DNA of 64,000 bases. It comes from Saccostrea cucullata (Eukaryota). Of the stretch, positions 1-64,000 are shown piece after piece. The DNA is taken from assembly GCF_032062105.1 (NCBI RefSeq), contig NW_026919344.1, forward strand, positions 1 through 64,000. The letters are read 5' to 3'. The notes beneath the pieces are model-generated. The model did not search any database, was not told the origin of the DNA, and saw only the letters and a list, made by a program, of their open reading frames with translations. Within the stretch, counting starts at the first letter, position 1; every line of letters starts with the position of its first letter. The translations under genes were made by a program, and so were the position numbers.

Positions 1-767
1 TATAATTTGTAACTTCATCCTGATCTGTGACGTTCGACGCGACCTTTTTATCGAATATTTAAATTCACAACTAATCAGAATGCATCCTATGTATCACATG
101 ATGTTTCAGCTATCCATATATGAAATTTCTTCTGCATTTCCGCTTTCCTTATTTAATGCAAGGAGACAAGTTATGGGTTGCTGTATTTAGTTTTGATTAA
201 TCGGTCACAGGATTCCACGTTCTTGAAAATGTTTCTCTAGAAATCTTTTTGCATTAATTCATCAGCAAGTCGGAAGCAAGAAATAGTTTGAATGATAAGT
301 TTTTGAGTTTCATAGGAAATCATCAGTCGCAATTAGCGAGTGCTTCATAAACTATCAAAATCTCATTTCTTTAAAAAATTCTGCAGAATCATATAAATTT
401 GAAGAATATTCTAATTTGAATTAAATATGATTAAAAAAATCTAATAAATAATTTATGCAAAAATATTTTATTTTTAGACTATTGCATTTGATAAAGGAAG
501 GGATTTTAACGTTTTAAAAAGCAATATTCATGAACGCAAAAACTATTTTGATTATTTTTTACGTGGAATGCTACCTCTTATCATTTTATTTTATGCAAAA
601 AGCATATTTTGAGCTTCATTGCCAAACCACAAACATCAGAATATTGCTACTCAATTAGCATTCACGATCCTGAATCAGCGAATAGACATCCTTGTTCCAA
701 GTGTTCAGAACAATTCAGTGCTTGACATACTTCTAAATTATAAACAAGGACCGAGTTAAAAATGTCA

Positions 768-849
768 TGATTGGTAAACTCTACCGTTAACCACAGACCC
801 TCCTGCACGGAAATGTCCGTAATACACACCCTGCAAGTCTCTTATAAAA
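768..849 (+). promoter_or_regulatory. Putative promoter of paralogue 1: inverted CCAAT box and TATA box
   Basis: TGATTGG at 768-774 and TATAAAA at 843-849, with ATG at 921. The same pairing occurs upstream of the other two paralogues. Confidence 0.5.
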
Positions 850-920
850 CATGATGCTAAAACATGGAATGTATACATTGATAACAATTTGTTCCAAAGC
901 GAGCCGAAGTCAAAACAACT

Positions 921-2096
921 ATGGCTTCACATTGCAAAAACAAGTTTTTCCTAACAATTCTCACTGTGGCTAGTTTGACATGGACAGTGACGTCAATGCA
1001 ACGAATAAGGAGCTGTTATAGCCCCGTAAAAGGTTACATTTTTTGTTCATTTACCATACATGATCAGTGGAACTTTGTGTACTTTAGATCGTGGCTGGAT
1101 TCCTTAAAAAGTCCGGTAAAGCATGTTGAGCTGAACCTCCAATGCCTTGGTAGCGGCTCCGTTTACCTTCCGTGGCCTATGAGAGCTCGTGGTCTTAAAA
1201 AGTTTCATATGAAGAATTGTAACATTAAAGGATACTTTTCCGAATATAATAAAGACCCAATATATCCGGATACCCTTACTGATATTTCAATGATTGACTG
1301 CACCATAGAAACTGATGTTAATTCAAACATTCAAAGGACTCTGCTTACCCGGGTATCAAAATCCTACAACTGTGGCCAGCAGACGGTCAGGAGTCACGTG
1401 ATGAGGAATATTTCGTTTTCCTTTCTACCTACCTCGTCCCCTCCTCCCCTTAAAGATCTAGACAGAGCGTTCTCAGCTATGCGTCGACAGTCGAGGAATC
1501 GTGAAAATGCTTGTAATTACCACAGCTTATTCCATATGGAAGAATCACAGAGTGACAGTGTTTCTTCCATTCATTTTGACGTTATGACAGATATTTCAGA
1601 TTATCCAAACCTGAAGACATTCAATTTTTCTTCAAATCTTTTGACTCATTTGCCGAGGCACCTTAAGCAATGGCACAAACATTTTCCAGCCTTAGAAATT
1701 CTCGATTTGTCAAAAAACCTTCTTCGAAATTTTGCTTTCGAGAAGCCAGGTGTATCTGGGCGTCGAAAAATAATTTTTGTAAATCTACAGCATAACAGAA
1801 TAACTGATGTACCTAGAAATATAGCTTCTTACATCGATGGACAAGTTCCTGTGATTATTGATTTAAGAAATAATCCGATAAAATGTACTTACAATACGTT
1901 TGAACTTGTGAAATATCTCAACAAAATGAAAGAAATGTTCCCCGTTTTAAGTTTTATGGCAGACATCAAGTGCACATTATCCACTATATCAAAGAAATCA
2001 AAACCACTGCAAAATCGCAATGATAAAGTATCCGAAAATGAAAATTCCAGTAGATCAAAATTTCTCCAACTGTTTAATTTGTTTGGTTTTAAGTGA
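921..2096 (+). CDS. Secreted Toll-ectodomain-like leucine-rich-repeat protein, paralogue 1 (single exon, no TM/TIR)
   Basis: 391-aa ORF with a hydrophobic N-terminus. LRR motifs LKTFNFSSNLL, LEILDLSKNLL, VNLQHNRI and IDLRNNPIKC. Shares the Cys-rich N-terminal block (FRxWL, PWPMRAR, KNCxI, YPD, CGQ, CNY) with the ORFs at 29.2 and 45.9 kb. Confidence 0.85.
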   Translation: MASHCKNKFFLTILTVASLTWTVTSMQRIRSCYSPVKGYIFCSFTIHDQWNFVYFRSWLDSLKSPVKHVELNLQCLGSGSVYLPWPMRARGLKKFHMKNCNIKGYFSEYNKDPIYPDTLTDISMIDCTIETDVNSNIQRTLLTRVSKSYNCGQQTVRSHVMRNISFSFLPTSSPPPLKDLDRAFSAMRRQSRNRENACNYHSLFHMEESQSDSVSSIHFDVMTDISDYPNLKTFNFSSNLLTHLPRHLKQWHKHFPALEILDLSKNLLRNFAFEKPGVSGRRKIIFVNLQHNRITDVPRNIASYIDGQVPVIIDLRNNPIKCTYNTFELVKYLNKMKEMFPVLSFMADIKCTLSTISKKSKPLQNRNDKVSENENSSRSKFLQLFNLFGFK

Positions 2097-2775
2097 AAAA
2101 AATAGTATTCTGATGACAGATTTAAAATTTGCAGCACCTGTAGTGGTAACATATGTCATAATATAACTTATTTTTTTTTTTTTATTTAAATGAATTCTAT
2201 TTGTTGACTATTGTGTGTATACGAGGTGAGGTTTTTAAAATCCATTTAGACCTTCTGTCTTAATTTTTTTTTCTTTTTGAATTCATTGATTTACATCGAA
2301 GTTCTGTGAAATTGCTAAAAAATAATTTACCGTATGTTGTTTGCGTGTAACTTGCTGAACAAATGTACCTTAATTTTCAAGCAATATGAGCTGCATGTTT
2401 GACATCGGAAAATTTTATTGCGAATTTGTAATTACCGAATTTAATGACAGAAAAATAAATCATTTATAAACTTCTGTTGTTCATATTTGAGATGGAATTT
2501 TTTTTGTTAGCTTTGATTGAAGCAAAATTGAATCATTGTCGTCTTGTACAATAATGATTTCTTATATAAAACTGTATATTTGGTTGTACAGAAATATTTC
2601 TTCTGAAACATTTTTAAACTTTCTTTTGGGCTTATTGGTCAAAAGGGTTTAAATTACATACAAATTAATCATAATAGCACATTTTACCAGCAAAATAAAA
2701 TTCTCAAAGATACAGCTCATATTGCTTTAAGTTACTGGTATTTTCTACCATAGCAAAATAACGAAGTAAATGCAC

Positions 2776-5130
2776 TTACAATCTGATTTAAAGAATCATT
2801 TTTCGACAATAGAATGACAATATATTTATATAAATAATATTAGATTATTTTAGTTGGTAATGGTATAATAGTATTACCAGAATTTTATGTAAACATAGAT
2901 TTACAGATAATTTTCTTGACATATGATTTTTCATTTGTCAGGAAATTGAAAAAAAAAATCGGTTTTGAGTTGTGGCACACACTAAATCAAGAGGAAGGCC
3001 TCCTTGTTACTTGTAGTGAAATTGTTTCTAGATGTATTTTTATGTTTGTTTGTTCTTTTATTTATTTGTGAGAAGAACAATAAGAAATAAAAATCATTAA
3101 CTTCAACAAATTGTTTGTTGAATTTTTTGAATGACATTCATCATTCATTAAAAGCACTGTTAATTGTTTTCTGTTTTTCCTTGTATCAATATCGACTTGG
3201 AATTTAGGTTGGAACATGAATATATTGTCTTCTTTTAAAAAATCTGCTTGTATCGAATATCTACTGGCGATTTTTTAAATCACTTGATAATGGAATTTTA
3301 TGAATTTCATTGGCAAAACAAACTTAAAAACCATTTATTAGAAATTAAAGTTATGATTATAACGTGGCAATAATTATATCATACTAGTAATCATTTCGGT
3401 TTATCCATTTCCTTTTCATCCTTAATTTGTTGTATTAAGTTAGTTAAACGAGTTTTAAGTTGGATCCAGCTATGTTTGAAAGAATTTAATGAAGTTTAGG
3501 TACCCAGTCTGGCGTTTCAATATCAAGTTTTTAGGCTATGGATATTAAAAATTTAAAGTTGGCAAAAGAAATTACAGAATTTCATCCTTAGGAATTCTCA
3601 TGTTCTTAACTTTGAATTTACTGAATGGGAAAAATATTGCAATGTTTTAAAATTCCGTTTTGACTCCCGCCTAGTAAATTTAAAATTTAGTACACGAAAG
3701 AAGAGAAACTAGGAGCATAATTTGGATTACCATTTACAAAATTAATCTCAGTTCCTCTAAAACGCATTAACAGTACAAGTTAAAACACACGAGGCAGTAA
3801 ATCTGCATTTTTAATTTGCAACTGTAATCTGCATTTTCAGCTGGGATCGGTATATATCATCTTGCTTTCTACTTCATCCTTTTTTCACATCTGAATTAGT
3901 GAAAACAGAAGGATATATCGTCTTTATATTGCTTCTTGTTTTACACAAGATGTCAACATGCATTTTATATTTTAATCATAAGTGATAATGTTTCAATATT
4001 AGAAATATTCTCTTACAATCCGATTTAAAGAATCATTTTTCAACTATAGAATGATTATATATTTACATAAAAAATATTAAGTGTTTTTAGTTGGTAATGA
4101 TATAATTGTTTTACCTTGTGTGTAAACATGTATTTACAGATAATTTTCTTGACATATGAATATTTTTTTGTCAGGAAATTGAAAAAAAATCGGTTTTGCG
4201 TTGTGTCACACGCTAATCAAAAGGAAGGCCTCCTTGTTATTTGTAGTGAAATTGTTTCTAAATGTATTTTTATGTTTTTTTTTTATTTATTTATTTGTGA
4301 ACAATGTCACTTCACGACTCATCATTCATTAAAAGCACTGTTAATTGTCTTTTTTTAAGGCCTCCCTGAAAATTATTTGTAGTTATGAAAATTGTCTCTA
4401 AATTCTCAAATTAAAATGTATTTCCCCACGGTGTTTCTTTTTCATCTTTAAATTTAATCATTTATATAGGGAAAATTTAAATCTCGAATAATTTTTCAGG
4501 AAATGCGATTTGAACTACCTACTGCATATTTTTTAATTGATAATTGATCAAGAAATACATTTTAGGAATAAAAATCATAGGTATCCAGGCTTTTAAAGAA
4601 AAAAATTTTACAATTTTTCAACTACTTCCATTGTTTCATTTGTATGAAGTGTTTTTTGAAAACACTGTAAATCACTTCTAATTTCAAATCATGCATTAAA
4701 AGCACTGCAAGTTTTACTTCATTTTATGAGGTACTCAACTTTTTTAACATTTGTATTGATTTTTGAAAAATTTTTTTCCTTATTTTAATACTTTTTGAAT
4801 TAAATTATAAATTAAAGAGTTATCCTTCCTGGCTGTGGATCGTATATCCTTAAAATAGATTTTAAAAATTTTTTTCCCCTTGTTTCAATATCGACTTGTA
4901 ATTCAGGTTGAACATGAATATATTGACTTCTTTTAAATTACCTGCGATTTTTAAAATCGCTTGATAATGGAATGGAATGTTATGAATTTCATTGGCAAAA
5001 CAAAGTCAAGAAAACTATTATTTAGAAATTAAAGTTATGATAATAATGTGTCAGTAATTGAATCATATTGCGTATTTATTTCGGCTTATCAATTTCCTTT
5101 TCATCATTAATTTGTTGTTTTAAATTGGTT
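2776..5130. repeat. Local duplication of about 0.67 kb, second copy interrupted by an insertion of about 0.5 kb
   Basis: ~2776-3175 matches ~4013-4350 and ~3176-3445 matches ~4876-5130. The interrupting segment ~4359-4849 is bounded by TTAA|GG and CC|TTAA. Confidence 0.75.
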
Positions 5131-5319
5131 AAATGAATTCTATTTTTTAGAAAAATCTTTTCAAACATCCAAAGTAAATCAATAAAAATATCTAAAATGA
5201 CAATATTACATGATGCTCTGAACAAATTATTATGAGCTAAGATATTAATCGCCACATTCTGAAAAAAAGGAGACATCCAATAATTGACCTGTGGCGGTAC
5301 ACATTGAATTATCTTCATT

Positions 5320-5510
5320 TAGAATTCGCGCTCGCTCCATGATCGGGAGGGCGTGAGCTCGAATCTCAGCAGCAACTAGCCTAACTCAAGAAAAGTAGCA
5401 ACTGTTCCTTGGCCATGCGCTTGGCACTTTGAAGTGGAAGTTGCGGGTCTTTTGGATGAGACCTTAGGGGAGACCCCATGCTACGACAGGCGTTGGTACG
5501 ATAAAGATCG
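5320..5510 (+). mobile_element. Degenerate tRNA-head SINE (Meta/Deu-domain type), 3'-truncated
   Basis: B-box-like GAGCTCGAATCTC, then ACTGTTCCTTGGCC, TTGGATGAGACC and GGCGTTGGTACGATAAAGATC. Colinear with the SINE at 20.2-20.5 kb. Confidence 0.7.
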
Positions 5511-5511
5511 C

Positions 5512-6050
5512 TTGACATAAAAGATACCACAGACTCCGACACATCTGTTTCATATTTGGATATTTTACTCGAAAAGACTTTAATGGTAATCTAACAAACA
5601 AGTCCTATGATAAACGTGATGACTTTAACTTTTCAATAGTCAACTTTCCATATTTATGCAGCAATAAACCTTCATCACCTGCATACGGAGTTTATATCTC
5701 TCGATTGATTCGATACTCAAGAGCATGCTCTTTGTATGTACAATTTCTAAAACGAGGTAAATTATTGACAAACAAGTTGAGGAAACAGCAATATCAGTCG
5801 TCTCAATTAAAGTCATCATTTCGTAAGTTCTTTGTTCGATACAATGACCTTGCCAACAAATACAATTCATCATTGAGTCAAATGCTGATTGAAGTTTTTC
5901 ATACTAATTTTTAGTCCATTATATACTGAATTGACGACGGCGGGTGTGACCGATCTGCAGGGGTGCTCACTCCTCAATGGAACCTAATCCGACCTCTGAT
6001 GTTTCAGAGGTCGTGTTTGCTGTGCTCCTATTTTGTATACCTTAGGAATG
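5512..6050 (+). mobile_element. Penelope-like retroelement 3' fragment (RT C-terminus plus conserved tail)
   Basis: Translates across frameshifts to KDTTDSDTSVSYLD...YDKRDDFNFSIVNFPYL...PAYGVYISRLIRYSRAC...KSSFRKF. Followed by the recurrent tail GGCGGGTGTGACC...CCTCTGATG. Confidence 0.75.
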
Positions 6051-6998
6051 AACATTGCATGGATATTGACGTTTCACTGTCATTGAAGGAAGTAATTCTT
6101 TGACCAATCATATAAATTAATCAAATGCAAATTCTTTTCCGAAATTTCATTTGTCCTAAAATGAAAAACTTTGATTCAAATTTTGCAGTGATTTGATTGC
6201 ATGATTTATCTTGTAAATTAGTTTGATGTATCTTGTAACATATTATTATGCATAACATACACTCTTTGAAGTACTGAATTCATTAATATTTCTTGACACG
6301 ATGATTGGACAAAAACATTTGAAGAAATTTGATTTTAACACTTGGACGATGTCAAAAGAATGATAAAGAAAATTATCAAACATTTACAACAATAATTTCT
6401 GTCAATATCTTACGATTTCCGCAAATGGTTTCTTTTGTTTTATACATTAAACTATAAGTATTTGTGATAAAATACTGTTATTTATTGACAAGGAAAGCCT
6501 GAGTTGAAAAGAATTTGTTTTACAAGAATAAAAGTAAGTCAAAGAAAAAATAAATTGTCGAAATTTTTTTTTATATTACTCACCTCTTACCTTCACGTTT
6601 TACCATAATCATAAAGAAAATTTTTAAAATAAGTATGTCAATGCTATTTACAAGATTACGAGAATTTTTTTGCTTGAATTCAAAAGAAATCATTTCAAAC
6701 CACAGTTTATAACCCCTAACCACCTTTATTATACTTTTACCTTTGTTTTGACATTTATGAAGAATAATCGAAATTTATCATTTTCTAATATTTAGATCGA
6801 GTGCAAAAAAGGTAAATTCTACCAAATAGATGCTAATATCCATTTGAAATAAAAAACCTGTTTATTATGGTTACTCAGATGTCGACTTTGAGATTGAAAC
6901 AAACAAAAGAAAAATACGTATTCTCATTACTTTTAAATGTTTATGCTAGTATTTGACTTTCATTAAAACTGGTTTTGAAGGCCAAGAGTTGATAGAGC

Positions 6999-8219
6999 TG
7001 TAGCGGGCTAGCGCTCTATGCCCGCTGCCCTGGGTATGGCTACTCCCAAATAAGTATGACGGTAAATTAGAGGGGAGGGAATGGCCGGCCTCCACCCCTT
7101 TTAGACACCAAGGCAGTCATTAAAAAGATATAAAAATGTACTCCAGCAAAATAAGAATAGATAAGAGAAAGAGTTAAATAACTTGAGATGATGGTGTATT
7201 CAGAGATAGAACTAATTAACCAAGACAACAAAAATTAATCAATAATCGAAAATCACTATAAAATAATTGGCTGCAGTCGTCTGTACAAAAATACTCTAAT
7301 CAAAAATAATTAACTTTCCCCAATTAATTAAATTCCAAAAAATATGCAGATCAAGTACTAAAATTTTATCAGATAATTCCTATTCAGTGAATAATTAATT
7401 TGTCTAAGTCTAAAATTTCCAATAAAAATCTAGAGAAAATAGACCTACATCTTCCTAAGAAAGAGAAAATGGCTGGAGTCCCCGTTGAACAACGGAACTC
7501 TCCTTATATACTAACAGGAAACGGATTCCGTTCCAAACTAACGTAATCTGATGAAAACTAACGGAATATCCGTTCAAAGAAAACGGAGAAACTTAACAGA
7601 AAATAGTTCCAAGACATAAAAACTATTATTTCTGAACACAATATTAAAAGACAATATAAGTTTAATTCATTCACAATAATAAAAATAAATTATTTACCTT
7701 GGAAACGTAATAACTAAATATTCAGCGTGTCAAGTCGGCGAAATAATTGGCCCGGCGGATCCAATAAAATACGCCGGAAGTATACCACAATGCATAGCGA
7801 AGACAAAAAAAATGTAAACAAGACGACTGGTAAGACAACTTCAGTTTGCAGCCAAATAAACACATTTACAATCGTAATACAGGTAACATATTAAATTACA
7901 TGTAATTTAGATAATGATTGTTCAATATATATAACAAGAAAAGAACCCTTTATAAGTGATTTACAGTACATAACATCATGTATCAATATGCATGTCAACG
8001 TAAAAATAGGCCAACACGTGTTTACATCTTAATATCAACTGGAATACTTTTTTTTTTGAATACAATATCATACGGAAATATGAATAGTTCCGACGGTATT
8101 TATAAAAGATACAACCATTATCTTCATTTCTTATTTAAATATATATAGATAATACTTAAAAATGCTCAAACACTCTCGTAGTTACAATTAGGGGTCGTAT
8201 CAAAAATCAAAACATTACA
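6999..8219 (-). repeat. 3' LTR
   Basis: Direct repeat of 16674-17896; abuts the PPT. Confidence 0.95.
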
Positions 8220-8232
8220 CTTCCCCCCACTT
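8220..8232 (-). promoter_or_regulatory. Polypurine tract (PPT)
   Basis: Minus strand reads AAGTGGGGGGAAG immediately before the TGTAAT start of the 3' LTR. Confidence 0.9.
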
Positions 8233-8601
8233 AAAGTTTCATGTCCCCATGAAACACAAAAATATAAAAAAAATTCAATAACAACAAACTTTTATAACAA
8301 GTTATAACGTATAATACATACCGCAATCAGTGAACTCACTGCATATAATGAATACATCATTCACCCTACTCACAACTTTCAATAAGTACAATTAAAAATA
8401 AAATTTATGAACATCTTTCAAAATATGGCACATAATTTGTAAAAGTTAAAAACCACCCACCAACCCATCTAAACTGTCAAATTAATCCCGGTTAAATCCA
8501 AATGTACATAATCAATTAACACACTAAATAATCTAAGATTAACAATAAAAATAAACATCCATATTACATTCTGATAATTAATATCCTATCAACTAAATTG
8601 T

Positions 8602-9981
8602 TCACTTTCTAAATCTCTTCACGGGCCCGTAATTTTGAAAAGTGGCTGGTCTGCGGTAATTCCTAATGGGTGATCTCATGATTCTTCTTGGAGGTGCTTC
8701 ATCTCTTAAGTTTCGGTCAGGCGTTCTCTGTCTTCTTGGGGGTACATCATCTCTTAAGTTTCGATTATCCCTAAGGCTTCTCAAGATGTCTGTTTGTACT
8801 TGTAATTCATGATGGATATTTCGCAAAGAATTCTGCAGATGGAACATATGGTTGAGCACTTCGAACATCACCCTTGTTGGTGACATGTCCCTCCTTTCTT
8901 CTGGTCGGGTCTCATCCCTGATTTGGCTCCTCCTTTGTTCTCCGGGCTCATCTCGATTTCGATTCCTCCCCGGTTCTACCTTCTCTTGATCAGGCTCTTC
9001 TTGGTTTCGGTTCCTTCTCCGTTCTATCCCCTCTTGATCAGGCTCTTGTTGACTTTGATTCCTTCTCGTTTCTACCTTCCCTTGATCAGGCTCTTGTTGA
9101 CTTTGATTCCTTCTCGTTTCTACCTTCCCTTGATCAGGCTCTTGTTGACTTTGATTCCTTCTCGTTTCTACCTTCCCTTGATCAGGCTCTTGTTGACTTT
9201 GAGTCCTTCTCGTTTCTACCTTCCCTTGATCAGGCTTCTTTTGAACAGGGGTTTCCACTTCTCTGGTTGTAGTAGAGAACGTAACTGCCTCCTCGATCTC
9301 CTCCTGTGGAGTATACGCAGGAGTCGAAATACTAGCCGATTCTTGATCCTCCGTCAAGAAATTGAAAAGCACATCGTCCGGATCTTGAAGATCCAGCAGA
9401 TCCGGGAACGGCGGGGCCATGATGGTGTGACTTGTCAGAGGGCTGGGAACAGACACCACTGCTGTGGCGGCCACCGGTGAAGGACGAGGGGGAGGAGGAC
9501 AGCTGGAGGTAGATAACAGTTGAGGGGCAGGTACTACTTCCGAGGGAGGACAGCTGGAGGAAGAGGGCGTAGATGGGTGGCTTGGGAGGTCGGATCCTGT
9601 CTTTTGTATCCTTCCCATCCAGATCCTCCTGGACTCCTCCCTGCTTAATTTCTCGAAGTGAATATCTTCAGTCGCCACGATCCCCTCCTTGTTCCTGTTT
9701 AGGTAGAATTCCTCCGCCTCTGGAAGCTTCCCTTGTCTCAGCAGGCCTTCCCTAGCCTCTTTGTGTTTGGCGTAGTTCTTGATGTGTTCTTTAAGCTTTG
9801 TTTCTTCGTCCGTCTGGAAATGACAAAGGCTACAATAATACGGGATGGAATCCAGTGGAATGTGGTATTTGTAAATGTGGCCAATTACATATCGCTTCTC
9901 CCCAACCTGCTTATCACACAGTAGGCATCTATACGCCCTACCCCGCTTCAGTATTTCTTTAGAGACCTGTAGGTCAGCCAT
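8602..9981 (-). CDS. Retrotransposon accessory ORF3: two C2H2-type zinc fingers, Pro/Ser-rich and acidic region, 16-aa repeats, coiled-coil-like segment, Arg-rich tail
   Basis: Uninterrupted ORF with first ATG at 9981. Motifs CLLC-x12-H-x4-H and CSLC-x12-H-x6-H; C-terminal PVKRFRK. Same strand as gag-pol, located between IN and the PPT. Confidence 0.85.
   Translation of the reverse strand: MADLQVSKEILKRGRAYRCLLCDKQVGEKRYVIGHIYKYHIPLDSIPYYCSLCHFQTDEETKLKEHIKNYAKHKEAREGLLRQGKLPEAEEFYLNRNKEGIVATEDIHFEKLSREESRRIWMGRIQKTGSDLPSHPSTPSSSSCPPSEVVPAPQLLSTSSCPPPPRPSPVAATAVVSVPSPLTSHTIMAPPFPDLLDLQDPDDVLFNFLTEDQESASISTPAYTPQEEIEEAVTFSTTTREVETPVQKKPDQGKVETRRTQSQQEPDQGKVETRRNQSQQEPDQGKVETRRNQSQQEPDQGKVETRRNQSQQEPDQEGIERRRNRNQEEPDQEKVEPGRNRNRDEPGEQRRSQIRDETRPEERRDMSPTRVMFEVLNHMFHLQNSLRNIHHELQVQTDILRSLRDNRNLRDDVPPRRQRTPDRNLRDEAPPRRIMRSPIRNYRRPATFQNYGPVKRFRK
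8940..9240 (-). repeat. 48-bp coding tandem repeat in ORF3 (QQEPDQGKVETRRNQS), six units plus a degenerate flank
   Basis: Anchor TTGATCAGGCT at 8986, 9034, 9082, 9130, 9178 and 9226. Confidence 0.92.
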
Positions 9982-10658
9982 CTGCAAAATAAGGTTTTAC
10001 AATAAAAAAATATCTTGAAGTTTAAATTCAACACATTATCCCCCCTTGTATTCTTTAGTGAAATATCTACGTGACGACTGCAGCTCTTGTACATGCTATG
10101 CATAATGTGTGACGATTCAATATTTCACCTATGATGTATTTGCTTCTTGGATCTTCTAAATATTCTCCTAAAAGACTTCTTTCTGCAAATACCCGTGATT
10201 AGGGAAACTCCAGAATGCGTTTGGCAAGTATTATCATATTAATTAGATATTGACTAGAAGGATAACAATATTTATCTATTTTAATATAAGATGAAGAAAT
10301 CCATAGGAAGAGCCAACAGTACATGATCCGGCAAAGTAACAATCTCCACAGACGTCACAAAGCCCACTCCGACAACATCCAACTCCAGGAACCAGACGAG
10401 AAGTAGTTTAAATATAAAATTTCTTCTTTCCTCTATATTTTACAGATACACCTATTTTACTTTATTTTATTATTATTTTTTTTTAATAAGAAGAACAACG
10501 CCCCTTGGGACTATATAGAATTAAATCTGATCATATTCAGAGACTCTCATACAAAATGATCCACCTGTATTACAACTGGAAGAGAACCACCATTTATTAA
10601 ATTTTATATCCTTGTATTTCGTAGGAAGAATAATTCAGGAGAAAACATCCGTACGTAT

Positions 10659-12030
10659 CTAGTCATGATAGGGCTTAAGCTTGTCATGATGTATAACTTT
10701 CTGGGTACGCTTGTCAAGGGATTTCACTCTGTAAGTAAGATCTGAGATTTTCTCCACAATAGTACAAGGTCCCCAGTAACAATTACTAAGTTTCCCTGTG
10801 TCGGATTCATTTAGAACCCAAACTTTGTCTCCAACCTTGTAGTTATTGAGAAAAGTTTTCAGATTATAGAAGTGTCTTTGTCTCTCTGCAGAGCTATTAA
10901 AGTGCTGTCTAGCTATCTTGTGTGCTTGTTGTAAGCGATCCCTTAGTGATTCCACATATTCCCCATAGTCTACCACAGAGTTATCTTCCTTTGTTCTACT
11001 GCCAAAAATGATCTCTGTAGGAATTCGCACTTCGCGTCCCAGCATCAAAAGATTTGGTGAAATACCTGTTGATTCGTGTACACTTGATCTGTATGCTGCA
11101 CCAAGGCATCCTAAATACAAGTCCCAGTCTGTTTTGTCATCTTTGATATAGCACTTAATCATTTTGAGGAGTGTTCTATTGAACCTTTCAGTTTTCCCAT
11201 TGCATTGAGGGTGACGTGGGGTAGTTCGCGTCTTCTTTATTTCAAGAAGTTCACATAATTCATGAAAAAGGTTACTTTCATAGTTACGACCTTGATCTGA
11301 ATGTATTGACTCTGGACAACCAAACCGACTTATAACCTCATTTAATAGTACCCTAGCTGTTGTGACTGCTGTCTGATCTGGAATAGGAAAAATTTCAACC
11401 CAGTTACTGAAATGATCAGTTGCCGTTAAAATATATTTGTTTCCCCTTGGGGTCTCTGGCAATGGACCCAGTATATCAGTGGACAACCTGTCCATAGGAG
11501 CTCCTACAGTCATGCATCCTAAACTTGCTCTCGGTTTGTGGTATGGTTTCCTGTTTTTCTCACAGACTTTACAACCTGACACATGAGCTGCAATATCCTC
11601 TTTCATTTCAAACCAGAAGAAATTCCGAGAAACTTTATCTTGGGTCTTTTTCCTTCCCAGATGACCACTCAGTAAATTGTCATGTGCTAAGGTAATTACT
11701 TCCTTCCTTAATTTTCTGGGGGTTACAAATTGCAAGTGAGATCCAGAGTTGTCTTTCTTGTGAAATTCTTTTAGTAATAGTCCATCTTTAATTTGAAGAG
11801 TGTCAAAGATATGCCAGTAGTATCTAACAGCTGGTGTTTGCATTAAAATTTCTAACCTATCAGGCCTAGTCTGGTTCTTCACCCATTCATACACGGGACC
11901 TATGTCTGGGTCATTTAGTTGATCTTTCTGTAATTGACTTCTACCGTATTTTGTCCAAAATGTAGTATAACCCTTCTCTTTGTTCTGTGTTTGTTGTCTA
12001 GTATTCACTGCCCTGATTTGTTGATCCTGC
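10659..12030 (-). CDS. pol: pol 3' part: integrase (out of frame with upstream pol)
   Basis: HHCC (HDNLLSGH...CKVC), D-D-E core (TDILG, SDQG, TERFN), GPY/F-like WGPCTI. No chromodomain. The frame change maps near the G7 run at 12030-12036. Confidence 0.92.
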
Positions 12031-14960
12031 CCCCCCAAGATCACATGCCTCCAAACTTTGGCCAGAAGCCTGGAAACAGGGATCTTGTTCCATGCTGGAT
12101 TTCTGTAAGAAAGAACTACACATTTCAAAAGATCTCTTCCGACATTTATTGCAAGGTCCACATTTTAAATATTCTAAGTTGTCTGTTTCAGGACAAGTAC
12201 AGTCTGCAGGATTTTCACATCTGCTCATAGCATCCGCATTCCCATGCTTGTGACCTGGGCGATATTGTACTGAAAAATTAAAGTAAGAAAGAATTTCTAA
12301 CCAACGGGCAATACGCCCTTTTGGTTCCCTGAGTTTGAATAACCAGACAAGTGCCTGATGGTTTCGCACTGTAAATCTCCGTCCAAGCAAATATTGCCTG
12401 AAATACTCTACAAAATATCTTAGAGCAAGTAATTCTTTGTCGGTAATACAATAATTCTTTTCTGACTTATTTAATGAACGACTCCCATATGCAATAACTT
12501 TTTCAGTGCCATTCTGTATTTGGGACAGGACGCCTCCAATTGCTACATCACTAGCATCTGTGTCTAGGATATATTCTCCTTCATCTAAAGGGTATGCCAA
12601 AATGTTAGGACTAGAAAAGGATTCCTTTAACTGTGTAAATACTTCTTCGCATTCCTCTGTCCAAATGAATGGCCTCCCTTTTTTAGTTAGTTCCACTAAA
12701 TGTCTTACTAGTTTAGCAAAATCTTTTATAAATTTCCTGTAATAACTCCCCATCCCTAGAAGTTGCCTAATTTCAGTAACCGTGGTTGGGCGAGGCCACT
12801 GTAAAATCTTTGAAGTATTATCGGGATTAGGCAGCACTCCTTCAGCTGATACCACATGGCCTAAAAATGTGACACTTGTTTGGAAAAGATTACACTTTTC
12901 TGGCTTAAGTTTCATTCCAGAACTTTTTATTCTTAAAAATACATCTTCAACTCTTTTCAGGTGCTCCTGGAAAGATGATCCAAAAACAACAATGTCATCG
13001 AGATAGATGATACAAGTCTGCCAGTTTAATCCTTGCAAAACAAGTTCCATAAGTCTCTGGAATGTGGCACAAGCTGTACTTAAACCCATAGGCATTGTAG
13101 TAAATTCGTAAAGTCCGTATTTGGTAATGAAGGCCGTCTTAGGAATATCTTCCTCTTTTACTGGTACCTGGTGGTATCCGGATGTAAGATCAAAAGTAGA
13201 AAAGTATACAGCTCCTCGGACTGTATCTAAGCAGTCCTGAACTCGAGGAAGTGGAAATGCATCCTGGCGAGTTACTGTATTAAGACGTCTATAGTCAATA
13301 CAACATCTGGTTTTTCCATTTTTCTTTTTAACTAATACTATGGGACTAGCCCAAGGAGAACTGGACTTTCTAATTATTCCTTGTTCCATCATTTGTTTGA
13401 CAACTTTTTGTTCCTCTTCTGCAAATGCTAAAGGCACTCTTCTTGGAGGCTGTCTAATAGGCTTGGCACTCCCTGTATCAATTTCATGATGTACAAGTGT
13501 AGTGACTCCTAAATCGGTATCGTCTTTTGAAAAGATAGACTGATAATTAGAGAGTAGATCTGCAATTTCTTTGCATTCTTCATGAGTTTTGTTTTGAATT
13601 GCTCTGTTATATAATTCTAAAAGATGATCAGGAACAATTGACTCTGAAGAGTTGTCTCCCTTGTCAGAGTGATCTACTTGTAGTTTCCTAACTTGTTCTC
13701 TACTTAATTGATCCTTGTTTTCTGACGACAAGACTTCTGTAATATTTAAGGGATGGACAAGTTCTGCTTCTCCTAAAACATCATCCTGCTGTATCTTGGA
13801 TTCTGTATTGAATGGATTTAAAACTCTAATTTTTGCTGAAATTGTATTCTCCATGTCTGTCAAACAAGAAGCCATTAAAAGAGGAAACCGATTATTGAAA
13901 TCACTTGTAGGTTCTATACAAAAGATAGTACTCTGTAAATCCTTGTCAGACTCAAATCTGTCAATAAAAACATCTATCAGCTTCTCACAGTAAGCCGGAA
14001 TGACATAATCATCTGCTGCTATAACCCTCCTGGTTTTGTCGAGTGTTTGTCTAAATTCAATTTCTGTTCCTCCAAAATTGATAGTATTATCATGCAAGTT
14101 TATATTGACTGGTCCATTTTCTGGTTTTAACAGTATATCTAATCCTAAGAGTGCTTGGTCCTCTATTTCTGCCACAATTATCTCCTCCTGGCAGGTCTGA
14201 TGACCAAGTTGAACTTCAAAAATGGCCTTTCCAAACTCTTTCAGTGGTTCTCCACTTACACTTGTTAACAATGTAGACTTATTTAACTTTGGTCTCTGGT
14301 CTTGAGGAATTCTCTCATAAGTTTTCTTTGATATAATGGATCTTGTCGCACCAGTATCTGTAGTCCACACCAAATCTACTCCTTGTACAGATCCATTTAT
14401 ATATACTCCTGGACAGCTATTGATTTGTCTTAAAACACTAGTAACAACATCCGTGCAACAACTCCTATTAAGTAGTTCAGCTGCTTCTGTATCAAGCATC
14501 TCACTTGATGTAAGTTGAGTGTCAGACTCACTCATATTAAGTAATTCACCGGCATTTGTATCAAGCATCTCACTTGATGTAAGTTGAGTATCAGACTCAC
14601 CATATGTCTGAGTTTCACAATTAGGGTTAACAATGGGCACCACATCACAGTCCACTAAACTGTCTCCAAGTGTGTCCAAATAACCAACCATCCTATTTTC
14701 CTCCACTTTACAAAGTGTCCGCTGATCATGAGATTTACAAGGCCCACTACCTATACTCTCAGCATCATAAAATATATCTTCATCTAAATCGCAGTGATCT
14801 CCCTTAATTTGTTGCAAATTATCCTCTACTGCCTCTGTGCTTCCAGACAAATCAAAGCAGGTATTTTGCTTCTCAATTATACAACAATTTTGAAAAGTTT
14901 GGCCATCCTTAAAATTCAACCGGGTCATCCCTTGGCCCTCAGAGCTGACCCTTTCTAGTT
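12031..14960 (-). CDS. pol: pol 5' part: aspartic protease, reverse transcriptase, RNase H
   Basis: DTG protease motif; RT motifs SPWASP, CIDYRRLN, DLTSGYHQ and YLDD; RNase H TDASD...KELLA...NADAMSR. The frame is -1 relative to gag and stays open across the gag stop. Confidence 0.93.
14466..14600 (-). repeat. 69-bp in-frame tandem duplication in the acidic pre-protease region of pol
   Basis: ESDTQLTSSEMLDTxAxELLN occurs twice. Confidence 0.85.
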
Positions 14961-14964
14961 TGAC
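14922..14964 (-). promoter_or_regulatory. Putative gag-pol -1 ribosomal frameshift signal
   Basis: G TCA AAC directly before the gag TAG, a 6-nt spacer, then the stem GGGTCA/TGACCC. Confidence 0.55.
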
Positions 14965-16571
14965 GAAGATTTAAATTCAGCAGCTCTAGGATTAAGTCTA
15001 CTCTCCACATTTCCATTCTGAACCTTCTTTTCGCTTGAACAATTCCTTGCAAAATGCCCTTGTTCACCACAGCGGTAACATATCAGGGGGTGCTTCTGTT
15101 TACGGGGCTGTTCTATGTTTGAAGAGGATTCTGAGGAGAGGACTTCATTTAAGATGTCCTTTAGTTCTGCTCTGGTTATAAAATCAGAATTTTTCTGACT
15201 CTGTTTGACTCTACTGCCCTGTTCAGGAGTTTGTTTTTGTTGACCTTCTGTTTCTTTAGGATTCATTTTAGGCTTTGTGAAAATTCTAGGATTTTTGTCT
15301 GTGGCCTTTGGAGAGCTAGCTGGTTTCATCTGTTGACCTACTTGTCGTATTTGTTTCCTTTTGTGATAGCGGTCATTTTCATCATCTGCTCTGGGGTACC
15401 TAGTTGTCTCCTCATACTCAATAATAAACTTGACAGCTTCCTCAATGGTAGAGGGATCTTTGTTTAGCTCGACATAAATCCTAGCCTTCTCATTCATGAG
15501 ACCTAGTAAAAACCGTGAAACTAGATCCTCTTGTCGTGTAACATGATCTCTATTTGGGTAAGCCTTACTGTAGAGGCTTTTTAACGCTGCACCATAAGAC
15601 TGGGCAGATTCTCCATTTCTCTGGTCCCTTCTCCTGAATTTTGTCTGAAAGGTCTTATGAGATTCATAAACCCCAAAACGATTCCCAAGTTCCCTTCTCA
15701 GTTTCCTGTAGCTTGTCAAAATTTCTGAACTTAACTCCTCAAAAACAAACTCGCCTGCTATGCCTTGTAATCTCGGCAAGAGCTGTCCTAACTTTTGTTT
15801 GTCTGTCCATCTGTTGTGACTGGCTAGAGCCTCAAATCTATTGATGTAGGCTTTCCAACTTTCATCTGGGTCTCCTTTGAAAGCAGGTAGTTTTACTGAA
15901 ACTTGTTTTTCTTTGAAAATCCTGTTTGTAGAGACAGAACTTGCATTGTCACCTGAGTCAGACCCATCACTTGACTCATCACTGTTTGAGTCCTTGTTGG
16001 TACTCTTGTTGAGCATACTTTTTGTCTGTGATTTGTTGTGTTCTTTATTGACATGGGGGTTTTCTTTGAAATCTTTTAAAGTAGTTTTGAAAATATTCCC
16101 TATGGTCTCAGTCATCTTGCTGAGTGCTCCATTTATCATTTGAGCAAATGTTTCTAACATATTTGTTTGGCTTTGATTTATTGAGTTTTCATTCTTGTCA
16201 GGATCTTTTCCTTCATTTTGAGTATTCCTATCTTGTGTGAGGTTTGAGGATCTTGACATTCTTTTAGTGTATGTCTTGTTTCTCTTGTTCTTAGAAATGA
16301 GAGGACTTGCATTTGAAGATCTGTTGACTTTTTGTGGGGGTTGTACTATAATTTCAGGATACAGTACATGTACACCCTCTGTGTTTGAATGATCCTCTTT
16401 GTTTGAATGATCCTCTGCATCTGAGTTGCATGTGGAGTTGTCCTCATCATATTCTGTTAAAAATTCCTCCTCACTTTCTCCTGTGAAATTTTCTACTTCC
16501 GTGGGACAGATTATTTGGTTTGTCTCAGTGTCCATTTGTTCTCTCAAAGCTGCCTGGCGTCTTGTAAACAT
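14955..16571 (-). CDS. gag: Gag (capsid-like domain and CCHC zinc knuckle)
   Basis: First ATG at 16571 (MFTRRQA). Capsid-type region KLPAFKG...WKAYINRFE...W; knuckle CYRCGEQGHFARNC. Confidence 0.92.
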   Translation of the reverse strand: MFTRRQAALREQMDTETNQIICPTEVENFTGESEEEFLTEYDEDNSTCNSDAEDHSNKEDHSNTEGVHVLYPEIIVQPPQKVNRSSNASPLISKNKRNKTYTKRMSRSSNLTQDRNTQNEGKDPDKNENSINQSQTNMLETFAQMINGALSKMTETIGNIFKTTLKDFKENPHVNKEHNKSQTKSMLNKSTNKDSNSDESSDGSDSGDNASSVSTNRIFKEKQVSVKLPAFKGDPDESWKAYINRFEALASHNRWTDKQKLGQLLPRLQGIAGEFVFEELSSEILTSYRKLRRELGNRFGVYESHKTFQTKFRRRDQRNGESAQSYGAALKSLYSKAYPNRDHVTRQEDLVSRFLLGLMNEKARIYVELNKDPSTIEEAVKFIIEYEETTRYPRADDENDRYHKRKQIRQVGQQMKPASSPKATDKNPRIFTKPKMNPKETEGQQKQTPEQGSRVKQSQKNSDFITRAELKDILNEVLSSESSSNIEQPRKQKHPLICYRCGEQGHFARNCSSEKKVQNGNVESRLNPRAAEFKSSSN

Positions 16572-16648
16572 AATTGAAGTATCATACAATCAAAAATTTA
16601 ACATTTGTAGCAAGTCCGTATCGCTGGATCCACGCCTTAAAACAGTGG

Positions 16649-16666
16649 ATCCCACTTCTGACACCA
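16649..16666 (-). promoter_or_regulatory. Primer binding site complementary to the 3' end of tRNA-Leu
   Basis: TGGTGTCAGAAGTGGGAT, 7 nt inside the 5' LTR; complementary to ATCCCACTTCTGACA+CCA of tRNA-Leu(CAA/CAG). Confidence 0.9.
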
Positions 16667-16673
16667 AATAAAA

Positions 16674-17896
16674 TGTAGCGGGCTAGCGCTCTATGCCCGC
16701 TGCCCTGGGTATGGCTACTCCCAATTAAGTATGACGGTAAATTAGAGGGGAGGGAATGACCGGCCTCAACCCCATTTAGACACCAAAGCAGTCATTAAAA
16801 AAGAAATAAATGTACTCCAGCAAAATAAAAATAAATAAGAGTAAGAGTTAAATAACTTGAGATGATGGTTTATTCAGAGATAGAACTAATTAATCAAAAG
16901 AACAAAAAATAATCAATAATCGAAAATCACTATAAAATAATTGGCTGCAGTCGTCTGTACAAAAATACTCTAATCAAAAATAATTAACTTTCCCCAATTA
17001 ATTAAATTCCAAAAAATATGCAGATCAAATACTAAAATTTTATCAGACAATTCCTATTCAGTGAATAATTAATTTCTCTAACTCTAAGTCTAAAATTTCC
17101 AATAAAAATCTAGAGAAAATAGACCTACATCTTCCTAAGAAAGAGAAAAAGGCTGGAGTCCCCGTTGAACAACGGAACTCTCCTTATATACTAACAGGGA
17201 ACGGATTCCGTTCCAAACTAACGTAATCTGATGAAAACTAACGGAATATCCGTTCAAAGAAAACGGAGAAACTTAACAGAAAATAGTTCCAAGACATAAA
17301 AACTATTATTTCTGAACACAATATTAAAAGACAATATAAGTTTAATTCATTCACAATAATAAAAATAAATTATTTACCTTGGAAACGTAATAACTAAATA
17401 TTCAGCGTGTCAAGTCGGCGAAATAATATGGCCCGGCGGATCCAATAAAATACGCCGGAAGTATACCACAATGCATAGCGAAGACAAAAAAAATGTAAAC
17501 AAGACGACTGGTAAGACAACTTCAGTTTGCAGCCAAATAAACACATTTACAATCGTAATACAGGTAACATATTAAATTACATGTAATTTAGATAATGCTT
17601 GTTCAATATAACAAGAAAAGAACCCTTTATAAGTGATTTACAGTACATAACATCATGTATCAATATGCATGTCAACGTAAAAATAGGCCAACACGTGTTT
17701 ACATCTTAATATCAACTGGAATACTTTTTTTTTTGAATACAATATCATACGGAAATATGAATAGTTCCGACGGTATTTATAAAAGATACAACCATTATCT
17801 TCATTTCTTATTTAAATATATATAGATAATACTTAAAAATGCTCAAACACTCTCGTAGTTACAATTAGGGGTCGTATCAAAAATCAAAACATTACA
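16674..17896 (-). repeat. 5' LTR
   Basis: Direct repeat of 6999-8219. Minus-strand TATATAAG at 17183-17190 and AATAAA at 16869-16874. Confidence 0.95.
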
Positions 17897-19714
17897 GAGC
17901 TGTGAGGAAGTAATATGACAGAAATACGACATGCATACCGGGAACTCAGTACAAAATACTGAATACTCCCTCATTGCAAATAAATTAAACAAATGTATGG
18001 TTACCAATTGGCGCTTCAGAACACTATTGGGCTACCTAACTGAAGTAAGTTGACTCCTTTCAATCAATTTAACATTTAACAAATCAACTTGACAGCAGAG
18101 CAATGATGGACCTCTTAATACGTCAGATGTGGGATCAGGTCCCATGGAAGAGTAAGATCCGAAAATCTTCATTCAACCAAGAATTGCACCTCAATTGCTG
18201 AATACATTTTCTCAACCGGTCACAATTGGTTTGTATGATACAGGTCATATTCCTCTTTTTAAATCATTAGTGTACAATGCATTAACAGTTTATGATTATG
18301 ATAACTATACCCTTATAAATTCCAAAAAATGACAATATTAAAAATAAGTAGGGATCAATTCCCTTTGGTTTTCTCCTGAATGACAGATAAAGTTTATTCT
18401 TACATCTCTTAAAACTTAAAATAATGAAACATTTCACAGATTTAATTAACTTTCATATTTTTTCCAAGAATTTTTTTTAATTTTACGATAACCGATATTG
18501 CATCAAATAAGCATCGTGGAATATGCACCTCAGACCTCAGGAAAGGTAAAACTCAAAAAGTTATTCGAACATCCCATAAATCAATCAAGAGAAAAGAAAA
18601 AAAATGATTACTATTCCAATCACAATAACTCAATTTTATTTCGTTTATTCATTAGCTAGTTAAACATCAGAAATCTATAATTTTTATCAGTTTAGGAAGA
18701 GAACTGCATTAATTTAGGGACAATATGATAGAAATATTTCATATACAGTCGATGAATGGAGCCAAAAAAATAAATAAAGGAACAAATATGCATACAGCAA
18801 ATATAGTAAATTTCTAAAACACTATTATAAACCATGTTGGACATTAAAGGCTATAGAAGAATTTATTAAAAGCTTTCATGTATTTTTCATTTCTATATGT
18901 AGAAAGACTTCTAATTTAAAAGAAAATATAAATGTTAAAAAAAGATCTGAATGTGATTTTTCATTTTGATTTTACTTTTGTAATTGATATTTCGGCAAGT
19001 TAATGTTATCAATTTTCACTTACATAAAAAATAATGATTAATTTAAGATAATAATAACTCTGAAGACCTCTCTCATCAAAACACACAAAAATGTCAGCGA
19101 CACAAGCAATATACTAGTAAATAAAATTTTCAGATTGCCTTGTCCTTTCTTTAGTAAAAGAAATATAGCATATATTAAAAACAAAGGACTAAAAAAGTAA
19201 ACAAACAAATAACACAACAACATTTAAAAAAAAATCCCATACATTTACACGTTTACATGTTTAATTAAAATGTTTTAAAACTTTACACAAAATGAATCCG
19301 GACCTTTGTGAAATGCGTCTGTCTGTCTTGAGTTCATAGGTAAAGGTTGATTTACATGATTGAAAGAATTAATCAACAGTAATTAATCAAGGCTAAGTGA
19401 TAAATCGTATAAGCAAATATTTGTTTTAAAAAGCGCACACATCAATGGAATTCAGATGATAAAGTAGCATTTCTTTATCGAAAAAAAAAATCAAAATTGC
19501 ATTAAGATTTTGGAACTCCTAGAAATTCTTGAAATATATAATTGTATCATTAAAATATTTGGGGAAAAAATGTAAATATGAGTTATATTGATGATTTATA
19601 TATTGTTTTACGTCAAATTGACAGTATTTTAGTCATTACAAATTTTGCGATCTTTCCTTTAAATGAAACCTGAAAATAACAAGCATAAATCGAGCTCAAC
19701 ATTTGATGAAACAA

Positions 19715-19960
19715 AAAATTTGGGCAGAGCAAACACGACTCTGTTAACACAACAGAGGTGGGATCAGAAGCCATAAAGAAGTGAGCATTCCCTGTCGACT
19801 GGTCACTCTCGTCGTGTGTTCCTTGTCATGATCTGGCAAACAGAAAAATAGGTTTGTAAATGATGTTCTCACAATTAGTGCGAAAACTTCAACCTGCATT
19901 CGACTTGATGATAGATTGTTCTTGGTGACAAAGTCATCGTATATACCGTATAACTCTTCA
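19715..19960 (-). mobile_element. Penelope-like element 3' tail fragment
   Basis: Reverse complement of the recurrent tail (CAGAGGTGGGATCAG...GTGAGCATTCCCTGTCGACTGGTCAC) plus remnants of the RT end. Confidence 0.65.
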
Positions 19961-20170
19961 ATATATATTCATTTTGCTATTAACCTATATTGTCAACCAA
20001 ATATCTAAATATTTAATTTTTTTGCGCTCACTGGAATTCATCGAGTCGATACATTATTGAAAATAAGTATTATTGATTGATGAAATACTATCGATATATT
20101 TAAAGCGAAGTGTCGAAATGAAAGTCCACAGCAGGAGTTTTCTTTTCAAGTAGAAGATATTTGATAAATT

Positions 20171-20178
20171 TTGTTTAA

Positions 20179-20219
<41 letters not shown>

Positions 20220-20485
20220 GTATGCCGGTGAAGGGCTTTAAATTTAGACCTATACTCGGCACTCAGGGCCATTGAGCAGTTAAGGTTCTTCATCGTGCCA
20301 ACGCCTACCGCGGCACGGGACCTACGTTTTTAAGGTCGTATCTGAAAGACCTTTCACTTCTAATGCAGAGCATTTAGCTAAGGAACAGTCACTACCCTTG
20401 TTTACGTCTTGGGTTCATGAGGCGCCGCGAATGAGAATCGAACCCGGGCCTCCCGATCACGAAGCGAACGCTCTAGGCTACCATA
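20171..20485 (-). mobile_element. tRNA-derived SINE with Meta-like and Deu/Nin-like central domains
   Basis: Minus strand shows B-box GGTTCGATTC, GGTAGTGACTGTTCCTT, GGTCCCGTGCCGCGGTAGG...GGCACGATGAAG. The tail GTGACGTCTCCATATGAGTGAAA...GGGACGTTAAACA is shared with 44174-44444. Confidence 0.85.
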
Positions 20486-20657
20486 GATACCTAAAATCTA
20501 ACAAATCCGCATTTATATCGGGTTATTTTTTGACAATAATTTGGAATACCTACTCTCTTTACACTGCATAGACTTTGTCCGAGAGGAATGCCAGCATCAA
20601 ATGAAGAGTACAGTATTTGTTTGTACAGTAAGAATTATTTGTATCAAATTAACTTAA

Positions 20658-21142
20658 GGTCAAGATCTAGTAAATAATTTGAGACTAATTTTTTGGTGCT
20701 AGATCTATTATGACGTCATAATCAATTTAAACTTTCCTTTTCCCGTACTTTACGGCTTTAGCAGAATTATGCAGAAAATAGGGTATTTTCATGTCATTAA
20801 ATCTGAAATCATATGAAAAGTAAATCGGATACCTATATTAAATTTGATATTGATTTAAAGAAGAGGCCATGAATATACTAATTACCGTTTTCTGAGAGAC
20901 TGTAGGCAATCTGGATACAATTCCTTTGTAGAATACGAAAAAAACTCACATATTCATGACTGGTTTTCTTAATTTTTCATTGAAAATGACAGTTTAAAAT
21001 ACAGTTTTTCATCTTGTATGCCTACAAATTATGCCCCGAAACACCTTATTTGACCAAGCTAAAGTTGTAAAGCATCAATAAAAGAATTTATTTCTCAAGT
21101 TTGATAAATCTGTAGGCACCTTTCAATTACTAGATCTTGACC
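20658..21142. mobile_element. MITE with TTAA TSD and GG...CC termini (Kolobok-like)
   Basis: TIR GGTCAAGATCTAGTAA / TTACTAGATCTTGACC with TTAA on both sides. A second copy lies at 35539-35910. Confidence 0.88.
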
Positions 21143-24100
21143 TTAAACTAACAAATCATAAGATATGAATATTTCCTTTTTTGTTTTATTAAACTGCAGG
21201 TACCTTTGAATGGCTGTATAAAGCATAAAAAATCATACGATTTGATATTGAAGATTTTAAGTTTGGAGTTTTCACTGATAATCTATATTTGAATGAAATT
21301 AAGTGATTTTTTTCTTCCCATTTTTGATCTTATAAATAAATATGTTTTACAAGACCTAATAGAAAAAGAACATGCATGCGTGCTTTTCCAATTCCATAAT
21401 GGACATGAACACCATTTATCCATGTGGTTGCAACGTCAATAAAGATAAGTGCAAATACGGAAAAAAATCACATACATGTAATTGTATGGAATAATTGTAT
21501 ATATAAGTAAAATTTTAAAATAAAAATGATTGGTTTCTTCACGGATTTATAATTTGTTAATGTTTATTGACTTATCGCGCTTTGAGCAACTTCGTACCTT
21601 CGAATTTATTTTAATAAAATTTTCTTTAATAAATACTAAATCTACAGTTTTTAAATATTAATTGACTTACTGCCCTTTAAGCGATTTACAAACTGCAAAA
21701 GTTGCTTTTTGCTATGCATATACATTCAGCAAACACCGCGAAATACAAACAAAACAAAAACGTTTTATGGAAATGTTTTCCAATGAAGATTAAGCTTCAA
21801 AATTGCATCCTTAAAATAACACTAAATCTTATGCACATTTTCAGTGACGCGTAAACAAAATGACATTAAAAAATCTTCTTCCCATTGTTGATGTAAAATG
21901 TATCGTCATGTTCATAGGATGGAAAAGGAGGAAATCTATTAATTTGCAGGATGGCTACTTTTCATGCATGGTTTCCGGACTTCTTGATGGAGATGTTGTG
22001 TGTTTCCCCCATTAGAGTCTCAATAATTTCGCATTTATACTTGGTACAATAAAAGATATGGCTACCTTTTGCTTTTGTCACAACAAATAAACGTTTTTAA
22101 AAAGTAATGACCTTTCTTCACTTTTTTAAATAAAAAAAGAATTTTATTGCTTTGTACCCTCAACTAAAACATTAGAAAATGTAAAAATAAAAAATTGCAT
22201 AAAATTTCTATAGCTGTAAATAATGCATATTTATAACTTACTCATGGTATTCCACTGAAAGTCACTAAGGCGGGGAGAGGAAAAGATACCAAAAAAGTTG
22301 TTCACATTTTCCTGGTGTAAAGTATCATACTAATAATTTGTTCTTAATAATTCTGAATTCTATTGCTTCTTAATATATGATTTACAAAATTTTGTAAAAC
22401 CTTATTTGCGAAGAAAATAAGGTTTAAGAGATTCTGCATTCAATTTGAGTTTAATAAAATGACATATCCTCTCTATAACTTGTGTCTAACAAGCGTATTT
22501 TTGAAAATTAAGCATTGTACAAATTCGTGAAAATTTAAAGACAAATAATAAATCTATGCACTTGTATTTATTTTAACTTGTTAAGCATCAATCTTTCCCA
22601 TTTATATAAAATGAATTAATGTACGTTTCCGTCTGGGTTTGTTTGGGGAATCCCATAGTTTACAATTTAAAGCTTTAATAAGAAAACTCATGCACGAACA
22701 TTGACTATCCTAGAGAAAATAACTATTCTTAACCCTTTTATCAAGTACAGTTCATCAATATATTAAGATCGACAAATATAAATTGAAAAAGTGATATGAA
22801 ATTTGAATTATTTATGCTATTTAAAAGCCATATTCCTAATTTTCAAAAAAAAAAAAATCTCAACTCAAGAAAACTTGCTGAGCTGCACATTTTAAAAATA
22901 CGAAATAACATTTATACTGTTTGAAAACGTACAACTTATTTCAAAATTAAAAGCATATTTGAAAATGATAGATTTATATTGGGTTGTGCTGCGTGATCTA
23001 TTAATGTGGATGTTTAATTATTAGGAAGAAATAAAAAAATGTTTTGAATAATTTAAATTTTTACTGGTGATATATTTTACGAGTTGCCTCCCACAAATCA
23101 ATTGACAAAGTAATCAGTGACATTTCATTTATTCTACTATTTACCACTAAATACGCCTTGTTAGGCATGATTTTTTTCCAGTAACTTGTGTTAAAGAAAC
23201 TATGTACCGAGGACTCTTTTGTTTCATATGCAATATATATACGCATTGGTTTAAAAGCATGTCGTTAAAGCAAAATATTTGTAGATGTATTCATACATTG
23301 TATTTGTATAAAAGTAGAATACTATGCTATAAAGATTTCAAGGATTTCTGAAATTTAGTAAAATCTGCTTTCTGATATTTGATTCTTTGCATTATAATTT
23401 TCAAAACCTGCCCTTTTTCTAAATTATACTTTTTAAAGAAAACAATTCAAGGTCTTGTGAATGTTTTATTCCTACCTTTATATAGAAGATTTGTATTCAC
23501 ATTTGTGGTGAAAATGTGTCTATCTTATAAACTTTAACATTTAATTTTCTTAAATAAGAAGCTGAGAATTTCGGGTGATTTTTATTTGTGAACAAAAATT
23601 AGAAATGAAAACTGCCTATTCAAAATGATATATCAAAAATTAAAATTATACTTTTAGGATTTTTTATTGCTTTTTTATTATTTAAATTACAGACTGTAAT
23701 GTTAAGATATACTTTCCAATGTCTGTAAACTTACCACCTATTTGACTGATTGAACATATGCATTGTATTTATTCACAAAGAATTAAAGTACAATTCTGGG
23801 ATGCATATATTCTTTGATATTTTAATTTATTGTTGTCAACTTATCTTATGATCCGTTCCCCTCCGGTTTCTCGGTAATTCTGGGGAATCCCATACTTTTC
23901 TTCATTTCTTTCTGTAGGTCATTATACTGAAACCTTGACAATCTTCAACCCTGTAATTCTTTGTGTGTTACCTGATGTCCCACAAAGATATCAAAACAGA
24001 AACGTAATCAAGCGTGTAAAAGAGTTAAACAAATCAAAAAATGTTATTTGAAATGTCAAAGAAAATGTTAATGATATTCAACATGAGGTTATCAACTACC

Positions 24101-25020
24101 AAAAAAAGTTTCGAAGAATGTAAAGTGCATGGGAGAAGATGCTATGTAATACAGGACTGTTGCGGTATAAACCGAACCAATAACAACTAGGACAACCCAA
24201 AGACAATTACACGTAGAACCAGATATAATATCTCATCGCATTTGCTGTTGATTGGGAAATTCCGGGATCAGAAACAAGGGTTGTGTGATATTAATGACAT
24301 AGCTAGACCTAACCAGAAACCACTATATCTTTCTTTACGTTATACAACGTACGAATCATAAGTAGTTTAGTTTTTTGCTTAAAAAAAGGTTCACAAAGGT
24401 CGATTATAATGGAATTCTGTCCCTGATAAGTTAATAACTCATTGTATAGATTACTGCAATGAGTGACTTCAGAATAATGTGCTATTAGTGTATGATCCCG
24501 ATTGGATTACTTTTCAATGTACTGTTACAAAAAATATCCAACGAATGAAAGCAAGAGGAATCTTTAATCTAAGTGCCAAAATTATTTTTGACTTAAATAT
24601 AGTAAATGGTCAATTTGGTAAAGAAATTTTATTTTTTTTTATCAAATTTGTTGAATTTGTTGTAACAATTTAAATTTGTAATAAAATATTTGGATTCATT
24701 ACAAGGGATTCAACGTGCTACAAAAATATTGAATTCATTTTAACACGTGAAAATATGTAACAGAATAAATTCATCGAAAAGAATGGTTTAATTTGTTATA
24801 AGAAATTCAATTTCTTAAAATTTCAATATCATATTGTATTACTCTTTTCTTTTCGAATCTAAAATTTAGAGAAAAGAATTGGATACGATCAAGTGAAGTC
24901 TTAAATTCGTTGTAATGAATTAAATACATTAATTTGTTCTACTCTACTGTATTTTTTTTTTTTTTAGGAATATTCAATTTTACCAAATCATAGATTGGAA
25001 GTTTTAAATTATCAAAATTT

Positions 25021-26110
25021 ACTGGAATTAATTCTACTAGAACTAATCCACCTAATACCCACAGCTCCCTTTCTAACGAGAAAATTCTTCAAATCATCAG
25101 TTTTGAATATATTTCATATTCCCAACAACCAAAATGAATTTGAATTGTCATATCTATATTTGAATCCAAACCCTCATAAAAATCCTCACAAAGATACATA
25201 GCGGTTTCCAATAAAGGTTCTACCATGCCTATTTCTTTACTCCTCACTAAAATATCAACAATTGTGAAGGAGAAACTTCTAGTGTATATGCAACAATATA
25301 TTCAAGGAGTGGTGTAAATCAGATGTGGATACTTATAAATTTCAAGGAACTTTTGGAAAATCTGAAATCACATGTTTTTTTGAGACTAGGTCTTCCAACA
25401 ATCTATTTGAATTTCCACAGGTACCTATTATTGTATTCATAAAAAGCAGAACTTTTCGAAAATCTTATACGTGAAAAGCAGAAAACACTTGCTGTGACCT
25501 TCAACTTGAAATTAAGGTTTATCAACGACGTATTGTCAATTAACAATTGCTTTCAAATCCCTATTAATGAAATTGGTAGAGAGTTTTGAAAAGTTTCTGT
25601 AATTCATGTTCTCTTTCGATAGGCTTTAACTCAACATTTTGATATTTCGACAATGTACTGTCACTAAGCGATGCTATTTCTATTCTCATGCCGATACGAT
25701 CTATCTATCTATAAGCATGAGAAAAAAGATACTACAGAGTCTGACACATCTGTTTCATATTTTGGATATTATACGTTAATGGTAATCTAACAACCAAGCT
25801 TTATGATAAACGTGAATACTTTAACGTTTTAATCGTTAAATTCCCTAATTTACTAGGAATATCCAGCTATATATCTTTATCACCTGGATACGGGGTTTAT
25901 ATGTCTCAGTTGATTCGATACCAAAGATCATGCTCTACGTATGAACAATCTCTAAAACGAGGAACGTTAATGGCAAACAATTAAATTGATGAAACAAGAA
26001 TATAAGCAGTCCCGTTGAACGTCATTATTTTAAACTTCTATGGTCGATACAATGACGATACAGTGACCTTGTCAGATAATACGATCTATCATTTAGTCAA
26101 ATGACGACTG
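25021..26110 (+). mobile_element. Degenerate, internally deleted Penelope-like RT fragment
   Basis: Remnants of QNEFEL.Y..P.PHKNP, GVNQMWIL, FINDVLSINN, LYDKR and RYNDL. Homologous to 38.1-39.7 kb. Confidence 0.72.
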
Positions 26111-26140
26111 TCCCCCCTTTATTTTCGGATCATAACAGTC

Positions 26141-26290
26141 GCCCGCGTGGCGCAGTGGTTAGAGCGTCTGCTCTGGAGTCGCGAAGTAAAGTGTCAATCC
26201 TTACGTCGCGGGTTCGAATCCCACTGTGGGATGTTGAGACCGGTCCTTCGGATGAGACCGTATAAACCGAGGTCCCGTGTCGCAGTAGGG
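26141..26290 (+). mobile_element. tRNA-head SINE with Deu/Nin-like domain, 3'-truncated
   Basis: A-box TGGCGCAGTGG and B-box GGTTCGAATCC, then GGTCCTTCGGATGAGACCGTATAAACCGAGGTCCCGTGTC. Confidence 0.8.
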
Positions 26291-26475
26291 CCTTTAGGTT
26301 CCTTTAATATAACTGAACTTCAAGGTACTTGTGTAGAATCAGAATGATTTTTAATGAAATTGGTTTGCTGGTGAACATTCACAAGATGTGATATATAATT
26401 ATGGTGAACATAAGCATTGTTTAAATATGCATAGTTTTACCTAAAATTAGGGAATAACTATCTTCTAATTTGGTA

Positions 26476-26720
26476 TTTGCGACCGTTAATGCTGATTTAA
26501 CGGTCGCAAACTGAGTTTTACCGGCGAAGCCATTCTAATGCAATCCAAGTATTTTGTTTGTTGTTTACATGAAATACTTCACGGAGCATTGTGTTTTGCG
26601 TCGCTCTATTATGACGTCACAATGAAGAAGCTTACACGCTCGTTAATGCTCGTTTTACTGCTTCAAACATCAGTGCATTAGCCAATCAAAACGTGTTTTA
26701 CAAAACAATTGCATTAGAAT
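26476..26720. repeat. Perfect 14-bp hairpin followed by a small element with 13-bp inverted repeats
   Basis: TTTGCGACCGTTAA-N7-TTAACGGTCGCAAA at 26476-26510. ATTCTAATGCAAT at 26532-26544 and ATTGCATTAGAAT at 26708-26720. Confidence 0.7.
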
Positions 26721-27849
26721 CTTTATTGTATAAAACACAATTGGCTTCAATATTTCTTCGCGGAAATGTAAGTTAAAAAAAGAAACTTGAGGAAAAATTG
26801 CATGCAACAATGAAGTTCTTGCCACTACTCTTTCTAGGCCCTTGATCTCACCTTATCTATATTGCTGGATATTAGATTTCGTTTATTTTGTTGTTAAAAG
26901 TTATCAACGAAATTTTCAACATGAAATTTTTATGACTATATATTTAAGAGGATTACTTCGAAACAACGGAATTCAATGCCTATTTTAGATGTCAACTCAA
27001 CAAAATTTTGTCCTCACGAAAATTTATGCAAGTACAGCATACCCTCTTTTAGATATTTACTATTTGTCTCTTTATCGATATCTCTTCGTCATCTCCACCT
27101 TTTTAAATAAGATTAATTTAAATGCATACAGAAAAAAATACAAAGAGGCATTAAAAGAATTTTATTTTGTTTAAATTTTCATTGCACAGGTGTATTCATA
27201 ATTGCAAAGTACATAAACGTCAAAAACTTTACAATGATAGTTTGAAGGTCTTTAAGATACCACAACTAAAGTACAAAGCTCAAAATAAATAAGCAAACAA
27301 CAATTGGCATTTTATCTTCTCGTGACTATTATGTAACAATGCTTGATGTTGTTCGCCCAAATTAATCTGTTTTTAAAAAGCAAACAATCCATAATTTCAA
27401 TGTAAAATGTAAAGATAACGTGCATGCAGTGATTTATCTCATTAATCCAGTAAACAAAACCGTAGTGAACATGGCAAAAATTCAGGTCCCTGGAAACACA
27501 ATGGAAAATCAATTTGAGAAAAGTACAAGATAAAAATTGTGTGGGTCCTGCATTCAATTTTCTGGTACACCAAAAACCGCAAACAAACAACCAAAAGGAC
27601 CATATAGTGTGTGATATGGTGTGTGATGTATCTTTTCTTGGTTGGATTAGTGTATACACCCTTTCCCTTTCCTCGAATTGCAAAATGGTAACTGCCAAAA
27701 GGGCAGTCATTTATTTCTATCAGGCTTCACAAGTAAAGATTCAAACCTATATTCTATTTGCTGAAATATGACGTACATATCAACGAAAGGGTAAATAATG
27801 CTTCAAAATACAGTATATTGTAAAGTACATGCATGTAGTTCAGTGAACT

Positions 27850-28330
27850 ATGAAGTGCAAACACGAACTACTCTTCATCATCAGAGGTTTGATCAGGTGC
27901 TATTGAGGAACAAGCATCTCCCGTTGACCGGTTACATTCGCCGTGTGCTCCTTATCATGATCGGACAAACAGAAAAAATCCATATACAACTCAATGAAAA
28001 TAATAAACTAACAATTTCTATGAATTTTCAGCCAACGTTCGTCTTATTGATAGATTGTATTTGAAGACTCGGTTATTGTATCGACCATAGAATTAACAGA
28101 TTGTTGCCTCTTAGGGACCCTTGATATTCTTGATTCATCACTCTATTTGTCAATAGTTTTAAATATTATTCGTAAGTAAAACGTTATCTTAGGTATCAAC
28201 TCAGCTGGAAGACATAAACCCTGCTGTGCATCATAAACTATGCTGGTGATAATGGTATTTTGCTACAAAATAAGGAAAATTCAAGATAGAAAATATGATG
28301 TCACCACGTTATCATTAAGTGTTTAGGTTA
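27850..28330 (-). mobile_element. Penelope-like element 3' fragment
   Basis: Reverse-strand tail and decayed RT C-terminus homologous to 5512-6050. Confidence 0.65.
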
Positions 28331-29114
28331 CCATAAACGTTCTTCTCAAGTAAAAATACCCAAACATTAAACATCTTTGTCAAACTCTTTAGCATATTTT
28401 ATTTGGAGTTTTGTTGTGTGTATATTTTTTATTTAAGAAATATAATAAATAATGAACTTTTACCACGGTAGCGTAAGGTTTTTAAGGACAATGTTTGACT
28501 TATTTATTACGTAATGTGGAATGTTTTCAACAAATACATATAACAGTTAACCTGGCACATAAGCAATGTGATGGCATTATTATTTTGGAATATCACCCGT
28601 CGTCAAGCAAAGTTGACAGTTGCTACGTTCTATCACGCAAGAGGGTTCAGAAAGTAATAGCGTTTTATCACAAATATTCCTTGACGAATCAAAGTCAACT
28701 AATTTACAGAGAATTGTAATTTTGTCGTTTAACAGCTAGGCAATTCTCTTTTCTGGAAATTTAAAGAATTAGCTATCATTTACATGGTGGAACAAATCAA
28801 ATGCGAAATGATTGATGAAATTGAATTGATCAAAAGAAAGAATCTTTGCAATAGTCTCACACTTAGGAATTACGACTATTTGACAATCTTTTTAGGTATG
28901 TAAGTATTTTGATAAAAAATCAAATATGTTTAAACCTGTGAGTAGTGGAGCTAAGCAGTGATACAATAAAACACTCATTCATCATTGCAGACAGTGATGA
29001 TTAATTCATATGAACGAATCTCTATATAAATTCATATTCCATACCAGGTTTTATGGATTTCCAAAATGTCAAGATTTTGAAGCATGATACTGGTGAAGAC
29101 TGCTCTTCATGTGA

Positions 29115-29159
29115 TGATTGGCCTACACATATAATTAAAATAACTGTTATGATATAAAG
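29115..29159 (+). promoter_or_regulatory. Putative promoter of paralogue 2: inverted CCAAT box and TATA box
   Basis: TGATTGG at 29115-29121 and TATAAAG at 29153-29159, with ATG at 29200. Confidence 0.55.
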
Positions 29160-29199
29160 CGAAGTGAAGGAATTTTATCTAGTACACATATTTATCAAG

Positions 29200-30327
29200 A
29201 TGAGACTAGAACTTTTCGTTTTGTTAACCGTTCTCTTGAATATTCTGCACATATGTTCCAGTTCTTTGATTGACAATTCCTATCACAGGTATTGCCGGAC
29301 AAACATTCATGGAGATCAAAACTGCTACTTCACGGTAGCCTATTGGTTCAATTTTCTAAATTTTCGTCAGTGGTTAGAAAAACTTCCAGATCCACTTGGT
29401 GATGTGTCATTAAACATTTACTGTTTTGATGGAGCCCATATTTATTTGCCGTTTCCATTCCGGGCCAGAAATCTCAAGAAACTGCATGTTAAGAACTGTC
29501 TGATCAGAAGTTTCATGTCTGAGTGGAATTCAACATCGCAATATCCCGACATCCTAGAGGAGCAAGAGATAGAAAATAGTGAAATTGAGGTTGACTATCA
29601 AACTATGCAAGAAGTCATTGGTAGCACACTCAACAAAAAGAATGACTGTGGGCAGGAAACGCTTATAAAGCTGACTTTGAAAAACAATACATACAAACCT
29701 GTGGTCAAGGATCCAAATGTTTCTATGAAATCCATGGCTGATTCATTCGAGGCTTTTCAGGATAGGATGAAATCTGCAGATTATTTGTGTAACTACAAAC
29801 ATCTCAAATACTTGGAACGTTCAGCTGAAACACCTCTTAGTAAAAACTACATGAATACTTTGACAGACAAATCACATTACCCAAGGTTAGAGACCATCAA
29901 AATGAGGTCAAATAAAATTGTGAATTTCCCAGAACAGTTTAAGAGATGGTGGGATGTTTTTCCTACACTACGTGAACTTGATCTATCCAACAACTCATTA
30001 CAAAATTTTTCATTTGATATTCCTAGGAAACCCACAACAAACCTCGTACCTTTACTTGTAAATCTTAGACAGAATGACATAAAAATGGTTCCTTCAGACA
30101 TTGACAAGTATTTGTCACAATTACCTATAATTATAGATGTGGGAGAAAATCCTATAAAATGTGATTGCAACGCAGAGAAACTCGGAAATTATCTAAGATC
30201 TGTTCGACGCCGATATCCTTTATACAAATACTTGACCGAGGTTGTATGCAAATCACCCAGTCAAGTAAAAGATATCAAACTTATTTACATAAACTATGAA
30301 AAATGTTCTCACACTAAGGAAATCTAA
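29200..30327 (+). CDS. Secreted Toll-ectodomain-like LRR protein, paralogue 2 (complete LRR C-terminal cap, no TM/TIR)
   Basis: First ATG at 29200, followed by signal-peptide-like MRLELFVLLTVLLNILHICSS. LRRs LRELDLSNNSL and VNLRQNDI. LRRCT NPIKCDC...VCKSP...C, then a stop. Confidence 0.88.
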   Translation: MRLELFVLLTVLLNILHICSSSLIDNSYHRYCRTNIHGDQNCYFTVAYWFNFLNFRQWLEKLPDPLGDVSLNIYCFDGAHIYLPFPFRARNLKKLHVKNCLIRSFMSEWNSTSQYPDILEEQEIENSEIEVDYQTMQEVIGSTLNKKNDCGQETLIKLTLKNNTYKPVVKDPNVSMKSMADSFEAFQDRMKSADYLCNYKHLKYLERSAETPLSKNYMNTLTDKSHYPRLETIKMRSNKIVNFPEQFKRWWDVFPTLRELDLSNNSLQNFSFDIPRKPTTNLVPLLVNLRQNDIKMVPSDIDKYLSQLPIIIDVGENPIKCDCNAEKLGNYLRSVRRRYPLYKYLTEVVCKSPSQVKDIKLIYINYEKCSHTKEI

Positions 30328-30624
30328 TGTAAGAATTGTTATATTTAAATTTCTGTCCAATAACTAAACTACTTGTTGTGATTTTTTTGGTAAAAGGGTA
30401 TAGATGTATTTACAATATTCATAAATTTAGTTTATTTATCTTGATTAATAAATGAGATTTAATCGGTGTTTGTTTTTGCTGATGGTGTTTTGTTCTACCC
30501 AAATATAGGCCTTTATCCTTGCAATTTTTATGGTTCAAAGTACAAAAACTGCATTATAGTTCAAATTTACCAGTTACTGCAAAAAATGAACAGGTTTCCA
30601 TATTTCTTAAGATGAGATGTGTGG

Positions 30625-31390
30625 AGATAACGAAAAGTATTCCAGCCCCAAACTCCGTTAAACACTACAAAATAGGAGCGGAGCGAACAAGGACCTCCAA
30701 AACATCAGAGGTGGGAGCAGGTGCATGGAGGTGTGAGCATCCACTGCTGACCGGTCAAACCCGCCATGTGCTCCTTGTCATGATAGGGAAATAACAGCAA
30801 AAATCCATGGACAACTCAGTGTGTAAACAATGGCCTGAAAATCAATATGAAAAACGTCAGTCAGCATTTGACTTAATGATAAACCGTATTTGCTGACAAG
30901 GTCATTGTATTGACCATAGAACTTACGAAATGATAACTTTCAACGAGACTGCTGATATTCTTGTTTCATCAACTTGTTTGTCAATAATTTACCTCGTTGT
31001 TGAAATTGTTCATACGCAGAACATAATCTTTCGTTTCGAATCAACTGAGATATAAAATCTCCGTATGCAGGTGACAAATGTATACATTGTATACCAGTCT
31101 TGCTGTATAAGTAAGGGAATTTAAATATTGAATAGTTTAAGTCATAACGTTTATCATAAAGCTTTGTTGTTAGGTAACCATTAACGTCTTTTTTTTCTAG
31201 TTAAAGATCCAAATATGAAACAGATGTGTCAGACCCTGTGATATTTTTTATTTCAAGCTCACCAGGATATATATATTGTGTCGACCTTAGAATGGAAATA
31301 AGTATTGTTAATTGACAATACGTCGTCGATATATCTAAATGTCGAGCTGAAGGCCTATCAAATGTGTTTTTCTTTTCTATATATTCGATC
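30625..31390 (-). mobile_element. Penelope-like element 3' fragment
   Basis: Minus-strand IYPGELEIKNITGSDTSVSYLDL, LYDKR, and an intact tail. Confidence 0.75.
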
Positions 31391-33454
31391 AATGCATACT
31401 ATCTTTGCAAGATATATAACTGTATTCAGCGGCAGCTCACACATATTGGTCCGACCAAAATAATTCCATCATGATAAGTAGATACAACATTATTGTTCAT
31501 GATAAGAGTAAAGTTGTGTATGTCATACGTTAAAGAAATCAAAAATAACGTCAAAATATCATTAGAACACTTTCCCCCCGAAATGCAAATAAAAAATATC
31601 AATATTCCTACGCTCGCTCCCTCCTCAGCCTTTTTTTTTTACGTGTTTGATAACAAAGAATAATTAGGTCATTCTTCGATACATATCTTTTCACCAATGA
31701 ATTGATAATACTATATCAACAATTGTATTAAGTACATGATTATAGTCCGTTAACTATCATACAATTTGTTCTTAAAGAAAAAATTAATCATTCTGTGTGT
31801 GTGTATTATTAAATGACGGAATTTTCAATCCCTGGCCTGCTCGTGTGTACACTTTGTAAACTGTAGGGTATGTGTGGCAAAACGAGAACTGCATGGGTTG
31901 GAGATTCGGGTTCGTGTTGAAGTTCAGCATACCATTATATATAGAACTTGAATAATGTAAGTAATTTCTGCGACAAATATATTAGTATATTTCAGTTATT
32001 TTCAAAACAAAAAAGGTTTTCCATGTTTTCAGTTTAGAATTTTCCGACCCGGTCCTGATTTTCCCAACCCGGCCGTTTTAAACACAAGTTGTTGCGGATG
32101 CAAATGTTAGAACAAACTATATAAAGTTCAACAGGGATTGTATAATTTTTATTAATCAGAATTCGTATTTATATGATCTAATTAGAAAAGTTTTGTGACA
32201 CCGTAACTTCTCGGCAAAACAAAAAATGCGTGTGACAGCTCCATTGCACACCAAGGCTACAGGTACATGTAATGTGTACTGTTTGTTAGGAGATTTCAAT
32301 GCTATGGAATCACGATATTTACAACAGTTCCACAATTAGACAGTGCAGTTTTTTTTTATTAACGTCATTATAAACACTGTTAAACATATTAAATCTAACA
32401 GTCGAATATCTTTGGATATGGGGTAACCCATATCTATTCTTGTTATTTAAAAGATCTTGAACAGTCTGCTTCATATGAATACAGACATAGGTCTGTTAAT
32501 TACGGGGCTTAATTGGAAACCCACGAGACTTCCAATATTTTGTTGGAAGACCTGAAATAAACATAAGTATGTGTCAACATAAAAATCGTACATTTTTTGT
32601 AAACATTATTATTAAAATTATATAAAAAAAAAACTGGTTCAAGTGCATAATTCTGATGCAGAAAGTTGCAAAATACTTGCAACTTATGAGATTGTTTTGA
32701 ACTGTGAATATCAGGAAAACTATTTTACTTTAGAAGTACAGTCAAGAAATGTCTGAATAAAGATACACGAGAAGGAGTTATTGCTCTCGTCAACATTTTT
32801 AAAAGTTTGAGTGATTGATTAAAAAAAGAAAATATACATTTAAAAATTTCTTTTATTAACAATATTTATCATCACACATATTGAAAAGCATTCTTCCAAA
32901 AGATATTGCTCTGTTCTATTGGGTATGAATTTTAATTAAAAACAGTTTTTGCAAAACCTATGATATCATAGGATGATAGAAATACCTCAAGAGAATCTAT
33001 CTGACAATCTATAGTGGAGTATTTAACTCCAGGTTTTAGTCTTACTTTCATGAAACGTTTTTCCATCTGTCATAATTACTGAAAGTGTGTTTGGTTCTAT
33101 AATTTTACAGCAGATGATCTCGAAGAAAGTTTTTTTTTTCACTATATAAGAGCATTATATAATAAAAGCCGTAGTCATTTGGTCGTTTTCAATGTGCCTC
33201 AATGAAAAAAAAAAACACAATAAAAATTTGACAAAGTCGACTTGGTAAAAAAGCTTAATCATTGACAAACACAAAAGGTAAACAAATAAGTCCTCTATTA
33301 AATTTACTTTTTCTTTAAGTTCCACCACTTTCCTATTCATAAAGTAATTACATAACAGGATACATATTGATTAATTGATTGTTTAATGTTTGATATTGAT
33401 GGAAATGTCTCTTTATGGGTGAAGTATATTTAAATGGGATAGAAACAACATGCG

Positions 33455-33485
<31 letters not shown>

Positions 33486-33486
33486 T
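33455..33486. repeat. (AATC)n microsatellite
   Basis: About seven AATC units, the same unit as the tail of the SINE at 44.4 kb. Confidence 0.85.
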
Positions 33487-33688
33487 ATCATCATAATGGC
33501 ACCCAGTGACATTGAAACGAAGTATGAGAATTAAAGAATCAAAAATTTTGAATTTCTTATTTTTATCTAATTCAGTGGTCAACCAATTCTTTTGATGTAT
33601 TAAAATGTTATTCTTTTCATCTTGTCAAACTGGTTAATAAAATGTAACAATGTAATCGCTTGGAATTTTAAAGTGTACTTTTGTAATT

Positions 33689-34165
33689 TTATTATTCCCC
33701 ATTTGAAAATTTGGAGGATATATAGTAATAGCGATGTTCGTCGGTCTGTATGTACGCCCGTCTGTTCTTATGTTACGCTTTGGGGATCTTATCCGCAACT
33801 CCTCTCATACCACTGAATGAAATTAGATGAAACTTTCGAAGAATCTTTAAATTGTTACATAGTGCCATTATGCACCTTTTACTTTTTGATCCGCAACATA
33901 TATTCGGTTTCCCAGAAAAAAAAAACATGAAGACTGTCATTCTTTCTATAGTATTGAAGGGTATCCTTTTCTTTCTCAACTCCTCTTATATCAATAGTTA
34001 AATTTAATGATACATTACATATTCTTGATTGCATAATGTCATTGTGCACCTTCTATTTTTACTTTTAGATCTAGATAATAGAGTGCCCCAGCGCAAAACA
34101 TGAACTTTGTCAGTAAAATCATACGGGAGGCGGGGGTGTCATTTAGTGAGCTCAGTGCTCAAAGA
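33689..34165 (+). mobile_element. Helentron-associated non-autonomous element (HINE/DINE-like), degenerate
   Basis: TTTATTATTCCCC start, GTCT/GTCC-type microsatellite, and an internal repeat with CAACTCCTCT at ~33796 and ~33977. The 3' end has GCGGGGG and a small GAGC..GCTC palindrome. Confidence 0.55.
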
Positions 34166-35538
34166 ATTATATAAAGACAAATAATTAAAACAATTTTCTT
34201 TTCCTAAGACTGTCTATTTTACAAGGGTAGTTAGGTTTTATAAAGTGAAACATTGCTATGAACATAGTATTAAATTTACTAATCATGATTTGTTTCTTCA
34301 TAATATATTGGCATTACATTATTACATGAATTATTAAATTACACAAAAGTACTAAAATTAACATGGCATCTTGTATGGTTATCTAACGGGTTTTATTTTT
34401 AAAATCTTAATGTTTATATTGTTTCCTATTTTCAGACTTTCCCTTTTGACAGTGAACATGAACGTCACATTTTGTCATGTTTCTCAGAAAAACGAGCAGG
34501 TAGTGATTTATTAACTATATAAATTACAATGTTAGATATATAGTGATTCCTATTGTTAGGTGCATCTCTATACCACCATAAACTGAATCTGTTTAATATC
34601 ATGCTGAATAATATAAAGCAAGTCCTTCCTAGCACCTTTAAAAATAGCCTAACACTTTTAAAATAGCATGCACATAAAAAAGGTATGTGGTAGAACATAT
34701 ACGCTACTTAATGTCTGTTATGTAACAGTTGATTTAAGATAAATATTACTGGTAAATTACGAGAAAAAGGAATGATTAATTATGTGCAAAGATTAAGTCT
34801 CTCACAGTCAGAATTTATTTTTAAGAATATTTTTTAAAAATATTTTTATAACCGATACCTTGAAAAAATCATATGGTCAAATCAAAATTCAACTGGATAT
34901 CTATTATGAGAGTAATAAAATTTATTCATTAATTTGAGGATATATTTTGGGGCTAAAACTTATCTGCGATGTATGTAAGATAATTCTTGGCAATTAAAAA
35001 AAAATCTTGAACAAACATCCGCATATTTTTTTCTTCCATTTTTTTTTACTGTGCAAGTGACAGGATTGAGATTGAAGTTTTTACAAAATAATAGAAAAAG
35101 CAAAAGTAAAATTTATCAAGATACTTCTGAACAGCTGTAGACAGTTATATCACTTCGATTCATGAGCTGTAAGCATTCTTTGGTTTAAACGTTAGAAACT
35201 AACTACTTAAATGATATATAAACATTCCTGGATTAAAAGTTTGAATTGAAATGAAGTTCACTCTAATCATGGCCACATTGAGAACAAGGATTGTCTTTAG
35301 AAAGAATGAAAAGATTACATGCAAGATAGAAAATACTTCCTCAAAAAGAAACATAGGATTTGCATGATAACCAATTAATAAAATAATTTCAAACCAAAAC
35401 GTAATGACAATTATCTTCGTCAAAATATTATAAATAATATATGAATAATTATTTGTTTAAGACTTGCAGATAATATAGATGTTACCTGCTTTTGTAAATA
35501 ATAGAAAAGTATACATAATAATCTAAAGTTTAGATTAA

Positions 35539-48344: not shown

Positions 48345-49085
48345 TCCTCAATTTCCCATGAAACAAAGTTTATTCAAAAACTGAATGAGAAAAAGAAAAT
48401 ACTTGCTGTGGCCTTCACCTATTTACATACAACGATGTATTATCAATAAACAATAGTTAGGTTTATTCATAATTCGATTCATTACAGTGATCTACAAATA
48501 AAAGACACCACAGGGTCTGCCATATCTGTTTAATATATATTTGGATGTTTTAATGACTATACGATAAGGGCACATATAACAAGTGAATTATAGGAAACAA
48601 CATGGCTTCATTTTATCTCCATTTTACTTACCCGACTATTACATAAAGTTGGTTTGCGTACATTTTCCAACCTATTCGTTACTCAGAAGCACGTTCCGAG
48701 TACGATTTCTTTTCAAACTGAGGCAGGCTACTGGCAGATAAGTTGATGTTACAGGGAATTTAACATCTCTGCTAAAAAATTTGCACTGTCATAATAATGA
48801 CCTTGTAAGCAAATAACAAGTTTAACTTCTACTGGCTTTTGACTGACGTTTTCATTCAAATCGTCAGACCATTATATACAAACTTAATCATCAACGGATT
48901 TTCCCTTGTTTCTCGATCATGACAAGGAGCACACGGTGGGTGTGACTGGTAGGCATGGAATGCTCACTCCTCCATGACACCTTATCTCACCTCTGATGTT
49001 TTTGAGGGTCGTGTTTACTTTGCTCCTATTTTGTATTGCTTAATGGACTTTGAGTTTGAATACTGTTCATTACTCCACGTATTTC
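48345..49085 (+). mobile_element. Penelope-like element 3' fragment
   Basis: Decayed RT C-terminus plus a well-preserved tail at ~48915-49040. Confidence 0.68.
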
Positions 49086-49789
49086 ATTGATACACGCCAA
49101 TTATTAGACCTTTGTTTTAATGCTGAATTTCATCACGGAATTTTTCATTTGGTCAATTCATAGTGCTCACAGTGTGACCAGTTAAAATGAGATACTTCTT
49201 CCTACGCATCTGATCCCAGTTCTGGAATATGAAGGGTTCCGTGCTATATACCCTCTTCACAGATCTGAATTGTTAAGAGATATTTTGCGATCGGTTACTG
49301 TTTGTAATATTTACTTCTGTCATTAATCGTATCGAAATTTCTCTCATATTTCATCATTGTATGCTTACTCAAAAACTAGACAATTAAGATGATACATATG
49401 GTAAAAGAATATTTATATTGACCTTTGATATTTTTATTTGATTTTAATAGACGAGAAGAAATTAAGAAATCTATTAAAACATGACTGAAGTTTCAATAAA
49501 AAAGTGGAGTTGTCACGCAGGTTCATTCTTCTTTGTCGCTTAAATCAAAACAAAGTGTAAACTATCTCTTAATTTGCAATGCTTTTTAATAAAACATCAA
49601 TTTTAGTTTTAAAAACATCACCAAAGCTGACTAGATACTCCCATGATATCGACCCGGAATCCAAGAGCCTTTACCATTGCCAAATCAGCTAAAATAATTA
49701 GGTGAATATGCTTTCACTTCATATATTTTTTTTAATTTTCTAATATAAATTTTCAAAAGAACTGTGTTATATTTGTTCCGACTTTTAAA

Positions 49790-50575
49790 ACCTTTTTTTC
49801 TATTCACATGAACATGTGAAGCAGAATTTGTCAAAATCTTATAGGTGAAAACAAGAAAACACTAGCTGTGGCCCTAAACTCGACATTTAGATATACCGAC
49901 GACGTTTTGTCAATTAACAATGGTTATTTCCATTCTTATATCGATACGATATATCCAAGTTGGCTAAAAATAAGAGATACCAGAGAGTCTGGCATACTCA
50001 GTGTTTGTCTCATATTTAGAGATGTTTCTTGAAAAGACGAGAATGGTTATCTAACAACCAAGCTTTACGATATACGTGCTGACTTTATCTTTTCAATTGT
50101 CAACTTCCCTTACTTATCGCCCATATACCTGCGTGCGTGATTTATAACTTTCTGTTAAATCGGTACACAAGAGCATGCGTTACCTTTAAACAATTAAAAA
50201 AAAAACTAGTTAAAGTATTGACAAACAAATTAATAGAGCAAACCTATCAGCAGTCTCGTTTAAAGTCATGATTTCGTAAGATCTATGGTCGATACAATGT
50301 TCTAATAAAATCTATCCTTAAGTCATATGCTGATTGACGTTTTTTGTACCAATTCTTAGGCCATTATTTACACACTGAATTGTTGACGGATGTTTTCGTT
50401 ATTTCTCGATTATTGCAAGGAGTCAAGGGTGTGACCGGTCGGCAGGGAATGCTCACTCCTCCATGGCTCCTGATCCCACCTCTGATGTTTTGGAGGTCCG
50501 TGTGTGCTCCACACCTGTTTGTATTGTTTTATGGATTTCTGGGATTGATTATGTTCGTTATCTCCATATATTTCA
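49790..50575 (+). mobile_element. Penelope-like element 3' fragment
   Basis: RYTDDVLSINN..FHSYIDTIYP, KLYD, IVNFPYL, and the tail at ~50425-50530. Confidence 0.75.
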
Positions 50576-51049
50576 TTTTAATGATTGAATGAACGTTTAT
50601 AATTTAGGTCCAAATGATATTTTAAAAATATTAAAAAAAATAATTTTTGTGAAATAAATTCTTCATCTACTATTATTTGAATCAGAAAAAAATCAAAATT
50701 CTTTCACTGGTATTTAAAGGATTAATTTGTTTTCTTTAATGCATTAAATGAACTGAGTATTCTAATGTTGAAAATTTTAATAATAAATTGTTCTAAATAT
50801 GTTTATCCATAATTGACAATGTTTATAAACAGTTCAGACAAACTCAAGTCATCTCCAACTTCTGTCTGAGTTTTTCTAAGATTTTGGATTTTAGCACGCT
50901 TTTAGTTAAGGTTTTAGGTTTAAGACTGTACTTTAATCCTTCTTAAGCATGGTCTTAGACTCATATACACTTAATGCTATAAACCCATGCCATGTGAATT
51001 TCATGGCATCTCGTTCAGAAGTTCTTGTTAAGGCTTGGGCTTTGAAAAA

Positions 51050-51445
51050 TCTGAAAATGTTTAACAATTAGTATGTTAACGTCAGTCAGTATTTGACTCC
51101 AAGAAAAATTGTATATGCTGACAAGGTCATTGCATCGACTACATAACTTACGAAATGATGAATTCAAACGAGACAACTGATATTCTTGTTTCTTCAACTT
51201 GTTCGTCACTAAAATATCTCGTTTTAGAAATTGTAGAAACTTAGTGCGTGCTCTTTCATATCGAATCAACTGAGAGATATAAACCCCGTTTGTAGGTGAT
51301 GAAGGTATATTATTGCATAAGTAAGGGAAGTTGACGATTGAAAAGCTATTAAGTCATCACGTTTACGATAAAGTTTAGTTGTTAGATTAAAATTAACGTC
51401 TTTTTCAAATGAAATGTCCAAATATGAAATAGATGCATCAGACTT
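51050..51445 (-). mobile_element. Penelope-like RT fragment
   Basis: The ORF track shows IRYERAR...FLKR...TNKLKKQEYQLSRLNSSFRKL..R.NDL. Confidence 0.72.
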
Positions 51446-52025
51446 AATTGTAAGCAGCTATCTTGGACTTATAGGTTTACACTATAAAATATAAGACAAA
51501 ATAAAATGAGAGAGGGAGAAAAAGAGCTGTTGACAATTTGGAGACATGCAAAAACACTTCTTTTTGATCCTTGATTGATAAATAAGTACATATTATAGAA
51601 CATATACAGCTTTGATCGCTGACATTGAGTGGATTACAAATGTCCCTATTGTTTTGTATGATTATTAGATTTTTAATTTTGGGTAAATAGACGTTCGTTT
51701 ACCGTGTCTTGTCTGCAATAATGTTAAAGCGAGTGAATATTTTTCAAAACAATAGAAAAACAACAAAAGGTAGCTGAAAACATCGCAGTCTCGAGTGTAA
51801 ACAAAAGTCACGCATTAATGTTGAGACTTGCCACCTTCTGAAGGTACTTTTTTCTTTAGTATTAAGCATATTTTAAAAGATTTATGCTTTAAATACGAAA
51901 TATTACTCTTTTAAACTAATACTGAGAAGAAGGGACATCAGCTTAAGTGGATCTAAAGCGTAAATGAATCATTTTAGCAATATTTGAAAATAAATTGAAG
52001 AACTAGGGGGTTATTCATGAAAATA

Positions 52026-53096
52026 TGAGGGTTGTCCCAAAAAGTCGTAAACAATGTTTATAACTTTGTTATCATGCAACCAATGCTAACCAAATTTTGC
52101 ATAGACGTAACATTTTTAATGTTCTTTACAACTGTGAATTCTTAAATATCTATCTTTTATATCAATAATATTGGGGCGATTTATATGAAGTCCAGGGTTA
52201 GGTCTGTCGGCGCACGAACAAAATCTAGAATAATTCACTCATATCACTATTACATTTGCTTTTATTTCTCTGTTACTATTTGAAACATTAAACTCAATTT
52301 CATATCAGTGAAACCAGAAACAAAATCTTCATAACATATATTTTCATATAAATAGCAATAAAAACAGACAATTGGTGTCATGGTTTTCAAGGTGTTGTCG
52401 AAATTGAATTTGATGAAAATGACGTCGTCAAACGCGTAACCGGCGCACGGGGATGTAATAAATTCTTTTGGATATGGACGGGAAAGAAGAGTACAGAAGT
52501 CACATTACACACTAGATTGCTATAGAAAAGTTGTTTTTATATGGTATGAGATTCAATGATAGTTTATCCTCTATACCAAAAATAGTAACCGCATGTAAAT
52601 AGTAGAGTACTGTTTGTTAAACGAAGACATTAGGCAACGTTCTTGCCCAGGAACGACGTCAAACAATGTGCATTCTCTGCTGTCTACAATTTAATTAAGG
52701 TGAACTTTCGACTAAATTACGACTAAAATTTGAATCTGCTAAAAACAACATCATCAACAACAAACGGACAGTAGTGAATTTAAGAAAATAAGTCACTAAG
52801 TCAGCAGTGGTTTATCACTTTGAAAAAAAAAAATTGATGTAAACTTACGCGTGTGAAGCAGAAAAGGAGATCATGGCGTTATAGGAGACGTAAATTATGC
52901 TCGCTTTCGTGCGCCGATGTACACTTACATACTTTCTTTATTTCTTCACAATTTTCTTATTAAATGTAATATCATCTTGAAACTTGAATTGCATGATTAT
53001 AAATTGTTACTCTTTGCTATGACCTAAAAAGAAATTTAATTGTGCAAAAGAAAATAAACTGTTTTCCCTGTCTATCACTTTTTGGGACAACCTTCG
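52026..53096. mobile_element. Non-autonomous Tc1/mariner-type DNA transposon
   Basis: TA|TGAGGGTTGTCCCAAAAAGT ... ACTTTTTGGGACAACCTTCG|TA. No transposase ORF. Confidence 0.8.
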
Positions 53097-55471
53097 TATG
53101 TTACGTATAAGTTTGTCTTAGCTAAGACCTAGTTAAGTTCGTTTCATGTCACGGTTTAAAGACAAACTAAAGTAGTACGTATGCAGTTCCTAAGATTTTT
53201 CTTAAGTTATCTTTGTAACCCTATATTTATGTTAGGAATACATAATAAATACCGAAAGGCAGAAAAATGACTGCATTTTGACTATATTATCAAGAGTCGC
53301 AACCTAACATTGGGAGATAACAAAAACTGCTATATCGTTACGTAGATTCATGAGTATGCTTCAGCTGCAATCTTAAGACCTGTCTAACTACTGCTGGAGT
53401 ACATGTATGACTTGAATTGAAGCATAAAACTAACTTTAGAAGCAAGGTCTTAACGTTGTCAACATGAATTTCACCATATTTTTTATGAAACATGCTTGCT
53501 TTTCGATTTATTTATTTAAATGATTAAAACTTATTCAGTAATGTTTTTCATAATATATGCATTTGACTTCTCTTAAAATTTAGTCAATGTTGATATAAAA
53601 GATATATTCACTATGACAAAAGAATTGACCTATAGGAGAGAACAATTTCCCGGAAAAAGTGACATTTAAATATTAATCTTTATTTGTTGTTTTCTACAGT
53701 ATATATGTCTAAATTTGTCAAATTTGTATTTTATACCTAATTTTTTTTATTTACAATTTTACAATAAACCTCCAAAGTTGCCCAAAACACCATTTTGTCC
53801 ATTAAACCGTTGATTTTTGCCTGAATTTTGGACTAGAAGTCCTTCAGGGCAGGCCTGCCCCTAAATAAAATTGTGATATTTTGATAGGTTTGGATGTAAG
53901 GAATAATTTAAGATTGGATTTTTTTAGGGGCACCCCTGCCCTGGGTCGAAATTCACAAAAAACCTACAAAAAATAAGGAAACCTGATTTTGAAAATCTGC
54001 TTTAAATTTATACCTTTTATTCTTATAGTCAGACTAGCTCGGTTGATATATGCGCTGATTTTTTACAACGTGTAAACTTTCTTTTTAAAGTCGGGGGATC
54101 GAATCCACCTGGTACCACACTTTTAAAATTTTAAATTTCGCCTTTTCAAAGACTATTTTAGTTGTTTTTTTTTATAGACTTGTGTATTTTCCTTCAATTA
54201 TCTATCCTTTATGCATGCCCATTCTTGATATTAGAAACACTAAAGAGATATCAAATCGTAACAATCCAATGTACAGTTGTCAGTCAGGCGGAACAAACCT
54301 CAGCATAAGCACACTTTCTCCGAGGACAAAAATAACTCACTCTGTGTTACTCGATACAGGTATTCTTTGCAGGAGTGAGCTGCGATGAATTTCAATTGTA
54401 TATATTCTTTAGAATTTAATTACATTGAATTTGGCTACATATAACAATAACTCTTCTCCCTTGGATTTCATTTAGGCCAATATAATTTGCACACATTTGT
54501 GACATGTTTTATTATATCCACGGATAAATAGCCTAGACATAAAGAATATAATTTCAGAGACAGTAGACATTACCATTATGCAAAATGAGAAGTAAAGACA
54601 AACATCAATTATTACATTTGGAGATAACAAAAGAAAATCAATGAAAGGGTTACTCCTACCTCTACTCACTGAAATAAATGTTTAGGAAAAACAAATTGTT
54701 ATATGTATTCAGCCTAATGTCATTAATCAGAACGGAAATCGACAAGCTTTTTGCAGAGAAAAAAACCAAGCCCGGTCCTATAGGTCAGATCCCTATATAT
54801 AATGAAGTGATCCTTTCGTATCAAAATTATAATTCTGTTAATAATGGTTTATAATATTTGGAAACAAATTTTGCACTTCTACAATAGAGCAATGTTTCAA
54901 TGTTAATGCATGACGTTTATTTATTGCTAGAGATTGCAATGTTTACAGTCTCTCTTTTATATAGGCCCTATCTTTTTTCTACATTTTGACAAAAGTTCAC
55001 ACACTTAGCTCTTGCAAACAAGTCACTATAACCAAAGGTCTATCTACCTGAAATTGAAACTCTTGTAAAAAGTACCCAAAAAATAGGGACAATTTTCAAT
55101 TTTCCCCTGATTTATCAGCAAAAGACATTTAAGCTTTTATGATATACTCATTTCCATCTTAATTAAAGATGATTTCAAAAGATAATTTTTCGCATGTCTC
55201 AATTTTACCAAAAGTTATCTCTCTTTCTTTATATCCCTCTTTAGCGGACGGTGGAAGTGACTTATTAATTATGCCTGAACTGTTTTGTAAACATATTAAG
55301 ATGAATGAAATGATAAATCTCCACGTTCCTTTATTAATGTAGTATTCAAAATAATACGAAATTTTTTGGGGGGTGGGTGGGTTGGAGGTGTGGGGGGGGG
55401 GGTTGGTGTGTCGTAATCACTGATTCCAATATCACTCTCATCATGACATGGTTAATGATTTTTTTTGGTTT

Positions 55472-56221
55472 AAGAAGATGGGTGAATAAGGCGGGCAGAA
55501 TGCCTATAGTGCGACAGATAAGAAGTGAAAATTTTAATCTCAATTGAATCCAAATTTTACTTGATATTTCATCTAATATCAAAGTATACTTTATTTAAAA
55601 TCTTTACAATTTACAAAAATCTCACAAAGACAGAAAATATTTGCCTATGAAAATGCTTACACACACTAAAAAGAACAAAAACGATCATTTTCTCATACTT
55701 AAACAAAATTTTTCATCATGGGTGGGTCTTCTCTCCATTTTTTTGAAAGATGATCCTAAAAGTGTGCAATAAAATACACATTTTTTGGTTTTCAAAAACA
55801 TGGAGCGAAGACCCACTATACCTTAAAAGTATAATTTTATGACACAACATTAGCATCTTTCCGAGAAATACTTCAAGTCCATTAAGTCGCGGGTCATATC
55901 ACAAACATGATTTAAATGCCTAAAATCACCATGAGCGGTGTAGCATAGTGGTTAACGCGTTAGTCTCAAAGCAGTATGCTATTGATACGTCGGATTTTTA
56001 TTGCTTAGGGGTTCGAATCCCACGAATACCATATAATAATTTTATGAAAGAAAATTTTTTACGAGATTTTTTTCTCTCTCAGAAAAGTTTTTTTTCTCAT
56101 AGTTTCAAAAATTTCAATAATTAGAAGTTAATTAGTTTAAATAATCAATTCACATATTTAATATGATTTCTTAATATCTGACGCTATAGGCATTCTGCCC
56201 GTCTTGTTCACCCATCTTCTT
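55472..56221. mobile_element. TIR-bounded element containing a tRNA-like Pol III cassette
   Basis: Inverted repeats of about 40 bp (AAGAAGATGGGTGAA.AAG.CGGGCAGAATGCCTATAG). Internal A-box and B-box at ~55939-56020. A decayed solo copy of the terminal repeat lies at ~58290-58335. Confidence 0.7.
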
Positions 56222-57009
56222 TTGGGATACTTCTGAAATACTTGTTGATTTAAGGCACTTATCTATATAAGTAAATCGTACAGAATATTTATGGATAATT
56301 GAACAGTTATGATTCTTTATTGTAGCTTGACAGCTATAGGAACCTCGGTTTTTAATGTTTTTCCTAGTCCGTGATATCGCTATATAACAGTTAATGATAA
56401 TGAATGCTTTCTATATGAAATATTTCATGTATTAAATTAAACATCACTTAAATGAATGTAAAATTAACATTGTTCGTCTTAATTAATCTATGATTAATTG
56501 GGAGCTCATTAAATCGAATAATTAATGGACAAAGATAAAGACCAAGAAGGTTATGTTTTAAAATAGTTTGACCTTATTGGAAGCAGATTAGTGGTACATG
56601 TATGAAATGTCATAAAAACATCATAAAATGTCAAAGTTTTTTTTTTAAATGTTTTTTTTTTCATTTTTTAAAAGGACATACGCAACGTACCTTTCCTACT
56701 GATAATTTTTCAAGATATTCTTAATTTAAGATTAAGATTGTCATCAGATGTTCATAGACAAAAAATCAGCATGCATTGCCAGGGGTTTTTGAAAGATAAA
56801 ATTTGATGAAAATTTTAGAATGATTCAAAGAAAAATATATAAAAAATATAAAACATATATTCTAGATGTTTCTTTCATCCAAAATTGTTTTTGAATAAGT
56901 GTACAATACCATACGTAGAAATCAAAATATAGCCCACAGTTCCTTCAAGAATTAGAACTCTTCAGCTCCATGGAAAAAGACAGAAAAGTTCAAACGTTGC
57001 GTCTGACCT

Positions 57010-57140
57010 NNNNNNNNNNNNNNNNNNNNNNNNNNNNNNNNNNNNNNNNNNNNNNNNNNNNNNNNNNNNNNNNNNNNNNNNNNNNNNNNNNNNNNNNNNN
57101 NNNNNNNNNNNNNNNNNNNNNNNNNNNNNNNNNNNNNNNN
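57010..57140. other. Assembly gap
   Basis: Run of N. Confidence 1.
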
Positions 57141-58117
57141 ATACTCTTACGAACCCCTAAAGGACTTTTACGAGGAGCGCTGACTTTTACAGTTGACGGC
57201 TTACTTTAACACTAGGACAATGTACGGAAGCTCTTTTACGATATGAATATATAACTCAACATTTCATTCAACGAAAATAACGGATTATTTCAATGCACAT
57301 ATAAGTTGTTCTTGAAGGAAACGACATTCACTTCGCCCTAAACTCATATTCTTTACATGTAAGTGCCCCTAACACAATACTTATGACCAGTAGAAAGGTT
57401 TTCTTATCTATTATCAATTCTGTGCCTCCGTACAATACAGGTTTAAATGTCCAAATAAACCGTCAACTGTTAAAGTCAGTGCTTTTCGTAAAAGTCCAAT
57501 TTTGCACACATTTTTTCACACATATTCTTTTTTTGCAAATCAAATGTGTTAAACAAGAAAAACTGGTTGACTCATTTGTTTGAGTTAAATTATCGACAAA
57601 AAAATAATAACTCTTGTACGTCTTTGAAACGGAGAATGAGAGCCGAACTCAGTGAAATGAAACTTTCAAGCTGCAAACAAAAGAGGTGCATTTCATAGTT
57701 CGTTTAAACTTGCAATACCAGGAACTTTAGATAGGGTTTTTAATCAATAAAAAGTGCATATTGAAATCTCTTTTATAACTGTATACATTTTCTTTGCTTT
57801 CACTACGCCCCTCGATCCATCAACTTTGAAAAATTGGCCAGTAAGTGACAACAGTGATTAAGCCAGTGGGAATAGAGAGCGATAAGAGAAATTGTGACAT
57901 AAAGACTCTTATTGGACAAAACTATTCCAGAATGCTTTTTCGCAATACTGTGCAAATTAGATTAAATAAAATTACAAATCGTACATCATGAATTTTTGCA
58001 TTTTTTGTGTGAAAGCTAAGCTGTCTAAAACCCTGTATGATTAAAAGAATAAAAAAGAAAGAGTGAATATGAAATATGCAAAAAAAAAAAATCATTCTCA
58101 ACTTCTTGACTTTTTTT

Positions 58118-58144
58118 GGGGGGGGGGGGGGGGGGGGGGGGGGG
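58118..58144. repeat. Poly-G homopolymer
   Basis: 27 consecutive G. Confidence 0.9.
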
Positions 58145-58381
58145 CATTTTCCATAGTAGATATCTTACGTTGGAGAAATATAAAAACGAAAGTTTTTCAC
58201 AAAAAAATTTAAAACAATTCTAAATCATTAATCTTAAGCTGTTAAATAACACTTACATAAAGTACAGTGTACATGCTACAAACACTAAAAGAGACGAGTG
58301 AACAAGACGTACAGAATTCCTATAGCCTCTGATATATAAAAATAATATTCTCTTATAAATTTAGTGTGAAGTGTCAAGTTC

Positions 58382-59361
58382 TCATTATAGAAATTTATGA
58401 AATTATAATTAGCAAAAGTTTTCTCAGATTTTCCCTCAAAAATATTTTATCATTAAAGAGTCAATATGAGAAGATAAATGGATATAAATAATCATGCATG
58501 TACTACTTACATGACATGTACACCTCTGATGTTTCATACGATTTGGGTTTGTTCCTGATTTATATAATTTGATTTGAGTAATTTGAAAATAATCTATAGT
58601 ATTACATGTATAAATTATTTGTGGTATATACTTATTTTCAAAAAGTTAAAATTAAAAATTGAACCCACCAAAAATTGTGTATGATCACAGTATTCACACA
58701 GTGGTTTAATACAAGGGTGTGATATTGACTTGTTCAATGTTATATTCATTTTGTAATGATTTTAATTATAAAAGAAGCAAAAAGAACTTTCTATACATTA
58801 CTATTCGTTTGTTTTAAAAAATGCAAAAATTTTTTTTACTAAGTGTGTAATAAATAAAAATTTTATACCTTAATTATTTTGTGAAGTAGAAATCATTATA
58901 GAAATTTATGAAATTATAATTAGCAAAAGTTTTCTCAGATTTTCCCTCAAAAATATTTTATCATTAAAGATTCATAGTGAGTCAATATTATGAAATAAAT
59001 GGATATAAAGAATGGCGGAGAAGGCACACTACTCCATGACACCTGATCCCACCTCTGATGTTCTAGAGGTGCTCCTGATTTATATAATTTGATTTGAGTT
59101 TTATAATTTCATAATCACTTACAAGAATTCTAGTGGTATATACCGGGTATTAAAACAGTTGCAGGATACTAGCAATTCACACATTCGTATAATACAAAAG
59201 ATATTCTTGTTCTGTTATATTCATTTTGTAATGATTTTAATTATAAAAGAAGAAAAAGAACTTTCTATATATTACTATTCGTTTGTTTTAAAAAATGCAA
59301 ATTTGTTTTCCATCCGTTTAGATTTAGATTTTAACCTTAATTATTTTGTTAATAGAAATCA
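58382..59361. repeat. Tandem duplication of about 0.5 kb
   Basis: TCATTATAGAAATTTATGAAATTATAATTAGC starts at 58382 and again at 58893. The copies are colinear to ...CCTTAATTATTTTG. Confidence 0.85.
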
Positions 59362-59809
59362 TGTACGGTAAATCTTTAAAGTAAGTGTTTATTATTTTTT
59401 TCACATTGATAAATAATTATCTAAATCTGTACGAAACATCCAGAAGTTTAGGGACTTTTATTTTAACTTATCTATCTTATCCGATTTACCTTTGCATATT
59501 ATTTTTGCTTGTTTTAATTTTGTTTGTTTTACGTATTTTTGAGAATTTTTCAAAACTACGTAAAATCCCGCGCTTGTCTTTGTTTTGAATTTTTACCTTT
59601 GCTGATGAAATGACTCTATTTTAAAGCTTTTACAGAAAATTAGATACATGTGGGCTTATAGCGCGTAATTTTTTCAAAGTGTGTTTTACAACTGGGAGCT
59701 GAAATTTTCATACCTTGTGTATAGGTCTCGAATTAAAGTCAAAAGATTGTACAGAAAAAAATGATTAAATGAAATAATGGAAAGTAAAAATTATTTAAGC
59801 TTAAACATC

Positions 59810-60250
59810 CAAAAACAATACAAATCAGGAGCATAGTAAACACCGACCTATAAGACATCAGAGATGGGGTCAGAAGGCATCCCCTGTCGACCGGTCACAT
59901 CCGCCTTGTCTTCTGTGAAAAATATATGTATGACGTCATTTGAAGTCAGAGTGAGTCAAATCTCACATATTTTGACAAGGTTGATTTATAAGGATCTGCG
60001 CTCGCCCTAACGTTCGTACTTTCAATATGTTATAGATATTTTTTTATAGTATTCTATCCACATATGAAACAGATGTGTCGGACACTGTGATATCTTTTAA
60101 TTCAGGCACACTGGGATATATAGTGCCGACATATGAAATAAATGACAGTACTCAAGCTCAACAGATTTTGGAACATGGCAAACACGTAAAGGTGGAATCA
60201 AGTGCCAAGGAAGAGTCATTATCCCCTTTTCATCCCAGTCACAAAGTCGT
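59810..60250 (-). mobile_element. Short Penelope-like tail and RT remnants
   Basis: ACATCAGAGATGGGGTCAG...CCCCTGTCGACCGGTCACATCCGCC and ATATGAAACAGATGTGTCGGA. Confidence 0.55.
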
Positions 60251-61438
60251 GTTTTTATAGATATGTTCAAAGAAAAACGAAAAATCGTTTTGCAATGCAA
60301 TGTGAGAATTATAACATGAAAATTTTATGAAAATTCGATATATTGAAAGTTTTAATTCAACAAAAAGGACATTGAATGGATCATAAAATGTTGATTTTAA
60401 ATGTGACTGTTTAGTATATCAAAAACTTGCCATATTTTAGAAATTTTTCGTAAGCGAATTCTTGAATCTTTGATACATAAACACTATATGCAGTTAACTA
60501 TTTAACACCTAAAATGTCTTTCTTTGACTGTTAGTACGGAAATTAATGCCGCATCTGTTGTAAAAGCTGTGACATTTTCGTTCTAACAAACCAGGAAAAA
60601 ACATTTCATTGTTTATATTTTCATATGTACAACTGTGAACAAAAAAACATTCAAAGTAAATTAGATATGTTAAAATTGTATAATAGATGAATTTGTCATT
60701 GTATGCATAACTGATGGAAGAGCCATTGTTAAAAAAAAAACAACTATGCAGTGACTTGCTTAGTGTCGTTTATGCATTGAATAATGTAATTCGTTATTAC
60801 AATTTTTATGAATTCGTTAGAACAAATTTAAGATATCTGTTATAAGAGATTTCATTCGTTGTAACGAATTTCCAAAAATTGTTATAATGAATTAAATTTA
60901 TTTGAACAATTTCGACAATTCGTCATACAGAATTCAAAAATATCTTTTGGTAGGTCCTAAATGGGCTTCCGTAGTCTTCATATCAAATAAAGGAAAAAAA
61001 AAATAGTCAGTGGATGTAAATATTGTATAATGTAGATCATACGGAAGAAGTTGATGATCGGAAAGTTTAAATCATCAGCTTTATAATAACGTTTAGTAGT
61101 AAGTTTGACTTTGATTTTTCCCGGTTAAATATCCAAATTAAGAGATGCATCAAAAGTTTTTATCGAATTAATAAAGGAATGAAGATGATTTTTTGTGAAT
61201 TTAATACATTTAAATGTCAAAGCGAAAGCAACCAATTTTTTGATGCTTAAATCGAAGTTTTAAATTAATTCTGCTTTATAGTTGAATGAAAACATATCAG
61301 CTATTAAAGAAGCACAATTAGTGCCTATTAGAATAACACATAGTTTGGAAGACCTGGTCTTCGAACACTACATGTACATAAATGTTGCCATAGGGAAAGC
61401 CCATTTTCCTTTAAATGTCGTCCTCAGAGAAATTTTAT

Positions 61439-61634
61439 NNNNNNNNNNNNNNNNNNNNNNNNNNNNNNNNNNNNNNNNNNNNNNNNNNNNNNNNNNNNNN
61501 NNNNNNNNNNNNNNNNNNNNNNNNNNNNNNNNNNNNNNNNNNNNNNNNNNNNNNNNNNNNNNNNNNNNNNNNNNNNNNNNNNNNNNNNNNNNNNNNNNNN
61601 NNNNNNNNNNNNNNNNNNNNNNNNNNNNNNNNNN
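61439..61634. other. Assembly gap
   Basis: Run of N. Confidence 1.
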
Positions 61635-63229
61635 TGAGTTCAATTTTAAATGAAGAAATATATTTTAAATTTTACTGACTTTACAGAGAAGTTTGGTGAT
61701 TTTGAATATTCTGGAAGTTCTTTGACATTTTTGAGAATCAAGGATTTACAGTATTTGTCTTTTAAAAACAAAGAATATGTGATGGATGGGGGACTTGAAT
61801 TACATATGAAAATGTAAGGTATTGCGAAATAGAATGTATAAGTACATTTCCTAAGTCGAAGTATATTCTTAACCTAAAAACTCAAAATTTGAAGGAGTTA
61901 AGATAAATACCCGGTAGCATTTTTTCTATTTAAAAATATATTTATAGAATTAAAATTTGGAATAAAATTTTTAAAAAGTGATATAAATAAAAGAAAGAAA
62001 ATATGCTCCTAAAAATACTGAATATATTTGCAAAAAAATTGAAACAAGAAAGTTTCAAGGTATGTATCCAATAGATTAAGTACTTAGAATTATAAAATAA
62101 TAAAAATAACAAAACAATGTATCAGGTTTATTTCGCTTTCAGTTTATTTAATTTTCATGAAATAATTGAAAATCAGCAGGCATCTAATTAATTTTTGAAA
62201 CATTGTTTTATTTATTTTTTAGTCATTTCCTAATCTTTTAGACTAAGGTGTTGAAATTTATGTTTTTATAAAAATATGTATTTTAAAACTCCGAAGAAAT
62301 CACATTATATCATTAGTTGCTTTTTAAAATTTTTGTTTAAATTAGTGTCTGTTCGAAAAAGACTTATCAATGCAGTTATGTTTCCTGGCATATTTTATTA
62401 GTCAAAAATGAAAAAAAAAACTTTGATTTTCGATATAATTTATTTGAGCTTAGTCAAAAAAAAAGAAGATTTTTCACGAAAAGCGTTCACTGAATCAAAT
62501 TTTTAAAATAATTAACAAATAAAGACACAAACATATATCGCAAAATTAAAAAAGATATTATTTGGAAATTTTTTTTATTCCTCTTGTACAGAGTGGCTGA
62601 AACGAATGATGCACGGAGATTAAAAACCATCATTGGCTTGATTTTTTGCTGATTATTGGTACATACCCATACTTTCATTCGGTGTGAAATTTCTTTTTTA
62701 AAAGAAGTACTGTAGAAAATATGATTAAAAAATCCGTTATTTTTGTATTCTTCGTGTATTTTTCCTGACCTATCTAACTAACTTAGCACTCAGATTATTT
62801 TTTACTATATTACACACAATCTTGTTCATTGGTTATGAAATACATTAGGTAGTTTTTTTCTGGTTCACGTCCATTTAAGTTTTTAGATTGATTTAAATAA
62901 AAAGCCGCTTAATTATGGAGTGTGTTTAAGTTCCAAATTGCTATTTCGCAATGCCAGTATCTTGCACTCTCAAATGTAACATAAGTCCTGGATTATACAT
63001 GTATCTTTTATTGCCATTTTGTTTTCAAAAAACGCTTTATCCTGTCAAAATGGCGTATATATAAATAATTACAAAAGAAATGTCCTAGGCAGAATACTGT
63101 TGCTTTGACTTTTAAATTGACATATTTTTTTATCGTTTTTCTGCAAATTTAACTTGCTTGAAATTATTTTTAGCCGGTTGCATGGCCTTGAGCCTTTGAT
63201 TCAATATTTCGATTATAAGGGTCGACGTT

Positions 63230-63775
63230 TATCGTTAACAATATCCATTTTCTTAGCTGATTTCATATATGCCTATGAATTTAAAAAGGCACCACAGAGT
63301 CTGACACATCTTTTTCATATTTGAATATATGAAAAAAGTACAAAAAACGTTCTGATAAAAGTAGTACGTAGAGAATTCACCTTTTTCCTTTTTCTGTAGT
63401 CAATTTCCTCTTTCCCCTTTCTCCTGCATATCCAAGTTGATTCAATAAACAAGAAAATGCTCTACTCACAAACGATCTAAAAACAAAATAAGACAATCTA
63501 TTGACCAATAAGTTAAGGTTTTAGTTCGAAAACTTGTTTATATTACTTGAAACATTCATTTTGCAAATCTAAGGTCAATGCAATGATCTTGTTTGTTAAT
63601 ACGATTTTTTAGGACGAATATTGACTTATTTTTTCATGCAAATCGTTAAACTATTGTTTATTACTGAATTGGCTCTTAAGTTCTAGCAGTCATGACAAGG
63701 GAAACACGGCTGTCGCGATCGGTCAGCAGCGGATGCATACTCCTCAACTGAATCTAAGATTTCAGAGGTTTGTAT
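63230..63775 (+). mobile_element. Degenerate Penelope-like element 3' fragment
   Basis: ACCACAGAGTCTGACACATCT, AGTTGATTC and tail remnants, colinear with the other copies. Confidence 0.62.
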
Positions 63776-64000
63776 CAACTCTAGTTTAAATTTGAATTCT
63801 TCCAATGGACTCTTTGGTTTCATTTTTGTTCGTTATATAATAGTGCATTTAAGTTACGGATTTTTCTATAAGGCAGTAATTGATGAGCGGGTTATTTGGG
63901 ACGTTTGGAAATCCCATGAGTAACAATTGAGCCCCGTTATTAGCAGATCTAATTTTGTATTTATATGAAGTAGGATTTAATCAAACTATTATATGTGAAA

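What the first reader, a model, noticed from the sequence alone, without database searches (positions are those of the whole stretch)
8602..9981. Gypsy retrotransposon carries a zinc-finger nuclear-regulator-like gene in the env position
Seen: an intact ORF of about 459 codons between integrase and the PPT, on the sense strand. It has two N-terminal C2H2-type fingers (C-x2-C-x12-H-x4-H and C-x2-C-x12-H-x6-H), a Pro/Ser linker, an acidic-hydrophobic patch (FPDLLDLQDPDDVLFNFL), charged 16-aa repeats, an amphipathic coiled-coil-like stretch and an Arg-rich end with NLS-like KRFRK. There is no signal peptide or TM helix, so it is not Env. It is visibly more GC-rich than gag-pol and remains open although pol is damaged. 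Known: complex retroviruses encode transactivators at this position (foamy virus Tas, HTLV Tax), and some DNA transposons encode sequence-specific anti-silencing proteins (Arabidopsis VANC). Inference: this is a self-encoded transactivator, anti-silencing factor or RNA-binding factor, making the element a 'complex' Gypsy.
Basis: partly seen in the sequence, partly recalled or inferred. Interest (0 to 1): 0.88.

Follow-up and report, generated by a model that had tools for sequence, protein, structure and literature searches.

The report
Zinc-finger third gene of Gypsy retrotransposons
A whole lineage of Gypsy-type jumping genes in this animal genome carries, where retroviruses keep env, a conserved two-zinc-finger gene that is likely made from a spliced RNA and likely acts as a self-made regulator that switches on the element's own promoter, a role otherwise known mainly from complex retroviruses.

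Summary
Observation confirmed. The 459-codon ORF (8602-9981, minus strand) lies between integrase and polypurine tract of a complete Gypsy element (LTRs 97.2% identical, 4-bp target duplication, tRNA-Leu primer site). It is a lineage trait, not a recent capture: 19 of 25 closest integrases in this genome are followed by it, and dN/dS of its finger domain is 0.04-0.24 in relatives. The two fingers form one confidently predicted 130-aa domain with no clear solved match. A splice acceptor precedes the ATG in 18 of 19 subfamilies, and a donor lies just behind the LTR TATA box. Neighbouring Gypsy clades carry other zinc-finger ORF3s, one with a BTB domain. Best reading (0.5): a trans-acting DNA-binding activator of the LTR, whose promoter carries a seven-copy TCCGTT array. 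Main rival (0.25): a Rev/CERV-like RNA exporter. Expression and binding are untested. No description was found in 10 paper searches; Repbase could not be searched. The scan noted other non-env ORF3s in other genomes, none alike in sequence.

The parts
16674..17896 (-). 5' LTR (TG...CA)
   Evidence: 97.2% identical to the 3' LTR over 1229 columns
17160..17280 (-). Array of 7 TCYGT/AACGG motifs around the LTR TATA box; candidate response elements (also at about 7480-7600 in the 3' LTR)
   Evidence: 7 copies, 0 of 200 shuffles of the best window reach it; one of only two blocks shared with the otherwise unalignable sister LTR; function inferred
17183..17191 (-). TATA-like box (GTATATAAG)
   Evidence: same place in related LTRs
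17123..17131 (-). Predicted splice donor GAT|GTAGGT, 63 nt behind the TATA box
   Evidence: a donor-like site at TATA+55 to +64 in 9 of 15 LTRs of the clade; predicted, no RNA
16649..16666 (-). Primer binding site complementary to a tRNA-Leu 3' end
   Evidence: the complement lies in tRNA-Leu(CAG) genes of this genome (2 of 3 loci scanned)
14955..16571 (-). gag, open (PNMA-like capsid region, one CCHC knuckle)
11998..14970 (-). pol, protease-RT-RNase H part; the frame breaks near the RNase H/integrase boundary
10659..12164 (-). pol, integrase part, in another frame
10151..10616 (-). Conserved non-coding spacer between integrase and ORF3; candidate cis element
   Evidence: 75% identical to L033 over 489 columns while four-fold sites are 29% (IN) and 42% (RT) identical; no shared ORF and no folding signal, lowest z -1.6
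9982..10010 (-). Predicted splice acceptor (pyrimidine tract + CAG) directly before the ORF3 ATG
   Evidence: 18 of 19 subfamily representatives against 17.5% of background ATGs
8602..9981 (-). ORF3, 459 aa
9592..9981 (-). ORF3 aa 1-130: two-zinc-finger domain with a closing S-x3-W helix
   Evidence: invariant G14 C19 C22 H35 H40 P47 C50 C53 H66 S117 W121 in 10 subfamily rows; AlphaFold pLDDT 92.6, pTM 0.79
9349..9411 (-). ORF3 acidic-hydrophobic patch (aa about 191-211), candidate activation or export motif
   Evidence: similar patch after the domain in most of 18 full-length relatives scanned; role inferred
8897..9280 (-). Six 48-nt repeats in the disordered linker, private to this subfamily
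8749..8880 (-). ORF3 long amphipathic helix (aa 368-411), coiled-coil-like
   Evidence: pLDDT about 87-95; heptad stretch in relatives
8605..8748 (-). ORF3 Arg-rich basic tail
   Evidence: net basic tail in 17 of 18 scanned proteins
8220..8232 (-). Polypurine tract
6999..8219 (-). 3' LTR
6995..6998 (.). Target-site duplication GAGC (other copy 17897-17900)

Best explanation
ORF3 is an inherited, selected accessory gene of one Gypsy clade that is likely translated from a spliced subgenomic RNA and likely works in trans as a sequence-specific activator of the element's own LTR promoter. Shown: position, ancestry with pol, purifying selection, repeated loss in copies that kept inserting. Predicted: a donor about 60 nt behind the TATA box joins the acceptor in front of the ATG, removing PBS, gag and pol; the two fingers and a closing helix fold into one domain. 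Inferred: the protein enters the nucleus through its basic tail, oligomerises through the long helix, binds the short repeats around the TATA box (TCCGTT here, TCCGTA or TCTGT in related subfamilies) and recruits transcription machinery through the acidic patch. That would give positive feedback like foamy-virus Tas, which ORF3-less copies with the same array could exploit.
For: Position: 38 of 66 other finger-domain loci have same-strand IN upstream, 33 within 1.1 kb; 19 of 25 closest IN hits carry ORF3 and form one clade (SH-aLRT 98). RT and finger identities correlate (Spearman 0.69, 78 non-independent pairs). dN/dS 0.04-0.24 in all 10 estimable of 14 pairs. Splice signals. The family profile's best solved relatives are DNA-binding C2H2 proteins (CTCF, HIC2, Ikaros; best single stretch E 2e-4). 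Architecture kept across subfamilies. Finger helix residues differ between subfamilies. TATA-adjacent arrays differ by subfamily: TCCGTT with the FQTDEE finger (window, L031), T(C)CGTA with the EKxKLxA finger (L033, L041), TTCTGT x8 in L064. ORF3-less sisters keep the array. A related ORF3 type next door has a canonical Kruppel finger above the Pfam cut-off.
Against: No expression or binding data. Structurally, finger 2 with its H-x6-H spacing and following helix matches RNA-binding matrin/JAZ-type fingers best, though weakly (Z 3.3-3.9, about 40 residues). The -1/+3/+6 residues of this copy (E,Y,G; E,K,E) are not a typical DNA-reading set (recalled code). TCCGTT/CAACGG also fits the host Myb consensus (recalled). 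Motif and finger type follow the same lineages, so their match is not independent evidence. The TCYGT core is absent from 8 of 17 clade LTRs; some arrays lie behind the TATA box (L079, L081, L069) and some promoters have CCAAT boxes instead. Arrays at 0 of 200 shuffles also occur in 3 of 12 LTR stretches outside the clade, and 59 of 382 locus blocks hold 5 or more TCYGT. No estimable dN/dS pair includes this copy.
Confidence: 0.5

Rival explanations
1. Rev/CERV-like RNA factor: ORF3 binds the unspliced genomic RNA, perhaps at the conserved spacer inside the predicted intron, and promotes its nuclear export or limits its splicing.
For: An element with a donor and an acceptor must export intron-containing RNA; CERV, made from a spliced RNA of the LTR element Cer1, does this (PMC10309623, passages). 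Finger 2 resembles matrin/JAZ RNA-binding fingers. Arg-rich tail with RS/SP dipeptides. The spacer is constrained. The sisters lost spacer, acceptor and ORF3 together.
Against: No stable fold in the spacer; structural matches all Z < 4; sequence profile favours DNA-binding fingers; no likeness to CERV, whose finger is a C4 loop; L034 keeps spacer and ORF3 without gag-pol.
Confidence: 0.25
2. Anti-silencing factor in the manner of VANC: it binds element DNA and keeps repressive chromatin or methylation off, without activating directly.
For: Fast divergence of finger helices and of LTR arrays between subfamilies; action in trans fits repeated loss in young copies; some arrays lie inside the transcribed region.
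Against: No enzymatic or chromatin-reader domain; the acidic patch is explained more simply as an activation motif; cannot be told from the best reading by sequence.
Confidence: 0.13
3. Integration or particle cofactor: ORF3 tethers the integration complex to chosen DNA or helps it into the nucleus.
For: An earlier unchecked scan note reports a two-finger module fused to integrase in another genome; coiled-coil-like helix and basic tail.
Against: Here it is a separate gene with its own splice acceptor; ORF3-less sisters inserted with normal 4-bp duplications.
Confidence: 0.07
4. A recently captured host exon or a neutral passenger.
For: Higher GC than gag-pol; lost in the four nearest sisters and in two other lineages.
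Against: dN/dS 0.04-0.24; kept across RT identities down to about 60%; the same GC contrast in all 6 subfamilies; long multi-finger proteins checked match only the fingers, not the closing S-x3-W helix (9 inspected; none).
Confidence: 0.03

Closest known systems
Foamy-virus Tas (Bel1) and HTLV Tax (recalled, no call)
   Same: Accessory regulator encoded 3' of the structural genes, made from spliced RNA, acting in trans on repeats in the LTR U3; Tas has a DNA-binding part and an acidic activation part
   Different: Those are retroviruses with env. Tas and Tax are not tandem C2H2 proteins; no homology tested or expected; activity here is unshown
CERV of C. elegans Cer1 (PMC10309623; passages read)
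   Same: LTR retrotransposon accessory protein from a spliced mRNA, nuclear, with a candidate zinc finger, leucine zipper and NLS
   Different: CERV is a 5-exon product sharing exons with gag, has a C4 loop and a G-domain-like part, has no homologues outside nematodes, and exports genomic RNA. ORF3 here is predicted to be a single coding exon with two C2H2 fingers
Non-env ORF3s of bdelloid rotifer LTR retrotransposons (PMC5408684; passages read)
   Same: Family-specific third ORF after pol, gained and lost repeatedly, said to be expressed from spliced messages; ORF3-carrying non-autonomous derivatives
   Different: Those encode DEDDy exonuclease, GDSL esterase, TM or coiled-coil proteins; the word 'finger' does not occur in the main text
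Errantivirus env (Drosophila gypsy type; recalled)
   Same: Same position and the same predicted splice logic
   Different: No signal peptide or TM helix; nuclear-type architecture
Tandem C2H2 proteins (CTCF, REST, Ikaros) and matrin/JAZ fingers
   Same: Finger 1 and the start of finger 2 match C2H2 profiles below cut-off; finger 2 with its helix overlays matrin/JAZ fingers
   Different: Only two fingers, H-x6-H in the second, and about 50 further conserved residues that are predicted to close one compact domain; no Foldseek match at E <= 0.001 in PDB or BFVD
Arabidopsis VANC proteins of VANDAL DNA transposons (recalled)
   Same: Transposon-encoded, family-specific, acts in trans on short tandem motifs of its own element
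   Different: DNA transposons of plants; different fold; anti-silencing shown there, untested here

Membership tests
Ty3/Gypsy (Metaviridae) LTR retrotransposon | LTRs with TG...CA, PBS, PPT, target-site duplication | tested here: met
Ty3/Gypsy (Metaviridae) LTR retrotransposon | gag, then pol in the order PR-RT-RH-IN | tested here: met
   Pfam
Named Gypsy clade (Mag, CsRN1, MolGy and others) | RT/RH tree placement with reference elements | not testable with these tools
   no named reference sequences on hand; PMC6238403 passages only
Env (errantivirus or retroviral) | signal peptide, TM anchor, fusion-protein fold | tested here: not met
   hydropathy maximum 1.13; no env family; model
Classical DNA-binding C2H2 (Kruppel type) | Cys2-His2 ligands with beta-beta-alpha layout | tested here: met
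   ligands invariant or nearly so in 34 rows; secondary structure
Classical DNA-binding C2H2 (Kruppel type) | score above Pfam cut-off, H-x3-5-H spacing, TGEKP linker | tested here: not met
   best E 8e-4, below cut-off; finger 2 is H-x6-H; the linker is longer but keeps P-[YF]-x-C
Classical DNA-binding C2H2 (Kruppel type) | sequence-specific DNA binding | not testable with these tools
   needs EMSA/SELEX/ChIP
Matrin/U1/JAZ RNA-binding finger | extended second helix and structural overlay | tested here: inconclusive
   Z 3.3-3.9, rmsd 2.1-3.3, about 40 residues; zf-C2H2_jaz E 0.03
Complex retroelement transactivator (Tas/Tax-like) | made from spliced or internally initiated RNA | tested here: inconclusive
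   conserved donor and acceptor; no RNA seen
Complex retroelement transactivator (Tas/Tax-like) | response elements in the LTR | tested here: inconclusive
   arrays next to the TATA box; the binder is unknown
Complex retroelement transactivator (Tas/Tax-like) | raises LTR transcription in trans | not testable with these tools
   needs a reporter assay
Rev/CERV-like export factor | structured response element inside the intron | tested here: inconclusive
   spacer conserved but no folding signal in 120-nt windows
Rev/CERV-like export factor | needed for export of unspliced RNA | not testable with these tools
   needs cell work

The most novel reading that the evidence does not exclude
A large invertebrate branch of Gypsy elements are 'complex' retroelements that encode their own zinc-finger transcription factors in the env slot (at least three types in this genome, one joined to a BTB domain). 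Each would co-evolve with a motif array in its own LTR and be exploited by ORF3-less free riders, making retrotransposons a mobile source of new zinc-finger regulators with matching promoters.
Probability: 0.35. Interest if true: 0.88.

Novelty: new variant of a known kind. Interest (0 to 1): 0.7.

Why it matters
LTR retrotransposons are usually treated as simple elements that borrow host transcription factors; self-encoded regulators are the mark of complex retroviruses, with CERV as a rare invertebrate case. A clade-wide, selected finger gene with predicted splice sites and a candidate target array gives a direct test of whether retrotransposons run their own transcriptional feedback. Natural subfamilies supply matched and mismatched finger-array pairs. 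Repeated loss in young copies makes helper and free-rider dynamics measurable in one genome. Finger and finger-BTB genes on mobile elements also bear on where new host zinc-finger genes and their binding sites come from.

Tried and rejected
RNA evidence: no RNA holder was listed, so no reads were laid. Three copies of the long helix: no answer, score 0.26 against a mark of 0.32. Fold searches gave no clear match. Atlas hits were unnamed or generic C2H2 clusters. Retrocopies of a spliced ORF3 RNA: upstream junctions of gag-pol-less loci were deletions or unrelated flanks, not donor-acceptor joins. A hidden ORF or stable RNA fold in the spacer: none. The AAG|GTAAAT donor at 17377: dropped because it lies upstream of the TATA box. 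Strict co-segregation of ORF3 with the whole LTR: not found, since the sisters join a window-like ORF3 tail to another LTR type. A fused longer form: none among 2458 candidates of 885-2525 aa, weak evidence. AACGG count in L001 was uninformative because that locus does not hold the promoter. The finger-domain tree alone had no starred branch.

Full report
The element. The finding lies in a complete LTR retrotransposon on the minus strand: 5' LTR 17896-16674, 3' LTR 8219-6999 (97.2% identical), target duplication GAGC, primer site 16666-16649 and polypurine tract 8232-8220. The primer site's complement is the 3' end of tRNA-Leu genes in this genome. Pfam gives gag (CCHC; weak PNMA) and PR-RT-RH-IN, the Gypsy order. 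Gag is open; pol breaks frame once near the RNase H/integrase boundary. The genome is 1.17 Gb. Its repeats remind me of an oyster-type bivalve; this is recalled, not tested.

The observation. The ORF is not chance (2 of 2000 shuffles reach 300 aa). Its openness alone says little in so young a copy, and its high GC is a family trait (6 of 6 subfamilies).

A lineage trait. The first 130 aa find 69 matches in the genome, a lower bound (150 of 191 candidates scored); these are 66 other loci. Of them 38 have same-strand integrase within 6.5 kb upstream (33 within 1.1 kb) and 40 have some gag or pol; the other 26 are fragments, contig ends or internally deleted derivatives. The converse test is stronger. 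Of the 25 integrase hits at 52% identity or more (this copy included), 19 are followed by this ORF3, 4 carry a deleted remnant, 1 is interrupted by another element and 1 ends with its contig. The 24 of them long enough for the tree form one clade (SH-aLRT 98, quick tree). Pairwise RT and finger identities correlate (0.69), although the finger tree alone is poorly resolved. Nei-Gojobori dN/dS for the finger domain is 0.04-0.24 in 10 of 14 pairs; one pair had no differences and three were saturated. The pairs were chosen among open frames, and none of the ten includes this copy. The rest of the protein gave 0.08-0.45 in 5 pairs, 1.18 in one, and one was saturated. Outside this genome, 19 of the best 150 representatives at 50% identity match the whole domain once; the others are long multi-finger proteins, and the nine inspected lack the closing helix. 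None has a useful name.

The protein. AlphaFold gives one confident domain for aa 1-130 (pLDDT 92.6, pTM 0.79, 34 rows), then disorder, a short helix in the acidic patch, a 44-residue helix (368-411) and a disordered basic tail. Besides the zinc ligands, G14, E28, P47, S117 and W121 are conserved, so the fingers are probably packed into a larger unit. The order fingers, acidic patch, heptad helix, basic tail recurs in most of 18 full-length proteins scanned. By sequence the family profile is nearest to DNA-binding C2H2 proteins. By shape finger 2 overlays RNA-binding matrin/JAZ fingers such as TUT1, JAZ and SF3a, but only at Z 3.3-3.9. Foldseek finds nothing at E <= 0.001.

Likely expression. 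The ATG follows a pyrimidine tract and CAG directly. An acceptor-like site lies within 21 nt of the start in 18 of 19 subfamily representatives (10 of this type, 9 of neighbouring types), against 17.5% of background ATGs. A donor-like site lies 55-64 nt behind the TATA box in 9 of 15 clade LTRs (a site anywhere in 130 nt occurs in 49% of background windows, so the position is what counts). The predicted intron removes PBS, gag and pol, the logic used for env. This is prediction only.

Candidate targets. This LTR and the sisters' LTR align only in two blocks, one of them the TATA region. It holds seven AACGG/CCGTT copies, several as inverted pairs (0 of 200 shuffles, best window chosen). Related subfamilies have other arrays at the same place: T(C)CGTA in L033 and L041, TTCTGT x8 in L064, TTCTGTC in L061, TCCAA in L043/L086. 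Against over-reading: the TCYGT core is missing in 8 of 17 clade LTRs; some arrays lie behind the TATA box; 3 of 12 outside LTR stretches also score 0 of 200; motif and finger follow the same lineages; and the array here fits the Myb consensus (recalled). A second cis candidate is the spacer 10151-10616, 75% identical to L033 while four-fold sites are at 29-42%, without ORF or folding signal.

Dispensable in cis. Three sisters 97% identical over gag-pol, and a fourth partial copy, share one deletion from window 10619 to about 8828 that removes spacer, acceptor and most of ORF3. The three complete ones have different target duplications and LTR pairs 97.4-99.6% identical, so they inserted after the loss. 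They carry another LTR type but keep the array. The opposite derivative, ORF3 without gag-pol, also exists (L034). This fits a product that acts in trans. It also fits a gene that such copies simply do not need.

Wider picture. I sampled 27 of the 113 more distant integrase hits (43-49% identity; chosen by hand, mostly long open frames). Thirteen are followed by another two-finger ORF (10 of one type, 2 with BTB, 1 long), one by a single finger-like motif, one by a decayed copy, and 12 by none detected. Some of the last are near-identical sisters of carriers. Whether these types share one origin is open: the profile match covers only the fingers.

Mechanism. I commit to a trans-acting activator of the LTR (0.5): acidic patch, oligomer-type helix, fingers that vary by subfamily, and promoter arrays that vary by subfamily. 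The Rev/CERV-like reading (0.25) rests on the splice logic, the matrin-like second finger, the Arg/Ser tail and the conserved spacer. Anti-silencing (0.13) cannot be separated from activation by sequence.

What is known. Ten searches listed no paper on a C2H2 ORF3 of Gypsy elements. I read passages only: PMC10309623 (CERV), PMC5408684 (rotifer ORF3s), PMC6238403 (mollusc LTR clades; 'ORF' and 'zinc' do not occur), PMC11952523, PMC6338049, PMC12440569 and PMC13228809. Supplements were not opened and may bear on novelty; so may Repbase entries and subscription journals, which are not in the library. Tas, Tax, VANC, Myb and the finger recognition code are recalled. Earlier scan notes pointed me to CERV and the rotifer paper; one reports a two-finger module fused to integrase in another genome. 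No note matched this sequence or genome.

Verdict. A real, old, selected accessory gene family of Gypsy elements, with predicted spliced expression and a testable target; function unproven. New variant of a known kind, interest 0.7.

Noticed in passing
L110-L113, L116, L120-L123, L134 (about 1.1 kb into each, behind IN): A second ORF3 type (about 210-250 aa): C2HC plus canonical C2H2 finger, acidic patch, TQT motif (dynein light chain site, recalled) and a conserved C-terminal strand pair; also preceded by an acceptor. Profile match to this ORF3 only over the fingers.
   Followed up: partly
L129:2075-2833:-, L131: Gypsy ORF3 with two finger-like motifs and a BTB/POZ domain (BTB_2, E 7e-16). 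The frame starts at an acceptor without its own ATG, so an upstream exon is implied.
   Followed up: partly
L136:1347-2729:+ and L114: Further ORF3 types: two C2H2 fingers plus about 400 aa of no known family (L136); a single finger-like motif (L114).
   Followed up: no
L097-L102, L109 against window 8828-10619: Four copies share one deletion of spacer and ORF3; the three complete ones have different target duplications and an LTR type unlike the window's, although gag-pol is 97% identical. The window element is a mosaic.
   Followed up: yes
L034: LTR-PBS-spacer-ORF3-LTR element with an open 479-aa ORF3 and no gag or pol: an ORF3-only derivative.
   Followed up: partly
L059, L076, L078: Derivatives that keep gag, protease and ORF3 but share a deletion of RT and most of IN.
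   Followed up: no
L119 vs L121; L117 vs L115: Independent losses of the second ORF3 type in near-identical sisters.
   Followed up: yes
window 885-2096 (+): 403-aa open frame with leucine-rich repeats below Pfam cut-off, probably a host exon.
   Followed up: no
window about 8240-8260 (-) and other clade members: A small hairpin (CATGGGGACATG core) just before the PPT recurs in several elements of this and neighbouring clades.
   Followed up: no
window 42783-43406: Long inverted repeat pair (216 and 92 nt arms), MITE or foldback-like.
   Followed up: no

What the first reader, a model, noticed from the sequence alone, without database searches (positions are those of the whole stretch)
9979..10010. 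ORF3 ATG is fused directly to a 3' splice acceptor, implying a spliced subgenomic mRNA
Seen: the minus strand reads ...TTTTTTTATTGTAAAACCTTATTTTGCAG|ATG GCT GAC, a pyrimidine-rich tract ending in CAG immediately before the first ATG. Candidate donors lie in the 5' LTR: GAT|GTAGGT (GT at 17128-17127, about 60 nt past the TATA box) and AAG|GTAAAT (17377-17376). Known: errantivirus and retroviral env and accessory genes are expressed by splicing from the leader. Inference: a short LTR exon is spliced across gag-pol onto ORF3.
Basis: partly seen in the sequence, partly recalled or inferred. Interest (0 to 1): 0.7.

Follow-up and report, generated by a model that had tools for sequence, protein, structure and literature searches.

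The report
Spliced zinc-finger accessory gene in retrotransposons
A jumping-gene family of marine invertebrates carries an apparently undescribed third gene for a two-zinc-finger nuclear protein, and relatives keep a splice signal just before its start, which suggests it is made from its own spliced message and regulates the element, as regulatory genes of complex retroviruses do.

Summary
In the window alone the site is unremarkable (rank 9 of 734 AGs). Relatives make the case: an acceptor-like site lies 0-10 nt before the ORF3 start in 12 of 20 loci (10 of 14 families), against 3.8% of other ATGs. The spacing is not frame-locked, which points to a non-coding upstream exon. ORF3 is not Env. 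It belongs to a large family with no Pfam model of its own: two C2H2-type fingers, a low-complexity linker, a helix and a basic tail, and no membrane segment. RNA data were uninformative: no ORF3 coverage and no junction. The donor is unresolved. 17128 is the best candidate, 17377 lies upstream of the likely promoter, and an internal promoter is not excluded. Splicing onto ORF3 is textbook. What is new is the accessory protein family, most likely a nuclear regulator working like Rev or Cer1 CERV (function inferred, not shown).

The parts
16674..17896 (-). 5' LTR (1223 bp, TG...CA ends)
   Evidence: about 98% identical to the 3' LTR; 4-bp target-site duplication
17184..17190 (-). TATA box; transcription start inferred about 30 nt downstream (near 17160)
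   Evidence: TATATAA also in the related LTRs of L012 and L022; start site is inference
17123..17131 (-). Best candidate splice donor (GT at 17128-17127), in the inferred R region and upstream of the polyA signal; no ATG in the exon it would close
   Evidence: (best of 26 GT, 1.8 bits); use not shown
17372..17380 (-). Donor-like site (GT 17377-17376) upstream of the TATA; probably U3 and not used
16869..16874 (-). AATAAA polyA signal in the 5' LTR (the 3' LTR has AATACA at 7200-7195)
16649..16666 (-). Primer-binding site (tRNA-Leu type by recall, not tested); holds a weak GT at 16655
14955..16571 (-). gag (538 aa; CCHC knuckle, weak PNMA-like capsid match)
10659..14970 (-). pol (protease, RT, RNase H, integrase with C-terminal module), interrupted: two open frames, 14970-11998 and 12164-10659
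9982..10658 (-). 677-nt non-coding spacer with 11 ATGs; 3' end of the inferred intron; holds a rival TATA-like site (about 10608) and donor-like GT (10564) and a second acceptor-like site (10182)
9982..10010 (-). 3' splice acceptor: T-rich tract ending in CAG
   Evidence: positional conservation in relatives
8602..9981 (-). ORF3, 459 aa: N-terminal two-finger domain, Pro/Ser/Thr linker with an acidic-hydrophobic patch, 16-aa repeats, conserved helix, Arg/Lys-rich tail
9763..9927 (-). Two C2H2-type zinc fingers (C19, C22, H35, H40; C50, C53, H66, H73)
8897..9280 (-). 48-nt (16-aa) tandem repeats in ORF3
8220..8232 (-). Polypurine tract
6999..8219 (-). 3' LTR (1221 bp)

Best explanation
The site is the 3' splice acceptor of a subgenomic mRNA for the accessory gene of a Ty3/gypsy retrotransposon. 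Transcription starts in the 5' LTR. Part of the RNA is spliced from a non-coding leader exon (most likely ending at 17129) across gag-pol to 9981, so ORF3 is translated from its own ATG. Unspliced RNA serves as gag-pol mRNA and genome. The product is a nuclear two-zinc-finger protein. My most likely role for it is post-transcriptional: it binds element RNA and lets intron-containing genomic RNA escape splicing or nuclear retention, like Rev or Cer1 CERV. SHOWN: element anatomy, ORF3 family and fold, linkage to pol, positional conservation of the acceptor, lack of frame-locking. INFERRED: that splicing happens (about 0.85), that the donor is in the LTR or leader (about 0.65; 17128 itself about 0.45), and the RNA-export role (about 0.35). 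The confidence figure refers to a spliced subgenomic mRNA from the LTR or leader.
For: One generic acceptor rule passes at the ORF3 start in 12 of 20 metagenome loci (10 of 14 families), against 54 of 1411 sense-strand ATGs and 5 of 200 spacer ATGs; binomial 7e-8 for 10 of 14 at a generous 10% chance per locus. L021, fetched later, passes, as do the second ORF3 copy in L003 and L018/L019 once their ATG is located. Acceptor-to-ATG distances are 0, 2, 3, 4, 5, 7, 8 and 10 nt. Protein read-throughs upstream of the start show the translated footprint of an acceptor in 18 of 49 cases against 43 of 455 internal Mets, p 2e-6. The closest relatives P0003, P0004, P0013 and P0158 have Gln directly before the start Met, as here. 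14 of 20 loci plus L021 have pol sequence upstream on the same strand. Spacers as short as 108-125 nt (L001, L005) have no TATA and no donor above 0 bits. In L003 about 330 nt of spacer, acceptor and ORF start are duplicated in tandem, each copy with its own acceptor. For a nuclear regulator: basic last 30 residues in 42 of 60 long relatives and no hydrophobic segment in 60 of 60; finger 2 has C-x2-C-x12-H-x6-H in 62 of 84, and 0 of 84 have the TGEKP linker of tandem DNA-binding fingers.
Against: No junction was seen, and ORF3 had zero depth in all 4 runs laid while gag-pol and LTR were covered in the two contig runs (the tool warns that dips are no finding, but it is not support). The window's own acceptor is mediocre, and a higher-scoring AG lies at 10182. 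8 of 20 loci failed the rule (L003, L004, L005, L008, L016, L018, L019, L020). The rule was written after I had looked at the sequences, and the 13 sites in the matrix were partly picked by eye. No donor is conserved in strength or place: the first candidates after the TATA are weak in L012 (-0.4 bits), and the best L022 sites lie 145-845 nt on, behind ATGs. The window's spacer has a TATA-like site and a better-scoring donor (10564, 3.1 bits). Fold searches gave no significant match: Foldseek found none at E<=0.001, with DNA-binding C2H2 arrays ranked first; best VIA Z was 3.6. So RNA binding is a lead only.
Confidence: 0.65

Rival explanations
1. ORF3 is transcribed from an internal promoter in the pol 3' end or spacer, with a short 5'-UTR intron ending at the same acceptor (here TATA-like site about 10608, donor 10564).
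For: Both motifs are present and the donor scores 3.1 bits. The L008/L009/L011 family has a donor-like GT 95 nt before its acceptor, and L002 has one of 4.4 bits. It explains the acceptor conservation equally well.
Against: L001 and L005 spacers (108, 125 nt) lack both TATA and donor. The two duplicated L003 cassettes share the acceptor but no donor by eye. No common position across 11 spacers.
Confidence: 0.17
2. The mRNA is spliced, but the protein is a transcriptional transactivator or a sequence-specific anti-silencing factor that binds LTR DNA (Tas/Tat-like or VANC-like; these analogies are recalled).
For: Weak top Foldseek rows are DNA-binding C2H2 proteins such as CTCF and Kaiso (E 0.07-0.1). 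An acidic-hydrophobic patch is kept in P0001-P0003. A basic tail also fits a nuclear localisation signal.
Against: No TGEKP linker in 84 of 84. The finger 2 spacing and the weak VIA rows (JAZ, U1C, SF3A2, Bud20-type entries, Z 2.7-3.5; some identities recalled) lean to RNA-binding fingers.
Confidence: 0.35
3. The acceptor receives a donor inside gag or at the end of integrase and gives a fusion protein (Cer1 CERV shares gag exons).
For: Donor-like sites at 16474 and 15952 score higher than 17128. Two database proteins, P0082 and P0131, join integrase C-terminal sequence to this domain.
Against: Acceptor-to-ATG distance takes all three frames across relatives, and the Met is nearly invariant. 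The fusions may be gene-model or deletion artefacts (P0026 and P0120 are chimeric with unrelated sequence).
Confidence: 0.08
4. The AG is a trans-splice acceptor, or a relic of the host intron captured with the gene, or chance; ORF3 is translated by internal entry or reinitiation.
For: No conserved donor was found, no junction was seen, and the site is mediocre in the window.
Against: It is retained across proteins only 30-50% identical while the surrounding spacer is unalignable and 108-677 nt long. A functionless relic would not persist. Trans-splicing is not known to me in molluscs (recalled; host identity not established).
Confidence: 0.1

Closest known systems
Cer1 CERV of C. elegans (PMC10309623; abstract and one results section read)
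   Same: LTR retrotransposon accessory protein from a spliced mRNA; nuclear; cysteine finger, helical region and basic NLS candidate; required for export of unspliced genomic RNA.
   Different: CERV is a 5-exon product sharing gag exons and has no reported homology outside nematodes. ORF3 here lies after pol, starts at its own ATG and has two C2H2-type fingers. Sequence homology to CERV was not tested.
Errantivirus env and other spliced ORF3s of Ty3/gypsy elements (PMC5408684 and PMC13524379; passages read)
   Same: Third ORF after pol. PMC5408684 states that ORF3s are typically expressed from spliced messages.
   Different: No signal peptide-like or membrane segment (max 19-residue hydropathy 1.13; 0 of 60 long relatives reach 1.8). 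The ORF3 types listed for rotifers (env, TM, coiled coil, GDSL, DEDDy) do not include a zinc-finger type in the passages seen.
Foamy virus LTR layout (PMC3694450; abstract read)
   Same: If 17128 is the donor, it lies in the LTR upstream of the polyA signal, as the foamy virus major splice donor does; there U1 binding suppresses 5' polyadenylation.
   Different: This is a Ty3/gypsy element without env; donor use and U1 control are untested here.
MDG1-group sORF1/sORF2 (PMC11952523; passages read)
   Same: Env-less Ty3/gypsy elements with accessory ORFs.
   Different: Those are small, lie upstream of gag, and sORF2 is a membrane fusogen.
Retroviral Rev/Rex/Rec (recalled)
   Same: Spliced accessory product with basic Arg-rich region, helix and leucine/acidic patch, in an element that must export intron-containing RNA.
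   Different: No sequence or fold link was found; ORF3 is 3-4 times longer and has a folded two-finger domain.

Membership tests
Ty3/gypsy LTR retrotransposon | Two LTRs with TG...CA ends, target-site duplication, PBS and PPT | tested here: met
Ty3/gypsy LTR retrotransposon | gag then pol in the order protease-RT-RNase H-integrase | tested here: met
   (pol is split over two frames in this copy)
Ty3/gypsy LTR retrotransposon | Clade placement by RT phylogeny (Mag/C-clade, CsRN1, MolGy clades of PMC6238403) | not testable with these tools
Errantivirus / env-type ORF3 | ORF3 is a membrane glycoprotein (signal peptide, TM segment, fusogen homology) | tested here: not met
   no hydrophobic segment; no env Pfam match
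Spliced subgenomic ORF3 mRNA | Conserved 3' acceptor just upstream of ORF3 | tested here: met
   12 of 20 loci against 3.8% background; further passes
Spliced subgenomic ORF3 mRNA | Conserved 5' donor in LTR or leader | tested here: inconclusive
   weak, unconserved candidates in the window, L003, L012, L022
Spliced subgenomic ORF3 mRNA | Junction in RNA | tested here: inconclusive
   no ORF3 depth in 4 of 4 runs laid, of 24 listed
Rev/CERV-type export factor | Needed for cytoplasmic accumulation of unspliced RNA; binds an element in it | not testable with these tools
   needs experiment
Rev/CERV-type export factor | Nuclear-type composition (basic tail, no membrane segment) | tested here: met
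   42 of 60 and 60 of 60; unspecific
Rev/CERV-type export factor | Sequence or fold homology to CERV or Rev | tested here: inconclusive
   neither appears in the fold searches of the N-terminal domain; no direct comparison made
Classical tandem C2H2 (Kruppel-type) DNA-binding proteins | TGEKP linker between fingers | tested here: not met
   0 of 84
U1C/matrin/JAZ-type RNA-binding fingers | Widely spaced His pair and long helix; significant profile or fold match | tested here: inconclusive
   H-x6-H in 62 of 84; PF12171 in 1 of 84; VIA Z 3.5 or less

The most novel reading that the evidence does not exclude
A widespread lineage of env-less Ty3/gypsy elements in marine invertebrates are 'complex' retroelements. 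They encode a dedicated, spliced, two-zinc-finger regulator, so far unnamed, that controls the balance of spliced and unspliced RNA (a Rev-like switch evolved independently of retroviruses and Cer1) or blocks host silencing; some elements have duplicated it.
Probability: 0.35. Interest if true: 0.75.

Novelty: new variant of a known kind. Interest (0 to 1): 0.55.

Why it matters
Spliced expression of a third ORF is expected and scores low by itself. The follow-up shows what is being expressed: a conserved accessory protein family with hundreds of hits, a confident fold, no Pfam family of its own and no description found in seven literature searches. How LTR retrotransposons export intron-containing RNA and evade silencing is open for most lineages, and Cer1 CERV is the one worked example I read. 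This family gives a second, unrelated candidate with a defined acceptor, testable with one RT-PCR and a reporter assay. It also warns that these element genes can pass as host zinc-finger genes in invertebrate annotations (inference).

Tried and rejected
RNA test: 24 runs listed, only 5 holding any part, all at a small share (0.05-0.14). 4 runs were laid on 9300-17950 at 88% likeness: depth 0 over 9300-10455, 23 and 11 reads laid from the two raw-read runs, and three joints, none GT-AG and none at the acceptor. This is uninformative. One contig (X2 record 16) ends exactly at 17129, the base before the candidate donor, but it is one of some 266 contig ends and extends into U3, so I do not count it. 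No whole genome is held, so copies in the host could not be compared. The cluster-member look-up could not be made, so names and host taxa of the relatives stay unknown. The later search gave one name, 'hypothetical protein', among 10 hits, and no forms of 1104-3150 aa were found (weak). Viral contigs: 0 of 8 candidate stretches confirmed. Fold searches of the finger domain found nothing significant in PDB (Foldseek and VIA wide) or viral models. The Atlas gave unnamed clusters at 0.95-0.97 with no taxa. Pfam: only sub-threshold C2H2 matches. Earlier scan findings: none by sequence or words. Literature searches for this ORF family found no description in listings or in the passages read; Repbase entries, subscription papers and supplements were not seen and may mention it. 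Rejected: Env or fusogen identity; donor 17377; a conserved spacer promoter. A binomial printed used a miscounted 10 of 13 and is replaced.

Full report
Observation. The quoted minus-strand text is present: a T-rich tract at 10010-9985, CAG at 9984-9982 and ATG at 9981-9979, the first Met of an open frame ending at 8602. Both donor-like sites are present, with GT at 17128 and 17377. By itself the acceptor is ordinary. It ranks 9 of 734 AGs in the internal region on an ad hoc score, falls outside the top 10 with a matrix from relatives, and 2.8% of all window ATGs (69 of 2495) have such a site within 12 nt.

The element. Direct repeats at 17896-16674 and 8219-6999 are LTRs with TG...CA ends, a 4-bp target duplication, a primer-binding site and a polypurine tract. 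They differ at 22 positions and 12 gap columns, so the insertion is young. Gag has a CCHC knuckle, and pol has protease, RT, RNase H and integrase in Ty3/gypsy order. Pol is interrupted, being spread over two frames that overlap at 12164-11998. ORF3 follows 677 nt after the pol stop, behind 11 other ATGs. The host is an animal. A marine invertebrate, probably a bivalve, is my inference from the neighbouring leucine-rich-repeat genes, the GC content and the origin of the related contigs; it was not established.

ORF3 is not Env. Its N-terminal 134 residues hit 662 cluster representatives at E<=0.001 and 95 at E<=1e-10. Of the 150 listed, 17 are multi-finger proteins that I set aside as unrelated; the rest match once, mostly at the N-terminus. 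The alignment keeps eight zinc ligands, and AlphaFold2 gives a confident model (pLDDT 94, pTM 0.81). Pfam has only sub-threshold C2H2 matches, and three fold searches gave nothing significant. Finger 2 has C-x2-C-x12-H-x6-H in 62 of 84 members, and none has the TGEKP linker. Behind the domain come a variable low-complexity linker, a helix shared with P0003 and P0004 and a basic tail in 42 of 60 long relatives. None of the 60 has a membrane-like segment after its first Cys.

The acceptor is a family trait. A metagenome scan gave 20 loci, 14 of them with pol sequence upstream on the same strand. Four begin too close to the gene to tell, and L013 and L020 show none. One generic rule (YYNYAG within 12 nt of an ATG, at least 9 of 14 pyrimidines, no nearer AG) passes at the ORF3 start in 12 of 20 loci, or 10 of 14 families by nucleotide clustering. 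Controls are 54 of 1411 sense ATGs, 37 of 1192 antisense ATGs and 5 of 200 spacer ATGs. At a generous 10% chance per locus the binomial is 7e-8. The rule was written after I had seen the sequences, which weakens it as a test. The misses are L003, L005 and L008 (acceptor-like by eye but under the thresholds), L016 (ATG lost), L018 and L019 (ATG outside the range searched; both pass), and L004 and L020 (no clear start). L021, fetched afterwards, passes, and L022 has no upstream sequence. In 13 sites, partly chosen by eye, position -5 is T in 13 and -3 is C in 13; in leave-one-out scoring 8 of 13 rank in the top 4 AGs of their contig, and the worst ranks 72 of 782. An independent view from proteins: where gene callers read through upstream of the start, the footprint of an acceptor precedes the Met in 18 of 49, against 43 of 455 internal Mets. 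The closest relatives have Gln-Met exactly as here.

What the spacing says. The acceptor lies 0, 2, 3, 4, 5, 7, 8 or 10 nt before the ATG. All frames occur and the Met is kept, so the upstream exon is most simply non-coding. The 'fusion' of AG to ATG in this copy is one end of a range, not a special device. L003 carries a tandem duplicate of about 330 nt of spacer, acceptor and ORF start (74% identical), each with its own acceptor directly before the ATG, which suits expression by alternative acceptors.

The donor is not settled. TATATAA at 17190 has counterparts in the LTRs of L012 and L022. LTR differences cluster downstream of it (3 events in 736 bp against 21 in 487 bp, hand-counted and tested), which may mark the U3/R boundary (inference). 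That places 17377 in U3. 17128 is the best of 26 GTs between the TATA and the gag ATG and leaves no ATG in a leader of about 30 nt, but it scores only 1.8 bits on recalled weights. The matching candidates in L012, L022 and L003 are weak or elsewhere. A donor in R ahead of the polyA signal (16874) would resemble foamy viruses (PMC3694450, abstract). The rival internal promoter has motifs in this spacer (about 10608 and 10564) but none in the short spacers of L001 and L005.

RNA. Four of 24 listed runs were laid. Two contig runs cover LTR, gag and pol with copies mostly 90-99% alike. The two raw-read runs gave 23 and 11 reads. All four have zero depth over 9300-10455 and no GT-AG joint. The test neither supports nor refutes.

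Mechanism. Most likely, LTR-driven RNA is either left unspliced (genome, gag-pol) or spliced from a short leader to 9981 (ORF3). An element with such an intron must export intron-containing RNA. In Cer1 this is done by CERV, the product of a spliced mRNA (PMC10309623, abstract and the section on CERV). ORF3's nuclear-type composition, basic tail and non-Kruppel fingers fit that role, and the weak VIA rows include RNA-binding fingers. The weak Foldseek rows are DNA-binding arrays, and a transactivator or anti-silencing role is about as likely. None of this is shown.

Comparison and novelty. Spliced ORF3 expression is stated as typical in PMC5408684 (passages). Non-env ORF3 types and accessory ORFs are known (PMC5408684, PMC11952523, PMC2774666; passages). 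The mollusc survey PMC6238403 has no occurrence of 'zinc' or 'ORF' in its main text, and PMC13524379 none of 'zinc finger' or 'splice'. Seven searches found no description of this family; Repbase, subscription papers and supplements were not seen. Verdict: a real, conserved acceptor for a known kind of expression, serving an accessory protein family that appears undescribed. New variant of a known kind; interest 0.55.

Noticed in passing
L003:8516-8944: Second tandem copy of spacer, acceptor and zinc-finger ORF downstream of the first ORF3; the contig ends inside it.
   Followed up: partly
window 17896-16674 vs 8219-6999: LTR differences are concentrated in the inferred R-U5 part (21 events in 487 bp against 3 in 736 bp), as if the two R-U5 regions came from different templates, or by later recombination or an assembly chimera.
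   Followed up: partly
window 7200-7195: The 3' LTR has AATACA where the 5' LTR has AATAAA, so 3' end formation of this copy may be weakened.
   Followed up: no
window 17130-17125: An ATG followed at once by TAG overlaps the candidate donor: a start-stop uORF in unspliced RNA that splicing at 17128 would remove.
   Followed up: no
window 9300-10455: Zero depth in all four runs although gag-pol and LTR of other copies are covered; other copies may carry a diverged ORF3 region, or reads were filtered.
   Followed up: no
P0082, P0131: Database proteins joining integrase C-terminal sequence to the ORF3 finger domain; may be gene-model artefacts, deletions or a second splice.
   Followed up: partly
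L021, L022: Two contigs of a bacterial genome bin (titled Sedimenticola sp.) are Ty3/gypsy elements of this family, most likely host DNA in the bin. L022's LTR is followed by another primer-binding site (tandem element).
   Followed up: partly
window 885-2096, 29158-30327, 45931-46929 (+): Three related single-frame host ORFs with leucine-rich repeats and hydrophobic N-termini.
   Followed up: partly
window 14461-14598: Two 69-nt tandem copies in the pol frame upstream of protease, holding several donor-like GT sites, including the top scorer at 14600.
   Followed up: no
window 26141-26232 (+): ARAGORN calls a tRNA-Ser-like sequence.
   Followed up: no
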